Shown: piece after piece, positions 1-39,494 of the stretch
Position numbering within the stretch: position 1 is the first letter of the stretch
How the letters are laid out: each line of letters begins with the position of its first letter
IMG/VR virus record: IMGVR_UViG_2711768073_000020
Coordinates: 1 to 39,494 of that record
Direction: 5' to 3' (one strand)
DNA: 39,494 nt
DNA from: a virus
Taxonomy: Duplodnaviria; Heunggongvirae; Uroviricota; Caudoviricetes
The notes under the pieces: generated by a model
What the model saw: only the letters and a program-made list of their open reading frames with translations
Database searches by the model: none
Told to the model about the DNA's origin: nothing
Translations under genes and position numbers: made by a program

Positions 1-1254
1 ATGCTGGAACAAATGGGCATTGCCGCGAAGCAAGCCTCGTATAAATTAGCGCAACTCTCCAGCCGCGAAAAAAATCGCGTGCTGGAAAAAATCGCCGATG
101 AACTGGAAGCACAAAGCGAAATCATCCTCAACGCTAACGCCCAGGATGTTGCTGACGCGCGTGCCAATGGCCTTGGCGAAGCGATGCTTGACCGTCTGGC
201 ACTGACGCCCGCACGGCTGAAAGGCATTGCCGATGATGTGCGCCAGGTGTGTAACCTCGCCGATCCGGTGGGGCAGGTAATCGATGGCAGCGTACTGGAC
301 AGCGGCCTGCGTCTTGAGCGTCGTCGCGTACCGCTGGGGGTTATTGGCGTGATTTATGAAGCGCGCCCGAACGTGACGGTTGATGTCGCTTCGCTGTGCC
401 TGAAAACCGGTAATGCGGTGATCCTGCGCGGTGGCAAAGAAACGTGTCGCACTAACGCTGCAACGGTGGCGGTGATTCAGGACGCCCTGAAATCCTGCGG
501 CTTACCGGCGGGTGCCGTGCAGGCGATTGATAATCCTGACCGTGCGCTGGTCAGTGAAATGCTGCGTATGGATAAATACATCGACATGCTGATCCCGCGT
601 GGTGGCGCTGGTTTGCATAAACTGTGCCGTGAACAGTCGACAATCCCGGTGATCACAGGTGGTATAGGCGTATGCCATATTTACGTTGATGAAAGTGTAG
701 AGATCGCTGAAGCATTAAAAGTGATCGTCAACGCGAAAACTCAGCGTCCGAGCACATGTAATACGGTTGAAACGTTGCTGGTGAATAAAAACATCGCCGA
801 TAGCTTCCTGCCCGCATTAAGCAAACAAATGGCGGAAAGCGGCGTGACATTACACGCAGATGCAGCTGCACTGGCGCAGTTGCAGACAGGCCCTGCGAAG
901 GTGGTTGCTGTTAAAGCCGAAGAGTATGACGATGAGTTTCTGTCATTAGATTTGAACGTCAAAATCGTCAGCGATCTTGACGATGCCATCGCCCATATTC
1001 GTGAACACGGCACACAACACTCCGATGCGATCTTGACCCGCGATATGCGCAACGCCCAGCGTTTTGTTAACGAAGTGGATTCGTCCGCTGTTTACGTTAA
1101 CGCCTCTACGCGTTTTACCGACGGCGGCCAGTTTGGTCTGGGTGCGGAAGTGGCGGTAAGCACACAAAAACTCCACGCGCGTGGCCCAATGGGGCTGGAA
1201 GCACTGACCACTTACAAGTGGATCGGCATTGGTGATTACACCATTCGTGCGTAA
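1..1254 (+). CDS. proA: Gamma-glutamyl phosphate reductase ProA, complete (417 aa)
   Basis: Full-length ORF from window position 1 to TAA at 1252-1254; recognised as the aldehyde-dehydrogenase-family proline biosynthesis enzyme; lies directly upstream of the tRNA-Thr as in the E. coli proA-thrW locus. Confidence 0.9.
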
Positions 1255-1260
1255 ATAAAA

Positions 1261-1323
1261 CCGGGTGATGCAAAAGTAGCCATTTGATTCACAAGGCCAT
1301 TGACGCATCGCCCGGTTAGTTTT
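1261..1323 (+). terminator. Candidate proA terminator: long hairpin (11-bp stem 1261-1271/1305-1315 with one G-U pair, 33-nt loop) followed by TTAGTTTT
   Basis: Inverted repeat CCGGGTGATGC ... GCATCGCCCGG immediately after the proA stop, T-rich tail; non-canonical loop size. Confidence 0.3.
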
Positions 1324-1368
1324 AACCTTGTCCACCGTGATTCACGTTCGTGAACATGTCCTTTCAGG

Positions 1369-1444
1369 GCCGATATAGCTCAGTTGGTAGAGCAGCGCAT
1401 TCGTAATGCGAAGGTCGTAGGTTCGACTCCTATTATCGGCACCA
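1369..1444 (+). tRNA. thrW: tRNA-Thr (anticodon CGT)
   Basis: 76-nt sequence GCCGATATAGCTCAGTTGGTAGAGCAGCGCATTCGTAATGCGAAGGTCGTAGGTTCGACTCCTATTATCGGCACCA: D-loop AGCTCAGTTGGTAGAGC, anticodon loop TTCGTAA, T-loop GGTTCGACTCC, encoded CCA end. Confidence 0.93.
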
Positions 1445-1458
1445 TTTAAATCAATAAG

Positions 1459-2622
1459 TTACACATCATTAGTACCTTCCTTATTTTTTGACTGGGACAA
1501 ATTTGGGACCGATGGGTTCAGGATCGAGTCTATTTGCCGTGCGTGTTCGGTAAGGTGATTAGGTGCAAGGTGAGCATATCGACGAACCATTTCGATAGAC
1601 TCCCAGCCTCCCATTTCCTGTAACACTGACAACGGGACTCCGGCTTGAACCAGCCAACTTGCCCAGGTGTGTCTCAAGTCGTGAAATCTGAAATCATCAA
1701 TACCAGCCCGTCTCAGCGCCGCTTTCCAGGCTGTGTTTGCGTCATACCGCATCTTCCTTACTGTTGGCGCTTTCGTTCCGTCTGGTTTGGTACAGCTTTC
1801 CTTGTACACAAATACCCAACGGTGATGATTCCCGATTTGTTTTTTCAATACGCGACATGCAGTATCATTCAGCGCAACGCCAATTGCGCGGTTTGATTTA
1901 CTCTCTTCCGGGTTTATCCATGCCACCCGGCGCTGCATGTCTATTTGTTGCCATTCAAGGTTGATGATGTTCGAGCGTCTTAAGCCTGTTGCCAGTGCAA
2001 ATTCAACAACAGACTTTAATGGCTCCGGACATTCATCAATCAGCCTTTGTGCTTCATGAGGCTCCAGCCAGCGGATACGTTTATTCTTCGGTTGAGGCAC
2101 TTTAAGAATTGGTGCCTTATCCAGCATTTTCCATTCACGCTCTGCGGCTCTTAGCAGGGCCTTTATAAATGAAAGATGCGTAGCCTTCGTTGCAACGGAC
2201 GCTGGTTTTGGCGTGTATTCTGGAACAGGTTTCCCTTTTTTTCTGCATGCTTCTGCCCTGAGTTTCCAGTTTTCCTCATGACGCCGGTTTGTCATTTTCT
2301 GCATCGCTGAATAAATTTTTGATTCAGTGATGTCTCTTAGTTGCATCCCTGCGAAATGTTGAAGCCAGAATCCGATCCGGCTTTTGTCATCGTCCAGTGA
2401 TTTCTTATGTGCTTTCTCTTCGAGCCACCTGACACACGCTTCCTCAAACGTCATATCAGGTATTTCACCAAGTTTGCTGACCCGCCATGCTTCAGCCTTT
2501 AGCTTGTCATGGAGCTCTGTCGCCTGCCTTTTGTCCTTTGTTCCAAGAGACTGTTTAAATCTTTTACCGTTCGGCAATGTGAAACTGGCGTACCATATTT
2601 CACTTCTGCGGAAGAGTGACAT
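1459..2622 (-). CDS. int: Prophage integrase, tyrosine recombinase (P22/SfV-like, thrW-targeting), 387 aa
   Basis: Starts [33 protein letters not shown]; C-terminal catalytic region [39 protein letters not shown] (R-H-R-Y family); stop codon 15 bp downstream of the tRNA 3' end, the classic tRNA-adjacent integrase arrangement. Confidence 0.9.
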
Positions 2623-2849
2623 TTTCTTTCCTCTGTTATGCCATCACCCGCGCTCACCTGGACAGTATGCAGCGGAGACTGAAGAGCCGCAATGCAGGCT
2701 TGTCGTGTTGTGAGGTAAGGAGATTTATTCTTAGTGGGATCTTTGCGTGTTGCCTGAAGACGCCCTGTGCGTATCCAGTTAATGGCAGTCGGTCTGGATA
2801 TCTTGAGAAAATGACAGGCCTCATCGAGTGTGAGGCTGTATGGCTCCAT
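2499..2849 (-). CDS. xis: Excisionase (Xis), about 116 aa from internal ATG at 2849
   Basis: [33 protein letters not shown] helix-turn-helix excisionase-like N-terminus; start ATG overlaps the upstream gene stop (TAATG); 3' end overlaps the int 5' end by about 124 nt as in P22-type int-xis modules. Confidence 0.65.
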
Positions 2850-3154
2850 TATTTCACCTCTTGCTGTGACATTGTTGAAAAATGGATACCAGCTCGTTGC
2901 TGCCAGACGATCCAACCGAGAGTCATATCCCATGCCATGTATTCGTTATTGCCGTTTTTTGCTCTCCGACGATCTACTAAGTCACCGAAACGCTTTTCCA
3001 TGAATAATTCATAAGCTTCGCGTTCATCTGGTTCTACTTCCAGAGATAGGAGTGCGATTTCATAAGCACGGCGCTCAATATCGTCTCGCACGTCAAGGCT
3101 GCTGATACGCTCTTTAATTTCTTTAATCAGTTCTTTGTCGGTAAAAGTGGTCAT
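2849..3154 (-). CDS. Hypothetical early protein (YfdT-like by size and position), 101 aa
   Basis: ORF translationally coupled to neighbours (ATGA overlap with the upstream gene at 3154); no recognisable motif. Confidence 0.5.
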   Translation of the reverse strand: MTTFTDKELIKEIKERISSLDVRDDIERRAYEIALLSLEVEPDEREAYELFMEKRFGDLVDRRRAKNGNNEYMAWDMTLGWIVWQQRAGIHFSTMSQQEVK

Positions 3155-3516
3155 TATGCTCCAGCCTCCGGTGCTTTTGGCATTACTGCCCAGTGAGTGA
3201 TATTGACGTTTTCAAGGTCCCCGACCTGAAATGTCCACTGCCATTCTCCGGTTTCTTTTTGTCCCCAGGTGTACCAGAGAGAACGCCAACCAATTAGCCA
3301 GCCTTCTCCGTTAGCATCGAATAACAAAACACTTTCATTTGCTGGTGGCAGTTCAGTTGACACTGGTATTACTTTGTTTTCCTGTGCTGCACATTTAGCT
3401 TCAAGCGCATCGAATTTACGCACCAGGTATTCAGAATCTGTTTCATTTACTTTCAGATCTCGCGGTACACATCTCCCACGAAGAAACCCTTCCATTTCGA
3501 AAACATTCATGCGCAT
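3154..3516 (-). CDS. DUF551-type phage protein (YfdS-like), 120 aa
   Basis: W-rich C-terminal region (GWLIGWRSLWYTWGQKETGEWQW) typical of DUF551 proteins of lambdoid early regions; overlaps the upstream gene by 10 nt. Confidence 0.5.
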   Translation of the reverse strand: MRMNVFEMEGFLRGRCVPRDLKVNETDSEYLVRKFDALEAKCAAQENKVIPVSTELPPANESVLLFDANGEGWLIGWRSLWYTWGQKETGEWQWTFQVGDLENVNITHWAVMPKAPEAGA

Positions 3517-4043
3517 TTGCGTAACTCCGATAACTCGTTAAAGCGTTCCATAAACATCCCGTAGGCATGGCCCGGTGCCAGTGGAATCACGTTGAACATC
3601 TCTGTTGCCGGGATACCTTCCAGTACAGGCCAGAAAGAGCCATCATCAAGCCCGAGATCGCGGCGTTCGGTTGCCAGCATGATGAGATCGGCATATTTCA
3701 CGGGCGTACTCATAACTGGGGGTAATCCGTATTTCTCACGGATTACGGAGTCTATTTTTTCTTCCATTTGTTTATAGTCAGGAAGAAGGCGTTTCAGTGG
3801 TGCGGGAATGTCCTGGCAATACGCTTCTGTTGCATCATGCATTAACGCTTCAAAAGCAAATTCCTGCGGCACCAGCTGGCTGCAAAGAACCGCATGTTGG
3901 GCGACGCTGTAGAAGTGCGAAAGATGACCGGCAAAGCGACAGATATTTGAAAGGGAAACCGCGATATCGTTAATATCGATGTCGTCTTTATTTATCCTGT
4001 CATAATAAAAATGCTTCCCGGAAAAAGTTTTAATAAATGACAT
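3507..4043 (-). CDS. HD-domain phosphohydrolase / 5'-deoxynucleotidase-like protein (YfdR-like), 178 aa
   Basis: H...HD motif (FAGHLSHFYSVAQHAV ... ALMHDATEAY); likely true start is the ATG at 4043 preceded by GGAG (the ORF-track start at 4070 is a GTG). Confidence 0.65.
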   Translation of the reverse strand: MSFIKTFSGKHFYYDRINKDDIDINDIAVSLSNICRFAGHLSHFYSVAQHAVLCSQLVPQEFAFEALMHDATEAYCQDIPAPLKRLLPDYKQMEEKIDSVIREKYGLPPVMSTPVKYADLIMLATERRDLGLDDGSFWPVLEGIPATEMFNVIPLAPGHAYGMFMERFNELSELRKCA

Positions 4044-4170
4044 TTTGTTCTCCACGTATATGCGCTGCACCGCGCTGAATTCTGGTAAAAAGAATCCCTC
4101 ACCATCCGGCGATTATTGAGTAAATTACGTTTCCATAAATGCCCCCGCAGGGGCATTTGCAGTAATGAAA

Positions 4171-4995
4171 TCAGGCGGTGAAAGTACCAATAAAGGTTTC
4201 TACTTTGCTGTCCTTGAATTTCTCAACAAGCAGATCACGAAATTCGTTAGCCATTTCTTCCTGCACCGCCTCCAGCTGAATAATGCGCAGAACCAGTACC
4301 GGACGATCGCCAGTGATAATGCTGAGGCGTAATTTAAACGGACGTTCTTTCAGACCTTCAAACGGAATGCATTTAAATTCAAATGCCACTGGCATAATGT
4401 CTTTGGTCTTCGCTTCGACAGACTCCATCAGGGAGCGTTTGCCGCTGAAGTCATTATCTTCAAAATCAGCGGTCTGGTTTGCTTCAATCGTGATTTTACG
4501 GACCGCCGCAGCCGCTTTTGTTGCCTGAATGGTGTCACCATTAGCATCAAAGCCCACAAGGTAGTCGGCCCAGTCTTCAATCCATTCTGCCAGTGATTTC
4601 TGGGAGTTACGCTCGCCATTAACAGACAACAGAGCAGAGAACGGTGCTGTCTTTTTCAGTTTGAGAGTGGCGGTGTTATCTGCGTGACCTGGTTCATCAA
4701 TAGTACCCAGGTTAAGCACACTGACGGCACGCATATTATCAGCATCGATAAAGCAGCGGGTGCCTTCATCTGCAAGATCTTTAGAATAACGGGTAAAGTC
4801 ATCGATGCTGGCAGTGGAAAGCGCACCACGGAAACGGAAGCGATTTAAATTAAATTTTTCCAGATCATGAATGCGGAAATTCTCAGGCAATGCCACAGCA
4901 TCGGCACCAATCTTACTGATAATTTCATTAACACCCTGAGCAGAAATAAGGGCATGGATTTGATTAATTGCGGTTGCGTCTAAGTTCTGAGACAT
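4171..4995 (-). CDS. YfdQ-like (DUF2303-type) prophage protein, 274 aa
   Basis: ORF with GAGGA RBS 7 nt upstream of the ATG; size and position match the CPS-53-type yfdQ; function unknown. Confidence 0.6.
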
Positions 4996-5060
4996 AATAA
5001 GTCCTCACTATATAAAGATATTCAGTGATGAGATAAATAATCAGTTAATTAAGAACGATA

Positions 5061-5423
5061 TTAATGACCTGCTGCGCGGAGTTTTCCGTCAGGTTCACCG
5101 GCAAGAGTCAGTAATTGTCCCTGGTCTTCCTGCAGAATAGTCAGGCGACCACCGCGATTGACATACATCGGCGTTTCGGTGGTGTCTTCTTCGGAAATTT
5201 TCCCGCGGTTAGTCGGGCGAACATATGAGAGTTTGTGTTTGATTTTCACACGGTTCTCATCAAATGGTTCGATTTCCAGGTTGAGTGAGACCTTACCTTT
5301 GGTTTTCGTGTTCATCACACCGGAAGCGACTTCACTGAGAACTGCGCCGATTTTGGTTTCAAATACGCCGCCGTCCAGCTCCCCGATAAATGCCTGCACA
5401 TCAGTACTGCGTTCGCTAGCCAT
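5061..5423 (-). CDS. YfdP-like prophage protein, 120 aa (start at internal ATG 5423)
   Basis: GAGGAG RBS 8 nt upstream of the ATG at 5421-5423; the longer ORF-track version (to 5741) has a compositionally odd N-terminal extension and is probably not translated. Confidence 0.55.
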   Translation of the reverse strand: MASERSTDVQAFIGELDGGVFETKIGAVLSEVASGVMNTKTKGKVSLNLEIEPFDENRVKIKHKLSYVRPTNRGKISEEDTTETPMYVNRGGRLTILQEDQGQLLTLAGEPDGKLRAAGH

Positions 5424-5860
5424 TTTGCTGCTCCTCATCATATCGACCCTGCAAGGCCGATTAGTTTCTCCACAAAACAGAGAAGAACACCTGCGGTAGC
5501 AGCCGCCCGGATGGATTGGGTTATGAGCCCGTCGTCCGGTGATGCTCTTCTCTGTTTTGTAAAAAGGACGGTACCAGCCGGAAGCAAGGGTACAAACTGG
5601 TACCGCCAGGACTACACACAGCATAAAGTTGTGGTGCCGGGTGCCTCCCGGTGCCTGGCGAAGGTTGCACACCAGACGGGTGGGTATCCACAGAAGGTCG
5701 ACTGTCAGCCTCAACCTTAACCCGCGTGCGCTGAGCCGCATTCACCACAACGCTAAGGATTCTCTTTGGTTGAAAATACTTAGCTGTTATGTGCCTGTCT
5801 TTTCACCACTTCAGGCTCGGTGGTATCCTTTTAAGCCCGTATACATAAAAGGAAAATCAA

Positions 5861-6106
5861 ATGACTTTTGATGAAAAAGAACTTGATAATGCAATTAATA
5901 AAATCATCGTAACGTCGCTCTTTTCCTGTCTCAGCGACACTCAGCAGAAACAGTTCTACGAATCGGCTTTCAACATGATCGAGCGTTGTTGTTTCTGCGA
6001 TGCCGACGAGTTACCTGAAAAAATCAGGAAACAGTTGGCTGATGCTCTTCGAGTGCGACTTTCTGACCAATTTTCTGAAATGTGCTCTCCGAATTTGGAC
6101 AAATAG
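5861..6106 (+). CDS. Hypothetical small protein, 81 aa
   Basis: AAGGA RBS 7 nt upstream of ATG; Cys-containing (CCFCDADE); converges on and overlaps a minus-strand ORF. Confidence 0.4.
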   Translation: MTFDEKELDNAINKIIVTSLFSCLSDTQQKQFYESAFNMIERCCFCDADELPEKIRKQLADALRVRLSDQFSEMCSPNLDK

Positions 6107-6299
6107 AAAAAGGCCATTTCCATTCAGGGTCTGATGGAAATACTTCAGCCTGTTCCAAAGCACGGCGTAAAGAGAACACAACTCCAGCCATAATCTGATG
6201 TTTCCCATTGGTCCAGCTATCGCCGCTCTGATCTACAGGGGCGGCTATGTCGTATGACCAAACGACTTCACAGTTATTGTTTAAAATCTGGACTTTCAT
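6024..6299 (-). CDS. Hypothetical protein, first gene of the leftward early operon (91 aa from ATG 6299; 98 aa if from 6320)
   Basis: AGGTG RBS 6 nt before the ATG at 6297-6299; lies downstream of the candidate PL; no arginine-rich N-like motif. Confidence 0.4.
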   Translation of the reverse strand: MKVQILNNNCEVVWSYDIAAPVDQSGDSWTNGKHQIMAGVVFSLRRALEQAEVFPSDPEWKWPFSICPNSESTFQKIGQKVALEEHQPTVS

Positions 6300-6425
6300 T
6301 TCATACACCTGCTTTAACATGAGTGCCTAGTGGCACAACATGACTCAACGAATCATCCTGGACTTCATATGCCCCAGGCGGCTACTTCGTGGGCGTCCTG
6401 CCTGTTCGTTGTTTCGCTTGGGTAC

Positions 6426-6453
6426 ATTATGTATCTCAAAGGTACATTGTCAA
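6426..6453 (-). promoter_or_regulatory. Candidate PL promoter with repressor half-sites (minus strand: TTGACA-16 nt-CATAAT)
   Basis: Minus-strand perfect -35 TTGACA (plus 6448-6453) and -10 CATAAT (plus 6426-6431); two direct copies of AATGTACC overlap the promoter, the same GTAC-core half-site as in OR. Confidence 0.45.
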
Positions 6454-6454
6454 G

Positions 6455-6480
6455 TATAAAAAAACCTGCCGAAGCAGGTT
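6455..6480 (-). terminator. Rho-independent terminator of the cI transcript
   Basis: Minus strand: stem AACCTGC / GCAGGTT (6463-6480) with 4-nt loop, followed by TTTTTTTA; begins 13 nt after the cI stop codon. Confidence 0.6.
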
Positions 6481-6492
6481 CATAAACATTGA

Positions 6493-7167
6493 TTAGGCTT
6501 TGATTTTGTATCTTCTTGGTTTTCCTGAGAAAATCACTGTACCAATTATAGAGCAATTACCGTTGATCTTAATGTAAGGCTCAGGCCAGTTTGGGTTTAA
6601 CGCTTTGAGATAACGCTGTGTCCCATCTTCTATCAACCTTTTGAAGGTGGTTTCGCCTGTATCGTGCATCAATGCAATAACGTCGTCACCGTGGCAGGCA
6701 GGTACTTCAGGATCGACAAAAATCATGTCTCCCGGGCGGTACTCATCAATCATTGAATCACCTATCACCCGCAAGATATAAGTCATTTCCCCACAGGGTA
6801 CAGGGCAGGGATACGTTTCTGCTGTGCTCAAATCAACCTCAGAATATCCAACTTCTTTCCATGCTCCGGCCTGTACCCATGATATGACAGGGACTAATGT
6901 GATTTGTTTATTAGTGATTGAAACATCAGGTTTTTTTGTGATGTTCGTTGTCTGGTGTTCTTGATCGAGCCATCCGACAGGCAGGTCGAAACATTTTTCG
7001 ATGTGTCGTGCCATGCTGTCACCGATATTTTTAGTAGCACCATCTCCCATAAACCTGCTGGTCTGGGTTGGCTCGCGATCAATCATAGTGGCAAAGGAAG
7101 AATTCCCGCCAACACCATCTCTCAGTTTTCTGGCGTTAGACCGCCGGATGTCATGGATTGTTTTCAT
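6493..7167 (-). CDS. cI: CI-type prophage repressor (HTH plus S24 LexA-like peptidase domain), 224 aa
   Basis: C-terminal self-cleavage domain with Ser motif (VIGDSMIDEYRPGDMIFVDP) and a downstream Lys (TTFKRL); divergent from a cro-like gene across an operator-rich 90-bp spacer. Confidence 0.85.
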   Translation of the reverse strand: MKTIHDIRRSNARKLRDGVGGNSSFATMIDREPTQTSRFMGDGATKNIGDSMARHIEKCFDLPVGWLDQEHQTTNITKKPDVSITNKQITLVPVISWVQAGAWKEVGYSEVDLSTAETYPCPVPCGEMTYILRVIGDSMIDEYRPGDMIFVDPEVPACHGDDVIALMHDTGETTFKRLIEDGTQRYLKALNPNWPEPYIKINGNCSIIGTVIFSGKPRRYKIKA

Positions 7168-7182
7168 AACGAAATTAAAACC

Positions 7183-7252
7183 CTTGTACCGTTAAGGTAC
7201 AAGTATCTTGAAGGTTCATTTCAATCATGTAATATGTACACCGGAGGTACAT
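7183..7252. promoter_or_regulatory. OR region: two palindromic operators plus candidate PR (-35 TTGAAG 7208-7213, -10 TAATAT 7230-7235)
   Basis: Perfect palindrome CTTGTACC-GTTAA-GGTACAAG (7183-7203) and ATGTACA-CCGGAG-GTACAT (7234-7252) between divergent cI and cro; GGAGG RBS at 7243-7247 before the cro ATG. Confidence 0.55.
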
Positions 7253-7257
7253 ATTGT

Positions 7258-7458
7258 ATGAAAGCGTATTGGGACTCTTTAACCAAAGAACAGCAGGGCG
7301 AGTTGGCCGGAAAAGTTGGCTCAACACCTGGCTACTTACGGCTGGTTTTCAATGGCTATAAAAAAGCCAGTTTTGTGCTGGCTAAAAAACTTGAGCAATG
7401 CACGTCAGGTGCAATTACGAAATCTGACTTAAGACCGGATATCTATCCGAAAGATTAG
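7258..7458 (+). CDS. cro: Cro-like HTH regulator (YdaS/Cro family), 66 aa
   Basis: MKAYWDSLTKEQQGELAGKVGSTPGYLRLVFNGYKK...; GGAGG RBS; divergent from cI. The 167-aa ORF-track version (from 6955) overlaps the cI promoter region and is rejected. Confidence 0.6.
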   Translation: MKAYWDSLTKEQQGELAGKVGSTPGYLRLVFNGYKKASFVLAKKLEQCTSGAITKSDLRPDIYPKD

Positions 7459-7489
7459 CAGAACACTTTCAATTTTTAACCACAGAACG

Positions 7490-8053
7490 ATGAGGCTAAC
7501 CGTGGGTAAGCATCACTGGAAAATAGAAAAACAGCCTGAGTGGTACGTGAAAGCTGTCAGAAAAACTATCGCGGCGTTGCCGGGTGGTTACGCTGAAGCG
7601 GCTGACTGGCTCGATGTAACAGAAAACGCTTTATTCAACCGCCTTCGTGCAGATGGCGATCAGATTTTCCCGCTGGGATGGGCAATGGTTTTACAGCGTG
7701 CTGGTGGCACTCACTTCATTGCTGATGCTGTGGCGCAGTCTGCAAATGGCGTCTTTGTGTCTCTTCCTGACGTCGAGGATGTGGACAACGCCGATATCAA
7801 CCAACGCCTGCTGGAAGTCATTGAACAGATCGGCAGTTATTCAAAACAGATTCGTTCAGCAATTGAAGACGGTGTAGTGGAACCGCATGAGAAGACAGCA
7901 ATTAACGATGAGCTGTACCTCTCAATTTCGAAGCTGCAGGAGCATGCAGCACTGGTCTACAAAATCTTTTGCGTTTCAGAAAGTAGTGACGCCCGCGAGT
8001 GTGCAGCTCCGGGCGCCGTGGCGTGTCGTGACTGTGGAGAAACTAACGCATGA
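7490..8053 (+). CDS. CII-like phage regulatory protein (YdaT/CII-family position), 187 aa
   Basis: Immediately follows cro; alternative GTG start at 7502 has a better RBS (GAGG); C-terminus has a Cys cluster ([14 protein letters not shown]). Confidence 0.45.
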
Positions 8054-8388
8054 ACAGTTTAACAACACACTACCGTCGCTCGCAACTGATTGCGCTTCCT
8101 GTACCGGGTGGAAAAGCGAAGGTGGAGTATTGCTATGCAGTAAATGTACCAGGTGACAGGGAAATTGTAACCCACAGCTTTGCAGAGTGGGCTGTGGGTG
8201 ATTTCAACCGGCAGAAGGAGACAGTCCTTTGCGACAAGTTAACCGCTGGTTCAAAGATCACTACGGAGTGCCCGTCAGAGTCATTCGTTGGGAGCCGGAA
8301 ACACAACGTGTTATCTACCTCCGCGAAGGCTATGAGCATGAGTGCTTCAGCCCGCTCGAACAGTTTCGTCGTAAATTCAGGGAAATAG
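8050..8388 (+). CDS. Hypothetical protein; C-terminal half possibly out of frame (see small ORF 8229..8408)
   Basis: ATGA start coupling with the upstream gene; the N-terminal ~55 aa look protein-like, the C-terminal part is low-complexity Ser-rich ([10 protein letters not shown]) while an alternative frame over the same DNA looks coding. Confidence 0.3.
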
Positions 8389-8408
8389 AGGTCGGTCATG
8401 AGCACTAA
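8229..8408 (+). CDS. Candidate small protein (59 aa, TTG start) not in the ORF track
   Basis: Strong AAGGAG (8215-8220) 8 nt upstream of TTG 8229; translation [59 protein letters not shown] has balanced, protein-like composition; stop overlaps the start of the O-like gene. Confidence 0.35.
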
Positions 8409-9339
8409 ATTAACCGGCTATGTATGGGATGGTTGCGCTGCATCAGGCATGAAATTATCCAGCGTGGCAATTATGGCCCGCCTGGCTGATTTCAGTAATG
8501 ACGAAGGTGTGTGCTGGCCATCAATTGAAACCATTGCCCGCCAGATTGGCGCGGGAATGAGTACCGTCAGAACGGCTATCGCACGGCTGGAAGCAGAAGG
8601 CTGGTTAACGCGTAAGGCGCGTCGCCAGGGTAACCGCAATGCGTCGAATGTTTATCAGCTTAACGTTGCGAAGCTTCAGGCAGCGGCATTTTCTCAACTG
8701 TCAGATTCTGACCCGTCAAAATCTGACGCATCAAAATCTGACCCGTCAAAATTTGATGCGTCGAAATCTGGCAAAAAAGCGGGTTTTCACCCGTCAGAAT
8801 CTGGCGGGGATCCGTCAGTAAAATCAAAACATGATCCGTCAGATAAAAAAACTTCTCGTCCGGACGCTTCGCAACCGGACACGCAGACGGCTGAACAGGA
8901 GTTTTTAACTCGCCATCCTGATGCGGTTGTATTCAGCCCTAAAAAGCGCCAGTGGGGAACGCAGGATGATTTGACCTGCGCACAGTGGCTCTGGAAAAAA
9001 ATCATCGCCCTGTACGAGCAGGCCGCCGAATGTGACGGCGAGGTGGTTCGTCCCAAAGAACCGAACTGGACAGCCTGGGCAAACGAAATTCGCCTGATGT
9101 GTGTGCAGGATGGTCGTACTCATAAACAAATCTGCGAGATGTACAGCCGCGTCAGTCGCGATCCGTTCTGGTGCCGTAACGTGCTCAGCCCGTCGAAGCT
9201 GCGGGAAAAATGGGATGAGCTTTCCCTGCGCTTATCGCCGTCCGTCAGCACGTACACCGAAAAACGCGAAGACCCGTACTTCAAAGCCAGTTACGACAAC
9301 GTGGACTACAGCCAAATCCCGGCAGGATTCAGGGGGTGA
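8398..9339 (+). CDS. Replication initiation protein (lambda O-like: N-terminal HTH DNA-binding domain, iteron-containing linker, C-terminal domain), 313 aa
   Basis: N-terminus SSVAIMARLADFSNDEGVCWPSIETIARQIGAGMSTVRTAIARLEAEGWL (winged-helix initiator type); central repetitive SDSDPSKSDASKSDPSKFDASKS encoded by DNA iterons. Confidence 0.7.
   Translation: MSTKLTGYVWDGCAASGMKLSSVAIMARLADFSNDEGVCWPSIETIARQIGAGMSTVRTAIARLEAEGWLTRKARRQGNRNASNVYQLNVAKLQAAAFSQLSDSDPSKSDASKSDPSKFDASKSGKKAGFHPSESGGDPSVKSKHDPSDKKTSRPDASQPDTQTAEQEFLTRHPDAVVFSPKKRQWGTQDDLTCAQWLWKKIIALYEQAAECDGEVVRPKEPNWTAWANEIRLMCVQDGRTHKQICEMYSRVSRDPFWCRNVLSPSKLREKWDELSLRLSPSVSTYTEKREDPYFKASYDNVDYSQIPAGFRG
8701..8805. repeat. Origin-type iterons: five 15-bp-spaced copies of TCA(A/G)AATCTG(A/G)C plus one more, followed by an A-rich tract
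   Basis: Copies at 8701, 8716, 8731, 8746, 8761 and 8794; AGATAAAAAAAC at 8841-8852; embedded in the initiator gene as in the lambda ori. Confidence 0.6.
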
Positions 9340-9830
9340 GCATGAGTCTTTTGAATGACGTTCAGAAATTCATTGAAGCCCATCCGGGCTGTACTTCCGG
9401 AGATATTGCGGATGCTTTTGCCGGTTACTCACGGCAGCGCGTTCTGCAGTCAGCAAGCAAGTTACGTCAGAGTGGGCGTGTGGCTCACCGTTGTGAAGGA
9501 GATACACGCAGACATTTCCCGCGCCTGACTGAGAGAGCGCAGGAACCGGAACCACAACCAGTTCGTGAAACCAGACCTGTGCGCAATTTCTATGTCGGCA
9601 CTAACGATCCCCGTGTGATTTTGTGCCTGACCCGCCAGGCGGAAGAACTGGAGTCCAGGGGCTTATACCGTCGTGCTGCAACCGTGTGGATGGCGGCATT
9701 CCGTGAAAGCCACTCCCAGCCAGAACGAAACAATTTTCTGGCGCGTCGTGAGCGGTGCTTACGGAAAAGCAGCAAGCGCGCTGCATCGGGTGAAGAGTGG
9801 TATCTGTCAGGGAATTACGTGGGGGCTTAA
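9336..9830 (+). CDS. Hypothetical replication-region protein, 164 aa
   Basis: ATGA overlap with the O-like gene stop; basic C-terminus; not recognisable as lambda P, DnaC or a helicase. Confidence 0.45.
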   Translation: MSMSLLNDVQKFIEAHPGCTSGDIADAFAGYSRQRVLQSASKLRQSGRVAHRCEGDTRRHFPRLTERAQEPEPQPVRETRPVRNFYVGTNDPRVILCLTRQAEELESRGLYRRAATVWMAAFRESHSQPERNNFLARRERCLRKSSKRAASGEEWYLSGNYVGA

Positions 9831-10483
9831 TGAGTAATAAATATTGCCAGGCGCTGGTGGAACTGCGGAACAAACCAGCCCATGAACTGAAGGAAGTGGG
9901 CGATCAGTGGCGCACGCCGGACAACATTTTCTGGGGAATTAACACCCTGTTTGGCCCGTTTGTTCTGGATCTGTTCACTGACGGTGATAACGCCAAATGT
10001 GCCGCGTATTACACGGCGGAAGACAACGCGCTGGCGCATGACTGGTCAGAACGTCTTGCGGAGCTTAAAGGTGCTGCCTTTGGTAATCCCCCATACAGCC
10101 GCGCCAGTCAGCATGAGGGGCAATACATCACCGGCATGCGTTACATCATGAAACATGCCAGTGCCATGCGTGATAAGGGCGGGCGCTATGTTTTCCTGAT
10201 CAAAGCTGCCACCAGCGAAGTGTGGTGGCCGGAAGATGCAGATCATATTGCTTTTATTCGCGGGCGTATTGGTTTTGAACTGCCTGTCTGGTTTATCCCG
10301 AAAGACGAGAAGCAGGTACCGACAGGAGCTTTTTTCGCTGGTGCTATTGCTGTTTTTGACAAGACCTGGAAGGGACCGGCAATCAGCTACATCGGGCGCG
10401 ATGAACTTGAGGCATGTGGTGAGGCGTTTCTGGCGCAGGTTCGCCAGCAGGCAGAAAAACTGGTCAGGGAGATGGCGGCATGA
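9830..10483 (+). CDS. Phage DNA N6-adenine methyltransferase (Dam-like), ~217 aa
   Basis: Catalytic NPPY motif (AFGNPPYS); start ATG 9830 overlaps the upstream stop (TAATG). Confidence 0.8.
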   Translation: MSNKYCQALVELRNKPAHELKEVGDQWRTPDNIFWGINTLFGPFVLDLFTDGDNAKCAAYYTAEDNALAHDWSERLAELKGAAFGNPPYSRASQHEGQYITGMRYIMKHASAMRDKGGRYVFLIKAATSEVWWPEDADHIAFIRGRIGFELPVWFIPKDEKQVPTGAFFAGAIAVFDKTWKGPAISYIGRDELEACGEAFLAQVRQQAEKLVREMAA

Positions 10484-10806
10484 CGACGTTAACTCAATGC
10501 CAGCAGCAGGTGCTGGATATGCTGATTTCTTATCAGAAAGAACGTGGCTTCCCGCCAACCAATCAGGAGGTGGCAACCATGCTGGGATACCGTTCAGTGA
10601 ATGCAGCGGTGGAGCATCTTCGCGCACTGGAGAAAAAAGGCGTCATCACGATAAAGCGTGGCGTGGCCCGGGGGATCACGCTTCATACCGCGGTGAAGGA
10701 CGACGACAGCGAGGCGGTCGGGATTATCCGCTCACTGCTTGCCGGTGAGGAAAACGCAAGGCTGCGTGCAACCCACTGGTTACATGAGAGAGGCCTGAAA
10801 GCATGA
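10480..10806 (+). CDS. LexA N-terminal DNA-binding-domain-like protein (no peptidase domain), 108 aa
   Basis: QQQVLDMLISYQKERGFPPTNQEVATMLGYRSVNAAVEHLRALEKKGVI parallels the LexA winged-HTH N-domain; no Ser/Lys S24 domain follows. Confidence 0.6.
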   Translation: MTTLTQCQQQVLDMLISYQKERGFPPTNQEVATMLGYRSVNAAVEHLRALEKKGVITIKRGVARGITLHTAVKDDDSEAVGIIRSLLAGEENARLRATHWLHERGLKA

Positions 10807-11192
10807 AGCTGATCCTGCCTTTTCCGCCCAGCGTGAACACGTACTGGCGACACCCCAACAAAGGGGCGTTTGCTGGTAAGAGCCTGATAAGCTCGGCGGG
10901 GCGAAAATTCCAGAGCGCGGCGTGCGCAGCAATAGTTGAGCAGTTACGTCGTCTGCCGAAACCAACGTCGGCACCTGCTTCAGTGGAGATCGTGTTGTTT
11001 CCTCCGGATAACCGGATCCGCGATCTGGACAACTATAACAAGGCGCTGTTTGACGCCCTGACCCATGCGGGTGTGTGGGAAGACGACAGTCAGGTGAAAA
11101 GAATGCTGGTGGAGTGGGGACCGGTTATCCCGAAAGGGAAAGTCGAGATCACTATCAGTAAGTACGAGAAAACGGCGGGTGCAGCCGCCTGA
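10803..11192 (+). CDS. rusA: Holliday junction resolvase RusA
   Basis: ~129 aa with RusA-like acidic motif (DNRIRDLDNYNKALFDALTHAGVWEDDSQV); ATGA coupling with the upstream gene. Confidence 0.8.
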   Translation: MKLILPFPPSVNTYWRHPNKGAFAGKSLISSAGRKFQSAACAAIVEQLRRLPKPTSAPASVEIVLFPPDNRIRDLDNYNKALFDALTHAGVWEDDSQVKRMLVEWGPVIPKGKVEITISKYEKTAGAAA

Positions 11193-11211
11193 TCAAGAGG
11201 AGAAACGAAGT

Positions 11212-12021
11212 ATGAATAATCTGATGGTCATTGATGGTATTGAAGTTCGTCGTGATGCTTATGGGCGTTACAGCCTGAACGATCTGCATCGCGCAGCAGT
11301 AGCATCTGGTGCAAATGCCAGAACCAAGGAGCCGGGAAAGTTTCTTTCCAGCCAACAAACTGTTGAGCTTGTTCATGAATTGACCAACACCCAGAATTTG
11401 GGTGTTGACCCAGTGAGTGTGATTCATGGGGGAAATGAACGGGGAACGTATGTCTGCAAGGAACTGGTGTATGCCTATGCAATGTGGATCAGCCCGTCAT
11501 TCCATCTGAAGGTGATCCGTACTTTCGATATGGTAACCAGCGCACCGGAAAAATTATCCGGACAGGCTGCTGACAAGATGCAGGCTGGCGTGATCCTGCT
11601 GGACTTTATGCGCCGGGAGTTAAACCTGTCTAACTCTTCAGTGCTTGGTGCCTGTCAGAAACTCCAGGAGGCTGTTGGCTTACCGAATCTGGCACCGCGC
11701 TATGCCATTGATGCTCCTGCTGACGCGCCTGATGGCTCAAGTCGCCCGACACTGTCACTGAGTGCACTGCTGAAACAGTATGGTATCCGCCTTACGGCTA
11801 ATCAGGCATATCACCAGATGGTGAAGCTGGGGATCGTCGAGCAGCGCGAACGATACAGCCGTACCTCGATTAACAACATCAAAAAATTCTGGTCGCTGAC
11901 AGCGAAAGGCTGCATGTTCGGCAAGAACATCACCAGTCCCGCAAATCCGCGCGAGACGCAGCCGCATTTCTTCGAATCCCGATTCCCTGAGCTGTTAAAG
12001 CTGCTCGATACCGTTCATTGA
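11212..12021 (+). CDS. KilA-N domain protein (antirepressor-like), 269 aa
   Basis: N-terminal MNNLMVIDGIEVRRDAYGRYSLNDLHRAA... KilA-N-type pattern; AGAGGAG RBS 9 nt upstream of ATG 11212. Confidence 0.55.
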   Translation: MNNLMVIDGIEVRRDAYGRYSLNDLHRAAVASGANARTKEPGKFLSSQQTVELVHELTNTQNLGVDPVSVIHGGNERGTYVCKELVYAYAMWISPSFHLKVIRTFDMVTSAPEKLSGQAADKMQAGVILLDFMRRELNLSNSSVLGACQKLQEAVGLPNLAPRYAIDAPADAPDGSSRPTLSLSALLKQYGIRLTANQAYHQMVKLGIVEQRERYSRTSINNIKKFWSLTAKGCMFGKNITSPANPRETQPHFFESRFPELLKLLDTVH

Positions 12022-12022
12022 G

Positions 12023-13018
12023 GTGACTGTGAGAGCACTACTGACCCCTGAAATTGCCCCGCGTATGGGGATCGTATTGTTCAGACCAGGTTCAGAGCTG
12101 ATGCCCTTGTTTATGCAGGGGCGTGTCTTGCTGGAGCCTGAGCCGGAACGTTATTCATCTTTCGCCAGTGGTGCCGTTCCGGCGGCATCACAACCGCTGG
12201 CGGATGATCCTGCCGTTCGGGCCGTGTTCCGCAATGAGGCAGTGATCCGTCGTGCTGGTGGCGTGGAATGTCTTGAAAGCTGGTTACTTCGTGAAAAAGG
12301 CTGCCAGTGGCCTCATTCCGACTGGCACAGCGAGAACATGACAACAATGCGACACGCTCCGGGCGCAATCCGTTTGTGCTGGCACTGCGATAACCAGCTG
12401 CGCGATCAGTTCACGGAACGGCTGGAATCAATGGCAACGGATAACAGTGCCCGCTGGGTGTTGTCTGTTGTGCGTCGGGATCTCGGTTTTGATGACAGTC
12501 ATGTTGTGACAATGCCGGAACTGTGCTGGTGGCTGATTCGTAATGATCTGGCGGATGCCTTACCGGAAAGTGCAGCCCGTAAGGCACTGAGATTACCGAA
12601 GCCTGTTGTGCCGTCTGTTACCCGGGAAAGTGACCTTGTGCCTTCGGTTCCTGCCACCAGCATCATCCAGGATAAGGCGAAAAAGGTGCTGGCGCTGAAA
12701 GTGGATCCGGAGTCGCCGGAGTCTTTTATGTTACGTCCCAAACGTCGCCGCTGGGTTAATGAAAAGTACACGCGATGGGTTAAGACGCAGCCGTGCGCAT
12801 GTTGTGGAAAACCTGCTGATGATCCCCACCACCTGATAGGTCACGGTCAGGGTGGAATGGCTACAAAAGCGCATGACCTCTTTGTGTTGCCTTTGTGCAG
12901 AAAGCATCACGACGAGCTGCATGCGGATACCGTGGCATTTGAAGAGAAGTATGGCTCCCAACTGGAGCTGATATTTCGTTTTATCGATCGCGCGCTGGCG
13001 ATTGGTGTGTTGGCCTGA
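12023..13018 (+). CDS. DUF968 protein (YdfU-like) with C-terminal zinc-finger/HNH-like motif, 331 aa
   Basis: C-terminal CACCGKPADDPHHLIGHGQGG...CRKHHDELH; GTG start, true start uncertain. Confidence 0.55.
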   Translation: MTVRALLTPEIAPRMGIVLFRPGSELMPLFMQGRVLLEPEPERYSSFASGAVPAASQPLADDPAVRAVFRNEAVIRRAGGVECLESWLLREKGCQWPHSDWHSENMTTMRHAPGAIRLCWHCDNQLRDQFTERLESMATDNSARWVLSVVRRDLGFDDSHVVTMPELCWWLIRNDLADALPESAARKALRLPKPVVPSVTRESDLVPSVPATSIIQDKAKKVLALKVDPESPESFMLRPKRRRWVNEKYTRWVKTQPCACCGKPADDPHHLIGHGQGGMATKAHDLFVLPLCRKHHDELHADTVAFEEKYGSQLELIFRFIDRALAIGVLA

Positions 13019-13035
13019 TTTGGTGGAGAAAGTTG

Positions 13036-13401
13036 ATGCGTGATATTCAGATGGTTCTGGAGCGTTGGGGAGCATGGGCGGCGAGTGATAGTTCTGGAGT
13101 AGACTATTCGCCTATAGCTGCTGGGTTTAAGGGGCTTCTTCCCTACACAAGCAAAACACGTCAGGCTTGTTCAGATAGTGATGCATTAATTATTGAAGGT
13201 TGTCTTGCTCGTCTAAAGCAAAAAAAGCCAGATGAGCACTCGCTGCTTGTGGCACATTATTTATACAGAATATCCAAGCGTAAGATTGCAAAGGTGCGTG
13301 GAAAGGATGAAAAATTGGTACGCATAGAAATACAACTAGCCGAAGGATTTATTGATGGTTGCCTTTCAATGTTGGATGTTAACCTTGAAATGGACGCTTA
13401 G
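13036..13401 (+). CDS. Late-gene antiterminator Q (phage-82/DLP12 QuuD-type small Q), 121 aa
   Basis: MRDIQMVLERWGAWAA...AAGFKGL...RLEMD pattern of the small Q family; GGAG RBS 8 nt upstream of ATG 13036. Confidence 0.75.
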   Translation: MRDIQMVLERWGAWAASDSSGVDYSPIAAGFKGLLPYTSKTRQACSDSDALIIEGCLARLKQKKPDEHSLLVAHYLYRISKRKIAKVRGKDEKLVRIEIQLAEGFIDGCLSMLDVNLEMDA

Positions 13402-13407
13402 GGTTGC

Positions 13408-13437
13408 ACAGGTTGGCCCCATATGAGGCCAACCTGT
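13408..13437. other. Perfect 11-bp-stem hairpin between convergent Q and the membrane-protein gene
   Basis: ACAGGTTGGCC-ccatatga-GGCCAACCTGT; starts 7 nt after the Q stop and overlaps the minus-strand gene's stop codon; no U-tract on either strand. Confidence 0.4.
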
Positions 13438-13886
13438 CACAAGTGGGGGAAGATTTTTCGTAACACTAACCAACACCTTCCGAAGGTATATAGCGAAATT
13501 ATAAGGGAGGATAAGCCTAACAGTATGAATAGGAAATCAATAGGTTTGCCCGCAACAATAACATCATCTGGTAGAAACATCGCTATCAATGGAAATATAC
13601 ATGCGACGATGAGAGTTAACCCTGTTGAAAGTAATCGATTTACCAGAGTTGGTAACACGTTGTTTTGCTTAAGGGCATTAATTGCTCCTTCCTTATCGCT
13701 GTTTGCACTACTAAATATAGATATTGCAGCCAGAACAAAACCAAACAGGATGCCTGATATAGTCGAGAGCACCCCCGCTGTTGTGAGTACGTCAGCATGC
13801 TTCATCGGTTTAAACAGTTTTGTCGCTGCATAGGTCAACAGAATCCAGAGGACGCATTTCCAGAGAAAAGTGGCTAATTCTCTCAT
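13437..13886 (-). CDS. Small integral membrane protein with four predicted TM helices (RexB-like architecture), ~149 aa
   Basis: Four hydrophobic segments (LATFLWKCVLWILLTYAA; VLSTISGILFGFVLAAISIF; LLSTGLTLIVACIFPLIAMFL; IDFLFILLGLSSLIISLYTF); GGAGG RBS before ATG 13886; 21 nt downstream of the 313-aa gene on the same strand; AT-rich by eye. Confidence 0.6.
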   Translation of the reverse strand: MRELATFLWKCVLWILLTYAATKLFKPMKHADVLTTAGVLSTISGILFGFVLAAISIFSSANSDKEGAINALKQNNVLPTLVNRLLSTGLTLIVACIFPLIAMFLPDDVIVAGKPIDFLFILLGLSSLIISLYTFGRCWLVLRKIFPHL

Positions 13887-13907
13887 TGTGTCCTCCATGC
13901 TTGGTTA

Positions 13908-14849
13908 TTAGTCTCTGCTAGCGAGCTCATACTGTGCAAGATAGTTCGCGTTATCAATTTTAGCAGATATCATCGCCGTTCTGATATCAGAATCGGATGG
14001 ATAACCGCTTTTGACAATGATTGTCTTTGTACTGACCAATACTTGGTCAAGTAGACTTTTGGGCGTTCTATTGGATGGCTCTGTTACATCAATTTTTTTA
14101 ATTTTTAGACCTCCAGAACCTTTTGGAAAAAGTTCAAGTAGTTCCTTAATAGCATCGGTGACAGAAGTTTTTAGATAGTTAAAACCTTGTTTTTTCGGGC
14201 GAATCCGACCTCGCATATTTAATCTTAGATGCGACCCGCCCATACCAACAACCATGTCAATAATTTCATTAGCTAAAGGGTTTTTAATCTTATAATTAGC
14301 TTTGTTAAAGTTTCTTGGAGCAGCAACTATAAGATCGAAACTACGTAGGATATTTCCGTCCTCAAGCAGTTCCTTCATGCTCTCTTGTTTCCAAATGGCT
14401 TCAAAAGTGACGCTTTTTAAATCAGTTTTGTTATACAAAATGAATGCCAGATCATTTACTTTGGGCCCTATATGGTTGAGGGTCATAGCTAATAAGTCCG
14501 TTTCGTAGTAATAGATAAAATATGTTCTTTCAACTACAGAATCTTTATCATTTAAAGGAATTGTTCTCTCACTACCTGTAGCATCCTCGATGAACGGTAG
14601 TAGGCATTCCCTTCTCCACGATACGTAACCAAAGTAACATTGCAGTGTGGTATCTTTTTGAAGAATAACTAACTTTAACCCTCGATTTGGGGTGTCTGTT
14701 GTGTAAGTTATTGGAAAAGTTACAGTATCTGCTGTGGTCATTTGCTCAAAGGCTAGTTTTGCAGCAGATGTGCCATCTTTTTTGCTTCCATTACCAGTGA
14801 AAAAACCAACTCTCACTCGCCTGGTTTTATTCTTATTTTCTGTACTCAT
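13908..14849 (-). CDS. 313-aa soluble protein of unknown function, co-operonic with the 4-TM protein (candidate RexA-like sensor)
   Basis: Basic N-terminus (KNKTRRVRV); no enzymatic motif recognised; AT-rich coding sequence, antisense to all flanking phage genes; candidate promoter on the minus strand upstream (TTGTTG...TAAAAT). Confidence 0.6.
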   Translation of the reverse strand: MSTENKNKTRRVRVGFFTGNGSKKDGTSAAKLAFEQMTTADTVTFPITYTTDTPNRGLKLVILQKDTTLQCYFGYVSWRRECLLPFIEDATGSERTIPLNDKDSVVERTYFIYYYETDLLAMTLNHIGPKVNDLAFILYNKTDLKSVTFEAIWKQESMKELLEDGNILRSFDLIVAAPRNFNKANYKIKNPLANEIIDMVVGMGGSHLRLNMRGRIRPKKQGFNYLKTSVTDAIKELLELFPKGSGGLKIKKIDVTEPSNRTPKSLLDQVLVSTKTIIVKSGYPSDSDIRTAMISAKIDNANYLAQYELASRD

Positions 14850-14910
14850 TATCGATCCGAAATAATTTTAGCAACCGTGTGAAAAATACAACAAAAAAAA
14901 GAGGAAATCA

Positions 14911-14939
14911 TTAGCGCGGTCCGCAAAAAACATTGTAAT
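14911..14939 (+). promoter_or_regulatory. Candidate late promoter PR' (-35 TTAGCG, 17-nt spacer, -10 TGTAAT)
   Basis: Only plausible sigma-70-like promoter upstream of the intrinsic terminator at 14972-15003 and the lysis cassette; weak -35. Confidence 0.3.
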
Positions 14940-14971
14940 CTGTTAAGAGTGGTTACTTCGCCACACAGCTT

Positions 14972-15003
14972 AAACCCGCCGTCGAGCGGGTTTTGTCGTT
15001 TCT
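14972..15003 (+). terminator. Intrinsic terminator (tR'-like) upstream of the lysis genes
   Basis: Stem AAACCCGC / GCGGGTTT with loop CGTCGA followed by TTTTGTCGTTTCT. Confidence 0.6.
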
Positions 15004-15145
15004 GTGGCTGGGGATTCGTTGGTCCTGGCCTATTCCGCAGTTCTCCATCGGTTCGGCTTCTTTGATGTTTCCGCTTCTGATTTGCGGTACATGATGTTCC
15101 CTCAATTTGCACCTGCTGTATCAGCGAGGTGAGAGATAACTACAA

Positions 15146-15472
15146 ATGCCTCATAACCCAAATACCTGGCTGGAGTTGGTCCAGAGCTGGTGGCGTGGAG
15201 ACACACCGCTGGGCGCAGTGATTATGTCGATCGTTATGGCTGGCTTGCGCATTGCCTATTTTGGCGGTGGTGGTGGCTGGAAACGAAAAACGCTCGAGAT
15301 TTTGCTCTGTGGTGCTCTGACGCTGACTTTTGCATCCGCTCTTGAGTATGTCGGATGGCCTAAATCTCTTTCTGTTGCCATTGGTGGCGGCGTTGGGCTG
15401 ATCGGGGTCGATGCTATTCGTGGGGCTGCAATGAGAGTAATCGGTAATAAGTTTGGTGGCTCTAAGGAGTAA
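15146..15472 (+). CDS. Holin, 108 aa
   Basis: Small protein with hydrophobic helices (LGAVIMSIVMAGLRIAYF; LEILLCGALTLTFASALEYVGW; AIGGGVGLIGV) and a charged C-terminus, immediately upstream of the endolysin. Confidence 0.7.
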   Translation: MPHNPNTWLELVQSWWRGDTPLGAVIMSIVMAGLRIAYFGGGGGWKRKTLEILLCGALTLTFASALEYVGWPKSLSVAIGGGVGLIGVDAIRGAAMRVIGNKFGGSKE

Positions 15473-15475
15473 TTT

Positions 15476-15952
15476 ATGCAGGTACTAAATTCCCAGCGTA
15501 AAGCTTTCCTGGATATGGTGGCATGGTCAGAAGGAACGGATAACGGGCGACAACCGACACGTAACCACGGTTATGACGTTATTGTCGGTGGCGAACTCTT
15601 CACTGATTACTCCGATCACCCTCGCAAACTTGTCACGCTAAACCCGAAACTCAAATCAACAGCTGCAGGCCGTTATCAACTTCTTTCACGTTGGTGGGAT
15701 GCTTACCGCAAGCAGCTTGGGCTGAAAGACTTCTCTCCCAGAAGCCAGGACTCAGTGGCATTACAGCAGATTAAAGAGCGTGGCGCTTTACCGATGATTG
15801 ATCGCGGCAATATTCGTCAGGCAATCGACCGTTGCAGCAATATCTGGGCGTCTTTACCTGGTGCAGGTTACGGTCAGTATGAACATAAAATTGGCGACCT
15901 GATTTCCCGGTTTAAAGAGGCTGGTGGGGTGGTAAATGAAGCTGAGATATAA
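15476..15952 (+). CDS. R: Endolysin, lambda R-type lytic transglycosylase, 158 aa
   Basis: NSQRKAFLDMVAWSEGTDNGRQPTRNHGYDVIVGGELFTDYSDHPRKLV... is near-identical in pattern to lambda R. Confidence 0.9.
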   Translation: MQVLNSQRKAFLDMVAWSEGTDNGRQPTRNHGYDVIVGGELFTDYSDHPRKLVTLNPKLKSTAAGRYQLLSRWWDAYRKQLGLKDFSPRSQDSVALQQIKERGALPMIDRGNIRQAIDRCSNIWASLPGAGYGQYEHKIGDLISRFKEAGGVVNEAEI

Positions 15953-16328
15953 GCTGGTTATTGTTGCCTTCTTTGTTACCGTCATTGGTTCCTTCATCTG
16001 GTCTGCCGGGCATTACTACAGCAAATATCTGCACGAAAAGGAGCGTGCTGATGAGGCTATACGAAATGCTGAATCAGCAACTGCCATTACCCGTAACGTT
16101 CTGCAATCACTGCAAATCATCAATACAGTTATAGAGGCTAACCAGCATGCAAAACAGCAGATTGCACTGGAGTCACAGAAAACCCAGGAAGATATCAAAG
16201 TGGCTGTTGCGGATGATGATTGTGCTTCACGTCCTGTGCCTGCTGCCGCTGCTGACCGGTTGCGGAAGTACGCGGACAGTTTACGTGAACACTCCGGCGG
16301 TACCACTGCCAGCCAGCTTGACTTCTGA
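15936..16328 (+). CDS. i-spanin (Rz-like), 130 aa
   Basis: N-terminal TM anchor (LVIVAFFVTVIGSFIW) followed by charged helical region; overlaps the endolysin end; an o-spanin ORF starts inside it in another frame. Confidence 0.6.
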   Translation: MKLRYKLVIVAFFVTVIGSFIWSAGHYYSKYLHEKERADEAIRNAESATAITRNVLQSLQIINTVIEANQHAKQQIALESQKTQEDIKVAVADDDCASRPVPAAAADRLRKYADSLREHSGGTTASQLDF

Positions 16329-16461
16329 TACACCTGTACCGTTTATACCCAACCCACTGACGTATGGTGCAAGTCTTGATTTGAATGTAAGTTTGTTATC
16401 CGCGTTGGCTCAATGTAATAGGGATAAGTCTGATATCAGAATCATTGATAATCAAAATTGA
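16213..16461 (+). CDS. o-spanin (Rz1-like) lipoprotein, ~82 aa
   Basis: Signal peptide plus lipobox MMIVLHVLCLLPLLTGC, Pro-rich mature part; starts inside Rz in a different frame and extends 133 nt beyond its stop. Confidence 0.6.
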   Translation: MMIVLHVLCLLPLLTGCGSTRTVYVNTPAVPLPASLTSDTPVPFIPNPLTYGASLDLNVSLLSALAQCNRDKSDIRIIDNQN

Positions 16462-16664
16462 TGTATATTTTTATCGTCATGTAGATAACGAACAAGGTAT
16501 TCCTCTGATACGTTTCGTTGAATACAGGTCATGGGTAGGCATTGCAATATCGCTTCGAAATTATCTGTGATAATGCTCTTAATTTTGAATGTATGTATTT
16601 GGGAAAAGAGATAAAGTAATAGTCTAATTAATGGAGATATCCACAAAACACAAAAGGGACTATT

Positions 16665-17171
16665 ATGCGACCAGATCAATTTTTCTATCCAGATACTTTT
16701 ACCTTTAATTCATCCACCTATTATGGTCAACGTGACTCATCTAAAGGTCGATTGTATATTCCTATTGAAAGTGACTTATGTCCATTTAATATCGGCGATA
16801 TCATTGTGCAAAAAATGGTCGACAGGGAAAGACTATTTGAAGTGCTTGATTACGAGGTGCAAATTAGTCTCGAGGCTGGTTGCCCTGGCTACTCACATTT
16901 GGCGGTATTGATAGTGAATGCATTGGATGTAAAAGAGAAGCCGAAGCAGATTACGACCCATTTGACGTTTAACGGTGCTATTAATGCTGGTGGTGATTTT
17001 CAAGCCGGTAATGACAATTCGATCACAAAGAATATAACCATTCAACAACTACATGATGCTATAGAGCATTGCAATGATCCAGAGGTTAAAAGCCTTTGGC
17101 AAAAGCTATTGGAAAATCCGACGTTTGCTTCAATTGCTTCAATATTGGCAAAAAGTGCTTTAGGACAGTAA
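16665..17171 (+). CDS. Hypothetical cargo protein, 168 aa (AT-rich, between lysis and packaging genes)
   Basis: AAGGGA RBS 6 nt upstream; preceded by a ~200-bp AT-rich spacer and followed by its own terminator; no signal peptide or motif recognised. Confidence 0.5.
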   Translation: MRPDQFFYPDTFTFNSSTYYGQRDSSKGRLYIPIESDLCPFNIGDIIVQKMVDRERLFEVLDYEVQISLEAGCPGYSHLAVLIVNALDVKEKPKQITTHLTFNGAINAGGDFQAGNDNSITKNITIQQLHDAIEHCNDPEVKSLWQKLLENPTFASIASILAKSALGQ

Positions 17172-17180
17172 TTCATCAAG

Positions 17181-17202
17181 CCCCATTCAATATGGGGTTT
17201 TT
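17181..17202 (+). terminator. Intrinsic terminator after the 168-aa gene
   Basis: CCCCAT-tcaat-ATGGGG followed by TTTTT. Confidence 0.65.
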
Positions 17203-17228
17203 ATGCTTATTACAAAGAGTTTTCTTCA

Positions 17229-17579
17229 ATGCCACCACGAACTCCAAAAGCCTGCCGTGTTCGCGGGTGCCGCCGTACCACCACTGACCCGTCAGGTTAT
17301 TGCGAAAGCCACAAAAGCGAAGGCTGGAAGCAATACAAGCCAGGACAATCCCGTCATCAGCGCGGCTACGGTTCGAAGTGGGACGTTATCCGCGCGCGTG
17401 TGCTGAAACGTGACAAAGGTTTATGTCAGTTATGTCTGCGCGCTGGTGTGGTGCGTGAGGCGAAAACTGTTGACCACATCATCCCTAAAGCGCATGGCGG
17501 CACTGATGCCGACTGTAATCTGCAGAGTCTGTGCTGGCCGTGTCATAAGGCGAAGACGGCCCGTGAACGGTTGAAGTGA
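17229..17579 (+). CDS. HNH endonuclease (terminase-associated), copy 1, 116 aa
   Basis: Cys-rich zinc motifs (CRVRGC...CESH) and HNH core (DHIIPKAHGGTDADCNLQSLCWPCH); 5' part only ~88% identical to copy 2 at the DNA level. Confidence 0.8.
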   Translation: MPPRTPKACRVRGCRRTTTDPSGYCESHKSEGWKQYKPGQSRHQRGYGSKWDVIRARVLKRDKGLCQLCLRAGVVREAKTVDHIIPKAHGGTDADCNLQSLCWPCHKAKTARERLK

Positions 17580-17704
17580 TAATAATTCTCAACTGCCTGA
17601 GGGGAGGGGCGGGTCAAATCCCTGCGGCCTGACGTCTTCCGGACTGCCCGCCCCATCGTTTTTTTATACCCGCGAAAAATGAAATTTAACCAGGAGTGCC
17701 GCAT
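17580..17704. other. Candidate cos / packaging region between HNH and TerS (copy 1)
   Basis: GC-rich dyad GGGGCGGG...CCCGCCCC followed by TTTTTTTATAC; in HK97-type phages cos lies between the HNH gene and the small terminase gene. Confidence 0.3.
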
Positions 17705-18190
17705 ATGGCTGGAACGGCGGGGCGTTCCGGGCGTCGCCCCAAGCCAACGGCGCGCAAGGCGCTGGCCGGAAACCCCGGCAAGCGAGCCCTGAATAAAGAT
17801 GAACCTGTTTTTACGCCCATCAAAGGTGTTGAGCCACCGGAATGGTTCGCTGAAGAAGATCTCCCTCTCGCTACGATCATGTGGCAACTGACAACTAAAG
17901 AACTCTGCGGTCAGGGCCTGCTGTGCGTGACTGACCTCGCGGTGCTTGAGCGGTGGTGCGTGGCCTATGAGTTCTGGCGACGTGCCGTGAAAAATATTGC
18001 CAGCCAGGGCAACACCATTACCGGTGCAATGGGCGGTATGGTCAAAAACCCGGAGCTGACCGCCAAGAAAGAACAGGAGTCCGAGATGAGCAGCACGGGG
18101 GCAATGCTCGGACTCGACCCCAGCAGCCGCCAGCGTCTGATTGGCCTGGCGGGGAAGAAGAAAGCCACTAACCCGTTTCTGACAATCTGA
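17705..18190 (+). CDS. Terminase small subunit (P27 family), copy 1, 161 aa
   Basis: [14 protein letters not shown]... with AGGAG RBS 8 nt upstream of ATG 17705; protein identical to copy 2. Confidence 0.75.
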
Positions 18191-18203
18191 AAATCATCGA
18201 ATC

Positions 18204-18388
18204 ATGAGCCGGAAATCTTACCCCAACGTAAATGCTGCCAATCAGTATGCCCGGGATGTCGTGCGCGGAAAGATTGTGGCCTGCCAGTTTGTGATTCAGG
18301 CCTGCCAGCGCCATCTTGATGACCTGATGGCGGAAAAAAGTAAGTCGTTTCGTTACCGCTTCGACAAGGATCTGGCTGAACGGGCCGC
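18204..18388 (+). pseudogene. Terminase large subunit, 5' fragment (first ~62 codons) truncated at an IS3 junction
   Basis: Matches the first ~185 nt of the intact TerL gene at 21075 and diverges after 18388, where IS3-derived sequence begins. Confidence 0.8.
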
Positions 18389-19038
18389 ATTCCACGCAGA
18401 TTATGCCGCTTCAGTTGCGCCTGATAATCTGCTGAACAGTACTGGCCTCCACGGTCCGTGTGAACGATAACGTTCCGGGGCCTCTTACGCCGCCACAGCG
18501 CCATCTGCAGGGCATCGCAGGCCAGTTGCGCCGTCATGCGTGGCGACATTGACCAGCCAATAACGGCACGTGACCACAGGTCAATGACCACTGCCAGATA
18601 CAGCCAGCCTTCATCTGTACGTAAGTACGTGATGTCTCCTGCCCACTTCTGGTTCGGGCCACTGGCGTAAAAATCCTGCTCCAACAGATTTTCTGACACA
18701 GGCAGGCCGTGTGCGCGGTAGCTGACCGGGCTGAACTTCCGGGAGGCCTTTGCCCTCAGTCCCTGACGGCGCAGGCTTGCCGCCACGGTTTTTACGTTAA
18801 AGGGGTAACCCTGAGCACGCAGTTCATCCGTCAGGCGTGGGGCACCGTAACGCTGTTTTGACCGGGTAAAAGCCGCGAGGACAACGCTGTCGCAGTGTTG
18901 GCGGAACTGCTGACGCGTGCTTATCCTTGTCCGCCGCTGACACCACGTATACCAGCCGCTGCGGGCCACCCGGAGCACGCGGCACATTGCTTTGATGCTG
19001 AACTCAGCCTGATGTTTTTCAATAAAGACATACTTCAT
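18389..19038 (-). pseudogene. insF: IS3 transposase InsF (OrfB), 3'-truncated
   Basis: [36 protein letters not shown]...QLKRHNLRG matches IS3 InsF, then reads into non-IS DNA. Confidence 0.8.
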
Positions 19039-19334
19039 TTCAGGCGCTTCGCGAAGTATGTCGCGGCCTTTTGGAGGATAGCCAGCTCTTCATCCCGTTC
19101 TGCCAGCTGGCGTTTGAGACGTGCAATCTCGGTAGACATCTCCAGTTCACGTTCAGAAGACGTCTGCTGATTTTGCTGTTTACTGCGCCAGTTGTAGAGC
19201 TGTGATTCATACAGGCTGAGTTCACGGGCTGCGGCAGTAACACCGATGCGTTCAGCAAGCTTCAGGGCTTCACTGCGAAATTCAGGCGAATGCTGTTTAC
19301 GGGGTTTTTTACTGGTTGATACTGTTTTTGTCAT
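19035..19334 (-). CDS. insE: IS3 InsE (OrfA), 99 aa
   Basis: [54 protein letters not shown]... from ATG 19334. Confidence 0.85.
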
Positions 19335-19396
19335 GTGAGTCACCTCTGACTGAGAGTTTACTCACTTAGCCGCGTGTCCACTATTGCTGGGTAAGA

Positions 19397-19570
19397 TCAC
19401 TCATCACGTATTTGTGTTTCATGTTTGCGATTGTAGAAGTAGCCATTCAGTTCATTTAACTTTTTATGCATCCTATCGTGACTAATTGCTTCGATCAGTA
19501 AATCCTGAATCATACTTTTCTCTAGGTAATCCGAACGGTTGTAAGTGACAGTATTGTGCTGGCATGTCAT
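19397..19570 (-). pseudogene. Small ORF (57 codons) whose stop codon is supplied by the IS3 terminus; probable IS3-truncated gene
   Basis: Minus-strand ORF MTCQHNTVTYNRSDYLEKSMIQDLLIEAISHDRMHKKLNELNGYFYNRKHETQIRDE ends with the TGA of the IS3 end TGATCTTACC; no clear RBS. Confidence 0.3.
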
Positions 19571-19613
19571 TAATATGTAAAGGTATTGTGAATGCCAGAA
19601 AGATAACGAAGTA

Positions 19614-19949
19614 TCATCGATAGAAAAACTTTACAGCCCACTCGTAAACAGCTTTGTAAATCGGTTCATGGTAAATACTATCGATACTATTCAGATGTGC
19701 GATCATCGCCTCCACAGTTGTAGTGGTTGTTTCTAATATTTCGATTATTGCAGGGCGGTCATCATCTTCATCGAAGTATTCGAACAGCAGTACAGGTTTA
19801 CCATGCAATTCAGCATCTGAGACTCTAAGGTTACAACTACCGCTCAACTCAAAGTGAATTTTGTAATTACCTTCTACAGAATGGCCTACGGGGAAAAAGT
19901 ATAGGGTGTCATCTTTGTTCAAAAGCCATGCCCATTCATAACTATTCAT
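19614..19949 (-). CDS. Hypothetical acidic protein, ~111 aa (AT-rich island between the IS3 fragment and packaging module 2)
   Basis: AGGAG 7 nt upstream of ATG 19949; poly-Thr/acidic stretch (DEDDDRPAIIEILETTTTT). Confidence 0.45.
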   Translation of the reverse strand: MNSYEWAWLLNKDDTLYFFPVGHSVEGNYKIHFELSGSCNLRVSDAELHGKPVLLFEYFDEDDDRPAIIEILETTTTTVEAMIAHLNSIDSIYHEPIYKAVYEWAVKFFYR

Positions 19950-20099
19950 TTGTGAACTCCTGTTCATTGAGTTTCAACAACTATCAACTACATCCAGCGA
20001 AGCATAAAAGATCGTTTATGGCAAAACCGGAATGGAGTGCGATTCGATTCTGAGAAGGGTGCCACGTATCGTACGCGAACCATCCAAGAGGATTATGCA

Positions 20100-20450
20100 A
20101 TGCCCCCACGAACCCCAAAAGCCTGCCGCGTTCGCGGCTGCCGCCATACCACCACTGACTCGTCAGGCTATTGCGAAAGCCACAAAAGCGAAGGCTGGAA
20201 GCAATACAAGCCAGGCCAGTCCCGACACCAGCGCGGTTATGGTTCGAAATGGGATGTTATCCGTGAACGTGTGCTCAAGCGTGACAAAGGCCTGTGCCAG
20301 TTGTGCCTGCGTGCTGGTGTGGTGCGCGAGGCGAAAACCGTTGACCACATCATCCCTAAAGCGCATGGCGGCACTGATGCCGACTGTAATCTGCAGAGTC
20401 TGTGCTGGCCGTGTCATAAGGCGAAGACGGCCCGTGAACGGTTGAAGTGA
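20100..20450 (+). CDS. HNH endonuclease (terminase-associated), copy 2, 116 aa
   Basis: Same HNH motifs as copy 1; AGAGGA RBS 7 nt upstream of ATG 20100. Confidence 0.8.
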   Translation: MPPRTPKACRVRGCRHTTTDSSGYCESHKSEGWKQYKPGQSRHQRGYGSKWDVIRERVLKRDKGLCQLCLRAGVVREAKTVDHIIPKAHGGTDADCNLQSLCWPCHKAKTARERLK

Positions 20451-20575
20451 TAATAATTCTCAACTGTCTGAGGGGAGGGGCGGGTCAAATCTCTGCGGCC
20501 TGACGTCTTCAGGACTGCCCGCCCCATCGTTTTTTTATACCCGCGAAAAATGAAATTTAACCAGGAGTGCCGCAT
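20451..20575. other. Candidate cos / packaging region between HNH and TerS (copy 2)
   Basis: Same GC-rich dyad and T-tract as copy 1 with 3 substitutions. Confidence 0.3.
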
Positions 20576-21061
20576 ATGGCTGGAACGGCGGGGCGTTCCG
20601 GGCGTCGCCCCAAGCCAACGGCGCGCAAGGCGCTGGCCGGAAACCCCGGCAAGCGAGCCCTGAATAAAGATGAACCTGTTTTTACGCCCATCAAAGGTGT
20701 TGAGCCACCGGAATGGTTCGCTGAAGAAGATCTCCCTCTCGCTACGATCATGTGGCAACTGACAACTAAAGAACTCTGCGGTCAGGGCCTGCTGTGCGTG
20801 ACTGACCTCGCGGTGCTTGAGCGGTGGTGCGTGGCCTATGAGTTCTGGCGACGTGCCGTGAAAAATATTGCCAGCCAGGGCAACACCATTACCGGTGCAA
20901 TGGGCGGTATGGTCAAAAACCCGGAGCTGACCGCCAAGAAAGAACAGGAGTCCGAGATGAGCAGCACGGGGGCAATGCTCGGACTCGACCCCAGCAGCCG
21001 CCAGCGTCTGATTGGCCTGGCGGGGAAGAAGAAAGCCACTAACCCGTTTCTGACAATCTGA
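20576..21061 (+). CDS. Terminase small subunit (P27 family), copy 2, 161 aa
   Basis: Identical protein to copy 1; immediately followed by the intact large subunit. Confidence 0.8.
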
Positions 21062-21074
21062 AAATCATCGAATC

Positions 21075-22808
21075 ATGAGCCGGAAATCTTACCCCAACGT
21101 AAATGCTGCCAATCAGTATGCCCGTGATGTCGTGCGCGGAAAGATTGTGGCCTGCCAGTTTGTGATTCAGGCCTGCCAGCGCCATCTTGATGACCTGATG
21201 GCGGAAAAAAGTAAGTCGTTTCGTTACCGCTTCGACAAGGATCTGGCTGAACGGGCCGCCAAATTTATTCAGCTGTTGCCGCACACCAAGGGTGAGTGGG
21301 CATTCAAGAGGATGCCCATCACGCTGGAGCCGTGGCAGCTCTTTGTGATCTGCTGCGCGTTTGGCTGGGTCAATAAAGGCTCCCGGCTGCGCCGCTTCCG
21401 TGAGGTGTATACCGAAATCCCCCGTAAGAACGGCAAATCGGCAATCTCTGCCGGTGTCGCCCTGTATTGTTTTGCCTGTGATAACGAGTTCGGCGCGGAA
21501 GTGTATTCCGGTGCCACGACGGAGAAACAGGCATGGGAAGTCTTTCGTCCGGCAAGACTGATGTGTAAACGCACACCCATGCTGACGGAAGCGTTCGGGA
21601 TTGAGGTTAACGCCTCAAACATGAACCGTCCGGAGGATGGCGCGCGGTTTGAACCGCTGATCGGCAACCCCGGTGATGGTTCATCACCCCACTGTGCCGT
21701 GGTGGATGAATATCACGAGCACGCCACCGATGCGCTTTATACCACAATGCTTACCGGGATGGGGGCGCGACGTCAGCCACTGATGTGGGCCATCACCACC
21801 GCCGGGTACAACATTGAGGGGCCGTGCTACGACAAGCGGCGGGAAGTCATCGAGATGCTCAACGGCTCGGTGCCTAACGATGAACTGTTCGGGATCATCT
21901 ATACCGTTGATGAAGGTGACGACTGGACCGACCCGCAGGTGCTGGAAAAAGCCAATCCAAATATTGGCGTATCGGTTTATCGCGAATTTTTGTTAAGTCA
22001 GCAGCAGCGTGCGAAAAATAACGCCCGTCTGGCAAACGTCTTTAAAACAAAACACCTCAATATCTGGGTGTCGGCACGTTCGGCGTATTTCAACCTGGTG
22101 AGCTGGCAGAGCTGCGAGGATAAATCACTGACCCTTGAGCAGTTCGAGGGGCAGCCGTGCATTCTGGCCTTTGACCTGGCGCGTAAGCTGGATATGAACA
22201 GCATGGCGCGACTTTATACCCGCGAGATTGACGGTAAAACGCATTACTACAGTGTGGTCCCGCGCTTCTGGGTACCGTATGACACGGTGTACAGCGTCGA
22301 GAAAAATGAAGATAGACGGACAGCCGAACGCTTTCAGAAATGGGTGGAAATGGGCGTCCTGACCGTTACCGATGGTGCAGAGGTGGATTATCGCTACATC
22401 CTCGAAGAGGCCAAAGCGGCGAACAAAATCAGCCCGGTCAGTGAGTCACCCATCGACCCCTTCGGGGCGACCGGGCTGTCACATGACCTTGCTGATGAAG
22501 ATCTGAATCCCGTCACTATCGTCCAGAACTTCGCCAATATGTCCGATCCGATGAAAGAGCTGGAAGCAGCGATTGAATCGGGACGCTTTCATCATGACGG
22601 CAATCCCATCATGACCTGGTGTATCGGCAATGTGGTCGGCAAAAACATGCCAGGTAACGATGATTTAGTGAAGCCCGTCAAGGAGCAGGCGGAAAACAAA
22701 ATCGATGGTGCGGTTGCACTGATTATGACGATCGGTCGGGCAATGCTCAAAGAACCTGACGATTTCCTCTCATCTCTTGATCCGGACGATGATCTCTTAA
22801 TTCTATGA
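21075..22808 (+). CDS. Terminase large subunit, 577 aa
   Basis: Size and position after TerS; N-terminal ATPase region with Walker A-like EIPRKNGKS and C-terminal nuclease region. Confidence 0.9.
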
Positions 22809-22966
22809 AATCACTAATTGCTGATGTTATCGGGCTGGCTGGTTTTGGCCTGCTTACGTGCGGGGTTTACCTGCAGTTTGGTATGGCTCCGGCTCTGATT
22901 TTGTCCGGTGCTTTACTGCTGGTGGGCGCACTGGCTATGGTCAGAAGGGGGACGCGTGCTGCTTGA
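22805..22966 (+). CDS. Candidate small two-TM membrane protein (53 aa) between TerL and portal; not in the ORF track
   Basis: [53 protein letters not shown]; ATGA overlap with the TerL stop and stop adjacent to the probable portal start. Confidence 0.35.
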
Positions 22967-24182
22967 TGCTCTGTTCAGAAGTAAATCACTGGAGAATCCT
23001 TCCACCCCGATAACCGGGGATGCCGTTGATACTGATGGGCTGTTCCGGGCTGACGTTTATGTCAGTCCTGAGACTGCGATGAAACTGGCTGCGGTGTATT
23101 CCTGTATCTATGTCCTGTCTTCCAGCCTTGCCCAGATGCCGTTGCATGTTATGCGCAGGCACAAGGGGAAGGTTGAACCCGCACGCGATCATCCTGCGTT
23201 TTATCTGGTTCATGATGAGCCCAATACCTGGCAAACCAGCTACAAATGGCGCGAACTGAAGCAACGTCACATCCTTGGCTGGGGGAATGGGTATACCTGG
23301 GTGAAACGTAATCGTCGCGGTGAAGTCATATCCCTGGATTGCTGTATGCCGTGGGAAACGACGCTGATGAATACTGGTGGCCGATATACCTACGGTTTGT
23401 ACAACGAATATGGGGCGTTTGCGATCAGTCCGGACGATATGATCCACATCCGTGCGCTGGGTAATAATCAGAAGATGGGGCTGAGTCCGATTATGCAACA
23501 TGCCGAAACAATAGGCATGGGGATGAGCGGTCAGAAGTACACAGAAAGCTTCTTCAGCGGTAATGCCCGTCCGGCGGGGATAGTATCCGTTAAAAGCGGA
23601 CTCAATAAGGAAAGCTGGGGCTGGCTTAAAGATCAGTGGCAGAAGGCATCGCAGGCGTTACGCCGCCAGGAAAACAAAACCATGCTGCTGCCAGCCGATC
23701 TGGATTACAAGGCACTGACTGTGTCGCCAGTTGACGCTCAGATCATTGACATGATGAAGCTGAACCGTTCAATGATCGCCGGTATTTTCAATATTCCTGC
23801 GCACATGATTAATGACCTCGAAAAAGCCACCTTCTCCAATATTTCTGCGCAGGCGATTCAGTTTGTCCGCTACACGATGATGCCGTGGGTGACGAACTGG
23901 GAGCAGGAGCTTAACCGTCGCTTGTTTACCCGCGCTGAGTTAGCCGCCGGGTATTACGTCAGGTTCAATCTGACGGGGCTTTTACGCGGAACTCCGCAGG
24001 AGCGCGCGCAATTCTATCACTTCGCTATTACCGATGGATGGATGAGCCGTAATGAGGCCCGCGCATTCGAGGATATGAATCCGGTTGAAGGGCTGGACGA
24101 GATGCTGGTAAGCGTGAATGCTGCTAACCCGGCAGGAGATTTTAAGCCCCCAAAAAACGATGAGGGAAAAACCAATGAATGA
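22956..24182 (+). CDS. Portal protein (HK97 family), ~408 aa from GTG 22956
   Basis: Position after TerL, size and portal-like sequence; the ORF-track start at 22908 gives a W-rich extension overlapping the small membrane ORF, so GTG 22956 (preceded by AAGGGGG) is preferred. Confidence 0.8.
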   Translation: MLLDALFRSKSLENPSTPITGDAVDTDGLFRADVYVSPETAMKLAAVYSCIYVLSSSLAQMPLHVMRRHKGKVEPARDHPAFYLVHDEPNTWQTSYKWRELKQRHILGWGNGYTWVKRNRRGEVISLDCCMPWETTLMNTGGRYTYGLYNEYGAFAISPDDMIHIRALGNNQKMGLSPIMQHAETIGMGMSGQKYTESFFSGNARPAGIVSVKSGLNKESWGWLKDQWQKASQALRRQENKTMLLPADLDYKALTVSPVDAQIIDMMKLNRSMIAGIFNIPAHMINDLEKATFSNISAQAIQFVRYTMMPWVTNWEQELNRRLFTRAELAAGYYVRFNLTGLLRGTPQERAQFYHFAITDGWMSRNEARAFEDMNPVEGLDEMLVSVNAANPAGDFKPPKNDEGKTNE

Positions 24183-24777
24183 CCGTGAAATCCGTTGTTA
24201 CAGCGGTGAGGTGCGTGCTGAGAGGCATGACGATAACCCGGCGCACATTATCGGTTATGGATCGGTGTTTGACTGTCGTTCTGAGCTGATATTCGGTTCA
24301 TTCCGCGAAATCATCCGGCCCGGCGCTTTTGACGATGTGCTTGGTGATGATGTACGCGCACTGTTTAACCACGATCCTAATTTTATTCTTGGGCGTAGTG
24401 CAGCAGGCACGCTGAATCTTTCAGTTGATGAGCGCGGATTACGCTATGACATCCAGGCTCCGGAGACACAGACCATTCGTGATCTGGTGCTGGCCCCGAT
24501 GCAACGTGGAGATATTAACCAGTCATCTTTCGCTTTCCGTGTCGCCCGTGACGGTGAGGAGTGGTATCAGGATGAGGATGGGGTTGTTATTCGCGAGATA
24601 ACCCGCTTTTCCCGTCTGCTGGATGTCAGTCCTGTGACATATCCTGCCTATCAGGAGGCTGACTCGGCTGTTCGCTCCATGAAAGCATGGCAGGAGGCGC
24701 GCAACAGCGGCGCGCTACAGAAAGCCATTAATCAACGTATGGCGCGTGAACGCGTCCTGACCCTTCTTAACGCGTAA
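24175..24777 (+). CDS. Prohead protease (HK97 family), 200 aa
   Basis: MNDREIRCYSGEVRAERHDDNPAHIIGYGSVF...; GAGGG RBS; ATG 24175 overlaps the portal stop. Confidence 0.85.
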   Translation: MNDREIRCYSGEVRAERHDDNPAHIIGYGSVFDCRSELIFGSFREIIRPGAFDDVLGDDVRALFNHDPNFILGRSAAGTLNLSVDERGLRYDIQAPETQTIRDLVLAPMQRGDINQSSFAFRVARDGEEWYQDEDGVVIREITRFSRLLDVSPVTYPAYQEADSAVRSMKAWQEARNSGALQKAINQRMARERVLTLLNA

Positions 24778-24787
24778 AGGAAACATC

Positions 24788-34683: not shown

Positions 34684-35231
34684 TGAGGACGATTGAAGCC
34701 ATGCAGCGACAACTCCTCGGCCTGATTGGGCGGGCCGTGGTGAAAAGCATCAGTGCCGCCACGAAATGTCAGACCGTGGATGTGTCCCTGATTGCCGGTG
34801 AACCCAAAGCCGGGGTTGAACATCTTGAACCCTACGGTTTTACCGCAAGGGCAAACAGCGGTGCGGAAGCGGTGGTGTTGTTTCCGGATGGCGACCGTTC
34901 TCATGCGGTGGTTGTTACGGTGTCGGACCGTCGCTACCGCCTGAAAGGGCTGCAAACGGGGGAGGTGGCTGTCTATGACGATCAGGGGCAGTCCGTGACG
35001 CTGACCCGGGAGGGGATCGTGGTGGACGGTGCAGGTAAAACGATCACGTTTCGCAATGCGCCCAGAGCACGTTTTGAAATGGACCTGGAAGTGACCGGAC
35101 AGGTGAAAGACCTGTGCGACTCCGGCGGCACCACCATGTCAGCGATGCGGCTTGCCTATAACGGGCATCGTCACAGAGAGAACGGTCAGGGCAGTAACAC
35201 CGACAAACCTGATAAAGCGATGGAGGCATGA
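34683..35231 (+). CDS. Baseplate assembly protein V-like (Mu gp45-like spike), 182 aa
   Basis: Position and size. Confidence 0.6.
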   Translation: MRTIEAMQRQLLGLIGRAVVKSISAATKCQTVDVSLIAGEPKAGVEHLEPYGFTARANSGAEAVVLFPDGDRSHAVVVTVSDRRYRLKGLQTGEVAVYDDQGQSVTLTREGIVVDGAGKTITFRNAPRARFEMDLEVTGQVKDLCDSGGTTMSAMRLAYNGHRHRENGQGSNTDKPDKAMEA

Positions 35232-35656
35232 TGGAACTGTGGCTGACGGTGAACGGTAAACGCACCTGCGCCAGCGCACCGCTGGATCCGCTGACCCGCG
35301 CCGTGGTGATTTCCCTGTTCACCTGGCGGCGGGCGGAGCCTGATGACAATGCCGACGTCCCGATGGGATGGTGGGGGGATACCTGGCCTGCGGTACAGAA
35401 TGACCGTTACGGCTCCCGGCTGTGGCTGCTTCAGCGCAGCAAACTGACCAATCAGCTGGTGCTGACGGTAAGGGGGTATATCCGCGAATGCCTGCAATGG
35501 ATGATTGATGACGGCGTGGTGTCCCGTATTGATCTGGATATCCGCCGCACCGGGATTAATGAACTGGGTAACAGTATCACTCTCTGGCGTCGTGACGGAC
35601 CGGTAATGATTTCTTTTGATGATCTGTGGAGTGCGATAACGCATGGCGGACAGTGA
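35228..35656 (+). CDS. Baseplate protein, GP46 family (W-like), 142 aa
   Basis: Position and size between V-like and J-like genes. Confidence 0.6.
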   Translation: MMELWLTVNGKRTCASAPLDPLTRAVVISLFTWRRAEPDDNADVPMGWWGDTWPAVQNDRYGSRLWLLQRSKLTNQLVLTVRGYIRECLQWMIDDGVVSRIDLDIRRTGINELGNSITLWRRDGPVMISFDDLWSAITHGGQ

Positions 35657-36701
35657 ATTTCAGCGCCCGACGCTGGCAGAAAATATCAGTATGCTCCGTA
35701 ACGATTTATTCGCCAGGCTGGACGTCAGCGACACGCTCCGGCGCATGGATGAAGACGTGCGGGCAAAGGTGTATGCGGCGGCGCTGCATACGGTTTACGG
35801 GTACATCGATTATCTGGCAATGAACATGCTGCCTGACCTGTGCGATGAGTCCTGGCTGGCGCGACATGCTGCGATGAAACGGTGTCCGCGCAAGGGGGCC
35901 ACGGCTGCCAGCGGGTATATGCGCTGGGAAGGTGTCAGCGATGGCCTGAAGGTGACCGCCGGGAGTGTTATTCAGCGCGATGACCTGGTTCAGTATACTG
36001 CAACTGCCGATGCAACCAGCTCCGGTGGTGTCCTGCGCGTGCCGATCGCCTGCTCAAATGCAGGCGCGGTCGGTAACGCTGACGACGGTACGGCATTAAT
36101 CCTGGTCACGCCGGTGAATGGTCTGCCGTCTTCCGGTGTGGCTGACACCCTGACAGGCGGATTTGATACTGAAGAGCTGGAAACGTGGCGCGCCCGCGTC
36201 ATTGAGCGGTATTACTGGACGCCGCAGGGCGGGGCTGACGGGGACTATGTCGTCTGGGCTAAAGAAGTGCCCGGCATTACCCGCGCATGGACATACCGTC
36301 ACTGGATGGGAACGGGAACTGTCGGTGTGATGATTGCCAGCAGTGACCTGATTAATCCCATTCCGGAAGAATCAACGGAAACGGCGGCAAGACAACATAT
36401 CGAGCCACTGGCCCCGGTGGCAGGCTCTGATTTGTATGTGTTCAGGCCGGTGGCACATACGGTGGATTTTCATATCCGCGTGACGCCGGACACACCAGAA
36501 ATACGGGCTGCCATTACCGCGGAGTTGCGTTCGTTCCTGCTGCGTGATGGTTATCCGCAGGGAGAACTCAAGGTATCGCGTATCAGTGAGGCGATTTCCG
36601 GTGCGAACGGGGAATACAGCCATCAGTTGCTTGCACCGGTGGACAATATCTCCATTGCGAAAAACGAACTGGCGGTACTGGGGACGATTTCATGGACGTG
36701 A
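35643..36701 (+). CDS. Baseplate J-like protein (Mu gp47-like), 352 aa
   Basis: Position and size. Confidence 0.7.
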
Positions 36702-37276
36702 CAAACGATGATTACATCCGCCTGTTATCGGCACTGTTGCCGCCCGGTCCGGCGTGGTCAGCCAGCGATCCGGCGATTGCCGGTGCGGCACCGTCATTAA
36801 CCCGTGTTCATCAGCGTGCGGATGCCCTGATGCGGGAGCTGGATCCGCGCACCACCACTGAACTGATAAACCGCTGGGAGCGTCTGTGCGGTCTGCCGGA
36901 TGAATGTATTCCGGCAGGGACGCAGACCCTTCGCCAGCGTCAGCAACGGCTGGATGCGAAGGTTAACCTGGCGGGCGGCATCAACGAGAATTTTTATCTT
37001 GCACAGCTTGCTGCCCTGGGCAGACCAGACGCTACCATCACGCGATACGACAAAAGCACGTTCACCTGCTCATCGGCCTGTACTGACGCGGTGAATGCGC
37101 CGGAATGGCGGTATTACTGGCAGGTCAACATGCCAGCCGCCACAAACACCACCTGGATGACATGTGGCGATCCCTGTGATTCCGCGCTGCGTATCTGGGG
37201 CGACACCGTTGTCGAGTGTGTGCTTAACAAACTCTGCCCGTCGCATACCTACGTAATTTTTAAATATCCGGAGTAA
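36692..37276 (+). CDS. Tail protein, DUF2313/YmfQ-like (Mu gp48-like), 194 aa
   Basis: Position immediately before the tail fibre gene. Confidence 0.6.
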
Positions 37277-37279
37277 TCC

Positions 37280-37984
37280 ATGCATCGTATAGACACGAAA
37301 ACCGCGCAGAAGGATAAGTTCGGCGCGGGTAAGAACGGTTTTACCCGTGGTAACCCCCAGACCGGCACACCTGCCACCGATCTGGATGATGACTACTTTG
37401 ACATGTTGCAGGAAGAACTTTGTAGCGTGGTGGAGGCATCCGGTGCCAGTCTGGAGAAGGCGCGGCACGACCAGCTGCTTACCGCGCTTCGTGCGCTGCT
37501 GTTAAGCCGCAAGAATCCGTTTGGCGATATCAAATCGGATGGCACGGTGAAAACGGCTCTCGAAAACCTTGGTTTGGGAGAAGGCTCTGCATTACCCGTA
37601 GGTGTGCCTGTTCCGTGGCCTTCAGTCACACCGCCAACAGGTTGGCTGAAATGCAACGGTGCAGCTTTTTCTGCCGAAGAGTATCCGGAACTGGCAAAAG
37701 TTTATCCGACAAATAAATTGCCAGATTTACGCGGCGAATTCATTCGTGGGTGGGATGATGGAAGAGGAATTGATTCAGGACGGACTCTCCTGTCTGCTCA
37801 GGACGGGAGCATTGAGGCACACGGCCATGATTACAATGGGGTCATCTATACTTCTAGCGGTCCTTCCTGGGCTAATACGACGGATGCGGGACACCGGGCA
37901 TATTCGGGATTTACATCATCATATGGCGGGAGTGAAACCCGTCCACGAAATATTGCATTTAACTTTATCGTGAGGGCTGCATAA
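37280..37984 (+). CDS. Tail fibre protein: constant N-terminal part plus variable C-terminal part in the current orientation, 234 aa
   Basis: Tail-collar-like motif [23 protein letters not shown]; the N-terminal coding region 37472-37583 is repeated in inverted orientation at 39383-39494. Confidence 0.8.
37472..37583. repeat. Left inverted repeat of tail fibre invertible region (112 bp within the window)
   Basis: Exact reverse-complement match to 39383-39494; extent unknown because the right copy hits the window end. Confidence 0.75.
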
Positions 37985-38586
37985 TGGATAACGCCGTATT
38001 AAATAGCGAGCTTATTGCCACGAAGGCGGGGAATATTACCGTCTATAACTATGATGGTGAAACTCGGGAATATATTTCCACTTCAAATGAATATCTTGCC
38101 ATTGGTGTCGGTATCCCTGCATATTCCTGTTTAGATGCCCCTGGCACACATAAGGCGGGTTATGCTATCTGCCGTTCGATGGATTTAAACTCATGGGAAT
38201 ATGTGCCAGACCATCGCGGTGAAATCGTTTATAGCACCGAAACAGGAGAATTGAAAGAAATCACAGGTCCGGGTGATTATCCTGAAAATACGACCACTAT
38301 CGCCCCGTTAACGCCATACGATGAATGGGATGGTGAGAAATGGGTGACGGATACCGAGGCACAGCATAGCGCCGCAGTAGATGCAGCAGAAGCACAGCGC
38401 CAGTCGCTTATTGATGCTGCTATGGCTTCCATCAGTCTGATTCAACTGAAATTGCAGGCCGGACGGAAGTTGATGCAGGCAGAAACAACTCGCCTTAACG
38501 TTGTGCTGGATTATATCGACGCGGTGACGGCAACAGATACCAGCACCGCGCCGGATGTCATCTGGCCTGAACTGCCGGAGGCGTAG
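37984..38586 (+). CDS. Tail fibre assembly protein (Tfa), 200 aa
   Basis: Follows the tail fibre gene; conserved C-terminal TDTSTAPDVIWPELP motif shared with the convergent minus-strand Tfa. Confidence 0.75.
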   Translation: MDNAVLNSELIATKAGNITVYNYDGETREYISTSNEYLAIGVGIPAYSCLDAPGTHKAGYAICRSMDLNSWEYVPDHRGEIVYSTETGELKEITGPGDYPENTTTIAPLTPYDEWDGEKWVTDTEAQHSAAVDAAEAQRQSLIDAAMASISLIQLKLQAGRKLMQAETTRLNVVLDYIDAVTATDTSTAPDVIWPELPEA

Positions 38587-39001
38587 GCCATTCAATATCG
38601 GGGGCTGTTGAAGTATCAACACGCATCAGCAGCACACGGTATTTCTTCCATTGGGTGAGAGTTGAAGTTTCTTCATCAGTTGCAATGCCCGCATCAACAG
38701 CATCCTGACGCCAGGATATTTCACTGTCAGCTTTTGCACGAAATGTGGCTTTCATGTTTTCTGCATCTGATATTTTCTGTTCTGGTGAAAGCGGCGGCTC
38801 ATCAACCCATGCAAGGGCCCCTGAAACCATTCCCAGCATTTTTCCTGTTGGCTTATTTCCCCCATTAAATCTGACAGCATCCTCATCGCTGATTTCAATA
38901 CCATCCTGCGGCCATGTCCCCTCCTTGATATAACTTTCGTATAGCGCTGCGTTGTAGATTGCATTTTCGGAAGGGCTGTAAACACTTTTAACTTTATTCA
39001 T
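38558..39001 (-). CDS. Alternative tail fibre assembly protein (Tfa'), inverted orientation, 147 aa
   Basis: Convergent with Tfa, shares C-terminal VDTSTAPDIEWPTPP motif. Confidence 0.7.
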   Translation of the reverse strand: MNKVKSVYSPSENAIYNAALYESYIKEGTWPQDGIEISDEDAVRFNGGNKPTGKMLGMVSGALAWVDEPPLSPEQKISDAENMKATFRAKADSEISWRQDAVDAGIATDEETSTLTQWKKYRVLLMRVDTSTAPDIEWPTPPAVQAR

Positions 39002-39005
39002 TCTG

Positions 39006-39494
39006 TTATCTCCCTTTCGCTATATAGCAAAGATTAAACCCACCGCTACCTGACATACGGGCTGTAAAACCCGTTCTTGAAGTACCAGTTGAGTTAACTC
39101 CATAAGCAGGCATGGTTGTTGGAGAAAGCAGAGACTCCTGGATATCTGCCATTGTCAGTGTAATTGATTCGACCCGCGCGGGGAAAGGTAGCGGGAAAAC
39201 AACATTCGTCCCTGTCTGTCCAACGGGGAAACCGAAAATACCCCATTGTGTAATTACCCCATCCGGCCCCTTACTCCATCCAGATTTAGGATTCGGCCAG
39301 TCTGCTGCTCCAGAGTGCCCCGTTGTAAAACTACTCATATCTGGTACTTGCCCGGTATCCGTTCCGACGTTCCTCGTTGCCGCTTCTCCCAAACCAAGGT
39401 TTTCGAGAGCCGTTTTCACCGTGCCATCCGATTTGATATCGCCAAACGGATTCTTGCGGCTTAACAGCAGCGCACGAAGCGCGGTAAGCAGCTG
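39006..39494 (-). CDS. Alternative tail fibre variable C-terminal segment, partial at window end (no own start codon)
   Basis: Minus-strand reading frame continues from the inverted repeat (…[15 protein letters not shown]) into a different variable domain; would be joined to the constant N-terminus after inversion. Confidence 0.65.
39383..39494. repeat. Right inverted repeat of tail fibre invertible region (truncated by the window end)
   Basis: Reverse complement of 37472-37583. Confidence 0.75.
39384..39409. other. Candidate Din-family invertase crossover site (TTCTCCCAAACC-AA-GGTTTTCGAGAG); partner copy at 37557-37582
   Basis: 26-bp imperfect dyad resembling hix/gix/cix sites, at the inner edge of the inverted repeat on both sides. 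Confidence 0.45.

What the first reader, a model, noticed from the sequence alone, without database searches (positions are those of the whole stretch)
19397..19949. AT-rich minus-strand gene pair beside the IS3 fragment, one ORF ending in the IS3 terminus
A ~111-aa acidic protein (19614..19949, AGGAG RBS, poly-Thr stretch) is followed on the same strand by a 57-codon ORF whose stop codon is the TGA of the IS3 terminal repeat, suggesting the second gene was cut by the IS3 insertion/deletion. The island is AT-rich and sits just upstream of packaging module 2, a typical cargo position. It could be the remnant of a two-gene accessory module (toxin-antitoxin, immunity or defence).
Basis: partly seen in the sequence, partly recalled or inferred. 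Interest (0 to 1): 0.45.

Follow-up and report, generated by a model that had tools for sequence, protein, structure and literature searches.

The report
IS3-broken nuclease gene beside prophage cargo gene
This AT-rich patch of an E. coli-type prophage holds two separate accessory ("moron") genes: an intact small acidic protein of unknown function, and the first 38 codons of a previously unannotated restriction-enzyme-like nuclease that an IS3 insertion destroyed. It is a fairly ordinary piece of prophage cargo decay, not a toxin-antitoxin pair.

Summary
A 111-aa acidic protein gene lies at 19614-19949 (-), with AGGAG 7 nt upstream. It is followed by a 57-codon ORF whose stop codon is the terminal TGA of IS3.

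The short ORF is the 5' end of a 189-aa gene (208 aa from an upstream ATG). That gene is intact in 73 of 5426 complete E. coli genomes. Three genomes carry a full IS3 at the same site, where a 3-bp CTC duplication was read in one. In the window a later rearrangement removed 248 bp of the IS3 and the rest of the gene. It joined the remnant to a second, 96.8%-identical, truncated HNH-terS-terL module.

The 189-aa protein belongs to a rare family with no annotation. I assign it to the PD-(D/E)xK nucleases on three grounds:
- K30, E32, D64, E85 and K87 are the only invariant residues across 38 distant members.
- Distant members give sub-threshold PDDEXK_4, HSDR_N and Shedu hits.

The two genes are not an obligate pair. 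Outside one E. coli prophage lineage each occurs without the other, at the same antisense site between lysis and packaging genes. A toxin-antitoxin reading is therefore disfavoured. Independent cargo genes, possibly defensive, is the best reading. Interest is low to moderate.

The parts
19614..19949 (-). Intact 111-aa acidic protein gene (RefSeq WP_001505012.1 / WP_001089763.1, phrog_14397, function unknown). It is a stand-alone cargo gene.
   Evidence: ORF and translation. RefSeq CDS at the same coordinates. PHROG hit at 6.6e-77 with no Pfam, PADLOC or NCBIfam hit. 38 homologue clusters, all in Enterobacterales. It occurs without the 189-aa gene in L014-L022 and L024-L026.
19957..19961 (-). 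Shine-Dalgarno AGGAG, 7 nt upstream of the 111-aa start codon.
   Evidence: Read from the sequence.
19400..19513 (-). Remnant of the 189-aa PD-(D/E)xK-like nuclease gene: codons 1-38 only. It keeps K30 and E32 and has lost D64, E85 and K87.
   Evidence: tblastn 95% over residues 1-38 at 19513-19400. Family start at this Met. Invariant residues.
19397..19570 (-). It comprises an upstream in-frame ATG, 19 extra codons, the 38 genuine codons, and a stop codon supplied by IS3.
   Evidence: The same ATG gives a 208-aa ORF in L001.
18390..19399 (-). IS3 fragment, 1010 of 1258 bp. The terminal repeat ends at 19399. orfA lies at 19035-19343. orfB is cut after about 209 codons.
   Evidence: Blast to the full IS3 of L002 (4763-6020), matching L002 5011-6020. 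CTC target duplication in L002. RefSeq annotation 'IS3-like element IS3 family transposase'.
17215..18388 (+). First, truncated packaging module: HNH 17229-17579, terS 17696-18190, and the first 62 codons of terL. It is fused to the interior of IS3.
   Evidence: 96.85% identity (37 mismatches, no gaps) to 20086-21259. Junction sequence. No complete E. coli genome carries the whole arrangement.
19400..20085 (.). AT-rich island (39.5% G+C), the cargo site between the lysis and packaging genes.
19553..19581 (-). Promoter-like match TTTACA-17-CACAAT between the two genes. This is weak evidence only.
   Evidence: 1 match found against 2.1 expected by chance. The same site exists in L001. The homology of the GF60 stand-alone copy extends 126 bp upstream of the start codon and includes this stretch.
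20100..22808 (+). Intact second packaging module (HNH, P27-family terS, terL), divergent from the 111-aa gene.

Best explanation
The island is a cargo ('moron') hotspot of an HK97-like lambdoid prophage. It lies between the lysis cassette and the HNH-terS-terL packaging genes. It holds two independently mobile, AT-rich, single-gene cassettes transcribed against the late operon.

Shown:
1. The cassette next to the packaging genes encodes an intact 111-aa acidic cytoplasmic protein of unknown function.
2. The second cassette encoded a 189-aa protein. An IS3 inserted after codon 38 and created a CTC duplication.
3. The lineage of the window then lost the far 248 bp of the IS3 and the 3' two-thirds of the gene. 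Whatever DNA lay further to the left was replaced. The break is joined to codon 62 of terL in a second, 3%-divergent packaging module.
4. The remnant cannot encode a functional protein.

Inferred:
5. The 189-aa protein is a metal-dependent PD-(D/E)xK nuclease, with E32 on the first helix, D64 at strand 2 and E85-x-K87 on strand 3.
6. It tolerates life without any fixed partner gene and without a methyltransferase. It therefore probably does not cut normal host DNA.
7. Its most likely role is a lysogen-expressed nuclease that attacks incoming foreign DNA, such as modified or structurally distinct phage DNA. This prophage has lost that function.
8. The 111-aa protein most likely acts on its own as another lysogen-expressed accessory factor. 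It is not an antidote to the nuclease.
For: Intact gene and IS3 site:
-. 80 of 5426 genomes carry the island and 73 carry the whole pair.
- H1-H3 match the window exactly across the IS3 junction. L002 (H1) has the full 1258-bp IS3 and the CTC duplication.

Rearrangement:
- The modules are 96.85% identical, the junction lies at 18388/18390, and no complete genome shows the whole arrangement.

Nuclease assignment:
- The AF2 model has pLDDT 85 and pTM 0.85, with helix-strand-strand-strand-helix-strand order.
- In 38 members down to about 20% identity the only invariant residues are K30, E32, D64, E85 and K87.
- Single distant members hit PDDEXK_4 (19.3 bits against a 22.3 cut-off, covering the motif region), HSDR_N, Shedu SduA and REase_II.

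Independence of the two genes:
- Presence/absence table and gene maps.

Cargo character:
- 39.5% G+C against 51.3% for the window.
- Patchy presence: 1.5% of E. coli genomes, 4 of 185,579 species representatives, and none of 50,697 phage records.
- Same antisense site next to P27-type, Terminase_2, Sf6-type, lambda GpA-type and DUF2280 terminases.
- This fits the published description of morons as additions with deviant GC content (PMC3594210).

Real genes under purifying selection.
Against: - The E. coli protein hits no curated nuclease HMM, and profile searches of PDB sequences find nothing.
- No defence model in PADLOC 2023 matches the E. coli protein.
- Promoter and terminator scans are at or below chance, so independent transcription is not shown.
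- In E. coli the two genes are almost always together (73 of 80 genomes). A functional interaction within that lineage is therefore not excluded.
- The 111-aa model is too poor to interpret (pLDDT 55).
- The defensive role is pure inference.
Confidence: 0.7

Rival explanations
1. The 111-aa acidic protein and the 189-aa protein form one two-gene module, such as a toxin-antitoxin pair or a nuclease plus inhibitor. The acidic protein would neutralise the nuclease. IS3 removed the toxin and left an orphan antidote.
For: The genes are adjacent, co-oriented and about 100 bp apart. They are found together in 73 of 80 E. coli genomes that carry the island. The upstream partner is small and acidic, with pI 4.6. 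The downstream partner looks like a nuclease.
Against: - The 189-aa gene is intact without any 111-aa relative in E. coli GF60, Enterobacter, Yersinia (2 loci), Klebsiella, Providencia, Pectobacterium, Citrobacter and Proteus (2 loci).
- The 111-aa gene occurs without a nuclease relative in 13 loci.
- An unrelated 75-aa gene precedes either one.
- No TA family in Pfam or NCBIfam matches.
Confidence: 0.1
2. The 189-aa gene is a free-standing homing-endonuclease-like selfish gene. It spreads by cutting the empty site next to terminase genes, and it is not a host-benefit gene.
For: It always lands at the same intergenic site next to terS, in phages with unrelated terminases and lysis genes. Several genera share a roughly 60-nt upstream block that includes the start, or a relic of the start, of the divergent terS gene. 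This suggests co-transfer of flanks. PD-(D/E)xK homing endonucleases exist (own knowledge).
Against: Its orientation is antisense to the lytic late operon, so it would be poorly placed for expression during co-infection. The family is absent from 50,697 sequenced phage genomes. Distant relatives sit in non-phage variable regions. Ordinary recombination at a mosaic boundary explains the shared flank equally well.
Confidence: 0.08
3. [not shown]
Against: The five invariant residues among 38 sequences at about 20% identity fall exactly where the PD-(D/E)xK signature is expected, in the right secondary-structure elements. All four weak family hits are to PD-(D/E)xK families.
Confidence: 0.12

Closest known systems
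Phage morons, e.g. HK97 gene 15 (PMC3594210) and lambda bor in the same post-lysis position (placement of bor from own knowledge)
   Same: Extra genes between conserved phage modules, with G+C content unlike their neighbours. Their presence is patchy among related prophages. Here they are oriented against the late operon, as bor is.
   Different: No promoter or terminator could be demonstrated. The functions are unknown. Neither protein resembles Bor, Lom, gp15 or any other characterised moron product.
PD-(D/E)xK nucleases of the type II restriction-enzyme kind (R.SwaI 5tgq, BglI, EcoRV, SfiI) and Pfam PDDEXK_4
   Different: No sequence-level membership in any curated family. No adjacent methyltransferase in any of more than 20 contexts. 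It is smaller (189 aa) than most restriction enzymes. Its activity is untested.
Single-gene nuclease defences such as Shedu (SduA, DUF4263) or type IV restriction enzymes (Mrr-like)
   Same: A stand-alone PD-(D/E)xK-type gene on a mobile element with no modification partner. One distant family member hits the SduA model weakly (E = 1e-5).
   Different: The E. coli protein does not hit SduA or any PADLOC model. It has no N-terminal sensor domain. No defence phenotype is known.
IS3 insertional inactivation followed by adjacent rearrangement
   Same: Canonical IS3 end (TGATCTTACC) and a 3-bp target duplication in the sister genome. The gene is split at the insertion point.
   Different: In the window the IS itself is truncated internally. 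The second event was therefore not a standard IS-end-mediated deletion but an illegitimate or unexplained join.

Membership tests
PD-(D/E)xK nuclease superfamily (189-aa protein) | Alpha-beta-beta-beta-alpha-beta core fold shared with restriction endonucleases | tested here: met
   [not shown]
PD-(D/E)xK nuclease superfamily (189-aa protein) | Conserved acidic residue on strand 2 and (D/E)xK on strand 3, often with a Glu on the first helix | tested here: met
   K30, E32, D64, E85 and K87 are the only invariant columns in 38 sequences at a mean column identity of 21%. Their positions fit the predicted helix and strands.
PD-(D/E)xK nuclease superfamily (189-aa protein) | Significant match to a curated family model | tested here: inconclusive
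   There is no Pfam, NCBIfam or PADLOC hit for the E. coli protein. Distant members hit PDDEXK_4 at 19.3 bits (cut-off 22.3), HSDR_N at E = 1.4e-4, SduA at 1e-5 and REase_II at 4e-3.
PD-(D/E)xK nuclease superfamily (189-aa protein) | Metal-dependent phosphodiester cleavage | not testable with these tools
   This needs biochemistry.
Type II toxin-antitoxin or nuclease-inhibitor pair | The two partners co-occur across homologues | tested here: not met
   0 of 12 non-E. coli 189-aa loci and 0 of 13 111-aa loci contain the other gene. E. coli GF60 has the 189-aa gene alone.
Type II toxin-antitoxin or nuclease-inhibitor pair | Match to a known toxin or antitoxin family | tested here: not met
   Nothing reached significance in Pfam, NCBIfam or PADLOC for either protein. 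The few Pfam and NCBIfam matches were all far below the curated cut-offs.
Restriction-modification system | Cognate methyltransferase encoded next to the nuclease | tested here: not met
   No methyltransferase is adjacent in any context. A phage DNA methyltransferase lies 1.4 kb away, beyond the lysis genes, in L001 and L002 only.
Known anti-phage defence systems (PADLOC-DB 2.0) | HMM match to a system component | tested here: not met
   There are no hits for either window protein. Only isolated weak hits appear for distant relatives. Systems described after 2023 were not tested.
Phage moron | An addition between conserved modules, variably present among related phages, with deviant G+C | tested here: met
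   The definition is from PMC3594210.
Phage moron | Own promoter and terminator, with expression from the repressed prophage | tested here: inconclusive
   There is one promoter-like match at chance level and no terminator. Other genera share a conserved TGTATAAT block upstream that overlaps the divergent terS start. Expression data are not available.
IS3 insertion | IS3 terminal repeat at the junction and a 3-bp target duplication | tested here: met
   GGTAAGATCA ends at 19399. CTC is duplicated around the full copy in L002 and present once in the empty site of L001. In the window the second end is deleted, so the duplication cannot be seen there.

The most novel reading that the evidence does not exclude
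The 189-aa family would be a previously unrecognised single-gene anti-phage nuclease that needs no methyltransferase or partner. Lambdoid prophages of Enterobacterales would carry it at a dedicated cargo hotspot between lysis and packaging genes. The 111-aa and 75-aa acidic proteins that share this hotspot would be further new single-gene exclusion or counter-defence factors. The window would then record the loss of one such defence by IS3.
Probability: 0.25. Interest if true: 0.5.

Novelty: new member of a known kind. Interest (0 to 1): 0.27.

Why it matters
It gives a provisional identity (PD-(D/E)xK nuclease) to an unannotated prophage protein family, phrog_12494 / WP_000613842.1. It also shows that the lysis-to-terminase gap of lambdoid prophages exchanges at least three small cassettes independently. 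If the nuclease is defensive, it adds a compact single-gene system to the prophage defence repertoire. For genome annotation, the practical points are these:
- The 57-codon ORF is a pseudogene remnant.
- The 111-aa gene should not be called an antitoxin.
- The duplicated packaging module marks a rearranged, chimeric prophage.

Otherwise this is ordinary prophage cargo turnover and IS-mediated decay.

Tried and rejected
- Pfam, PADLOC and NCBIfam scans of both proteins gave nothing significant. PHROGs only placed them in unnamed families.
- blastn and tblastn against 50,697 phage genomes gave no match.
- Profile searches of PDB sequences with alignments A2 and A4 gave nothing. Alignment A3 gave only a chance-level hit to CPR-C4 at E = 0.08, and the hit region lacks conserved catalytic residues.
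- Foldseek against the PDB and against viral models gave no significant match. The afdb50 library was unavailable.
- The structure of the 111-aa protein came out at pLDDT 55, too poor for a fold search.
- An Rfam scan of 16000-21000 gave no RNA family. The repeat scan of the island gave only short chance-level repeats.
- Promoter and terminator scans were at or below chance.
- A literature search for the accessions and PHROG ids found no papers. A search for a described defence hotspot at this locus found nothing specific.
- The exact rearrangement junction was absent from the species-representative genomes and from 5426 complete E. coli genomes. Its reality could therefore not be confirmed independently.
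- I considered an R-M reading with the phage methyltransferase upstream of the holin. I rejected it because the linkage is absent in other contexts.
- I considered a fresh tandem duplication of the packaging module. I rejected it because the copies differ at 37 of 1174 positions.

Full report
**1. What is in the sequence**

- The 111-aa ORF lies at 19614-19949. AGGAG sits 7 nt before its ATG. RefSeq annotates the same coordinates in sister genomes as a hypothetical protein.
- Its product is acidic (pI 4.62) with no hydrophobic segment. It contains a five-Thr run that homologues do not conserve.
- The 57-codon ORF lies at 19397-19570. It ends in a TGA that is the first triplet of the IS3 terminal repeat (GGTAAGATCA on the + strand at 19390-19399).
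- The island 19400-20085 has 39.5% G+C against 51.3% for the window.

**2. The short ORF is a broken gene**

- The island occurs in 80 of 5426 complete E. coli genomes, and 73 carry the whole two-gene stretch.
- In UPEC_U013 (L001) the ORF continues to 208 aa. RefSeq and all 31 homologue clusters start at its 20th codon, giving 189 aa.
- The window therefore keeps only codons 1-38 (19513-19400).
- Three genomes (H1-H3) are 100% identical to the window across the junction.
- In one of them (L002) a complete 1258-bp IS3 sits at exactly this site. It is flanked by CTC on both sides, and the empty site in L001 has a single CTC. This is a bona fide IS3 transposition shared by descent with the window.

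**3. A second event**

- The window retains only 1010 bp of IS3 (18390-19399). The missing 248 bp, the 3' two-thirds of the gene and the upstream lysis genes of that lineage are gone.
- The break is joined at 18388/18390 to codon 62 of a terL gene. That terL belongs to a first HNH-terS-terL' module (17215-18388).
- The first module is 96.85% identical to the intact one at 20086-21259, with 37 mismatches.
- The two modules therefore come from different, related prophages and are not a fresh duplication.
- No complete E. coli genome and no species-representative genome shows this junction. I could not confirm it independently.

**4. What the broken gene encoded**

- Neither protein matches Pfam, NCBIfam or PADLOC. 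Both fall in unnamed PHROGs.
- The family is rare: 31 clusters among 5.8 billion proteins, 48 representatives among 1.84 billion, 4 of 185,579 species representatives, and no sequenced phage.
- An AlphaFold model built on 20 homologues is confident (pLDDT 85, pTM 0.85). It has the helix-strand-strand-strand-helix-strand order of restriction-endonuclease-like proteins.
- Foldseek found nothing significant.
- The strongest argument is conservation. In 38 members down to about 20% identity, the only invariant residues are K30, E32, D64, E85 and K87. These are a Glu on the first long helix, an Asp at the start of strand 2 and ExK on strand 3, which is the PD-(D/E)xK signature.
- Individual distant members give sub-threshold hits only to PD-(D/E)xK families: PDDEXK_4 over the motif region, HSDR_N, Shedu SduA and REase_II.
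- I conclude with about 0.75 confidence that it is a PD-(D/E)xK nuclease of a new, unannotated family. The remnant in the window lacks D64, E85 and K87 and is dead.

**5. Are the two genes a module?**

I fetched contexts for both families and tabulated presence by tblastn.

- The 189-aa gene is intact with no 111-aa relative nearby in Enterobacter, where a 75-aa acidic gene precedes it.
- The same holds in Yersinia (2 loci), Klebsiella, Providencia, Pectobacterium, Citrobacter and Proteus (2 loci).
- It also holds in E. coli GF60, where a + strand 151-aa ORF replaces the 111-aa gene.
- The 111-aa gene occurs alone in 13 loci. In L022 it follows an 83%-identical copy of the same 75-aa gene.
- In the prophage contexts the genes sit antisense between the lysis cassette and the small terminase gene. 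The terminases are of P27, Terminase_2, Sf6, lambda GpA and DUF2280 types. The Pectobacterium and Pantoea loci (L009, L010, L021, L025, L026) are not in that setting.
- These are three independently assorting cassettes at one hotspot, not a toxin-antitoxin or nuclease-inhibitor pair.
- A nuclease that persists without any fixed neighbour and without a methyltransferase presumably does not attack normal host DNA.
- Both genes are under purifying selection.

**6. Mechanism**

- Shown: cargo hotspot, independent cassettes, IS3 knockout, and a later rearrangement.
- Inferred: the 189-aa protein is a metal-dependent nuclease.
- More speculative: it is expressed from the prophage and cuts foreign DNA (modified or otherwise distinctive), so that this prophage has lost a defensive function. 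The 111-aa protein would act alone as another lysogen-expressed factor.
- Independent transcription is not demonstrated. Promoter and terminator scans are at chance.
- The stand-alone GF60 copy does keep 126 bp of upstream sequence.
- Other genera share a TGTATAAT-containing block upstream that overlaps the divergent terS start.

**7. Comparison with the known**

- The arrangement fits the published notion of morons as additions with deviant G+C that benefit the lysogen (PMC3594210). From my own knowledge, it occupies the position where lambda carries bor.
- The nuclease works like a type II/IV restriction-enzyme catalytic domain. It is not a member of any curated family or known defence system, and it lacks an R-M partner.
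- Distant relatives in metagenomes lie in heterogeneous variable regions. Their neighbours include YD-repeat proteins, SLOG, WYL regulators and DUF6892/DUF7738, again with no methyltransferase.

**8. Verdict**

The truncation by IS3 and the cargo site are right. The two-gene module is not.
- Novelty is modest: a new member of known kinds, namely a moron, a PD-(D/E)xK nuclease and IS3 decay.
- Interest is about 0.27. The main residual value is an unannotated, compact nuclease family that would be cheap to test for anti-phage activity.

Noticed in passing
window 17215-18388 and 20086-21259: There are two copies of HNH-terS-terL5' at 96.85% identity. The first terL stops at codon 62 and is fused to the interior of IS3 at 18388/18390. 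The prophage is a chimera of two related phages. The arrangement is absent from 5426 complete E. coli genomes.
   Followed up: partly
window 16665-17171 (+), hairpin plus T-run at about 17172-17205: A different AT-rich 168-aa ORF occupies the equivalent cargo site upstream of the first packaging module. It has a terminator-like hairpin after its stop and no Pfam match.
   Followed up: partly
window 18202-19038 (-): This 278-aa ORF is a chimera. About 209 codons of IS3 orfB read on into the antisense strand of the truncated terL.
   Followed up: partly
L004:4683-4910 and L022:3663-3890: A 75-aa acidic protein gene precedes the 189-aa homologue in Enterobacter prophages. An 83%-identical copy precedes the 111-aa homologue in another contig. 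It is a third independently assorting cassette at the same hotspot and has no Pfam match.
   Followed up: partly
about 35-60 nt upstream of the 189-aa homologues in L004, L008, L009, L012, L027 and L028: There is a conserved block ...CCAGTCCGGTTTyGyCATGTATAATCC... with an extended -10-like TGTATAAT. The CAT is the start codon of the divergent terS in L012 and L028, and appears to be a relic elsewhere. The E. coli copy is degenerate.
   Followed up: partly
L023 (E. coli GF60, NZ_CP172185.1) 1-842: The related prophage carries a Kiwa KwaB-like gene upstream of its holin. This suggests that the neighbouring variable site also holds defence cargo.
   Followed up: no
L111 (E. coli PCP06173) 3783-4945: Another full IS3 sits in the same lysis-to-HNH gap of a related, degraded prophage that carries different small ORFs. 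The AT-rich gap may be a recurrent IS3 target.
   Followed up: no
L031-L110 (metagenome loci of the distant clade): Distant relatives of the 189-aa family (20-30% identity) lie downstream of a 620-aa YD-repeat protein in 16 loci. Others lie near SLOG/YspA, WYL-WCX, DUF6892/DUF7738 and TerB-DnaJ-zinc-finger genes. This resembles variable or polymorphic-toxin-type islands more than prophages.
   Followed up: partly
111-aa protein residues 47-109: There is a weak profile hit (E = 0.08) to CPR-C4 (PDB 7ob6) over the C-terminal helices (PIYKxVxExA..F). It is probably chance, because no catalytic residues are conserved.
   Followed up: partly

Follow-up and report, generated by a model that had tools for sequence, protein, structure and literature searches.

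The small gene and its junctions with TerL and portal

A small gene of 53 codons plus a stop codon occupies positions 22805–22966 on the forward strand of the window (the whole 39,494-nucleotide stretch of DNA analyzed here), between the genes for TerL and an HK97-type portal protein. The TerL gene (21075–22808, forward strand) is a 577-aa ORF that matches PF03354 (TerL_ATPase, E = 3e-26), PF20441 (TerL_nuclease, E = 4e-34) and PHROG 9. The portal gene, with the corrected start described below, spans 22956–24182 on the same strand and matches PF04860 (E = 2.9e-98). As the original prediction stated, the small ORF opens on the TerL stop codon: the ATG at 22805–22807 and the TGA at 22806–22808 share the tetranucleotide ATGA (22805–22808, forward strand), which can be read directly in the sequence and would constitute a coupled termination–reinitiation junction. 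Either ATGA or GTGA is kept at this junction in all SfV-like relatives. No Shine–Dalgarno was evident upstream of the small gene's ATG by sequence inspection. The ORF was also correctly described as ending beside the portal start, and it shares 11 nt with the portal gene when the latter is counted from GTG 22956.

Neither of the two small-gene junctions displayed significant mRNA structure that might gate translation (z = −1.5 and −0.1). Around the gene, 4 promoter-like sites were found compared to 5.0 ± 2.2 expected, none of them directly upstream on the forward strand, along with 8 terminator-like sites compared to 6.4 ± 3.1 expected. Since neither kind of site is in excess, the small gene appears to be embedded in the late operon.

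The ORF had been described as unannotated. This is correct for the GenBank and RefSeq records of phage SfV, but not in general, since PGAP and several phage records list the gene. In E. coli FAM21845, PGAP lists its product as WP_033561879.1, a hypothetical protein, and the locus was matched in 265 of 5426 complete E. coli genomes. The gene is thus already recorded by PGAP in hundreds of E. coli prophages and is missing only from the old SfV record. It goes unmentioned in the SfIV genome paper, and our literature searches on small membrane proteins near the portal, DUF1056, phiP27 L37 and ymfR found no functional study. Its existence is not new to the databases, and nothing about it is mechanistically surprising yet.

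The start of the portal gene

In the SfV record, the portal gene starts at GTG 22908 (SfV position 2392), which adds a 48-nt extension (22908–22955, forward strand) to the start that we assign. Several observations indicate that this extension is probably not translated as portal. Its open frame is not conserved among relatives, and portal-frame stop codons are found just upstream of the aligned start in four of them (L004, L005, L074 and L077). Three relatives (L003–L005) have an ATG aligned with GTG 22956, preceded by a Shine–Dalgarno. PGAP and four phage records also place the portal start at the position aligned with 22956. The portal protein has a conserved N-terminus, MLLDALFRS. In the window, the portal Shine–Dalgarno, AGAAGGGGGA (22943–22952, forward strand), lies 4 nt ahead of GTG 22956, inside the codons for the basic tail of the small protein; an AGGGGG or AGGAG equivalent is retained in relatives.

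Comparison of these sequences places the portal start at GTG 22956, not at the GTG 22908 annotated in SfV. An upstream start at 22908, which according to the original prediction would have spoken against the small gene, was not borne out. The SfV reference annotation is therefore corrected twice, by the addition of a missing gene and by the removal of 48 nt from a portal gene that was started too far upstream.

Conservation and coding evidence

The length of the ORF is by itself unremarkable, as an open frame of 53 codons has a probability of ~0.08 per start at the local base composition. What goes beyond chance, judging from the sequence comparisons, is its conservation. In a comparison of 11 relatives, dN/dS was 0.10–0.33 for the small gene compared to 0.6–3.2 in the shifted frames, and the variable columns were distributed over the three codon positions as 30/15/44. 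An intact ORF of 52–53 codons was present in 87 of 87 related loci, which represent 33 distinct nucleotide versions, and 26 close homologs of the protein were found. Loss of the frame in relatives, the other observation that according to the original prediction would have counted against the gene, was thus not seen. PHROG 7105 is matched along the whole peptide (E = 1.6e-21, 76.9 bits; residues 1–52 on positions 1–52 of a 52-residue profile), and the same profile is matched by all 63 of the 63 diverse relatives that were searched. A profile search for the family returned 140 clusters at 50% identity, nearly all of them 45–60 aa in length. The family signature, M..L..D..GL.GF..L..G.YL.FG...AL...G..LL..A...A followed by a basic tail, is satisfied by the 53-aa SfV peptide, which carries D7, G10, G13, G15, G20, Y22, L23, F25, G26 and G35.

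Other family resources were silent. The SfV peptide had no match in Pfam (E ≤ 1) or NCBIfam, and no credible family emerged when these scans included the 63 relatives; a few relatives gave noise-level Pfam matches to holin or 2TM-effector families (E = 0.1–0.3). Foldseek searches against PDB and BFVD returned nothing at E < 1, as would be expected for a bare hairpin.

The original prediction had allowed for a chance open frame in the portal leader, which would not be translated. The roughly 8% probability per start and the absence of the gene from the original SfV annotation are in line with this explanation, but selection, conservation and the family match all run contrary to it, and the longer portal that would cover the region has a start that is not conserved. 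We consider it effectively refuted. Purifying selection, the intact frame in every relative and the full-length family match instead identify 22805–22966 as a genuine protein-coding late gene of the SfV-type prophage, and we regard its status as a real gene as almost certain.

Predicted structure and topology

The strong hydrophobicity noted originally was borne out: with a GRAVY of 1.29, the peptide ranked first among the 169 ATG-initiated ORFs that reach 45 aa or more in any of the six frames of the whole window. The AlphaFold2 (AF2) model is a confident helical hairpin (pLDDT 89.7), in agreement with the predicted two-helix architecture, and membrane insertion is predicted. The model contains two helices, residues 2–25 and 27–52, with Gly26 (codon at 22880–22882, forward strand) as the only non-helical internal residue, forming a tight turn between them. 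Here and below, residue conservation and charge figures refer to 98 diverse family representatives, in which Gly26 is conserved at 94%.

Helix 1 opens with the acidic Asp7 (22823–22825, forward strand), which is invariant in alignments A1 and A2 and conserved at 82% in the representatives. Its hydrophobic core, residues 8–25 (22826–22879, forward strand), includes G10, G13, G15 and G20 and the Y22-L23-x-F25 motif. G13 and G20 are each conserved at 97%, and the segment is almost free of charge across the family (mean 0.01 K+R and 0.01 D+E). The hydrophobic core of helix 2 comprises residues 27–46 (22883–22942, forward strand) and contains G35, which is conserved at 100%; the best segment on the Hessa scale is residues 30–46, with a summed dG of −1.86 kcal/mol. 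The protein ends in a basic tail, RRGTRAA (22943–22963, forward strand). Basic residues are concentrated at the family N-terminus (mean 1.1 K/R) and in the C-terminal tail (mean 2.0), where 97% of members have at least one and 70% at least two.

From the model and the composition of the helices, the small protein is very probably a membrane hairpin. The charges, Lys2 at one end and the RRGTR tail at the other, fit a small inner-membrane protein with both ends predicted to be cytoplasmic. The suggestion that the ORF encodes a small membrane protein expressed along with the head genes is thus supported, in that the gene is conserved and membrane insertion is predicted.

Relationship to YmfR, L37 and SfII_03

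Three annotated proteins resemble the SfV peptide in being very hydrophobic and having two helices: YmfR of the E. coli K-12 cryptic prophage e14 (b1150, “IPR020297 domain-containing protein”), phiP27 L37 (“putative integral membrane protein”) and SfII_03 (“membrane protein”), all of 60 aa. They also occupy the same slot as in SfV, following TerL or its remnant, and their stop codons overlap the beginning of an HK97-type portal gene or, where only a remnant of it is left, of beeE. In e14, YmfR is flanked by remnants of the terminase and the portal, while L37, SfII_03, phi644-2 gp3 and Len_0062 share the terminase–portal slot. Expression of ymfR has been described as co-induced with other e14 genes under SOS (PMC10012262).

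The SfV peptide has PHROG 7105 as its best match and a weak secondary match to PHROG 502 (E = 4.8e-5, 23.8 bits), which is also matched by 38 of the 63 diverse family members; phi644-2 gp3 matches both. Conversely, a profile of the SfV type scored 21.9 bits against YmfR and 24.8 bits against L37, whereas 2000 shuffles reached at most 8–12.4 bits. These scores support homology of the SfV peptide with YmfR, L37 and SfII_03 at the superfamily level, but do not support membership of the YmfR family proper. The YmfR branch falls into a separate PHROG (502 rather than 7105) at about 25% identity and accompanies a different portal lineage. It lacks the N-terminal MK.L..D motif, has WLIYPP in place of the YLQFG turn of the SfV type, and its 60-aa members have a longer polar tail. 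Its translation signals also differ: the YmfR/L37 branch has its own Shine–Dalgarno and an 11-nt gap after TerL, where the SfV type has the ATGA overlap. The superfamily would comprise PHROGs 7105, 502 and 4810, with members always located directly before an HK97-type portal gene. Three PHROGs and the K-12 orphan YmfR would thereby be joined in a single, positionally conserved superfamily.

Linkage to the portal gene

The position of the small gene was compared in 11 divergent members of the family. In all 11, its 3′ end runs 4–17 nt into a PF04860 portal gene, and in 10 of the 11 it overlaps TerL by 4 nt (8 nt in one). The protease encoded downstream is either S78 or S49. In a Chlorobiaceae genome, five genes are found between TerL and the small gene, yet the portal overlap is still 11 nt. 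Apart from this one genome, the divergent members are spread over the Proteobacteria. This is a very widespread small predicted membrane protein that is positionally tied to the portal gene of HK97-type phages.

Two mosaic breakpoints were found near the small gene. Compared to phage SfII, identity drops within the 3′ end of TerL (22730–22760), from 93–100% upstream to about 40–48% downstream; beyond this point, SfII has a PHROG 502 “membrane protein” and a different portal. From the location of this breakpoint, the small gene was exchanged together with the portal. The second breakpoint, relative to a Morganella prophage (L105), falls within the 3′-terminal part of the small gene itself (22920–22935), where DNA identity changes from about 40–60% upstream to about 70–85% from about 22929 onward. 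The two portals are 81% identical, while the small proteins share only about 36% identity. This disparity, together with the internal breakpoint, argues against tight co-adaptation with the portal and indicates that part of the gene can travel with TerL.

Across 14 loci, pairwise divergence of the small protein correlated moderately with that of the portal (Spearman 0.41, Mantel p = 0.002, partial r 0.40), compared to 0.07 (p = 0.32) for TerL. In HK97, the TerL stop codon abuts the portal start with no small gene between them; HK97-type portals can therefore assemble without one.

Possible function of the small protein

Our best overall explanation, offered as a low-confidence guess, is that the small protein, as an accessory factor, assists the assembly of the portal or the procapsid at the cytoplasmic membrane. 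Ribosomes finishing TerL would read the small gene, which lacks a ribosome-binding site of its own, and those finishing the small gene would sit on the portal start. The protein would consequently be made only late, in amounts fixed relative to TerL and portal. It would then hold or nucleate the portal ring at the cytoplasmic membrane, as gp40 and YidC do for the T4 portal, and would help without being needed in every phage, given that HK97 lacks it. The parts of this proposal differ in strength. We consider it evenly balanced whether the function is tied to the portal or head at all. Adjacency and overlap with the portal gene could persist for translational reasons alone. The specific role of membrane tether or nucleator, suggested by analogy, is more doubtful. 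An extended version, in which YmfR-like hairpins provide a membrane platform, possibly an oligomeric ring formed through the glycine-rich helix faces, that nucleates HK97-type portal dodecamers, strikes us as unlikely. If it were true, membrane-initiated procapsid assembly would be widespread in temperate HK97-like phages, in the Proteobacteria and beyond.

A rather unlikely alternative is that the protein acts late on the host envelope and not on the portal. It might modulate lysis timing (antiholin- or pinholin-like), depolarize or seal the membrane, prevent superinfection or stop progeny from re-adsorbing; operon history and translational coupling alone would then account for its place ahead of the portal. 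In overall build, a small hydrophobic two-helix hairpin ending in a basic tail, the protein is reminiscent of small holin-like and exclusion proteins, and the label given to PHROG 502 is [quoted passage not shown]. The dispensability of the gene for HK97-type assembly, as seen in HK97, and its exchange independently of the portal in the Morganella prophage also point this way, as do the noise-level holin and 2TM-effector matches of a few members. However, none of the Pfam or NCBIfam matches was significant, and the prophage already encodes a lambda S-type holin (PF05106, 15146–15472) in a lysis cassette of its own, over 7 kb upstream of the small gene, an arrangement also seen in relatives (for example, L094). 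With no autonomous promoter or terminator, promoter- and terminator-like sites not in excess and overlaps with both neighbors, the gene is not a classical moron. Unless function or expression ties the gene to the portal, it is difficult to see why 11 of 11 divergent members keep it in the pre-portal position, even after a five-gene insertion. If the protein did act on the envelope, it would represent a new class of late-expressed membrane effector. The glycine-rich helix faces, typical of oligomerizing membrane hairpins, and the stoichiometric production suggested by coupling to the portal would also suit a virion component, captured at the portal vertex and released upon infection to help build a conduit that takes the DNA across the inner membrane. 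Internal or pilot proteins would be loose parallels, as would P20 and P22 of PRD1, where small membrane proteins at the packaging vertex set a precedent (PMC5850374). Tailed phages lack an internal membrane, though, and such a hydrophobic hairpin would be expected to enter the host membrane as it is synthesized. In SfV-type phages, the tape-measure and tail-tip proteins usually fill the ejection role, and our literature searches found no support from virion proteomics. We judge a role in the virion to be improbable. An even more remote reading is that the ORF serves only to convey ribosomes between the TerL stop and the portal start, setting the TerL:portal ratio, with a functionless peptide as the by-product. 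The overlaps conserved at both ends, the portal Shine–Dalgarno inside the ORF and the lack of an obvious Shine–Dalgarno of its own would all be accounted for in this way. A functionless peptide is at odds, however, with the strong amino acid constraint seen in dN/dS, with the steady length of about 45–60 aa, and with the persistence of motif and hairpin over the 140 clusters after DNA similarity has been lost. A bridge is also hard to reconcile with the separate Shine–Dalgarno and 11-nt gap of the YmfR/L37 branch, with the direct TerL–portal junction of HK97, or with the lack of significant mRNA structure at either junction.

Comparison with other systems

A similar arrangement is found in the HK97-like head module of Gram-positive phages, in which DUF1056 (PF06341; PHROG 1142) likewise sits between TerL and a PF04860 portal. 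The example from Streptococcus phage Sfi21, orf59c, is a 59-aa hydrophobic two-helix protein resembling the SfV peptide, but unlike the SfV small gene it does not overlap its neighbors. The label “putative head-tail joining protein” that DUF1056 proteins carry in some databases probably goes back to an analogy with gpW. Homology between the two proteins was not supported. The SfV peptide had no Pfam match at E ≤ 1, and the families listed for the 63 relatives did not include DUF1056. For the Pfam DUF1056 model, the gathering score is 22.2 bits, and Sfi21 orf59c as a positive control scored 39.5 bits. The hmmsearch profile score was −1.4 bits, inside the shuffle noise. Alignment with hhalign gave a probability of 0.3% over 7 aligned columns, although the DUF1056 alignment is shallow (Neff about 1.2), so that a very remote homology is possible. 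The SfV protein is thus only analogous to DUF1056, in architecture and position. If membrane hairpins of the YmfR type do nucleate portals, DUF1056 would be a convergent or very remote Gram-positive counterpart.

In lambda, a positional analogue is gpW (68 aa), encoded by a small gene between those for terminase A and portal B. gpW is a soluble head–tail joining protein, unlike the hydrophobic SfV hairpin, which had no Pfam match at E ≤ 1 in a search that covered the gpW family. Class II holins and pinholins share two transmembrane helices and a basic cytoplasmic tail with the topology predicted here, but the small protein is shorter than typical holins and is encoded outside the lysis cassette. 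Identification as a holin is further weakened by its TerL and portal neighbors and by the absence of a significant holin-family match in our scans.

Small integral membrane proteins are known from the unique packaging vertex of PRD1, where P20 and P22 link the packaging machinery to the membrane (PMC5850374). PRD1, however, carries a membrane inside the virion, its capsid and packaging system are not homologous, and its proteins have no relation to the SfV peptide in sequence or synteny. Gene 40 of T4 is not known to be adjacent to gene 20, and the T4 portal comes from a different Pfam lineage. The likeness of gp40 to the small protein is a proposed functional analogy only. In T4, the portal ring of gp20 forms on the inner membrane with help from gp40, a phage chaperone, and the host protein YidC, thereby initiating the prohead (PMC9958956, PMC4493910). 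Such membrane-associated head assembly has been described as a peculiarity of T4 (PMC4493910). Were the small protein to act on the portal, membrane-associated head initiation would extend beyond T4.

A conserved small gene between TerL and the portal

The original prediction described an ORF at 22805-22966 (plus strand; 53 codons plus stop) whose ATG overlaps the stop codon of the large terminase subunit gene (TerL), and the sequence reads exactly so: the ATG shares ATGA with the TGA of TerL (21075-22808; PF03354 and PF20441). The encoded peptide is indeed strongly hydrophobic, with a GRAVY of 1.29 that ranks first among the 169 ATG-initiated ORFs of at least 45 residues in the six frames of the window. 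At this base composition, a frame this long stays open by chance with a probability of about 8% per start. Length by itself is thus not rare, and the case for the gene rests on comparative evidence.

Two readings had been offered, a small membrane protein co-expressed with the head genes and a chance ORF in the portal leader. The frame proved to be kept in relatives, intact in every one of 33 distinct nucleotide versions from 87 related loci. In comparisons with 11 relatives, dN/dS was 0.10-0.33 in the frame of the ORF vs. 0.6-3.2 in two shifted control frames, and the variable alignment columns were distributed 30/15/44 over the three codon positions. The peptide matched PHROG 7105 end to end (E = 1.6e-21), and a profile run against 1.84 billion representative proteins returned 140 clusters at 50% identity, nearly all of 45-60 residues, which have in common M..L..D..GL.GF..L..G.YL.FG...AL...G..LL..A...A and, after it, basic residues. 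The intact frames, the selective constraint, the PHROG match and the breadth of the family lead us to reject a chance ORF; the first reading is supported, with membrane insertion predicted.

The description of the gene as unannotated holds for the Shigella phage SfV record but not in general. An ORF of 52-53 codons is called at the equivalent place in four related phages with ≈70-77% DNA identity (Edwardsiella EPP-1, Salmonella F1055, Klebsiella vB_VIPKPNMC05 and Escherichia Evi), and in E. coli prophages its PGAP label is “hypothetical protein” (e.g., WP_033561879.1); the locus was matched in 265 of 5426 complete E. coli genomes. Public databases already list the gene, through PGAP and PHROG 7105, and its sister group already carries a label in the phiP27 record (putative integral membrane protein) and a gene name in K-12. 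What is new here is the corrected portal start in SfV, the joining of PHROGs 7105, 502 and 4810 with YmfR into one candidate portal-adjacent superfamily, the distinction of this family from DUF1056, and a quantified, imperfect linkage to the portal.

In Halomonas phage QHHSV-1 (KX879752; 1790-2000), the annotated 30-codon QHH_52 corresponds to the first half of one full-length family member, whose second half lies in another frame; both halves together match a 63-residue member. The record thus contains a frameshift, whether genuine or a sequencing error.

The start of the portal gene

The SfV record places the portal start at GTG 2392, equivalent to window position 22908 (SfV position + 20516), and a start there would have counted against the small gene. 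Relatives and annotations point to 22956 instead. GTG 22956 is the most likely start of the portal gene (PF04860, E = 2.9e-98) and gives an 11-nt overlap with the small gene: relatives have an ATG at the aligned position, each preceded by a Shine-Dalgarno sequence; portal-frame stop codons lie directly upstream of MLLDALFRS in four related loci (L004, L005, L074 and L077); and PGAP and the four phage records named above use the equivalent start. The portal Shine-Dalgarno sequence, AGAAGGGGGA (22943-22952), sits in the codons of the conserved R47-R48-G49. The GenBank/RefSeq entry for SfV omits the small gene and begins the portal 48 nt too far upstream (window 22908-22955; NC_003444 2392-2439).

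Portals that follow YmfR-like small genes mostly start with a hydrophobic M-[LIF]-[LF]-[DS]-x-[LI]-F, judging from a small sample (window 22956-22985 and related loci L002-L005, L088, L090, L091, L094, L095 and L100-L102). Other N-termini are seen in the portals of HK97, which lacks a small gene, of Sfi21, which has DUF1056, and of Vibrio phage Len. The motif may merely reflect portal phylogeny.

Relationship to YmfR, L37 and SfII_03

The SfV peptide gave secondary matches to PHROG 502 (“membrane protein”, E = 4.8e-5) and PHROG 4810, whose members are small genes in the equivalent slot of other phages. At E of about 1e-28, PHROG 502 is matched by SfII_03, annotated as a “membrane protein”, and by L37 of phiP27, annotated as a “putative integral membrane protein”; E. 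coli K-12 YmfR falls in the L37 cluster. Burkholderia phi644-2 gp3 matches both PHROG 502 (2e-14) and PHROG 7105 (2e-7), and so bridges them. The SfV-type family profile scored 22-25 bits on the named relatives, in register, while the best of 2000 composition-preserving shuffles reached 8-12 bits and reversed sequences 0-4 bits. These comparisons support a single superfamily that would include the small gene, YmfR, L37 and SfII_03.

PHROG 4810 is matched by Len_0062 of Vibrio phage Len (KX581092; 2786-2988). This 49-residue protein, annotated with a GTG start, begins at profile position 18 and lacks helix 1; translation probably begins farther upstream, within the 53-nt interval that follows TerL.

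In the e14 cryptic prophage, ymfR is flanked by remnants of a terminase gene (ymfN/aaaE) and of a portal gene (beeE), and the ymfR stop overlaps the beeE start, as the small gene overlaps the portal in the window. ymfR is co-induced with other e14 genes in the SOS response (PMC10012262), its deletion had no host phenotype (PMC9145139), and when uncharacterised membrane proteins were screened by overexpression, it appeared in the first round alone (PMC10299036).

Linkage to the portal gene

In all 11 divergent family members sampled (30-50% identity to one another), the small gene extends at its 3' end into the beginning of a PF04860 portal gene, by 4, 11, 14 or 17 nt; junction sequences were examined for six of them. 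The small gene start overlaps the TerL stop in 10 of the 11. The exception is a Chlorobiaceae genome in which five unrelated genes separate TerL from the small gene, with the portal overlap still 11 nt. In this MAG (JAAXWQ010000003, 1716-4000), the inserted genes encode 77-271 residues and gave no Pfam matches, and the head module is otherwise of standard HK97 type. The protease downstream of the portal varies between S78 and S49, which leaves the portal as the constant partner.

Over 14 complete loci, divergence of the small protein correlated with that of the portal (Spearman 0.41, Mantel p = 0.002; partial r = 0.40 given TerL) and not with that of TerL (0.07, p = 0.32). SfII is 93-100% identical to the window through TerL to about 22750, then falls to ≈40-48%, and past this breakpoint both its small membrane protein and its portal differ from those of the window. 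The linkage is incomplete: a Morganella prophage has a portal 81% identical to that of the window and a small protein only about 36% identical. One portal type evidently works with fairly different versions of the putative hairpin. The Morganella DNA breakpoint, at about 22925-22930, lies within the 3' end of the small gene, so that the gene forms a recombination hinge where the packaging module meets the head module.

Predicted structure

AlphaFold2, using a 20-sequence alignment, predicted a helical hairpin with high confidence (mean pLDDT 89.7), with helices at residues 2-25 and 27-52, broken only at the conserved Gly26. Among 98 diverse family members, the helical cores are nearly free of charge. 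Lys and Arg are enriched at the two ends, with a mean of 1.1 in the short N-terminus and of 2.0 in the C-terminal tail (at least one in 97% of members), and are few in the turn. By the positive-inside rule, this fits a predicted inner-membrane hairpin with both ends cytoplasmic and a minimal periplasmic turn formed from Y-L-x-F-G. Foldseek found no match below E = 1 in the PDB or BFVD.

Prophage setting

The prophage is of the SfV/SfIV type, and SfV is 99.4% identical to window 22500-23300. The prophage-host junction (1-2622) comprises a host ORF (1-1254), a tRNA-Thr gene (anticodon CGT; 1369-1444) adjoining the integration site, and the integrase (1459-2622, minus strand). The early/regulatory half is ≈96% identical to SfIV, SfV and SfII over only ≈60% of their length, and is thus mosaic.

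A direct duplication of ≈1.17 kb (17215-18385 and 20086-21256; offset 2871 nt) contains an HNH endonuclease, the small terminase subunit (TerS) and ≈180 nt of the TerL 5' end. The HNH part is 82-96% identical and the TerS/TerL part 100%, with identical 164-residue Terminase_4 ORFs at 17696-18190 and 20567-21061. An rve/HTH_21 transposase ORF (18202-19038, minus strand) lies between the copies, and the first copy appears to be a TerL-truncated remnant beside an IS element.

Among the genes of the lysis cassette are a lambda-S-type holin (PF05106, E = 6e-25; 15146-15472), a 158-residue ORF with no Pfam match (15476-15952) and a DUF2570 protein scoring just below the Pfam cutoff (15936-16328), which may be a spanin. 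The prophage's own holin, 7 kb upstream, argues against a primary lysis role for the small protein.

Expression and possible function

Ribosomes that terminate on TerL probably go on to translate the small gene, since no Shine-Dalgarno sequence is evident upstream of its ATG. Translation of the small gene ends 8 nt beyond the portal start codon, and the portal Shine-Dalgarno sequence lies within the gene, which suggests that TerL, the small protein and the portal would be produced late, in amounts tied to one another. mRNA structure at either junction of the small gene was not significant. Promoter-like and terminator-like sites showed no excess over shuffled sequence, which argues against an autonomous moron.

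The predicted membrane hairpin and its hard-wiring to the portal gene lead us to propose, tentatively, that the small protein may be an accessory to portal or procapsid assembly at the cytoplasmic membrane, a role that is possible rather than probable; for any portal- or head-linked role, we consider the chances to be about even. The main rival, itself rather unlikely, is that the protein acts late as a membrane effector directed at the host envelope, its location being a historical or translational accident. HK97 manages without the gene and the hairpin can be exchanged independently of the portal, both of which favor such an effector or weaken the assembly proposal, while the hard-wiring favors the assembly accessory. 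Ranking below the effector are a role in the virion or in ejection, which seems improbable, and a pure translational bridge, which seems very improbable indeed.

The slot is empty in HK97, whose TerL stop abuts the portal start. Streptococcus phage Sfi21 has orf59c (DUF1056, PF06341), a 59-residue two-helix protein also between TerL and portal. With an hhalign probability of 0.3%, from a shallow DUF1056 alignment, and a profile score of -1.4 bits, within noise, homology is not demonstrable at the sequence level, and DUF1056 is best described as a positional and architectural analogue. For the proposed assembly accessory, a parallel is offered by T4, where gp40 and the host YidC help the portal to assemble on the inner membrane (PMC9958956, PMC4493910); the likeness proposed is one of role, not of sequence.

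Follow-up and report, generated by a model that had tools for sequence, protein, structure and literature searches.

The window (the whole stretch of 39,494 nucleotides analyzed here) closes with a perfect inverted repeat that encloses two convergent tail-fibre modules. This raises the question of whether the right end of the window is part of an invertible host-range switch and, if so, whether the long repeat is a genuine component of that switch. We conclude that the window very probably ends inside a Pin-type (e14 P-segment type) invertible fibre cassette, with a chimeric contig end that derives from the flipped isomer. The host element is an SfV-like, Mu-tailed prophage located at thrW, next to proA.

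Gene organization of the tail-fibre segment

The open reading frames were arranged as the first-pass annotation had described them, namely a fibre gene, its Tfa, an opposing Tfa' and a minus-strand frame lacking a start codon. The tail-fibre gene (37280-37984, plus strand) encodes a 234-aa protein with a Collar domain, referred to here as the A-form fibre, and is composed of a constant and a variable part. The constant N-terminal exon (37280-37582, plus strand; aa 1-101) corresponds to Mu Sc. Its last residues, ...ALENLGLGE, are specified by the crossover site, and it showed 96% amino acid identity to e14 StfP (residues 1-105). In MS 69-1, the A-form (234 aa) and B-form (226 aa) fibres do not differ in this exon, residues 1-101 being common to both. 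The variable C-terminal exon in the currently expressed orientation, Sv (37583-37984, plus strand; aa 102-234), is StfE-like, with a Pfam Collar match at E=1.3e-14 and 62% amino acid identity to e14 StfE. It is followed by Tfa (37984-38586, plus strand; 200 aa), a TfaE-like tail-fibre assembly chaperone cognate to Sv, which matched Pfam Caudo_TAP at E=8.7e-30 and showed 90.5% amino acid identity to e14 TfaE.

The alternative module is encoded on the minus strand. Its chaperone, Tfa' (38558-39001; 147 aa), overlaps Tfa by 29 nt at their 3' ends and also belongs to Caudo_TAP (E=7.1e-33); the C-terminal half is 41% identical to e14 TfaP and 43% to Mu U. For the exact Tfa' protein, the collection listed 1204 blocks; in each of the 10 places shown, an invertase gene lay next to it. 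The alternative C-terminal exon, S'v (39006-39383, minus strand), carries a Gp53-like_C domain (E=1.1e-10) and lies inside an open frame (39006-39494) that has no start of its own inside the segment. Its product matched the annotated B-form fibre WP_000554657.1 (L002, TUM1226) at 100% over residues 65-226. As judged from the sequence, S'v would be silent in the window orientation and, after inversion, would be fused to the constant exon to give a 226-aa fibre. The 234-aa A-form is read in the window, and the 226-aa B-form in the records L002 and L006. Two convergent modules, each consisting of a C-terminal exon and its own Caudo_TAP chaperone gene, hence alternate on one constant exon, as in the e14 subtype.

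Inverted repeat and crossover sites in the window

The 112-bp inverted repeat reported in the first pass was found again as a feature of the window; its arms (37472-37583 and 39383-39494) were 100% complementary and 1799 nt apart. The 26-bp dyads that had been placed at the inner repeat edges were both located as exact 26-mer matches, with one crossover site per arm, at the inner edge and 1 base from the arm end. The 26-mer TTCTCCCAAACCAAGGTTTTCGAGAG occurred in exactly two copies, at 37557-37582 (minus strand) and 39384-39409 (plus strand), and 100 shuffles gave an expectation of no copies by chance. No additional copies were detected elsewhere in the window when up to 3 mismatches were allowed. 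A multi-segment (Min/shufflon-like) system was also considered and was rejected, since neither this search nor one for the AAACC-NN-SGTTT core revealed extra sites in the window.

Both window sites are inverted, 26-bp imperfect dyads with the same centre (AA/TT), as is typical of the Din family, and their AAACC-NN-GGTTT core is that of Mu gixL and gixR. The fibre-side crossover site (pix; 37557-37582) reads CTCTCGAAAACC TT GGTTTGGGAGAA on the plus strand, with its central dinucleotide at 37569-37570, and is identical at 26 of 26 positions to the site inside stfP of K-12 e14 (L004 4779-4804); the e14 site sequences were read from the K-12 genome itself. The right-hand site as printed (39384-39409) is TTCTCCCAAACC AA GGTTTTCGAGAG. 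Its inner half and centre (39384-39397) are genuine and also match e14. Its outer half (39398-39409), in contrast, equals the fibre-side half, where complete relatives all have CGTTTATGAAAA. Of the e14-type pix pair, the site within the fibre gene has the form TTCTCCCAAACC-AA-GGTTTTCGAGAG and the pin-side site the form TTCTCCCAAACC-AA-CGTTTATGAAAA. The fibre-gene site is present in the window, and the pin-side site was found at the matching place in all close relatives; in the window, the pin-side outer half-site has been replaced by the chimeric contig end. The invertible segment of P-segment type, about 1.8 kb in length, extends between the central dinucleotides of both sites (37571-39395).

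Both orientations of the segment

The closest finished genome was MS 69-1 (L001), which was 99.65% identical over window 32291-39402 (7.1 kb). Comparison of the MS 69-1 chromosome with its 'plasmid unnamed3' revealed that only the segment was flipped, with flanks of 6112 and 6020 nt that were 100% identical. The segment was likewise flipped in the TUM1226 chromosome, which was checked in detail. Among the finished genomes carrying the same cassette pair and constant exon, H1-H6 had the window orientation and H7-H9, H24 and H25 the flipped one, and the SfV/e14-type loci on long contigs with the exact Tfa' were divided equally, with 3 in each orientation. Both orientations, as expected of the Din family, were observed in the MS 69-1 pair, in the finished genomes and, through the flipped junction, at the window's own end.

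The invertase gene and its flank

Since the draft contig breaks off before them, the window lacks the invertase gene and the genuine right-hand site; these, like the putative enhancer, were read in relatives. In MS 69-1, pinE starts 55 nt past the end of the right-hand site and 67 nt from the site centre. The encoded Pin (184 aa, Resolvase and HTH_7 domains) is identical to e14 PinE at 175 of 184 residues (95%) and to Mu Gin at 146 of 184 (79%), and its best solved relatives were the Gin structures 3UJ3 and 4M6F (E=1.5e-95). The invertase-side site of this genome matched that of e14 at 26 of 26 positions, and the 80-nt stretch from the site to the pin start was identical as well. A Resolvase plus HTH_7 gene was also located beside the segment in TUM1226, in K-12 e14 and in each of the 10 long contigs that encode the exact Tfa'. 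The relatives stand proxy here for the small serine invertase (about 185-195 aa, with a Resolvase catalytic domain and a C-terminal HTH_7) that accompanies a Din-family segment; in every relative examined, the gene directly adjoined the segment, just outside the window, where the first-pass annotation had expected it.

In the Din family, a cis-acting enhancer at the 5' end of the invertase gene, roughly 100 bp away from the closer crossover site, carries a pair of Fis sites spaced by about 48 bp. By sequence resemblance, the pin gene of the relative contains two suggestive candidates within its coding region, both of them 15-mers of the form G-N13-C with an A/T-rich middle, at +22 and +71, 49 bp apart; the centre of the first candidate lies about 95 bp from that of the crossover site. 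The two candidates were kept in e14 pinE and Mu gin, a conservation that is confounded with that of the protein, as these stretches are coding. A TAATG element was present between the candidates in pin and pinE, where Mu gin has GAAACG; the Hin enhancer likewise has such an element between its Fis sites (PMC3798978). A scan of the L001 spacer between site and pin for sigma-70 promoters that could serve pin or the pin-proximal ORF gave nothing above shuffle expectation.

The proposal of a host-range-switch type of tail-fibre inversion segment was borne out by the adjacent invertase genes and by the occurrence of both orientations in relatives, and the locus is thus assigned, from its sequence features, as a predicted host-range switch in the form of a Din-family (Gin/Hin/Pin/Cin type) invertible tail-fibre segment. 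The structure seen directly would provide the substrate, with the constant exon (aa 1-101) leading through a 26-bp site into the 1.8-kb segment and its convergent Sv plus Tfa and S'v plus Tfa' modules. By analogy with the family, PinE, encoded just right of the segment, would bind both sites, and an enhancer occupied by Fis at the 5' end of pinE itself would activate it. It would then cut at the central AA/TT and rotate the strands, thereby flipping the segment. The constant exon would consequently be joined either to the Collar-type C-terminus, giving a 234-aa fibre with a TfaE-like chaperone, or to the gp53-like C-terminus, giving a 226-aa fibre with Tfa', and the progeny would have two receptor specificities.

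A different reading is that of a locked relic, in which the invertase was lost or inactivated, as in the single-module SfV-type phages, and the second module is a fossil. It would agree with the situation in SfV and its relatives, which have the constant exon and the site in common with the window yet possess a single module and lack an invertase, and with the fact that the invertase is known here through relatives. However, both modules are intact ORFs with significant domain hits, the flipped junction is present in the contig end, and the closest relatives all keep an intact 184-aa pin. Furthermore, the Pin paralogues PinQ and PinR can invert the e14 segment in trans (PMC12529663). A locked relic is very improbable, and the Pin-type invertible cassette is preferred.

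Origin of the long inverted repeat

The window is draft contig CYGD01000024.1 (GCA_001284425.1) short of a single base at the end. With this final base included, the repeat is 113 nt long and therefore reaches the contig end exactly. The exact fibre protein was located on a single contig. In the complete relatives, the inverted repeat was 20 nt with 19 matches; in the 13 reference loci, it was about 20 nt, and each locus had one fibre-type and one invertase-type site, whereas the window has two fibre-type sites. The long inverted repeats, as a structure of the genome, were not upheld, since the complete relatives have the 20-nt repeat with the other outer half, CGTTTATGAAAA, and then pin. The last 97 nt of the window (39398-39494, minus strand) are the reverse complement of constant exon 37472-37568; they constitute the Sc|S'v junction of the flipped isomer and matched the flipped record at 100%. 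Collinearity with the MS 69-1 chromosome stopped at 39402, whereas the flipped record L002 matched through 39494, and six records collinear from the left all stopped at window 39402. In no finished genome was 39398-39494 joined to the window orientation of the segment. The arrangement of the window was absent from 20,395 complete E. coli records, none of which was collinear past 39402 in one place.

These comparisons bear on the alternative that the long repeat is real, with the right arm leading into a second complete convergent fibre gene or into a large inverted duplication of the tail module with swapped C-termini. Such a structure would be in keeping with the minus-strand frame being open to the edge and the repeat being perfect to the last base. 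It would also have a counterpart in the C segment of P1, likewise a Din-family tail-fibre switch (Cin), which has genuine 0.6-kb inverted repeats. Nevertheless, a second complete convergent fibre gene, which the first-pass annotation had kept as an alternative, was found in 0 of the 20,395 complete E. coli records and in 0 of the 13 reference loci; all 13 of these loci have the invertase-type outer half-site and pin on that side. Two fibre-type sites with identical flanks are a configuration seen in no relative, and the repeat ends exactly where the draft contig does. A repeat of 112/113 nt was seen only at this draft contig end, and the true repeat of the window, in contrast to that of P1, is only about 20 nt. 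A real long repeat is extremely improbable.

The 112-base repeat is most likely an assembly artefact in which the two orientations were mixed at the draft contig end. The assembler would have left the segment via the flipped Sc|S'v junction, re-entered its own reverse complement and stopped, and this path would have created a 112/113-nt perfect repeat that the genome, with its true repeat of about 20 nt, does not contain. The possibility that a 15-20-nt repeat alone misled the assembler without flipped reads was rejected: 92 nt are present beyond 39402, and real Sc|S'v junction reads are therefore needed. We infer that the flipped-junction reads arose from inversion within the sequenced culture. 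The odd repeat length of 113 is compatible with a de Bruijn k; in a widely used Velvet pipeline, k is chosen at 66-90% of read length (PMC5320598). At the same locus in an independent draft scaffold, a 1396-nt perfect inverted repeat abutted a 10-N gap, and it is an artefact of the same class as the 112-nt repeat.

A second locus with the same constant exon and the cassette in the other orientation would yield the same contig end. In that case, the segment would be of the same Pin type, and the chimeric end would come from a second element in which the constant exon is joined to S'v, the two loci having been collapsed or cross-joined. An e14-like remnant or another SfV-like prophage could be such an element. 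Cassettes of this kind often occur more than once per genome (median of 2 matching places, up to 10 or 11), and the finished AP022095.1 has identical Tfa' at two loci (L015, L016). Yet the constant exon of the second element would have to match that of the window prophage at 100% over at least 113 nt, and K-12 e14 differs within that stretch (TVQTAL vs TVKTAL). Moreover, the contig is unbroken across the whole 1.8-kb segment, whereas a two-copy repeat would normally interrupt a contig at the segment borders, and mixed orientations in single cultures are documented for the e14/Pin system. A contribution from a second locus is unlikely, and a chimeric end formed from the flipped isomer of the same cassette is favoured.

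Relation to known invertible segments

The system itself is already known, as a Pin-invertible tail-fibre segment was first described in the E. coli prophage e14. The earlier comparison with the Mu G and P1 C segments was correct as to the type of inversion switch, but the system that is matched exactly is that of e14, with its P segment and Pin. Inversion of this segment (stfP-tfaP-tfaE-stfE-pinE) in clonal cultures and by PinE has been published (PMC4272514, PMC12529663). It is of the same size class, with 1797 bp published (PMC12529663) versus 1799 nt between the window arms, and has the same gene layout, including the 29-nt 3' overlap of the tfa genes; an upstream ymfQ/Mu gp48-type baseplate gene is common to both. 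However, e14 is a remnant at icd, whereas the window belongs to a full-length SfV-like prophage at thrW/proA whose baseplate and head genes are intact. The window also has the StfE/TfaE-like module in the expressed position, which is the 'inverted' state of K-12, and its other module is a diverged allele, in which S'v shares 36% identity with the C-terminus of StfP and Tfa' shares 41% with TfaP.

With the Mu G/Gin system, the locus shares the constant Sc exon, an in-gene crossover site encoding the NLGL motif, convergent S-U and U'-S' modules, short repeats and the position of the invertase gene directly to the right of the segment; the baseplate genes of the window are homologues of Mu gp44-48. 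In contrast, the segment of Mu measures 3 kb and its fibre exons are much longer; moreover, its gix half-sites are TTCCTGTAAACC instead of TTCTCCCAAACC, and the fibres share little sequence past the junction motif. The tail/baseplate module and constant exon showed 96-98% DNA identity to those of the Shigella flexneri serotype-converting phages SfV, SfI, SfII and SfIV, and the SfV-type homology ended exactly at the crossover site (window 37583). Beyond it, SfV has a single fibre C-terminus and tfa followed by gtr genes, with no second module and no invertase. The SfV-group phages use the same thrW/proA type of integration site as the window prophage.

Possible second role and implications

In the complete relatives, the flank next to pin contains an in-frame ATG from which a 143-aa ORF starts (MMPFACYFFIFINVGLGE plus the gp53-like domain). 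This ORF is the counterpart of e14 StfE2, and the 'silent' module next to pin may therefore be expressed, although we regard this as unlikely. The gp53-like allele of the window has diverged, with only 36% identity to that of e14. According to a 2025 paper, e14 StfE2 prevents phage T2 and other phages from adsorbing (PMC12529663). If the module were expressed in this way, the switch of the intact prophage would control both virion receptor specificity and a surface-blocking protein that protects the host.

As a lesson for method, a short-read contig from a mixed-orientation culture runs through the segment into the reverse complement of its own flank. Spurious perfect long inverted repeats are thus expected exactly at contig ends or beside scaffold gaps, where they are a footprint of orientation heterogeneity and not a structure of the genome. 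The 64-kb 'plasmid' in a RefSeq 'complete' genome, a chromosomal duplicate with only the segment flipped, probably reflects the same effect. As for the biology, the locus is a case of textbook phage bet-hedging, in which an SfV-like prophage can make virions with two alternative fibres.

Organization of the fibre cassette

The window is an SfV-like prophage inserted at thrW, whose left part carries a tRNA-Thr(CGT) gene (1369–1444), proA, a tyrosine integrase, head genes, and Mu-type tail and baseplate genes. Toward the right end, the fibre gene (37280–37984, plus strand; 234 aa, Pfam Collar) is followed by Tfa (37984–38586, plus; 200 aa, Caudo_TAP). The minus strand encodes Tfa′ (38558–39001; 147 aa, Caudo_TAP) and an open frame for an alternative fibre C-terminus, which extends leftward from 39494 as far as a stop at 39006 (Gp53-like_C). 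These ORFs and domains agree with the two convergent modules of fibre C-terminus plus Tfa described in the first-pass annotation. The 3′ ends of the two tfa genes share 29 nt (38558–38586), so that each strand of this stretch codes for a conserved C-terminal peptide, TSTAPD[VI]...WP. The tfaP/tfaE pair of the K-12 e14 element also has a 29-nt overlap, whereas U and U′ of Mu do not overlap.

The cassette is bounded by inverted-repeat arms of 112 nt each (37472–37583 and 39383–39494), 100% complementary and spaced by 1799 nt. Inside the arms, the 26-mer TTCTCCCAAACCAAGGTTTTCGAGAG occurs in exactly two copies, 37557–37582 (minus) and 39384–39409 (plus), with none expected by chance; no extra copy was found in the window with up to three mismatches allowed. 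Both the exact repeat and its 26-bp sites were therefore as first described. The window is identical to contig CYGD01000024.1 (assembly GCA_001284425.1), the only contig on which the 234-aa fibre protein is recorded, except that the final base, G, is absent; including it, the repeat grows to 113 nt. Thus, the right repeat is truncated, as had been noted, but the cut is where a draft contig ends, one base further on, and not an arbitrary window edge.

Near the terminase genes, a 1174-bp direct repeat (96.8% identical) was also observed at 17215–18388 and 20086–21259. Duplicated within it are an HNH endonuclease gene (17229–17579), the small terminase gene (17696–18190 and 20567–21061; both 164 aa, Terminase_4), and ~185 nt from the start of the large terminase gene. 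An IS-type transposase gene (18202–19038, minus; rve and HTH_21) lies between the copies. Possible origins are a real IS-associated duplication, a further assembly join, and recombination between two prophages that are related.

An invertase gene adjoins the segment in relatives

Of the finished genomes, that of E. coli MS 69-1 is closest; its chromosomal locus (L001) is collinear with window 32291–39402 at 99.65% identity, the match ending within the right-hand site. In L001 this site reads TTCTCCCAAACC AA CGTTTATGAAAA, and the genuine inverted repeat there is only 20 nt with 19 matches. A gene annotated pinE (184 aa; Resolvase and HTH_7 domains) starts 55 nt past the site end, 67 nt from the site centre, so the invertase sought to the right is present in this relative, next to a much shorter repeat. 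Its product is identical to K-12 e14 PinE at 175/184 residues and to Mu Gin at 146/184, and among solved structures the best matches are those of Gin (3UJ3 and 4M6F). Among the matches listed, a Resolvase plus HTH_7 gene adjoins the exact Tfa′ gene in 10 of 10 places.

In MS 69-1, the 3′ part of tRNA-Thr (window 1399–1462) recurs ~3.5 kb to the right of pin (L001 12211–12274, 95% identity), adjoining another integrase pseudogene. The two copies are probably the attL/attR core of thrW integration; on this reading, an AraC-type regulator and a LEM-3-like GIY-YIG gene would both be carried as cargo in the interval from pin to attR, and a second thrW island would lie in tandem.

The segment occurs in both orientations

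We compared the MS 69-1 chromosome with the RefSeq record "plasmid unnamed3" of the same strain (NZ_CP146678.1, here L002). The flanks were 100% identical over 6112 and 6020 nt, and the sole difference was the orientation of 1839 nt. Besides the tail region of the same prophage, this 64,057-bp record has flanks of non-phage DNA; rather than a real replicon, it is probably a surplus contig that arose from orientation heterogeneity in the long reads. Among finished genomes with the same constant exon and cassette pair, the window orientation was found in six and the flipped one in five. In TUM1226, inspected in detail, pinE lies beside a now-silent Collar exon, and SfV/e14-type loci with the exact Tfa′ on long contigs showed three cases per orientation among the matches listed. 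Inversion, as proposed from the sequence alone, is thus borne out by finished genomes and by the MS 69-1 records, and we consider it very improbable that the segment is a locked relic without an invertase. In e14, the P-segment repeats are TTGGTTTGGGAGAAGG, PinE, PinQ, and PinR each invert the segment, and 33% of 562 deposited genomes carry it inverted (PMC12529663); both orientations coexist in clonal K-12 cultures (PMC4272514).

The long repeat is probably an assembly product

Five results agree that the long inverted repeat of the window is not genomic. L001, in the same orientation, departs from the window past the central dinucleotide, first by a G/C difference at 39398 and then, beyond 39402, completely. 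The flipped record L002 matches window 37564–39494 at 99.9%, and the last 92 nt at 100%; there, the constant exon (Sc) is joined to the alternative exon S′v, giving an annotated 226-aa fibre whose residues 65–226 are 100% identical to the minus-strand frame of the window. Furthermore, each segment in 13 reference loci (11 distinct) has one fibre-type site, with outer half GGTTTTCGAGAG or a close variant, and one invertase-type site, with outer half CGTTTATGAAAA or a variant; in the window, unlike in all of these, both sites are of the fibre type. Its arrangement was found in none of 20,395 complete E. coli replicons, among which six records collinear with the window from the left all stop at 39402. 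Finally, the right end of the repeat coincides exactly with the contig end. A genuinely long repeat or a second complete convergent fibre gene, the alternative raised in the first-pass annotation, is therefore hardly credible.

On the simplest reading, the sequenced DNA held both Sc|Sv and Sc|S′v junctions (Sv being the expressed exon). The assembler would have exited the segment via the flipped junction, entered the reverse complement of already-used sequence, and halted. As a lead, the odd length of 113 nt, counted from the inner limit of the shared sequence, fits a de Bruijn unitig with k=113; a common Velvet pipeline chooses k at 66–90% of read length (PMC5320598). Instead of switching in culture, a second locus in the genome might be the source of the flipped-junction reads, and identical Tfa′ is indeed present twice in one finished genome. 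This is unlikely, however, as the constant exon of such a locus would have to be identical over 113 nt or more, and a segment in two copies would normally break the contig. This locus is also covered by an independent draft scaffold, KE700821.1 (GCA_000459015.1; locus L013), which has a 1396-nt perfect inverted repeat (L013 3600–4995 and 5511–6906) abutting a 10-N scaffold gap (4996–5005). The repeat is an artefact of the same class, and the two orientations of the segment appear to stand next to each other in this scaffold, S′v and Tfa′ being duplicated.

Comparison with known systems

The system is the already known e14/Pin P segment, here in a complete SfV-like prophage; PGAP already annotates the relatives' invertase as pinE, and the same cassettes are annotated in many RefSeq genomes. 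In stfP-tfaP-tfaE-stfE-pinE of K-12 MG1655, the fibre-side site is the same as in the window and the invertase-side site is identical to that of L001, an identity that extends through the 80 nt leading up to the pin start codon. Identity to e14 is 96% for the constant exon (StfP residues 1–105), 90.5% for Tfa (TfaE), and 62% for the expressed fibre C-terminus (StfE), so that relative to the K-12 reference the window has a StfE/TfaE-type module in the expressed position. S′v and Tfa′ are only 36% and 41% identical to the StfP C-terminus and TfaP, and by sequence this module is a diverged allele of that in e14. The proposed likeness to the Mu G segment held for the architecture and for the AAACC-NN-GGTTT core common to the gix sites, and the site-coded fibre motif NLGL is also common to both (LENLGLGE in the window, IQNLGLQE in Mu). 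The system does not belong with the long-repeat type of P1; its closest counterpart is the e14 P segment.

In the pin-proximal flank, corresponding to true-genome sequence just right of window 39397, an in-frame ATG opens an ORF of the "silent" exon's own (L001 8307–8738, minus; L002 5969–6421, plus; 143 or 150 aa). The 143-aa form consists of MMPFACYFFIFINVGLGE plus a gp53-like domain; the N-terminus MPFACYFFIFINVGLGE is the same as that of e14 StfE, and the ORF is the counterpart of e14 StfE2, to which a 2025 paper attributes anti-T2 activity through a reported block of T2 adsorption (PMC12529663). A scan found no promoter-like site for it. That this ORF gives the switch a host-defence side is quite doubtful.

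The resemblance to SfV covers the tail module and the constant exon as far as the crossover site; SfV itself carries a single fibre module and lacks an invertase. DNA homology to SfV, SfI, SfII, and SfIV (96–98%) stops at 37583, exactly the inner edge of the site, indicating that the crossover site also marks the mosaic boundary that separates switch-bearing phages from those lacking the switch. An identical 147-aa Tfa′ was also observed in two P2-type prophage loci (Tail_P2_I; 442-aa Phage_tail_fib plus Collar fibre), adjoining 188–197-aa invertases and with pix-like sites. This indicates that SfV/e14-type phages exchange fibre and chaperone cassettes with P2-type phages, and do so at the crossover site.

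Proposed mechanism

Two sites, the exon/chaperone layout, two alternative full-length fibres, and both orientations were observed directly, and an invertase adjacent to the segment in relatives. From what is known of the Din-family invertases Hin and Gin, Pin dimers would bind both crossover sites, which would synapse on a Fis-bound enhancer in the pin 5′ end; Pin would then cut at the central AA/TT and exchange strands by subunit rotation. As a candidate enhancer, two Fis-like 15-mers were found 49 bp apart in the coding sequence of pin, at +22 (centred ~95 bp from the site centre) and +71. Both are kept in pinE and gin, which selection on the protein could equally bring about. Between them, pin and pinE have TAATG, as in the Hin enhancer, and Mu gin has GAAACG. 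By analogy with Mu and P1, the two fibres would give the phage different host ranges.
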